Source of the DNA: Wallemia ichthyophaga EXF-994
Taxonomy: Eukaryota; Fungi; Basidiomycota
Length of the DNA stretch: 32,000 nucleotides
Direction: 5' to 3'
Assembly (NCBI RefSeq): GCF_000400465.1
Contig: NW_008806275.1
Coordinates: 1 to 32,000, forward strand
Part shown: positions 1 to 32,000 of the stretch, piece by piece
Layout of the letters: each line of letters opens with the position of its first letter
Numbering within the stretch: the stretch's first letter is position 1
Notes under the pieces: model-generated
Databases searched by the model: none
The model's input: only the letters and a program-made list of their open reading frames with translations
What the model was told of the DNA's origin: nothing
Translations under genes and position numbers: made by a program

Positions 1-354
1 CAAGCCCAAACCTTAACACACCCAACAAAGACCAGCTCGAATTTCAACAAACTGTTTCAGCTTGACCGTATTGAATGTGCATATTGTGAAAACAACAGAC
101 TATTTAACGACACTGGTATCAATACAGGTAATTTAGGCCGATAAGAGAATGACACTGCGTTGAGATGGGCTGGTGCCATACTTATCAAGCAGGTGAACAA
201 GGCATTCGAGTGAAACAACACAATTCGCCAAACAAACTATATCCACACCAATAGATTAAAGGAATAACTATGAACATTCTAACGATTATGAAATAAAGAC
301 AACTCAAATCCTGGACTTGTGCACAGATTTGGGCTGATAATCGCGGTGATATAT

Positions 355-1362
355 TTAAGCAGCAGAGATGAAGAACCACTTGTCAATGGAAGGGTCAACT
401 GGAGCAGCTGGCTGTGGCGAGTGAGCTGGGATTTGGTTGTATTGGGCATCAGTGGTAGAGATCTTGTCTTTAGAGCCTTCGACAGAGACGTTGGCGCATG
501 AAACACCCTCGCTGCTGACCTTGCCGGTAAGAAGACCTCTCCAGGCTTCGTGGCACTCGTGGACAATCTCGGTAGCGTACTTCTTGTTCTTAGCTTCACC
601 TGAGAAAGCGAATTGGTTCTCTGGCTTTCCGTCTGGGATCTTGTAGATTCTGAACCATTCGTTGGTGGCACGGAGAAGACCTGGAAGGTGGCGCTCTACG
701 TCTTCGATGTCGTTGATCTTTGGTGCGAGAGGGTCGTTGACGTCGATGACAATGATCTGTGAAATGTAAGTGGAGTATTAGGGCGCACGATAATTACCCA
801 CCTTCCAGTCAGTTTCGCCTTCGTCGAGTAGAGCGAGAGTACCCAAAACCTTGACTTGCTTGACTTGACCGATGTGGCCAACAGCCTCACCAATCTCACA
901 GACGTCGATTGGGTCGCCGTCACCTTTAGCCTGCGCGAGCCGTCAGAGGGGAGCGTGCAAAAAGGAAAGACACACCTTGGTCTCTGGGTGGACGCTGTCT
1001 GGGTCCTCGTAGGTTTGAGGGAAGGCACCGTAGTTCCAGATGTAGCCCTTCCAAGGGAAAGAGTTACGCACATAACGCAGCTTGCCCTTCTTGGTGTCTT
1101 GTTCGATCGAGTTGAAGAAGGAAGACTTGGTGATTTCCATCTTTGCGTTGGTCCTGGTAATTGAGAGTGAGGAAGAATTATGAGTACTAGAATAAAACGC
1201 TTACCACCTTGGGATCTCGACAACCATGTTCAAAATGGTCTTTGAGTCATCGGCGTACAAAGGCAAGTCGTGGAAAGGTGAGATGACCTTGTTGTCCTTC
1301 TCAATGTAAGTCTTAAATTCTGTTGTGTTTGGTGCACCAATTTGCCTCGTCGAGTATGACAT
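355..1362 (-). CDS. IPP1: Inorganic pyrophosphatase (family I), multi-exon
   Basis: Spliced translation: [16 protein letters not shown]...SPFHDLPL...NMVVEIPRW / [15 protein letters not shown] / GDGDPIDV / DEGETDWK / [14 protein letters not shown]...[13 protein letters not shown] at 1362, TAA at 357-355. Confidence 0.97.
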
Positions 1363-1716
1363 TTTTATAAATTGATTTGAGAGTTGCGAAAGACGTCGAG
1401 CGGTCATTTTCAACGTCTAAATTTACTCAAAAACTATCAAAAATGTCAGAAATAAATGATGGTAAATTTGGGCAATTAAATTTGTAAATATTCTCAATAA
1501 CTCACCAGAATGGTCAGAAAATCAAAAGCAGGAAGATACAGTTGATTTTGAAGGGAAGGGCACAACACCACCGCGCCCAGTTGAACAATCAGATAACGCG
1601 AACAACTTGAATAACTTGGATAACTTGCACAGCAATCGGTAACTCGACTCAACTCAATTCAACCACTCGATCCACTCACACAACCCATAACAGCCAACAA
1701 ACACCACACCAAATAG

Positions 1717-2930
1717 ACCAACAAGGCCAAAAAGATCAACAAGATCACTCTGATTACCCTGCTAGTTACTCTCACTCCAATCAAAACGATAATCCCCAAG
1801 GTTGTATCGTTCACGTCTCACATATGCACGTTGGCGTCGATGATCAATTACTCACTGAGCATATGTCTAGTTCTGGAAAGGTGTGATTTCATTTATATTT
1901 AGTTTCAATCTCACTCAATTGTTATTCTCTCAATTTAGGTCTTAAAAGTCGTCATTATGCTCGATCCACACACGAGAGAATCTAGAGGTTTTGGTTTTGT
2001 CACTTTCGAAAATCCATCCGAGGCAGACGACGCAATTGAAAAGCTACACCTTTCCCAGATCTTAGGGAAGACTATCACCGTTGCAAGAGCACGTAGAGGT
2101 CGTCCACGCGAACCAACTCCTGGCCAGTATATTGGTCCACCAAAATGTGCGGAGGCTGTTGATTAATTTAAACCACTCACCCCCTTTTCAGATGACAGAT
2201 CCATGTCTGCTAGACCTCAAAAACCACGCTATCAACCATACCCTTCACCAAGGGATCACGGGGGTTACGACCGCAATGATCGCTACGAGCGCGGTCCTCC
2301 ACGGTACGCAGCCCGCTACCACCCATACCATGACAGATATGACAGATATGGGTGTGTATATTATTCTCAATCATCTAATCTTACTCATAGTGATTCTGGT
2401 CGCAGGTCTTACCCACCACCTTCACGGTGAATAACTTCTGTTTGCTGCTTTCCTCGTCTAACATGCTCGCAGCGAATATAGTGACTACCCTCCTCCACCA
2501 AAAGATTACTATGGCAGCACACCATATAAGCCATATCCACGCGGCGGCCCACCACATTCACTCCCATACAAACCTTACAAGCCGATGGGACCAAGAGATA
2601 GATATGATGACTATAGGTGGGTTTACTTTTTAGCTAGGTGCTTTTTTCTAACACTCGCAAAGTAGACCTCCTAGAGGTCCTCCAAGGGATTATTCACCAA
2701 GATCTTATCCACCGAGGGACTACCCACCAAGAGATTTTCCACCAAGAGATGACTTTGACAGGCCACCAAGAAGATTCACACCAAGAAATGATTATAGAGA
2801 TGATTACAGACCCGGTCCAACGAGAGACTATCCGCCAAGAGACTACCCACCAAGAGACTATCTTCCAAGAGATTATCCTCCAAGGGACTACCCGCCACGA
2901 GACTATGATGGAGGATTCAAGAAGTATTAA
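1717..2930 (+). CDS. Single-RRM RNA-binding protein, Tra2/SR45a-like, with a Tyr/Pro/Arg/Asp-rich tail; 5' end unresolved
   Basis: RNP1 ESRGFGFVTF, followed by ARRGRPREPTPGQYIGPPK as in fungal transformer-2-like RRM proteins. Stop TAA at 2928-2930. There is no in-frame ATG directly upstream; frame-compatible first exons start at ATG 1443 or 1510. Confidence 0.8.
2682..2906 (+). repeat. Coding 15-nt tandem repeat encoding (P-R-D-Y-P)n, about 11 degenerate units in two blocks
   Basis: ccaagagactaccca-like units read PRDYS PRSYP PRDYP PRDFP PRDDF ... TRDYP PRDYP PRDYL PRDYP PRDYP PRDYD. Confidence 0.9.
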
Positions 2931-3110
2931 ATGGGTAAATGAATGAGAATGACCTCAACACCACTACATTTAACGCACATCCATGCCAGAGTATATTCTA
3001 TCACAATTATTTATATAATGTACAGACATCACATTTATTGTTTCTTTGAGAATTGCAGTGGGTTGAATTTAATTGCAGTCTATAAAGTCCACTTTATTTG
3101 TCTATCAGCA

Positions 3111-6007
3111 TCACTCCAAAACACGCGCATCTACGCGCAATTTGAGACACTTTCTGTAGAGATTACCATCTAAATAGAGACGATGGTCGTACTGCTGCGT
3201 TGAATTGGCTTGGAAGGACTGAATAGACTTGCGAGTAGAGTGTATGAGGCGAAGTTTTTGAATATTTATCAACTTGTCATCACCGTCACCTTTCTTTACG
3301 TAATTCGGACACTTGTCAGCTTGAAAGAGATCGCTCAAGAACATTCCTACGAATGGTATACAACCGCTGAAAATATCGTGTGACGGGATGCTGTTTGCCC
3401 CTGATGAAGAAGATCTGTCCCTCGTTATGCCAGTCAAACGTTTGTCGGAGGACGACGAATTTGACATCTTCTTATTGAGGAGTGTCATAGATATATCTCG
3501 CAGCATAGAATAGTTGTCGCTATTGCTGCAGAACACCTTGAGTGTCGTCAACATACGCATGCTTTGCTTGGATACATTCGGCCAAGTATCTGCCATCCGT
3601 TTGACGATAGGGTGATCCAAACCTACTACTATTTAGTGACATTCACTACAAACAAAATTTAAACACACCTCTCAATATAGCTATCAGCGTCATAAAGTTA
3701 TTCAGCTGCTGACACTTGAAAGCAAGTCGGATGAATTTACTGACAACAGCTGAGCGATCCTCTGGTGAGTCTGTGATGAGGATCTCTGAAGCCACCCATC
3801 TCACTGTCATGTTGAATCTTGCTATCACGATCTTGATAGATGAGCCGTGTAAGTTTTCATTACTGCTAACCTTCCTACGTGCTACTTCTTTCATGAATGA
3901 TACCCAATTAATAATTGTGTCAAATTTAAGATACTCCTCCTTCCAATTGTCCAGCTTCTCTATATCCTCGAACTTTATCTCGTTGAAAAGATCCTTCTCA
4001 ATAAGGGAAAATTGTTTAGAGAGCTCCTCCGTCTTGTAATCCAAAATCCACGATTTACACACAGATTTCTTTGTCGTGTTGTGGCTATCTATTATCGCGC
4101 TTGAGCCATGACTCAATCCTCTCTTTCTATTTATGGGTAGTGAAGGTGAAGTGACTGCAACGGAGTGCGAACGAGGTTTTGGTTGTATGGTATTGCTAGT
4201 AAAACTAGCACTTCCACCAAGCACGCTATTTGCGCGTATTATCGGTGATAAGTTGGGTGAAGAGTTTTCACTTGCGTCGGTGCTAACTACACCCTGACTC
4301 TGACTCATTCTTTTCTTCTTGGACTTTTGCATCATGGACTCGACTTTACGTAATTTTTGCTTTTGTTTCACTTTGTCGATGTGTCCTTCCAACGCGCGTA
4401 ACGCCGCATTCACATCTCCATCGTCTTCTTCATCAGATTCAAGCCCCTCAATGGTGAATGTCTTCTGCCAATTATCCATATCTACTTGAGAATCTGTCAT
4501 TGTTTCGGAATGAGTGGTAAGTCGAGCTGCACCATCAGTATGTGGTAACTTCTTCCCTTTTACCGCTGAATCATCCACATCTTCATCCACCTCCTCATCA
4601 CTATCAATATCGCTGTCTATATCATCTAATTGTAAAAATTTGGTCATAATTGAGTTATTTTTGATTTTGTCATTACTTTCATCATCCTTGTCTGTATTCT
4701 TGGGTATAATATTGTTTACATCAATCTCCTGGAGTTGACAGAACTCCTGAAACGATATCGTTACTGTGTACTCATCTCTGAATTGATCCTCATTGTTATC
4801 TTGATCACTATCGAATACCTGTGGCTTGTTGGACATTATACGCTTACCAATTTTGCCAATTTTGCCGACTTTGTTAAACGTTTTGACGAATGTGTCAGCA
4901 ATTGAATCGTTATGCTCTGATGCATTTACCGGTGATGACGTTGATGGTGCTGTGCTCGCTGTCATTCTAGACGATGTGGAAGAGGGAAGATAGGTTGGTG
5001 GACCTGGGTCAAAGTCCAGACTGAGGTGTTTGTCGGTGCTGGAATTTCTGCTGGAATTGCTACTATCAAACGACGACAAATTACCATCATGCGAATGTTT
5101 CTTGTAAATTTCATAAACACTTTGACGCTCCTTGGCTATATTGATGAGCTTATCGATCATCTTTACGGACTTGTCATTCTGTATCTTCCTCTGTTCATTA
5201 ATCCATCGTGACAACTTAAGACGGAGGTCTAAGTTGGGCACGAAATCAAAGCCAAAGTAGTTGGAGATCCATGATCGGAGCATGACAAATGTCCTCACCC
5301 TGACTAGTTCTAAAGCAGGCTCATCATCACCACCCTGCAGCGTCCACTCGAATCTCTTAAATAATAAGTTGGCCAACTCCATCGAGCTGAGGTATAGTCT
5401 ATAAGTGTTGAAAAATAATTCTAAATCGTCAAATAAGAACTCTGAGCTAAGTTGAGAAATCCATCTATATATTGATGCGCAGAGTATCGTTCCATCGTTG
5501 AAATAAATATCCTTGTCCTTGTAAGATTGGTATTGATTGAATAAATAATATAATGCGTCTGCATCTGTATCTGCGTCTGTACCTCCAAATGCAGTCTCCA
5601 CCGCGCCTCCACTTGGGCAGCCATCTGCAGCCAAAAATTCATTGTCGACGGGTGTTCTTGTATTACCGAATAAATCATTGCGCACTGGCTTAGCCAGTAA
5701 TTCTATCAAGTAATTTTTCAGATTGTCGAATGTATTTGGGAGTTGTAGCCTGAGATCCATAGTACTCGAGTTTTTAGGTCTGAACAGGTGATGAGTACAT
5801 TTGCATCACTGTAAAACACTCCTCATACCTAACTACATACTCATTCTCAGTTTTTATCTGTATGGTCAAGCCACTGGACTTGATGTGTCCATCGACAGAG
5901 CATCCAACACCGTACTTGAGATCGAGAAGCCTCTTCACCTTCCTTGCTGTCTCACCTTCACCCGTAATACAATAGTTCCCGTCTAAACTTATTTTAATTT
6001 CTTCCAT
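3111..6007 (-). CDS. Ras guanine nucleotide exchange factor (REM + CDC25 domain, Lte1-like architecture)
   Basis: REM-like ELFFNTYRLYLSSMELANLLFKRFEW...VRTFVMLRSWISNYF. A long low-complexity middle is followed by the CDC25 core ELSKQFSLIEKD...FNMTVRWVASEIL...SKFIRLAFKCQQLNNFMTLIAILRG and GCIPFVGMFLSDL. The 5' exon (5774-6007 ORF) joins in phase; otherwise the start is at 5760. Confidence 0.88.
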
Positions 6008-6076
6008 ATGACATCACTAAGTTGAACCAGTAAAGTAGTAGTATTTTTATTTTTAAGATGAAATTTTTATAAATGT

Positions 6077-7648
6077 CTACAACTTTGCTTTATATAATAA
6101 TAGGTAGGCTACACTATCTTCACCGCCTCCTTCCAATTGGGCAATTTTGTCTTTGGATACTTTGGTGACCTTGTTGTCGTCGAATTTGTACCAATCGTCC
6201 TTGTCCTCTTCCGACTTGTGCACATCCCCTCTGACCCAGGCTATGTAGTGACCGCCATCTGCGTTTACACCTTTGTGCGTCACTATACCCACCAAATCGT
6301 ACAAGCCACTCTGTGAGCAACCAGTGTCATTTTTTAAGTCATTATTGACAAGCTCATCAAGCTCTTTCTTCTCTCTCTCCTCATAAACGTTCTCATCGAG
6401 GAGCTCCACGTCACCAATCTTGCCCTGCTCATCTTTGATTTCATCGATCAACATATCGTCGGTGTTTTTAGCCTCGTTGGCTTTTTGTTCGAGATCGGTG
6501 CGTGTCTTGATACGCTTCCTCAATCTTCTTCTCTCCTCTTTATCTTTGTTGATTGACAGAAGCTTCTTGTTGACCGGGTTGATCTTAGCCTTGAGATCGT
6601 CACTGACGAGATCACTGGCATCATACTCCATTGGGAACTTTACTTTGCGGAGGATTTTTGCCTTTTTGCCTAAATCAGCTCTCCAATAGAATCTGACGAG
6701 ATGGACGGAGAGGTATGCTGGCAATCTATTAATTCTCGATTTCTGTGTATATTGAGCGTTTCTATTGAGTGTTGAGGAGTGTTTTGTAACCTGCTCATCC
6801 AAACCATCTGTTAAACCTTGCTGGAGGTAGTTGGTGGATGAAGAGATGTTGCAACCCAATTTAGTAAACTCTTCAATTGAGTAAGAAGGCTCTTCAAGTG
6901 TTGATTCAGGCGTAGACATCTCTTTCACGAAAGTACCCTTCATGTATTGATCAACGAATGATTTACCCTGTGACGTCATCAACTCTGATCCCAAAGAGTT
7001 GAGGATTGCGCCCCAAGCTTCTTCAGCGTCTTGTTGAGCGAACTGACCGTATCTATCAGTTTCAGTGAATTGTTGGTAAGAGGATCTTAGCATTGTGAGG
7101 AATGCAGTTGGAGTGATTGCGTCAGTTGAGTTGTTGAGCGAGGAAAAGAGGGATTGAAGGGAGCGTAATAAGCCAGAGTTTTGTGTGTTACTCAGAGTGC
7201 TCTGTAGCTCAGGTATGGCTCTGAGAACTTGAACTGATGAGTTTAAATAACAAGTGTTACCGAGATTAGTCAAACCGACTGGGTTTTTCAAGGCTTGCGA
7301 TAAATCCTTCTCACTGAGGTCTTCCATGAAAACTACTTTTTGATTTGGAGCTTCTGGTAGAGGCCCTGCAGCGCCAATGACGATGAACAAGTGACCAGGC
7401 TTGATCGATGATCCTAACTTTTCCATATCCGTATTATCCTTGAGCATTCCACCTTTAATCATAACTTTCTGCCTGTCGAGGATGTTAAGGGGGAATGCCA
7501 CAGTGATACGTAGTGTGACCCACCTATCTGGAGCCACGCCAGTTAGAGAATGAATTTGATTCTTGAAGTCTAAACCGGTGTACTGAGTGTTGAATTCCAA
7601 ATCGAATTTCTTTCCTGCGTGTTTAATTGACACTGGGAATTTAGTCAT
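6077..7648 (-). CDS. UBP6: Proteasome-associated ubiquitin C-terminal hydrolase (Ubp6/USP14)
   Basis: N-terminal UBL (VSIKHAGKKF...KVMIKGGMLKD), Cys box GLTNLGNTCYLNSSVQ, QQDAEE, His box HKGVNADGGHYIAW, WYKFDD, LEGGGEDSVAYLLLY. Confidence 0.96.
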   Translation of the reverse strand: MTKFPVSIKHAGKKFDLEFNTQYTGLDFKNQIHSLTGVAPDRWVTLRITVAFPLNILDRQKVMIKGGMLKDNTDMEKLGSSIKPGHLFIVIGAAGPLPEAPNQKVVFMEDLSEKDLSQALKNPVGLTNLGNTCYLNSSVQVLRAIPELQSTLSNTQNSGLLRSLQSLFSSLNNSTDAITPTAFLTMLRSSYQQFTETDRYGQFAQQDAEEAWGAILNSLGSELMTSQGKSFVDQYMKGTFVKEMSTPESTLEEPSYSIEEFTKLGCNISSSTNYLQQGLTDGLDEQVTKHSSTLNRNAQYTQKSRINRLPAYLSVHLVRFYWRADLGKKAKILRKVKFPMEYDASDLVSDDLKAKINPVNKKLLSINKDKEERRRLRKRIKTRTDLEQKANEAKNTDDMLIDEIKDEQGKIGDVELLDENVYEEREKKELDELVNNDLKNDTGCSQSGLYDLVGIVTHKGVNADGGHYIAWVRGDVHKSEEDKDDWYKFDDNKVTKVSKDKIAQLEGGGEDSVAYLLLYKAKL

Positions 7649-7751
7649 CCTGGGTGTTGAGGAGAGAAAGTGAAAGGAAGGCGTGGCCGTAATTAATGAA
7701 TAAAATAATCAAAATATCTCGATAAATTACAAATAAAAACAAGAAATCAAA

Positions 7752-7761
7752 TTGACGTCAA
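7752..7761. promoter_or_regulatory. Perfect ATF/CREB-type palindrome TTGACGTCAA in the UBP6/BAP31 divergent promoter
   Basis: TGACGTCA core seen directly in the 163-bp intergenic region; function is inferred only. Confidence 0.35.
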
Positions 7762-7811
7762 CTTGAGTTAAACTTCTTGGTCTATTACATCGACGTAATT
7801 AAATTTAAATT

Positions 7812-8771
7812 ATGACAGTGAGCTTTTTTTATATATTTAACTACAAATCTAAACGGAATTCAAGCTTTATTATAGCTTAGTGTTAGTTGTCTTACAGAGG
7901 CACAATCCACTCTAACACCTTTATCAGATTTGGTTTACTCAGCGCAGAGTTAGTCAATCGGCTATTAACATACACACTCTAATAACGCCTCAGAGTCCTT
8001 ACCTTCTTGGTCCTCGTTGCACCAATGCCTTTCGCTTTCAAGCAACGCTTCTTCAAATTCCTCAGCACCAACCCATTGGTTGCTAAATTACAATATTCCT
8101 TGAAAATATCTCTTATTTTCACTTCAATCTTATTCTTTGATGCTGTTCAAAGGATGCTCAAAGTCGTCAAAGAAGGCCAAGCTGCTAAGGAAGAGCACTC
8201 TTTCAATGATGTACGCTCTGAATCTAACTTTGCTGCACGCAAGTACGTCATCTTCTTTTTAAAAAGGAATGTCTCTTATTTTCAAACCTAGATTTTACTC
8301 ACAACGTAATGTCTACTTGACTGGTACGTCTTCATCACATTCAATTATCTCATCCTTAAAATCATTCAGGTTTCACTCTCTTCTTAAGCTTGTCAGCTTT
8401 TGTTGATTCCCTAAGCAAATACCCCTCACACATCCCACAGGATCCTCTCACGCGTATTCGGCATCATTATGGATCTCATCAAAGCTGAGGAAGAATTGAG
8501 CTTAATGAAGGTTAGTCACTCCGCTAATAATATCTGATTTTATCACTAATCCACCTACAGAAGGACGGTGACTCCTCATCCGCTGAAACCTTTAAGAAAC
8601 AACTTGACTCAAAAGATCGTGAAATTAGTAAGCACACCTTGAATTTCTCCATTCACTTTGCTAACTTTCTCTCTAGACATCCTCAAAAAGCAATCTACTC
8701 AAAATAATCAAGCTATGAACGATCTTGTCGACAACGCGAATACTTCATCCGGCTCAAAGAAAGACAAGTAA
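7812..8771 (+). CDS. BAP31/BAP29 (Yet-family) ER membrane protein
   Basis: Spliced via micro-exons: MTLYYSLVFGLLSAEVLTFLVLVAPMPF...ILFFDAVQRM...KFYSQRNVYLTG...; C-terminal coiled coil and dilysine ER-retrieval end SKKDK*. Confidence 0.9.
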
Positions 8772-8790
8772 AACAATTAATTGTTAGGAC

Positions 8791-10237
8791 TTATGTAAAT
8801 AATTCAGGCGCTTGGCTATTTACATTGACTGCCACATTTTCCACCTTAGATCTCCATTCATTCAACCGCGAGGCCAAAGATTTGATTTGATTCTTGTCCA
8901 AAACCCTAGGTTGTACCCAATTGATGCTAGCTGTACTTGAGACTTGATCGATGGTGCCACGAATAAGATTCAAACTTAAGTGATCTGTGAGTGGTTGATA
9001 TTTCATACTTTTGAAAACTCACGACAATGCTTTCATAATCAAATGTTCAACCTCATCTGACGGTAACTTTGTCTCAGCACCAATGGTAGAGAATGACAAA
9101 ACGCGGTCTTTTGATGATCTCTTGAAGATACATTCGATTAATGCCATTAAGCATATCTTCTGACGAAGGAAAGCCTGACTTTCTTGAAGAATAGACTGTA
9201 CAAAATGTTTATTCATTGTAGCATGACTAGACGGGAAACTTACCTCATTTGCTAACTTGTTTGCGTTGAGCTCGAACTTTGCTATGTCACCTTCATTAAA
9301 AATGTAGATAATGTCCTTCAACCATTCTAGATCACTACCATTCAAAGCATTCAAGACAGGATGAGTTAACTGGTTACTCGTAAGCTCTTTCTGAAATGAA
9401 AAATTGCGATGACTAACCAATTCACCAAAGTTATAGATAGTATCGCCTAATAAAGCAGCGATAGCCAAATCATGACTTTTTTGAATCTGTTCAACTTTGT
9501 CAAGTTGATCTAAGCCAGCACATGAGATGTACAACAAGGTTGTACGGTAGAATGCTGCATATTCGGCCTTAGACTGTGAGTCATCTAGTCAACAAAGTGT
9601 AAAAATAAAAAATTAAAGCTATAATTACCTTGTAAAAATCACCGCTAACACGCAACCAAGCTCCTGTTACACTAGCTTCGACACCGTCCATTGAATCTAA
9701 AGTACGCTCACAAACGTCCATTGCTTCTTTTGCCTTATCTAAATTTCCAAGCAAGAGGTCATAATGAGCGATTGAGATTCTAGCCAAAACGTAAGCCTCA
9801 GCTTCAGTTTTAGTTGGTGATTGTTCTTCATCGAATGGTTTAGCTGTGCTTGGTTTGAGGGAAGGTGAGAGTGCAGCTCTTGGGGTTGGAAGTGAGCCCA
9901 ACAATGATTGCAAGAAGCTCAATGATTCTTGTGGGTCCATTTGCTGAGCAACCCGCACACCAATCTCGACCAAACGAAGCTGATTAAGCTTGTCTTTGAA
10001 ACTGGTAATGAAATTGTTCCATAGTCCCACTAAGTATTTTGATATTTCATCCTTTTGTATCAAACCTTTCAAAGTCTTTGTGAGTTGATGGTATAAGCTT
10101 TGTGGCTAGTTAGCTTTCTTTCTTTCTGTAAATTGTACGAACCGCTTATTGAAATAATCCTCCAAATTCCTCAAATCTTCTTGTATCGTTACTGGCGCTT
10201 CTCCTTTAATTTTATTTATATAGGATGTTGTACTCAT
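8791..10237 (-). CDS. RPN9: 26S proteasome lid subunit Rpn9/PSMD13 (PCI domain)
   Basis: YFNKRLYHQLT, LYISC, ALLGDTIYNFGEL, LRQKICLMALIE, VEHLIMKALS, LIRGTIDQV, INWVQPRVLD. Confidence 0.95.
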
Positions 10238-10290
10238 GTTGGTAGTTGAATCGACAAGGACGTCGCACACGTCATTGTGTTATGTGAAGA

Positions 10291-11248
10291 TTAAATGAAG
10301 AATGGCAAAAAGGAGTACACATTGTTTCTGTAATTTTTATATTCGTTTCCAAAGAACTTGATGAGATATTTCTCTTCATCTAAAGTCGGTTCAATTGAGT
10401 ATCGATGAAAAAGGTTCACTTACGTTTAATCCGGTCAGAAAAGAATCTTTGTAGGATGATTGCGAATCCCAAGAAAGATAAGGGATTCGTTAAAATCATT
10501 TGAGTGCCTAAAGCCCACAGGTAGAAACCCAAATAGGATGGATGACGAACAAAGCTGTTTTATTCAGTGTTTGACAAAAGGCAAAAGAGGTATTACATAC
10601 CTATATACGCCCGAAGTAACCAGTGCATGATCTTTTTGCTTGAAAGACGCAACGTGGTGTGAAAAGCTCTCATTCGCGTGTACCATAGCTAACGTGCGTA
10701 GCAGCTGTCCAACTACGACTAAGCAAAAACCTTAATGATATCATTATACGTTTTGTTAAGCCAAAATTTGAGCATACCTAATATTATCGGCCATTTATTG
10801 GAAGAGACTGAGGGAAAAAGCCACACTAAAGCGATGTGCGACACAAGGCCGAAAGAGTGAGCAACGAAGTAACTGTAGCCATTGTTTAATAAATAAGCTG
10901 TCGGTTGATTAGCCGAACGAACTGTTGTACGCATTATAACTAACAATCGACTGATGTTTTTGTTGTATTCCAGCCTGCTGTACTGAGGAATTCCCAGAGA
11001 TGAAACCAACAAAGTACAACAATATAGAGAGAAGTTTGCGCTGATCCTCTGAAATAACCAATAAATATACCAAGATGAACGTTTATAGCTGATATACCGG
11101 GAACCAAATTCGAACCGAAGAAAGCGCCTAAAGTAAAAGCGATAAGAGAAATATTGAAAGCAGTGTTTGGGAGACTGCCGTTAAGTCTTGGAGGGTAGTC
11201 AATCTGATTGGCGTATAACGCAGATCTGGGTATCTTAGTAGACGACAT
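10291..11248 (-). CDS. STE14: Isoprenylcysteine carboxyl methyltransferase (ICMT)
   Basis: FHLWEFLSTA...YLLNNG, FSHHVA...HALVTSGVY, RHPSYLGFYLWALGTQ, RIKHEEKYLIKFFGNEYKNY...LPFFI*. These are the diagnostic ICMT C-terminal motifs. Confidence 0.93.
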
Positions 11249-11379
11249 GAGGACAATGGAGTAAGTGTTGAAAAGACAGTTGAGAAAATAACATAAAATA
11301 CAACAAAAGCTTTCAGGCTTTTAAATTATCAACAGCGATGTCTTTCTGACCAAAACCATCATCTTTAGCAAGTCCACTG

Positions 11380-11948
11380 ATGACTACTATTCCCTCAAGA
11401 CTCTCTCAAGTTGCAAGATCATCAAACTCATTAGCTGAAGCTCATGCAAGAGCTAGAACGCTTTATCGTGACTTCTATCGCAGCGTGAGTACCTCAAACG
11501 ACGAGTAGGCCGATGAGGCTCAACGGATTGAATAGGCTCCAAGCATCTGTGCATTATACTCACTTAACATTCCACCTTCACAAATAAGAGCAAAGATTCG
11601 TCAGGAATTTGAGAAGAACAGAAATTTGGATGATTTGAATGTTATTGACTTAGTCTTATTCAAAGGCAGGCAAGAGTATCAGGAGACGATGAATGCATGG
11701 AAGCAAGAGTCTCATATAATGCGCTGGTTCGCTTTGGAAGAGGTATGTTTCCTTATCTTTCAATTTCATCTATTTAACTCCACCACAGGCTCCACGTTAG
11801 TTAACAAAACACTTGAGATAACGGTCTGACACTCTAAAACAGCTAGACCTCAAACATTCCTCGAAAAATTCTATGCAGGGTATGTCTCCTTCTACTCTCT
11901 TGATCTTCAGCTTAATTCCTGTTTAGTCGCGACGAAGACCAAGTTTAA
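11380..11948 (+). CDS. NDUFA6: NADH:ubiquinone oxidoreductase LYR-family subunit B14 (NDUFA6)
   Basis: MTTIPSRLSQVARSSNSLAEAHARARTLYRDFYRS/APSICALYSL...IRAKIRQEFEKNR...VIDLVLFKGRQEYQETMNAWKQESHIMRWF...FLEKFYAGRDEDQV*. Confidence 0.92.
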
Positions 11949-12015
11949 TTATAATACATCACTTTTCTACAAGAATACATTTTGAAAAACATTTTGATTA
12001 TCTATGATAAAGTGT

Positions 12016-13234
12016 CTAGGCTCTTAAGACTGGGAGCTCATAATCATTGACGTTGTTTTTGCTTTTAACTGTATTTTCCTTCTCGTAGTTATCTATCCTA
12101 GGACTAGGAGGAAACGAATAGTTCGAAAGGCTTGAAATACGATCGTTTCTCTGTGAGAACCTATAACAAATCAGTCTGAAGTCTGAGACCAACCTCAAAC
12201 TCACTGTCTAAACTTCGGCTTCAGGCAAGGCATGAAAATGCAACTCAATCTAATGTACTCTTTTCTAGCCTCCTCTGAAAGTCCAAAGAACAAGAAGAAG
12301 ATAATAGATGACAAGATTGGCACTATCCAGCTCGCTATATTTACGCTTAGTTGATGTTGAGTCATTTCAGATTTACTAAGTCGATAGATGACGGAAAAGT
12401 GAGCGTGAACTTGGTTCCAGCTATTATAAGGTAGTAAATGTCCGTTATTTGCTTGAATGTTGACGACTAGTTGAGCTATTGCGGCTGCGACAGTGAGAGT
12501 AAGCATCACCACGGCAAGTCCTATCAAACGGAAGTATCTACTCTTAGTGAGACCGTGCGTTTTCATTTTGAACAAGTCTGTGAATGTTTCTTTATGCTGG
12601 TAGAAACTTCGGATTGTCTTGACTATCGAAAATGGGCATTATGTAATCCTTCAAAATGTAAACTCACATGAGTAAAAAGCCGCTACCATTGCAAAAATAA
12701 ATGGAAGAAGGGACGTGTGAACGAGAGAAAGCCATGAAGGCCAAACCACAGGCATACAACCAATACCTTCGACGAGGTTGAATCGTCGATCTTGAACTAC
12801 CAAGTGTAGTACCATATAGATGATAGGGACAAGAACACCAAACGCTAGTTCGATCAAGAGCTTTTTTTGCCTGTCCTTCCTGCTTGTATTAACTACAGAT
12901 GCTGTTGCTATGTTTGACAGGTTGCGCAAAATACATGCTGCTGTGGTCGGTATGGCGATATTTGCTCCGATTATCAGCTTTGTTGCTGCTTCGATTAATA
13001 ATAGTCACTGTTATTCCGTCTGTACTCACTAATGTCACACCAAACTGGAGTACGAATGTCAACATTATCGTGCCAAACGATTGAGTTGATAAAATAAGTG
13101 AAGTTTACAATTGCAAGCCAAGCAATAAGAATAAGAACACTGGTATTGCGTACACGGTAGTGCCATGCGCAAGGCAATATGGTGATGATCACAGCGAGTA
13201 TTGAAATGATTGGTAGGGCCACCAAAGAAGACAT
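12016..13234 (-). CDS. STE3: STE3-type pheromone receptor (class D GPCR)
   Basis: LPCAWHYRVRNTSVLILIAWL...NSIVWHDNVDIRTPVWCDI/TTKLIIGANIAIP...CILRNLSNIA...VQDRRFNLVEGIGCMP...RYFRLIGLAV...WNQVHAHFSVI...FFLFFGLSEEARKEY. Seven hydrophobic segments after splicing. Confidence 0.96.
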
Positions 13235-13299
13235 GATAGTCGTTTAGATTATGCAACTAATATCGCTTAATCGCTTTATCATTCGTTCCCTTTCTCCGT

Positions 13300-13462
13300 T
13301 CATTGTCTCAATTAATTTACATCGCACAATGATTTTAATGCAGGAACGATCAAGTCATGCGTAAAAAGAAAAAGAAAATGGAAGCCTCATTGTCCTTCTG
13401 ATGACAGAGTTTTGATCAAACGAGAACAGTGAAAGATAAGCGCAATAAGGTTCAGACAATGA
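13300..13462. promoter_or_regulatory. Cluster of four (G/C)ACAATGA motifs, putative HMG-box/pheromone-response elements in the STE3-pheromone bidirectional promoter
   Basis: TCATTGT at 13300-13306 and 13387-13393; ACAATGA at 13326-13332 and 13456-13462. The core matches the ACAAT HMG-box consensus. Confidence 0.55.
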
Positions 13463-13527
13463 TATTTAGAGATTATAATTAAGAGAGCTTCCTCTTGAAT
13501 TTTCTACATCGTGTCACAAACGTAGCA

Positions 13528-13647
13528 ATGATACCAGAAATTGAAGTCTCACAAATCCAAGTTGACCAAGTCCACATCAACGTAGAGAGAGAAGAGCCGG
13601 GTGAAAATGAGACATATGGTAGCTCATCTGGTTGCATCATTACTTAA
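13528..13647 (+). CDS. Lipopeptide mating pheromone precursor (39 aa, CAAX = CIIT)
   Basis: MIPEIEVSQIQVDQVHINVEREEPGENETYGSSSGCIIT*. Terminal CAAX, ER dipeptide upstream of the predicted mature peptide, divergent from STE3 across 293 bp. Confidence 0.9.
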   Translation: MIPEIEVSQIQVDQVHINVEREEPGENETYGSSSGCIIT

Positions 13648-13668
13648 GGAAAAGTAAGTGTCTACTAA

Positions 13669-13695
13669 GAGTCTTTGTGAATCTGACAAAGACTC
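13669..13695. repeat. Perfect 10-bp inverted repeat (GAGTCTTTGT / 7-nt loop / ACAAAGACTC) in the pheromone 3' UTR
   Basis: Arms at 13669-13678 and 13686-13695 are exact reverse complements. Confidence 0.75.
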
Positions 13696-13740
13696 CACCA
13701 GGTCTATCCAATGCAGTCTGCTTTTACTTAGAACTTTGAC

Positions 13741-13942
13741 AATATGTAAAAAGGCAATCAATGATGATAAATATAACTATATGTCAATTATCACCTTTCC
13801 ACAGATCCTATCATTGAGCCTTTTAATATACAAATAAACTAACACCTTTTGTGTTGTCTGATGGGCGAATATTAAAAAGACAGTCAATGATAAATACAAC
13901 TTTACTTCTATCATCACCTTTCCCCAAATCCTACTGTTGAGC
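13741..13942. repeat. Imperfect direct repeat of about 75-79 bp (13741-13819 and 13868-13942); second copy contains the CAF1 stop codon
   Basis: Shared blocks aatat(g)taaaaag / tcaatga / taaata-aact / atcacctttcc / atccta / ttgagc, aligned by eye. Confidence 0.75.
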
Positions 13943-15062
13943 GATTTTGATGATAAGGTGCAATAGGTTGGGGGCCAACGTAAGGCGTAGGTATAGGGTT
14001 ACTCATAGGAGTGAATGGTGCTCCTGGAGTCTGTATAGCACTAGCGCCAGCTCCTATGCCGATGCCATACAAATATCCCATACAATGAAGTCTGTGTTGA
14101 GTTAGCCAAGCCTAGAACCAAGCGAAGTACCCCACAATTGTCTGTCCCTCTCAGATGCACCATCAAAAAACTTACTGCGCATAGAGAAGAATGAAGCAGA
14201 TGTGACCAATGAATCTGATCCTGCTTGATGCTGTGGGCCTATCCGCATTACCTGATGAAAGTCAGCCGATTCGGCATGACGAAACAGACGTGTCTAACCT
14301 GCAACTCATCTGCTATATCTTGTAGACCACCTTTAAGAAGCCTGTTGATCTTCATAACGTACTTGATGTCGAATATGCAGGGGAACCATATGCGAAGTAG
14401 ATCAAAAAAATCAGTTTCATTTGAAGGTAGTGGCAGCGCCGTAAGAACTTTGAGTAAGTAACCAAAGTCATATCCACTGCATCAATCAGTTGCGTACTAT
14501 GTACTTGCAGTCTATACATACCTATGAAACGATATCCAGTGAACATGATCAAACAGAACAAAACCAGATGTGACTAGCTTCTCACCAAATTCCTCTATAT
14601 CGACACCATTAGCTTCCAGCCTCTTGAAATTTATCCCAGATTTCGTGAGTAATTCTATTGAATCGGGTGCGTACATATCATCACTGCGAATGTCATGAGA
14701 ATGGGACAAAGATGATGGTGAGAATACTCACTTCAAATTGAATTTGAAATTGAATTGCCAAGTTGGATATTCGGGCATGTTCCCCTCTGCGTCAGCGATA
14801 GTGATACCCAATTGAATGATTTTAAGGAGATCTACGTTGCACCGTAACGTTTGGTAATGGTAATCTGAAGAATTCTTAAAGTTCCCAATCGGCCTTGCTA
14901 CAACACCAGGAAATTCCGTGTCCTAGGGCTGTTAGCCTGAGTGTCAAAGATGACAGCCAAACTAACCATGGACACGTATGGATATCGATCTACTAATTCA
15001 CGGAGAATATCTAATTCGGCATCAAGATTATCTGCCCAAACCTCGCGAATCTGGCTCTGCAT
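13914..15062 (-). CDS. CAF1: CCR4-NOT deadenylase subunit Caf1/Pop2 (DEDD nuclease)
   Basis: IREVWADNL...[17 protein letters not shown]...[17 protein letters not shown]...WQFNFKF...[12 protein letters not shown]...[15 protein letters not shown]; stop TGA at 13916-13914. Confidence 0.97.
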
Positions 15063-15116
15063 CTTTCTTGATAGTAGTAAATCAAGTCGACGGAATAGTC
15101 TAAAAATCTGAATTAA

Positions 15117-16096
15117 ATGGTTTTACAGGACAAATATAAAGCAAAGGCTTCTCGCGCATGGAAATCTTCTAGAGGCTTGAGTACAGCCACGAGACCTAAC
15201 AGAAGACCCCCACCGCCACCACCAACACTCACTGATGAAGTAGCATTCCCAGAGCTTCAGAAGCAGGATGTCCCCATTGATAGTGGAAGTGGAAGTGGAA
15301 GTGGGAGTGACACTGGAGACGATTCTCAGGATGAATCCAATTCCGCGGGTGGAGTTGCAGTTGCAGCTAGCATTACTAGCAACAGTAAGTTGACAATATC
15401 TGATCAACAGCTATCTCAATCAAGTAGCCGCTAGGCGATCACAGCACCCAAAGTTTTCTAGGCGGCGTTTGGTAAATAACTCTAGTAGATATGATGAGCC
15501 AGACGACGAAGGCGAGGAAGGTTTGAATATTCATTTAACTCACCTTTATTTACTAAGGATATACAAGGTCATTCATCAAATGAAGATTACGATATGTCCA
15601 CTTTCATGACGAAATCTGCAAATGTGGATGATGATGTTGGTCAATATAGTACACAGAAGGCCGTTAATATAGACGAGGGCGATATAGATTATGACTTAGC
15701 AAATAGGGATAGGAATAATAATCGGCAGGTACTTCAAATGGACACACAGAGTACCAAAGAATTAAGGGAAATGCATAAAGACAGAATCAACGCTGAAGCG
15801 GGTTGGAGTGAGTCTGCAGACCACTTTTGTGACATCGCTGATTATATTTAGACCTCAAATCTCGTCTTAGAGGCGAATCTGGTAGGCAATACATTCAGCG
15901 ATACGAATCTTCAAAGAAAACGTCGGATCAAAGCAACGACAACCACTTTTTCGACAGTATAAGCAACACTCCGGCTTTGATAGGAATCCAAACAAACAAT
16001 AAGGACGACAAAGTCATACCAGAAGCTAACGAATCGTCAACAGTCGTTCCACAAGGCATCGCAGAAGATCAAGATTTTCTGGATAATTTGATTTAA
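15117..16096 (+). CDS. Hypothetical, largely disordered protein with Aven-like motifs
   Basis: Four in-phase exons give [15 protein letters not shown]...[16 protein letters not shown]...DYDMSTFM...[10 protein letters not shown]. The Aven resemblance comes from recalled motifs only. Confidence 0.65.
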
Positions 16097-16267
16097 TAAT
16101 GCATGATAATAATTGAAATAGAAGATACGAGCTAAACAAGTGATTTAGTGAATCAATCGTCTCGATTGATAAATAGTTCAAGACGTCATTACGGTATTGA
16201 GATATATTCATTTGTAGATATAGTTTGCAATTATTGATCTATCATGCAAGAGCATCTTGGTATTGAC

Positions 16268-17190
16268 TTAGATCTTTGGTTCTCTTTCAGCGTCTCTTTC
16301 AGCCTTTGCAATGCGGAAAGCTTTCTGGTATGGCTGTAATGAAATTAGAATATATATCGGTTAGCTTCAATGGCTCTTACCTCTTTATCTTCCTCTGAGA
16401 GATCCTTCCACATTTGAGAAGCAGCTTTCATTGCATGTTTGGAGTCACCAAGGTCTAAGGTGAGCTGTGGGATGATCTCAGACATGTAACGATTGCGAGC
16501 ATTAGCGAGTCCTTTAGTTCTAGTAGCTTTATCGGCTTGCTTAGCTTCACGTTCAGATCTGTTCATCTCTTTGCGATACTCTGCAGGGATTGAAAGCTGC
16601 TTGGCTCCAGATTCTCTGCGAATGTTATTGATGTGGCTGATGTCTGAGAAAGTCTTGGTCATCCACCAGTTCCTCTCTTCAGGCTTGTAAAGCTTGTAGG
16701 CATCATGGTAAGCGGACTCATATGGCTTTGGTTTGTAAGACAGATGAAAAAGTGACAAACAAAGACAAACCTCCTTTTGAGTCTCAAAAAGGCTTTCCCA
16801 TGCAGGTGAAGCAACTTTTTGACCGAATTCAATCGGATTGATTTTTGCGTATGGCTTGAACTTCTTCTCTTCCTCAATGAGATAGTGCATGTAGCGCAGG
16901 TAAGGTGACTTTGGCTTCACTGGAGGATCGATTTCCGGTATGCCTGACTCGTTTATTTAGCAGAAATAGTGTTCTAAACAAAGTTCACCCACGGATACGT
17001 TCTCTAAATTGGATAGGGGTATGGCCGAAATCACGCGTAAGCAGCGAAGGCAAAGCGCCAGCGACGCCTTTGACTGGTGAAAGACCTGCTTCGATCAGTT
17101 ATATTCAGTGCAAAATACTTCAAGCTCCTCACCTTTGTTTGGGACGGAAGCACGTGTAAGGTTGAGTGATGCAAAGCCTTTAGCAAACAT
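16268..17190 (-). CDS. Tandem HMG-box protein with predicted mitochondrial presequence (mitochondrial nucleoid HMG-like)
   Basis: Box 1: PPVKPKSPYLRYM...FGQKVASPAWESLFETQKE/PYESAYHDAYKLY. Box 2: ANARNRYMSE...AMKAASQMWKDLSEEDKE/PYQKAF. N-terminus: MFAKGFASLNLTRASVPNKGLSPVKGVAGALPSLLTRDFGHT. Confidence 0.82.
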
Positions 17191-17341
17191 CGATGGTGAT
17201 GGAAGATGGTCAAGGGATAAAATGAGGAACCACAAATTTAAATAGAGAATAAAAAAATCATCTGGTCTTTAAGTTGTGCCTTACATCACCTTTCACCGTT
17301 CCAATCCGGTACTTGGCCGAGAACCCCACAGTGAAAAATAC

Positions 17342-17385
17342 AATTAAGAAAATTAAGAAAACAATGAAAACAATGAGAACAATGA
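17342..17385. repeat. 9-bp-period tandem repeat (aattaagaa x2, then ACAATGA-containing unit x3) between the SIT4 stop and the HMG start
   Basis: ACAATGA at 17361, 17370 and 17379. Confidence 0.75.
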
Positions 17386-17456
17386 AAAGTATAAGAACAA
17401 AGCGGACGAAGCGATAAGAACGATGAATTAATAAATGATGCACAATTTACAAAGAA

Positions 17457-18898
17457 TTACAAGCTGGTGATTTGGCGGTAACTTTAGTGGCAAGTAGTGA
17501 GAGACTAAGAATAGACTCACAAGTACTGAGAGGGTGTGACCCGTGTTGCTGAACCCCTATCCTGATCTGCCACTGTGAAGATACTCAACAGATGATAAAG
17601 GAACAAGTAAAAACAAACCAGCATCGAAAATCGCGAAGTTGTTCTCTGTGACAGGCTCATTCTCTTTTACTTTGAGAACACTTGCAACGTTCCCTTTGTC
17701 GAAGTAAGCAAATTGACAGAAATTGTGGAATGTTGACGAACCGCATCTATAACAGTAGTTTGGCGCCGACCACACGGTCACTAAATCGTTGTCAGGAAAC
17801 ATAAATTTGCTTCTCTTGAGTGAGTCGCAGTCCAAATGAAATGTGGCAACCTACTATCCCTCTTGGATAAGTTGATGAGCGCGCGCAATCATATCCAGTC
17901 CGTTTATGTGATTAAACTGGAGTTCAAGTTAAAACAAATATCAGCGTAGAAATGTGATATACCTCTTTCGTAACCTTATTACCAAACAGCCAACCAGCCC
18001 CTCTGGGACTAATACTCCAATGCTCAACATCATCAGGATCTGACCACATGAGATCTAAATGGTATTAACAGAGAATATGTGTCAAATCGAGCTATTCACC
18101 ACAGAAAGGCCCATCATGGGGTATTTCTTGCGCTCTTGCTGATTTATTCTGAGCGGTAGAATGATTAAAATAGTATGAAGCTTACCGATCACTCTGATTT
18201 GATCTAATGTCCGCACGTCTGGCGACAAACCACCATGAACACAGAGTATCCTACCATCAATGATCTGAAACCTTTAGCTGTGTTTCAAATTGGTTTGCGA
18301 CTCACAGCAGCTAAATTGAGATAGTCAAATACTTGACAACATGCTTTCCAGACGCTGGCGTTTCCATATTTCTGTTGACACTCGTCTTATACTTTCGATG
18401 AGTGACGAAAGACCGAATGAGCAAGGCAGCTTACCATAGAATCCATATACTTGTGTGATTTGCCTAGATTCATGATTACCGCGCAAAAGGGTTATTCTAT
18501 CTGGGTACCTAATTGACTGTTAAATATGATTTCAAGTATAGAGTGACTAACCTCGCTTTCAACGCCATCAAGAGGGTGAAACTTTCCAGGCTTTGATGAC
18601 CTCTGTCAACGAAGTCGCCCTGTTTATGCTCAGCACTGAGAAATGCAACAACTGAGCGCCTTACCATGAAGATATAGTTGGTATCCCTGCAATCACCGCC
18701 GACCCGCAAAAGCTCAAGTAAATCCCAAAATTGACCATGTATATCTCCACAGACAGTGACAGGACTGGAGACTGGTTGTATGTTTGACTCCTCTATTAGC
18801 AAACCCAGTACTACGTCGCACAAGATCTTGATTTGAGATTCAGCGAGATAGTTTCCAGATAGTATTGTATCGAGCCATTGTTGGGGATCTACTGTCAT
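17457..18898 (-). CDS. SIT4: PP2A-like Ser/Thr phosphatase, Sit4/PP6 subfamily
   Basis: [74 protein letters not shown]-terminal QYFL* is completed by a 7-nt last exon (17463-17457). Confidence 0.92.
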
Positions 18899-18984
18899 TA
18901 TCCGTGCTAGTATCTACGCGGTATATTCTACAAAAGTAATTTGTGTTCGTCGTTTGCTCACAACTCAGTTGCCGAGTTACTGTC

Positions 18985-19934
18985 ATGTCCGCAAAGCAGC
19001 ATCCATTTCTCAGAGGGCTTTCTGAGCTTCTGCCTTACCCATCTGCCCTGCAATCCGTCCCTCACAATCAGCCGGAGACTTGGTTTGACTTAAAGCAGCC
19101 TTCGCTGTGGATCATCATTGGCTCTATAATCTTCAACCCATTGTTTTGGAATATCGTACGTTTGAAAGCCCATTTATTCTATTTTCCTTATTCTTCTGCT
19201 TAGGTGGCTCGTCAAGGTTCGTGTCGTCTTGATTGTGGTCTGTGCTTACACGCAGGAAGAATATCACAACAAGCTACTCACCAAGCTAGCTGGTGGCCGC
19301 CCATATCTTGGCTGCTACTTGCTTGCTTTTACTATCTTCTCTCTGGGTATTCTGCGCGATCACCTGTGTGTATGTTCTCAGCCTCGCGCTTTTCTGACAA
19401 TTTCAGCTTCCAACAAGCATTGGCCGCTCAGCCAAATCTTGTTCCACATCCAGACTACCCAACTGCCCATATTGTCCTCGCTTTTGTGCTCTTCTTCACC
19501 GGTCAATTGCTGGTCATTACTTCAATGTTCGCATTAGGTGTTACTGGAACTTATTTAGGTGACTACTTTGGTATTCTCATGAGTCATCGCGTCACTACCT
19601 TTCCTTTCAACGTCGTGGAAGATCCAATGTACATTGGAAGCACACTCTGTTTCTTGGGCACTTCTCTGTGGTTCAGGTCACCAGCTGGTTTGGCAATCAG
19701 TTTGTTTGTCTTCATAGTCTATCAAGTCGCTCTCAGCTTTGAAGGGTGAGTGATTATGCCGCCGATATTATTGCTGACTTGAGTAGCCCATTCACTGCCA
19801 TGATTTATACGGCAAAGGATAAGAAGTCAGAGAAAGCACCAACAATTGCAGCGGCAGAGCCTTCAGAACCATCTCAAAATAGCTCACCTGCTTACAGAAC
19901 CAGAAGTCGTGCCAGAAAGGTTATTGACGAGTAA
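18985..19934 (+). CDS. OPI3: Phospholipid N-methyltransferase (Opi3/PEMT)
   Basis: IIFNPLFWNIV/AR.EYHNKLLTKL...ALGVTGTYLGDYFGILM...VTTFPFNVVEDPMYIGSTLCFLG...VYQVALSFEG/PFTAMIY. Confidence 0.95.
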
Positions 19935-20015
19935 TTTTCTCTCGTGTTTTGGTTTTCTCAACAAAATCGAAAGGGATTAGATGTATAAGTAAATATAATA
20001 GCAGCTGATAATAAT

Positions 20016-21292
<1,277 letters not shown>

Positions 21293-21432
21293 ATTTTAGA
21301 TGAATGGCAAAATTCAAGAAATGGATCTTCTGTTCTATCAGCACACGCAATAGTCAAATCTCGATAAATCGCCTGAAACGGCGTCTACAAAGGATATTTG
21401 AGTATAATCAATATGTGTGTATTCCTCTATTC

Positions 21433-24060
21433 ATGGTCTGCCCCGCTGACGCATACAAAGGAACACGATAAGAAGAAACGTTTTCACAGCTAAGAAGGGT
21501 GCGCAAGTATCGCATATATGCAGTAAACAATGCTTACAGGTGCACAGGAGAGAACTATGAACTGCGCGCAGGTATGCTCCTACAAAAGCCTCCTGAAATC
21601 AGCTAATCAGGCTTAGATTTGAATAGCGAGTACCGCGACAAGAGGAAGGATGCCATCAAGAGAGTTATTGCCAATATGGTCAGTACCTTGTTGACTTGCG
21701 CTCCCTCCTTATGCTCTCTTAGACGGTTGGCAAGGACGTTTCTGGTCTGTTCCCGGATGTACTCAAGAATATGCAGACAGAGGACTTGGAGCAGAAAAAG
21801 TTGGTCTACCTTTATCTAATGAACTACGCGAAAACTCAACCAGAACTCGTTATTCTCGCTGTGAATACCTTCGTTAAGGTTAGTGAATCACTACGTAATG
21901 AACCTCTTTAACAGCAATAAGGACGCTTCAGATCCAAACCCGCTAGTTCGTGCACTCTCAATTAGAACTATGGGTTGCCTTCGAGCTGAGAAGATCATCG
22001 ACTACCTATCTGATCCACTTTCTGCTGGCCTCCAAGATGACAATCCCTACGTACGCAAGACAGCTGCTTTGTGTGTTGCAAAAATGTACGATCTGAAACC
22101 TTCCTTGGCAATTGACAGAGGTTTCGTTGATACACTCCAGGAGCTTGTCGGCGATCCGAACCCAACTGTACGATTAGTTTTCACAAGTCTTCCATATGCT
22201 GACTTTGTGAAAGGTTGTTGCAAATGCTGTTACAGCTTTGACTGACATTCACAGTTCTCCTCATCCCGAATCGCCTGGCTTTGTCATTGACAGAGACGTG
22301 CTAAACAAAATACTGGTTGCCCTCAATGAGTGTACAGAATGGGGAAGAATTTCAATTCTAAGCGCTTTGTGTCGCTATACACCTGCTGAGGAGAAAGAAA
22401 CAGAATATATTTGCGAGCGCGTTCTGCCACAATTTCAGCATGCTAACGGGAGCGTCGTATTAAGTGCTGTCAAAGTTGTGATGATAAATCTGCATCGTTT
22501 ACAAAGAGAAGACTTTATCAGACAGCTTGTTCGAAAGATGGCGCCTCCTTTGGGTGAGTCAATCAATGCAAAATTTCACTGCTAACACATAGTAGTCACG
22601 CTCGTAGCTTCTGAACCTGAAGTTCAATGGGTTGCTCTTCGTAATATCAATCTTATCTTGCAGGCGCGTCCTGATGTTTTATCATCAGAACTGCGCGTCT
22701 TTTTCTGCAAATACTCAGACGCTCAGTATAACAAAGTTGAAAAGCTTGACATTTTGGTAAAGTTGGCAAATGAGAATAACGTGGAAACATTGTTGAACGA
22801 GCTGAGAGAGTACGCTAGCGAGGTTGACGTTGATTTTGTCCGCAAATCAATCCGAGCAATCGGAAGATGCGCAATCAAGATTGAAGATGCTGCCGAGCGT
22901 TGTGTTCAGGTGCTTGTTGACCTTATTAACACAAAAGTTTCTTATGTCGTACAAGAGGCAGTTATAGTAATAAAGGTGGGTACCATTGAGATTGATCAAA
23001 GCAATGCCAACGCTTCTTAGGATATATTCCGCAAATACCCGAATTCATATGAAGATATTATTCCAACGTTGTGCGAAAACTTTGAGGAGCTTGATGAACC
23101 TGAGTCAAAGGCATCTCTTATTTGGATACTTGGAGAGAATGCAGAAAAGATTGATAATGTCGAAGAATTATTGCAGAGCTACTTAGATAGTTTCATCGAG
23201 GATGCATATCCTGTGAGTATAGTTGCGGCATTCAACACAAATCTCATTCGATTTCAGGTTCAACTCCAGACTTTGAGTGCAATAGTTAAGCTTTTCCTCA
23301 AGAAACCGGAAGGCCCTGCTCAAACATTAGTTCAAAAGGTGCTAACAACTGCGACAAGTGATTGTGACAACTCGGACGTGCGTGATCGCGCTTTTATCTA
23401 CTGGAGACTGCTTTCCACAGATACTGGAGCTGCAAGGGTGAGTCGCTGGTACTGCATTTGCAAAATCTGAATGTTTTAGTCGATCACTGTCGCCGACAGA
23501 CCACCTATCGTGATTCCAAATCTTACAGTCTCACGGGCAATACTGGAAGAGCTAATACAAGAAATCTCTTCAATTGCCGCTGCATACCACAAACCCTCTT
23601 CGACATTTATTGGAAAGGGTCGTCTTGGAGTTGACGCCCTCAAAAAGGTCAACTTACATGAGGGGAACGAGAACGAGAGTCTGTCAAAGCAGAGAGCACT
23701 CAACACAGTGGCTCAGGGTATGTTTTCACTATGTGCAATTGCTCATCTAAACCACAAATCGCAGGTGTTAAAGCAGAAAACCTTCTTGATCTCGATGAAG
23801 ATGCATCGCCGTCAATGTCACCTAGCACCCAAGAAGGTTTTAACAGCTTCACAGCCAACTCTACAGCTCAAAAGCACGCACATGTGCCAAGTCCTTCGCA
23901 ATCCAACCCTGTCGACGATCTTCTAGGTCTGTTCGGAAATGCAACTGTTTCGAACCCCGACCCGTCCATGAATGTAGAAAACGACATTTTTAGTACAAAC
24001 ACGACTCCGACAACCCAAGAAAATAAGAAAAATGGAGGCCTAGAAGACCTACTTTTTTAA
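21433..24060 (+). CDS. Clathrin adaptor beta subunit (AP-1/AP-2 beta-adaptin); start codon uncertain
   Basis: KKGENYELR...[96 protein letters not shown]; short tail ending GGLEDLLF*. Confidence 0.94.
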
Positions 24061-24234
24061 AGTAATTTTGCTATAAATGAATCGCATTAAGCTTATCTCT
24101 TGTATCACAACGTCGACGAGATTATCAGTAGCATCAGATAAGGGCAAAATAACGTCTACAATTTACTCAATTATTTACGAATCATCTGAAGTCGTCGCAT
24201 CTCTTTGTTTTAACTTCGTATATTTATTCTCACG

Positions 24235-27200
24235 ATGATTGCCGTGGATGTTGTAGTTCACAACGTACTGAATGAGTTGTCGATGGACGGCAACTGGGGT
24301 ACGTCACTTTCCCTATCTGCGCCTTTTCCCAGGTGCCGGTGTTCGAATCTCTGACTTGCTACATAGGCTCTGACATTCGTACACTAAAAAAGTATATCAA
24401 AGCCCAATTAAATCCCTCACTAGATATTGAAAAAGGACCTTTGCTTGAGTTTTTTTGGAAGATGCTTGCTCAACAATCGTCGTTTCAGGTTGGCTTGGCT
24501 ACGCAGCAACTAAAGCTGGCTTTGAGGGGAAAAGCACCACCTCGTCCTTCAAAAGGTGCAGAGCAAACAGCATTATTTGAAGTACTCAACCAGCAATGTT
24601 CAGAATCCTCCCTTGGTATTCTCCTTGAAACCTACGGAGATAATCTTCGTGTTCGAACTGATGATGATATGAATTGGTTTGCAATTACTGGTCTAAACCA
24701 CAGACCACCAAAGCTGAGCCCTATGGTCGTCACCGTTCTCACTTTCATATCTAGAAGTAAAGAAAATGGTATCACTTTTATCGAAATGACCAAAATGACG
24801 GGATTTGATAGTAAGTCCATTTTCTATTGTGTCAAGATACTTCTAGAGATGGACCTTGTGTGAGTATTTATTTTCTCGAGTAATCGCTTCTGATTACTGT
24901 GGTAGCGTTAAAATGCACACAATCTACCAAGGAGCTACTACAAATGTCGCTATTCACCGCAAGTTTTTGGCAAATTCACGACACTACCAAGCTCAAGCTC
25001 AAACTGAATCCACTTCACAAACAAAAGATGACTCTGACCGAGAAATGGATGTCTGTGATGAAGAGGGAGAGCAAATTCGGGGCTCAGATGGATTACCTCA
25101 ATTTTCTCCGTTAAATGAGGCTCACTTAAACAATGCTCCTTTGCTCAGAAGTCGCATTTTGAAGCTGATCAGAAACTGTCCCAATCGAATCATCCACCAC
25201 AAATTCATCTTCGTCAAAATTGGGTTTCCAGCGGGTAATAAATTCATTCGAAGAGTTGTCGGTCGTCATTTGGGCAGGATGATTGATGAAGGATACCTCG
25301 AGCGCTGCTCTATCAAGGCCTCTACTCGATCAATGCGCCTTAATTGCTTGCGAATCCCTGATGAAGATGAGACTTTTAGTCATCCTCAAAATATCATGAA
25401 TGAAGATCTGAGTGGAATGAGTCCTGGAGACGATGAAGAAGACGATGACGACGACGACAGCACTGACACCTTTGGAATCACACTTGCTATTACAATCGAG
25501 AAGCAAGTTATGAACATCGTTCACGAATCAGGTATATCTGGAATAACTATGACTGTAAGCTTTCTTCTTCGCTTTATTTTATTCTGAGTATAAACTGACA
25601 ACTGAAAGGCAATCAAAAACACTCTCCCAATGATAAATAGGAGAACGCTTGAATCAATTTTGCTGCGTCATGAGACAGACCACGATCCTGGTAATTTGAG
25701 TGACCTTGCTTTGAAGTCAATCACTGAGTCTTGTGGGCGTGAGCGCAGACAGGTATATTTTTCACGGAGCAACTTCGTCCAGCGTGCAGAAAGAGAGGGC
25801 TTGGATGTTGGAGATGACCTTGTTTCAGAGGACGCTGGCTTGCTGAGTAGTTTGGCAACTGACAGTGGATGTGCATCGCGTCAAGATTACCAAGCGCTCA
25901 TTGCTAAATTGATCGGAGCAACTGGAAAGAAGAAAAATAATAGACAAGGTCTCATTTTTGGTGCAACGCCTGATCAAAGTCCTGCTCCTAAAAAGCTTGG
26001 CAGACCCCGCAAGACAGATCCACCTGCTGATACAGGGACGGTGAAAAAGCGCGGTAGACCTCGCAAAACAGAAATTACTGCAAGCTTCGCAAATGCAACT
26101 CCTAGGAGCATTTCCGGGCAGCCAGAAGAGACAGAAACTCCTTCAAAGGCATCGAAGAAACGTACTCATAAGGATGAAGTTGCTGAATCATTACCTCAAA
26201 AGAAAAAAGGAAGACCTTCTAAAAAGATGATAGCTGAAGCGGAAGCAGCATCAGCGATGAATAAAGAGCAGTCATCAGCGAAGGAAGCTTCCACACAGAA
26301 GTCAGCACCAGACCAATTCAATGAAAGTGCTCAGAATGGAACCAATAGCACTGAAATCGAAATCAATTCTGATACTGACCAAGTTTCTAGTACGAACATC
26401 AAGCCAGATGCAAGATCTTTAGAGGAAACCCACAAGAAAACAAGCCCACCTGATGAGAAAGGATCTTCAGATGAGAACAATAAAAGGATTAGTGACACGC
26501 CTTCAAAGCGAAAGCTTAGATCGAGAGGAAGTATAAAAATACCTTCTTCCGCTCCTATCATCATAGATGAAGATTCTGAAAGGGAATCGTCGAAGCGTAA
26601 AAAGATAGGAAGTCCGGAGCTAGACAGTGACGAGTCAGCCGCCTATCAACCTGAACATAATGAAGACGAAAATGATCAGAAAGATGAAAGTTATGAAACA
26701 GAAAAACATCAACTTGGGGCGCATGAGGATGTTGATAATGTTGGTGGTGTAGAAGGAACAAATGAGATTAACATTACTCGCAATGTCGCTGAGAGTGGCC
26801 AACCAAACATCTCCGTGAACGACGCGGAACAAATCAACGAACTCGACACCAAAGAAAACCCCCATGAATTCGACACAGGCAATGCGGAACCAGAACTAGG
26901 ACCTACCACGCCTGCAGCTGTGGCGTCAGCACCTAGAGTCAGGAAGACCAAACATGCTATTAAGAAGATGCGATCTGAACGCACAGACCTCTCACATCAC
27001 CGCAGGCTTCAAGATTTGTTTGGTGCAATTAAAGGCAATGGAGGTATAGTTGAAGCATCACGTGAATCCTACGACGTATATCAGAAATACGTGCATGGTC
27101 CAAAATATCAGACGGCACCACTAATTGACAAAGCTGCTATGAATAAGACGCTCAATGTCTTATTCCAGGAAGGAAAACTCAAACAGACAATTGTTTCAAG

Positions 27201-30200
27201 TCGGACTTACGGTCAAGGTGCAATCCAGAAAAAGCTAATTTACTTATCTGACCTCGATCCACAATCACACGTTTTCCGAGACAAGAAAGCACAAATAGGA
27301 AAGGATATGATGCAGATGTATCAGCCCAGAAGTGCTAAGAAGGAAATTGTTTCCGATAATATAGGCTACATATCTCTCAAAAATAAACGTGGCAACTTAA
27401 AACTGCCTGAAGATTGTCACGATCCATCTCAGCGCGAAGAGGTTAGAAAAACTATATTGTCAGATGTCAAGGCAGTAGCAAGACTTCATGGTTACATAAG
27501 TGGAAAGTTTACGAAAGCTCACAAGCTCTATCTCCTTTTAACAAGTGAGATGCAGCACAAGAACGAGCTGACTCATTGCATCAGCGAAGAGGAGCCTATA
27601 ATTTCGCTTAATTATTTCCGGACCGATATTCCTCTTGAGCAACACATGCAGCTATTCCCGTGGACCAAAGTAGATGCAATGGCACTGGAGTATAAATATG
27701 ATAATTCAAAGAGTAAGCTCCGCGTCAAGGATCTGCCACATCATTTGCAGAAAATGGTTGGTGAGGCTTTTTCAAAAAGGTATCACTTTGTCATAGATTG
27801 CATTCGCATTTTGTGGCACTTGAACCTGGTTGAGCTTATGGAAGAAGTCGATGAAATTACCACAGAGAAGACACCCCATGCCAACAATTTGAAAGGTGTA
27901 AAAGAACTCAGGGTCCCTCAAAAGCTGGAATTCTTCAAATTAAGAAAGAATGGTCTTTTCTTGTCATTCGAAGACAAACCGGTGCTTCGGGATGGTATGA
28001 CGCTCAACACTGCAGAAGACGTCAACAAATACTTTGAAAGATTGAAGACGCTTGCTTTGAACAGCCAAGATGCTTCTAAGACTACCAAAACAAACGAGAA
28101 CCAAACGCAAGATATTTCAAACTTTTTATCCTTTGCTGCAATGATGCAAAGACGTTCTGCTTGGCAAGAAACTGGACTGCTTTCGGTGTTGCAAAGGCGA
28201 TACCTTACACACCTACTCGACGAAAAGCATGATGAATTAGCGACAGCAACTCAAGAGATATTTGACGAGATTGCTTATACCTGTGCAGCGCCCACAGAAT
28301 TGGTTAAAGATTACATTGCAGAAGAATCCTCAAAGAGAGAAAAGCTTGAATCTAAGAAGATCATCGACACAAAGAAAAAGTGTTCAAAGAGTTCGAAAAA
28401 ACTTAGAAAGTCTAATAAGTACAGCAAGTCTGTTGACGCTAAAGTTCAAAGGGCACGCTCCCGGCACATGGATCAAGAGGAAGAGAATGAGGATAAAGTG
28501 GTCGCCGAGCAGGTACGACAGCTTAAAATGAGAACAGAGAAAAAGAGAAAGCCGAAGCCGAAAAGACAAAACGAGTACAGGTTTGACCCTCCTCTTGAGC
28601 AACCGCCTGGGAAGGCCATTGACGATATCATTGAAGACCATAAAAGACTCTGTGAGCGTGGTCGTTCATTTTTAGACCTATACTGACTTTTCGAAAGTTC
28701 CTGAGGGATATAGCGCTCGACAGACGAGACACTATGACTATTGGAATGCTGACACTGAAGAGCTTCTTCGTGACACTATCGCTGTCATTAAGTCTCACAC
28801 GAAAAAGTACAAAAATCCTACATTGACTGCAGCAATACGAGTATTCCCTAGATTCAAGACTGGTCAGCTACGAAATCATGAGAAGGTCATTCTGGAAGAT
28901 CGTCAAGAACAGATTTATGTCGAGCGTTTGGCACAAGAATATGAAAATCTTTGCAAGGATTTTATCAAAGATACAAAGATGGACAAAGCGTCGAGTATCG
29001 ACAACATTGACCTCGTTGAACATCTAAACCTCATTAGAACTCATATCGACAAAAGAGCCCTGTAAGTCTCTATGGGAGGGCTTCAATTTTTCTGACATAC
29101 TCTCAGGTGGATCAATACTACATCGACGAGTAATGCTACGGAAGTCTTGAGTGTACCTGATAGCCTTGAAGGTTTCTTTGATCAATTTGATGTCACTGAA
29201 GAACCCACTCAATCATACAGCAGTCTACAAGCAATTTTGTTTGACCCTGCTCAAACAGAGGTCGCAAGAGAACGTGCATATTCCAAGATGAATGCTACCG
29301 ACCAACTTGAAGTTGACACTGGAAAGGCTGTGAACACAGTTGAGGAGCTGAACGTAAAACTCGCAGAAGTTGCAATAAAGGTGGGGTTTGTCCTAAATTT
29401 TTTTGCCTTACTCAAATAGGTTTAGATGTCAACGCATGATAGAGAAGTCGGTCATTCAGAAAGATCGCAGAAGCTTCTTGAGAACTTCTCAGAAGACACA
29501 TTCTTCACTGCGCTTGAAAACATTAAGGCCGAAAATATTCTTTGCATACCAGTCAAGCAAGACGGTCCAACACCGCTATATGCATTTACTGATAGTTATA
29601 AGCATGATAGTCATGGACCGTGGCAAGCAGCGTTTATGCAAAGCTTGTTTGATTCGACTGTTGCTGTTCAGGAGGGCAAATTTTCAATCTGGCCTGTTGT
29701 TGTGCAGGAGCCTCTTCAGGCAGCACTCTTGAACTGCATATCATCCCATAAACTCGAGTGCAGCATTAACATTGATAACTTTAGTGCTAGATTCGATTCT
29801 CTCGGTAGTCGTGCTGTTCGTAAGTCTATTTAGATCCATCTGTGGCTGCTTTGCTAATGTGCACCCAGAGGACGATGATTACGAAAACATTATTTCTATC
29901 ACCTCTAAGGGCAATAAAGCAATTCAATTACCGCCCTTGCCAAACCACATCTATACACACCCAATGGAGGTAGATGAGTGTAGGCAAATACCAATCCTCG
30001 AGCATTGTGGTCCAGTCGGTCTGTCTAAAGATCAAGTACCAAACAATATGGAGATTGATGCAATACTTGGATCAGCTTCCGCCATCGTTGCAGGATATGA
30101 CACTGATAGGTTAGTAAAATCCAAGTTCGGTGAAAACTGGTGTGTCAAAATCAATGATAAATATGTCTATCCTCGTCAATGGGTTAAGCTGGAAGGAAAC

Positions 30201-30498
30201 GCTGTCGAAAGTACGTGGAGAAGTGTGCTCTTTGCTCTGATCAGTACTCTGATGATCTACCCCGGTATTTCTTTGGTAAGTGGATTGAATGTATTTGGAA
30301 AGAGCTCTTACATGTGTGTAGACTCAACTCAGAAAATGCTTCAGCAAAGCGTACGACAGACTTGAGGTTGTTGATGCAATTCAAGCATTGCTGAGGGAAG
30401 GACTTGTTCATGGGAGAATGCACAATGCAGAAGGAGCACCAAAGTTACAAAGTTTGGCAGATGAAAGTGAAATGTGCTATTATCAAAGCTTTATATAA
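24235..30498 (+). CDS. TFC3: RNA polymerase III transcription factor TFIIIC B-block-binding subunit (Tfc3/Sfc3/tau138)
   Basis: N-terminal VLNELSMDGNWG/SDI, B-block winged helix SKENGITFIEMTKMTGFDSKSIFYCVKILLEMDLV, C-terminal WNADTEELLRD...HLNLIRTHIDK and YPRQW.KLEG...W.SVL...LMIYPGIS. The listed ORFs join in phase through short introns into one gene of about 6.2 kb. Confidence 0.85.
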
Positions 30499-30536
30499 TT
30501 AATTGTACAACATCAATACATATGTAGTTATCTTTA

Positions 30537-31625
30537 TCATTCGTCGATTTGATGATAATGTTGTGTTTCAGATTCTTTGTTTGCAATTTGTTTGACCCTT
30601 TGATGTTAATTAGCTTTGAAAGAATGGACTTGAGATGTTACCTTTTCGCTAATCTTTGATCTTCCCTCAGATCGATCATTGATATGTTCACGCTACAGCC
30701 ACTGTATGGACATATCTTTGCCTGACCAAGAAGATATTCTTTAATTGCATTGAAAGAATAAGAATGCTTGCATTTGTCACTGATTTTTTGGTTAGCTGAA
30801 CTTTGCACCATGGAAGGGAAACTGACGAAGTGTACGGGTTTTCAAACAAGCAAAGAGTGATCGGATCATTGAAGTTCTGGCGTATACTTCCAATTTCAAC
30901 GTCAGAGTCATCATCATCTTCATCATCACTCTCTGAAATTATGATTAGCACGAGGAGAGCACGAATTGACCCAAACAAACCTTTTGGAATGAGTTTTCGA
31001 ATGCTTGGTACAACCTCTTCCGGCTTAGAAACAGCCTACTCAATGTTAATGAATTGACGCGTTGTGACGCGTTTGTGACGTACCCAAATGGAATTGTAGT
31101 AACTCGAAAACTTATCACTATCGCCGTACTTTTGACGTGATGTTTTGTTATTATAACTATGCATAAGATTGCTCAGTTTCTGTCTGTAAAGAGTCTCTGG
31201 TTTAACCTTTGACATGTTAGCACGTTTTGCTAATAACCACGAGACACTCACAATTTCAGCTTCCTGCTCAATATCATCGATAAAGTCGCTCGCGATGGAT
31301 TGCTTTAGTTGAGTGCGATTTTCCAAGTCAACTAAAGACCTCATGTTGCTATCCGCTGTCCCTTCGAGCTGGCGTCTGTTCAGCTATTTTGCAATCAGAC
31401 ATAGTGACTAACTCTATCCCAGTCGCCATTTGGTTCGTACTGCTTGCAGTACTGTATTTGGGTTACGAGATCGATGACATTGTCGCATGCAGCATCAGTG
31501 GGAAGTCTTTTCCAAAGTGAGTTCAGGCTCTTGATTGAGCTTCTATCATTACGTCCTATATTGGTGTCCTCGTCATAGTCGACGCTCATCGTTGTCAGAA
31601 ACTTCTCTTTAAACTCAACTTCCAT
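30537..31625 (-). CDS. NSE2: SMC5/6 SUMO E3 ligase Nse2/Mms21 (SP-RING)
   Basis: Acidic [10 protein letters not shown] followed by [14 protein letters not shown]...[14 protein letters not shown]...ICPYSGC after splicing. An alternative start at ATG 31589 is possible. Confidence 0.85.
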
Positions 31626-31634
31626 CACAGGAAG

Positions 31635-32000
31635 ATGTCACTTGCAAATTCATTCTTGAGGTCTTTCGCTTCATTGAATCTACGTACTCAAGTACACGCT
31701 CATCCTTCAGTCCTTACTCGGCGGTCGATCTCATCCACTGCCACCAACTTTGCTACCTTGAACCAAATCATGAGAGGAGCTCGTAAATCATTCCCCAAGG
31801 TTTCAAAAGCACCAGCATTAGAAAAAAACCCTCAAAAGAAAGGAGTCTGTACCAAAGTTTACACTACTAAGCCCAAGAAACCAAATTCAGCTATCCGTAA
31901 AGTAGCACGTGTAAAGCTTTCGAATGGAAGGGTAGTACGTGCGTACATACCTGGTGAAGGACACAATCTGCAGGAGCATAGTGTGGTTTTGTTGCGCGGT
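31635..32000 (+). CDS. MRPS12: Mitochondrial ribosomal protein uS12m (3' truncated by window end)
   Basis: Presequence [18 protein letters not shown]...RRSISSTA, then ATLNQIMR...[33 protein letters not shown]...[20 protein letters not shown]. Confidence 0.97.

Follow-up and report, generated by a model that had tools for sequence, protein, structure and literature searches.

A probable lipopeptide pheromone precursor gene divergent from STE3 in the mating-type locus of Wallemia ichthyophaga

Described precursors and the Wallemia peptide

Cryptococcus MFa and MFalpha, Ustilago mfa1/2, the Tremella tremerogens, Agaricomycete Phb, and Saccharomyces cerevisiae a-factor are the described systems closest to the 39-residue open reading frame (ORF) considered here, with which they have in common a precursor of 35 to 60 amino acids, a CAAX box, linkage to STE3 at MAT, and allele specificity. 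Agaricomycete precursors carry a charged doublet (ER/DR) 10 to 15 residues upstream of the CAAX box (PMC5473757), and pheromone transcripts of Agaricus bisporus carry 3'-UTR introns (PMC8305134); the Wallemia ORF is similar in having an ER doublet and a candidate 3'-UTR intron. In contrast, sequence homology of the Wallemia ORF with the other basidiomycete precursors and with a-factor is undetectable, there being no Pfam match. It also departs from other basidiomycete precursors in its predicted mature peptide, which in W. ichthyophaga contains four acidic and no basic residues, and in its single copy per allele in the window, by which we mean the whole 32-kb stretch of DNA that was analyzed.

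Two earlier descriptions come from within the genus. According to PMC3849046, a pheromone gene in the MAT locus of W. mellicola (formerly W. sebi CBS 633.66) was mentioned by Padamsee et al. 2012, and its position, between STE3 and the HMG gene, is orthologous to that of the W. ichthyophaga ORF. For W. ichthyophaga itself, Gostinčar et al. 2019 (Front Microbiol 10:2019, PMC6738226) printed the exact 39-aa peptide and placed it "between STE3 and CAF1", with the label 'possible pheromone precursor' in File S1. As both sequence and position are identical, the ORF is a rediscovery, and the original prediction erred in presenting the gene as hidden. Conservation of the coding sequence across species, motifs in the promoter, and an intron in the 3' UTR are not mentioned in the portions of the 2019 paper and its File S1 that were examined. 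Within the literature examined, four items seem to be unreported: the W. hederae orthologue together with a test for coding selection, the motif array, the 3'-UTR intron candidate, and the figures for trans-specific STE3 similarity. What is added here is a stronger case that the gene is real and selected, along with candidate regulatory and processing features.

This fungus was long considered asexual, and the gene marks one of its two mating types; no sexual cycle has been described for W. ichthyophaga (PMC3849046, PMC6738226), as had been supposed of its lineage from the DNA alone. Peptide and receptor together provide a concrete handle with which to provoke and detect mating in Wallemia, a point already made in the 2019 paper (PMC6738226).

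The locus, the receptor, and the precursor ORF

The window is the mating-type (MAT) locus of W. ichthyophaga. The opening line of the File S1 alignment of PMC6738226 occurs exactly once in it, at position 3667, and the adjoining CAF1 is 99% identical to W. ichthyophaga proteins. The gene order also agrees with that of the published MAT locus, running RasGEF, UBP6, BAP31, RPN9/PCI, ICMT, LYR, STE3, pheromone, CAF1, a gene of unknown identity, HMG, PP2A-like, PEMT, DIM1, AP-beta, and TFIIIC. A scan of all six frames of the window for the homeodomain motif WFxNxR found no instance, and SXI1, for which PMC3849046 gives a distance of about 20 kb to STE3 in W. mellicola, probably lies beyond the right end. 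The locus had been taken from the outset for a complete P/R mating-type cassette; the P/R module is indeed present, but the MAT homeodomain gene, SXI1, falls outside the window.

Three minus-strand ORF pieces within 12201-13234 match Pfam PF02076 (STE3) with E values of 2e-19 to 2e-26. Spanning profile positions 2-66, 83-170, and 189-292 of 292, they score 70 to 94 bits each against a curated cutoff of 29.2, which places the protein in the PF02076 family. The multi-exon receptor gene occupies 11972-13234 on the minus strand, its 3' limit being approximate, with exon pieces at 13031-13234, about 12669-12985, and 12204-12575, plus a C-terminal tail. Its ATG lies at 13234, a start that W. hederae and W. 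mellicola retain as MSSL/MSL; the spacer to the pheromone ORF is therefore exactly 293 bp (13235-13527), and the two genes are divergent. Coordinates, translation, and the PF02076 match all agree with the original prediction of a 39-aa CAAX ORF at 13528-13647, head-to-head with STE3 over 293 bp, and the ORF is physically linked to STE3 within the MAT locus. The accompanying remark that gene finders miss such ORFs is borne out as well: the pheromone ORF is unannotated in the deposited assemblies, and STE3 itself is uncalled in those of W. ichthyophaga and W. hederae, as it is in W. mellicola strains with the alternative allele.

A search of a large protein collection with the STE3 protein returned one match only, a conspecific Logan fragment (P0001). 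Its product runs beyond the in-frame stop of the window STE3 ORF, apparently through a gene-caller artefact in which TGA was read as Trp. Three unrelated-looking Logan sequencing runs (SRR25394065, SRR25393946, and SRR25394054) contain short genomic contigs with 99.7 to 99.8% identity to the window. The ORF is called as a 39-aa gene on contigs L001 and L002 (the same contigs as L004 and L005), while L003 ends inside it; apart from the window, the only contigs that bear the ORF are genomic.

Isoprenylcysteine carboxyl methyltransferase (ICMT) is the enzyme class that methylates prenylated pheromones. An ICMT/STE14-like gene lies on the minus strand at about 10567-11250 (Pfam PF04140, E = 6e-10), two genes from STE3 and 2.3 kb from the precursor ORF. 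It is thus linked to the cassette, and the inversion includes it in W. ichthyophaga as well as in W. mellicola. Its W. mellicola orthologue bears the PF04140 annotation, and a comparable linkage of ICMT to the B locus is found in Boletales (PMC5473757).

The precursor ORF (13528-13647, plus strand) has 39 codons, reads from ATG to a TAA at 13645-13647, carries an A at -3 of the ATG, and translates as MIPEIEVSQIQVDQVHINVEREEPGENETYGSSSGCIIT. Its length and its ending, Cys-aliphatic-aliphatic-X-stop, are those of a 35- to 60-aa pheromone precursor; the CAAX box, CIIT (13633-13644), is the signal for prenylation, AAX cleavage, and methylation. The ER dipeptide that had been noted ahead of the mature part forms residues 20-21, 14 residues before Cys36 and within the 10- to 15-residue range. 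A predicted N-terminal pro-region (residues 1-21, MIPEIEVSQIQVDQVHINVER, 13528-13590) would end with this doublet and be followed by a predicted mature peptide of residues 22-36, EEPGENETYGSSSGC (13591-13635), whose N-terminal boundary depends on the presumed cleavage site. Given an ER spacing that fits the Agaricomycete rule and an (E/K)R-E motif kept by the three Wallemia species, the 15-mer is a reasonable prediction, though we hold it tentatively: the cleavage site is an extrapolation from Agaricomycetes, and the doublet in W. mellicola is KR, not ER.

Within the 32-kb window there are 13 ATG-started ORFs of 20 to 120 aa that end in C-x-x-x-stop, so that a CAAX ending and an ORF are not significant by themselves. 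That such ORFs arise by chance lends some weight to the reading that this one is a non-coding accident of an intergenic promoter or UTR region, to which we return below. What raises it above chance is a frame conserved across species and an allele-specific presence. A Pfam search with four Wallemia peptides, at E values up to 10, gave no matches, fungal pheromone families included. Absence of a Pfam match, like the unusual acidity of the mature part, would suit a small prenylated peptide or protein that has nothing to do with STE3 signaling and lies beside STE3 by chance. However, the fungal pheromone Pfam families are lineage-restricted, so the missing match is compatible with the functional class, and the size and architecture of the ORF fit pheromone precursors only.

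Coding conservation and allele specificity

Syntenic regions from W. hederae (L006), W. mellicola CBS 633.66 (L007), and more strains were retrieved via members of the CAF1 cluster and compared. Between the 3' end of CAF1 and the 5' end of STE3, with relative strand unchanged, W. hederae has the orthologue MIPEIEISQIEVDQLHINVEREDPNESDPYGGQSGCVIA and W. mellicola the orthologue MISDLEVPTLQFDPVHIDVKREPPNETEKDPIGNIPNCVIT, with CAAX boxes CVIA and CVIT, respectively. The motif (E/K)R-E is kept in all three species, its doublet being ER in W. ichthyophaga and W. hederae and KR in W. mellicola. The 41-aa W. mellicola ORF has the leader, the (K/E)RE motif, and the CAAX box in common with W. ichthyophaga, whereas its amino acid identity is about 45% and its predicted mature part, EPPNETEKDPIGNIPNC, differs. 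Predicted mature regions are acidic in each of the three species, with four acidic residues apiece. The sole length difference is a 6-nt indel in W. mellicola, which is in frame.

Between W. ichthyophaga and W. hederae, 29 of 120 nucleotides differ. Of these differences, 15 are synonymous, with a pS of 0.63 that is close to saturation, and 14 are nonsynonymous, with a pN of 0.15, for a dN/dS of about 0.12 over the ORF. The 29 differences fall unevenly on the codon, with 9, 3, and 17 at positions 1, 2, and 3 (chi-square P = 0.006). The pro-region (residues 1-21), with 3 nonsynonymous and 7 synonymous changes (dN/dS about 0.06), is the most conserved part at the protein level, having a dN of 0.06 compared with 0.32 in the faster-evolving predicted mature part. 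When an equal number of changes was placed at random in the same species pair, the ATG, the open frame, the stop, Cys at -4, and a limit of at most 12 amino acid changes were all kept in 2.7e-4 of trials.

Codon-like substitutions together with a retained frame and CAAX box disfavor a chance ORF. Against that reading stand the codon-position bias, the synonymous excess, and the in-frame indel, as well as the retention of ATG, CAAX, and stop in three species with synonymous sites near saturation (P about 3e-4 from one species pair alone), and we give it the least credence of any considered here. Frameshift or loss of the CAAX box in sister genomes, on which the original prediction had staked itself, was found in neither W. 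hederae nor W. mellicola; in both, a coding sequence is maintained.

A different reading accepts a genuine pheromone-type gene but supposes that it no longer serves mating, either as a relic of recent date in a halophile that is effectively clonal or as a gene reused for autocrine or quorum-type signaling within the species. A sexual cycle that is unobserved and a meiosis gene set that is incomplete (PMC3849046) are in keeping with it, but purifying selection since the W. hederae split, as measured by the dN/dS of the ORF, is not. Strain-level variation bears on this reading too. In File S1 (PMC6738226), the ORF is present in 17 of 17 strains with this locus orientation and invariant in 15 of them; in strains 18 and 19 the last codon changes from ACT to ATT (T39I), turning CIIT into CIII with the CAAX box retained. 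This substitution at the CAAX X position (13642-13644) is the sole coding polymorphism of the ORF among those 17 strains. The X residue of a CAAX box influences the choice of prenyl group added. That the only coding polymorphism strikes this very position could point to a gene released from mating.

The four inverted-allele strains have no alignable sequence at the position of the ORF in File S1 (PMC6738226). The same source describes in them a different CAAX ORF (…DTMYCIIV; box CIIV) in a 1150-bp insert beside BAP31. When the alternative allele L008 was compared with the window by blastn, identity was 99.5% over 17436-25523, 91% over 13916-16882, and 95% over 10269-11971, with zero similarity over 11972-13915, exactly STE3 and the pheromone gene. 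This stretch is the allele-specific MAT core, and its counterpart is L008 11145-12566. In alternative alleles, whether from W. ichthyophaga (L008, L009) or from W. mellicola (L012, L013), the CAF1-STE3 interval was found to contain no pheromone-like ORF. The ORF is thus mating-type specific, being absent from the alternative alleles of these two species.

The receptors give a measure of how old the two alleles are. Orthologues of the window STE3 are 79% (W. hederae) and 69% (W. mellicola) identical to it, compared with 37% for the alternative allele. More generally, the two STE3 classes are 35 to 37% identical inside a species versus 63 to 79% for the same class across species (window, L006, L007, L008, L012). 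Since same-class receptors are closer across species than the two classes are within one, the receptor dimorphism predates the species. Such an old dimorphism is what a working P/R locus would be expected to display, and on these comparisons the ORF occurs with only one of the two ancient STE3 classes. The reading of a gene that has left mating behind is further opposed by this dimorphism and by the persistence of both MAT alleles in W. ichthyophaga and W. mellicola. Linkage disequilibrium, moreover, decays fast (1270 bp), which the authors take as recombination (PMC6738226). We regard that reading as unlikely, while counting it the most serious alternative to a pheromone gene in use.

The two allelic pheromone candidates of W. 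ichthyophaga show no significant protein similarity (shuffle P = 0.89). Their start-codon contexts look alike (TAGCAATGATACCAGAAA versus TAGCAATGGAACCAGAAA), from which we claim no homology. A search with a BAP31 fragment toward the W. mellicola alternative-allele pheromone gave zero matches.

Shared promoter, candidate intron, and proposed pathway

The divergent STE3-pheromone promoter (13235-13527) contains four HMG-box-type motifs and a TATA-like element. CATTGT occurs at 13301 and 13388 and ACAATG, an HMG-box (Sox/MATA-type) core site, at 13326 and 13456, giving four sites in 155 bp where 0.26 are expected from the window density (cluster P about 0.008 by random placements). Spacers of W. 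ichthyophaga, W. hederae, and W. mellicola hold 4, 5, and 5 ACAATG/CATTGT sites, respectively, versus about 0.3 expected, in arrays at window 13301-13461, L006 11489-11641, and L007 11512-11635. Whereas the spacer overall is only about 65% conserved, most of these sites fall in aligned blocks that do not vary. An HMG gene, at 16348-16956, lies inside the locus, 3 kb from the array, and the motifs are candidate pheromone-response elements for an HMG-box factor. The TATA-like element (13474-13483) is conserved and sits 45 to 55 nt upstream of the ATG, with no intervening ATG.

Elsewhere in the window, between the PP2A-like and HMG genes, three tandem copies of AAACAATGA with a 9-bp period occupy 17361-17384 and are followed by ACAAAG at 17397. 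This threefold ACAATG repeat, upstream of the HMG gene, was set aside, as W. hederae and W. mellicola have no ACAATG cluster there.

Downstream of the ORF, a candidate 3'-UTR intron of 48 nt (GTAAGT…CTGAC…CAG) is predicted at 13654-13701 on the plus strand. Candidate introns of 46 to 50 nt are present in all three species (46 nt in W. hederae and 50 nt in W. mellicola), beginning 4 to 22 nt past the stop.

A motif-rich promoter common to the ORF and STE3 also speaks against a prenylated product unrelated to the receptor, as does the fact that the ORF tracks one STE3 class in three species and that both are missing when W. ichthyophaga or W. mellicola carries the alternative allele. A chance neighbor of STE3 is accordingly a very improbable account, if marginally less so than a chance ORF. 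Judged by its sequence, the ORF fits the CAAX lipopeptide pheromone precursor class in every respect that sequence can assess, the Pfam match excepted, and it is very probably the pheromone-precursor gene of one of the two W. ichthyophaga MAT alleles.

Taking the S. cerevisiae a-factor pathway and basidiomycete pheromones as models (pathway summaries in PMC5473757 and PMC2148179), we infer the transcription, processing sites, lipidation, export, receptor specificity, and motif-binding factor of such a gene as follows. A 39-aa precursor would be made from its own TATA-driven transcript, divergent from STE3. Cys36 would be farnesylated, the final three residues (IIT) removed, and the new C-terminal Cys methyl-esterified; the linked ICMT gene, 2.3 kb off, belongs to the same non-recombining block. 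The leader, which is conserved, would be cut off, probably after the conserved (E/K)R, to leave an acidic lipopeptide of about 15 residues, which would be exported and would activate the divergent STE3 class of the other MAT allele. Shared promoter motifs (4 to 5 ACAATG/CATTGT) could provide co-regulation and feedback of receptor and pheromone. The TATA-like element, the candidate 3'-UTR intron, and the linked ICMT gene lend indirect support to the making and processing of such a peptide.

Some further suggestions are more speculative, and we think them doubtful as a set. The motif array may be the Wallemia pheromone-response element, read by the MAT HMG protein, whose gene is part of the same inversion; the inversion of >15 kb, with ICMT, might then be a self-sufficient unit in which pheromone is produced, modified, sensed, and answered; and the strongly acidic mature peptides might adapt extracellular signaling to low water activity. 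Were all this true, a working sexual cycle in an obligate halophile would become directly testable.

Two further observations concern the layout of the locus. CAF1 and HMG are separated by a gene at 15117-16093 (plus strand) whose product, about 270 to 280 aa long, matches no Pfam family; all Wallemia assemblies annotate this gene, which sits in the part where the alleles share 91% identity. On its left side the inversion ends at about window 10269, between RPN9 and ICMT. The same junction, with ICMT beside a poly(A)-polymerase-like gene, is found in the alternative allele of W. mellicola.
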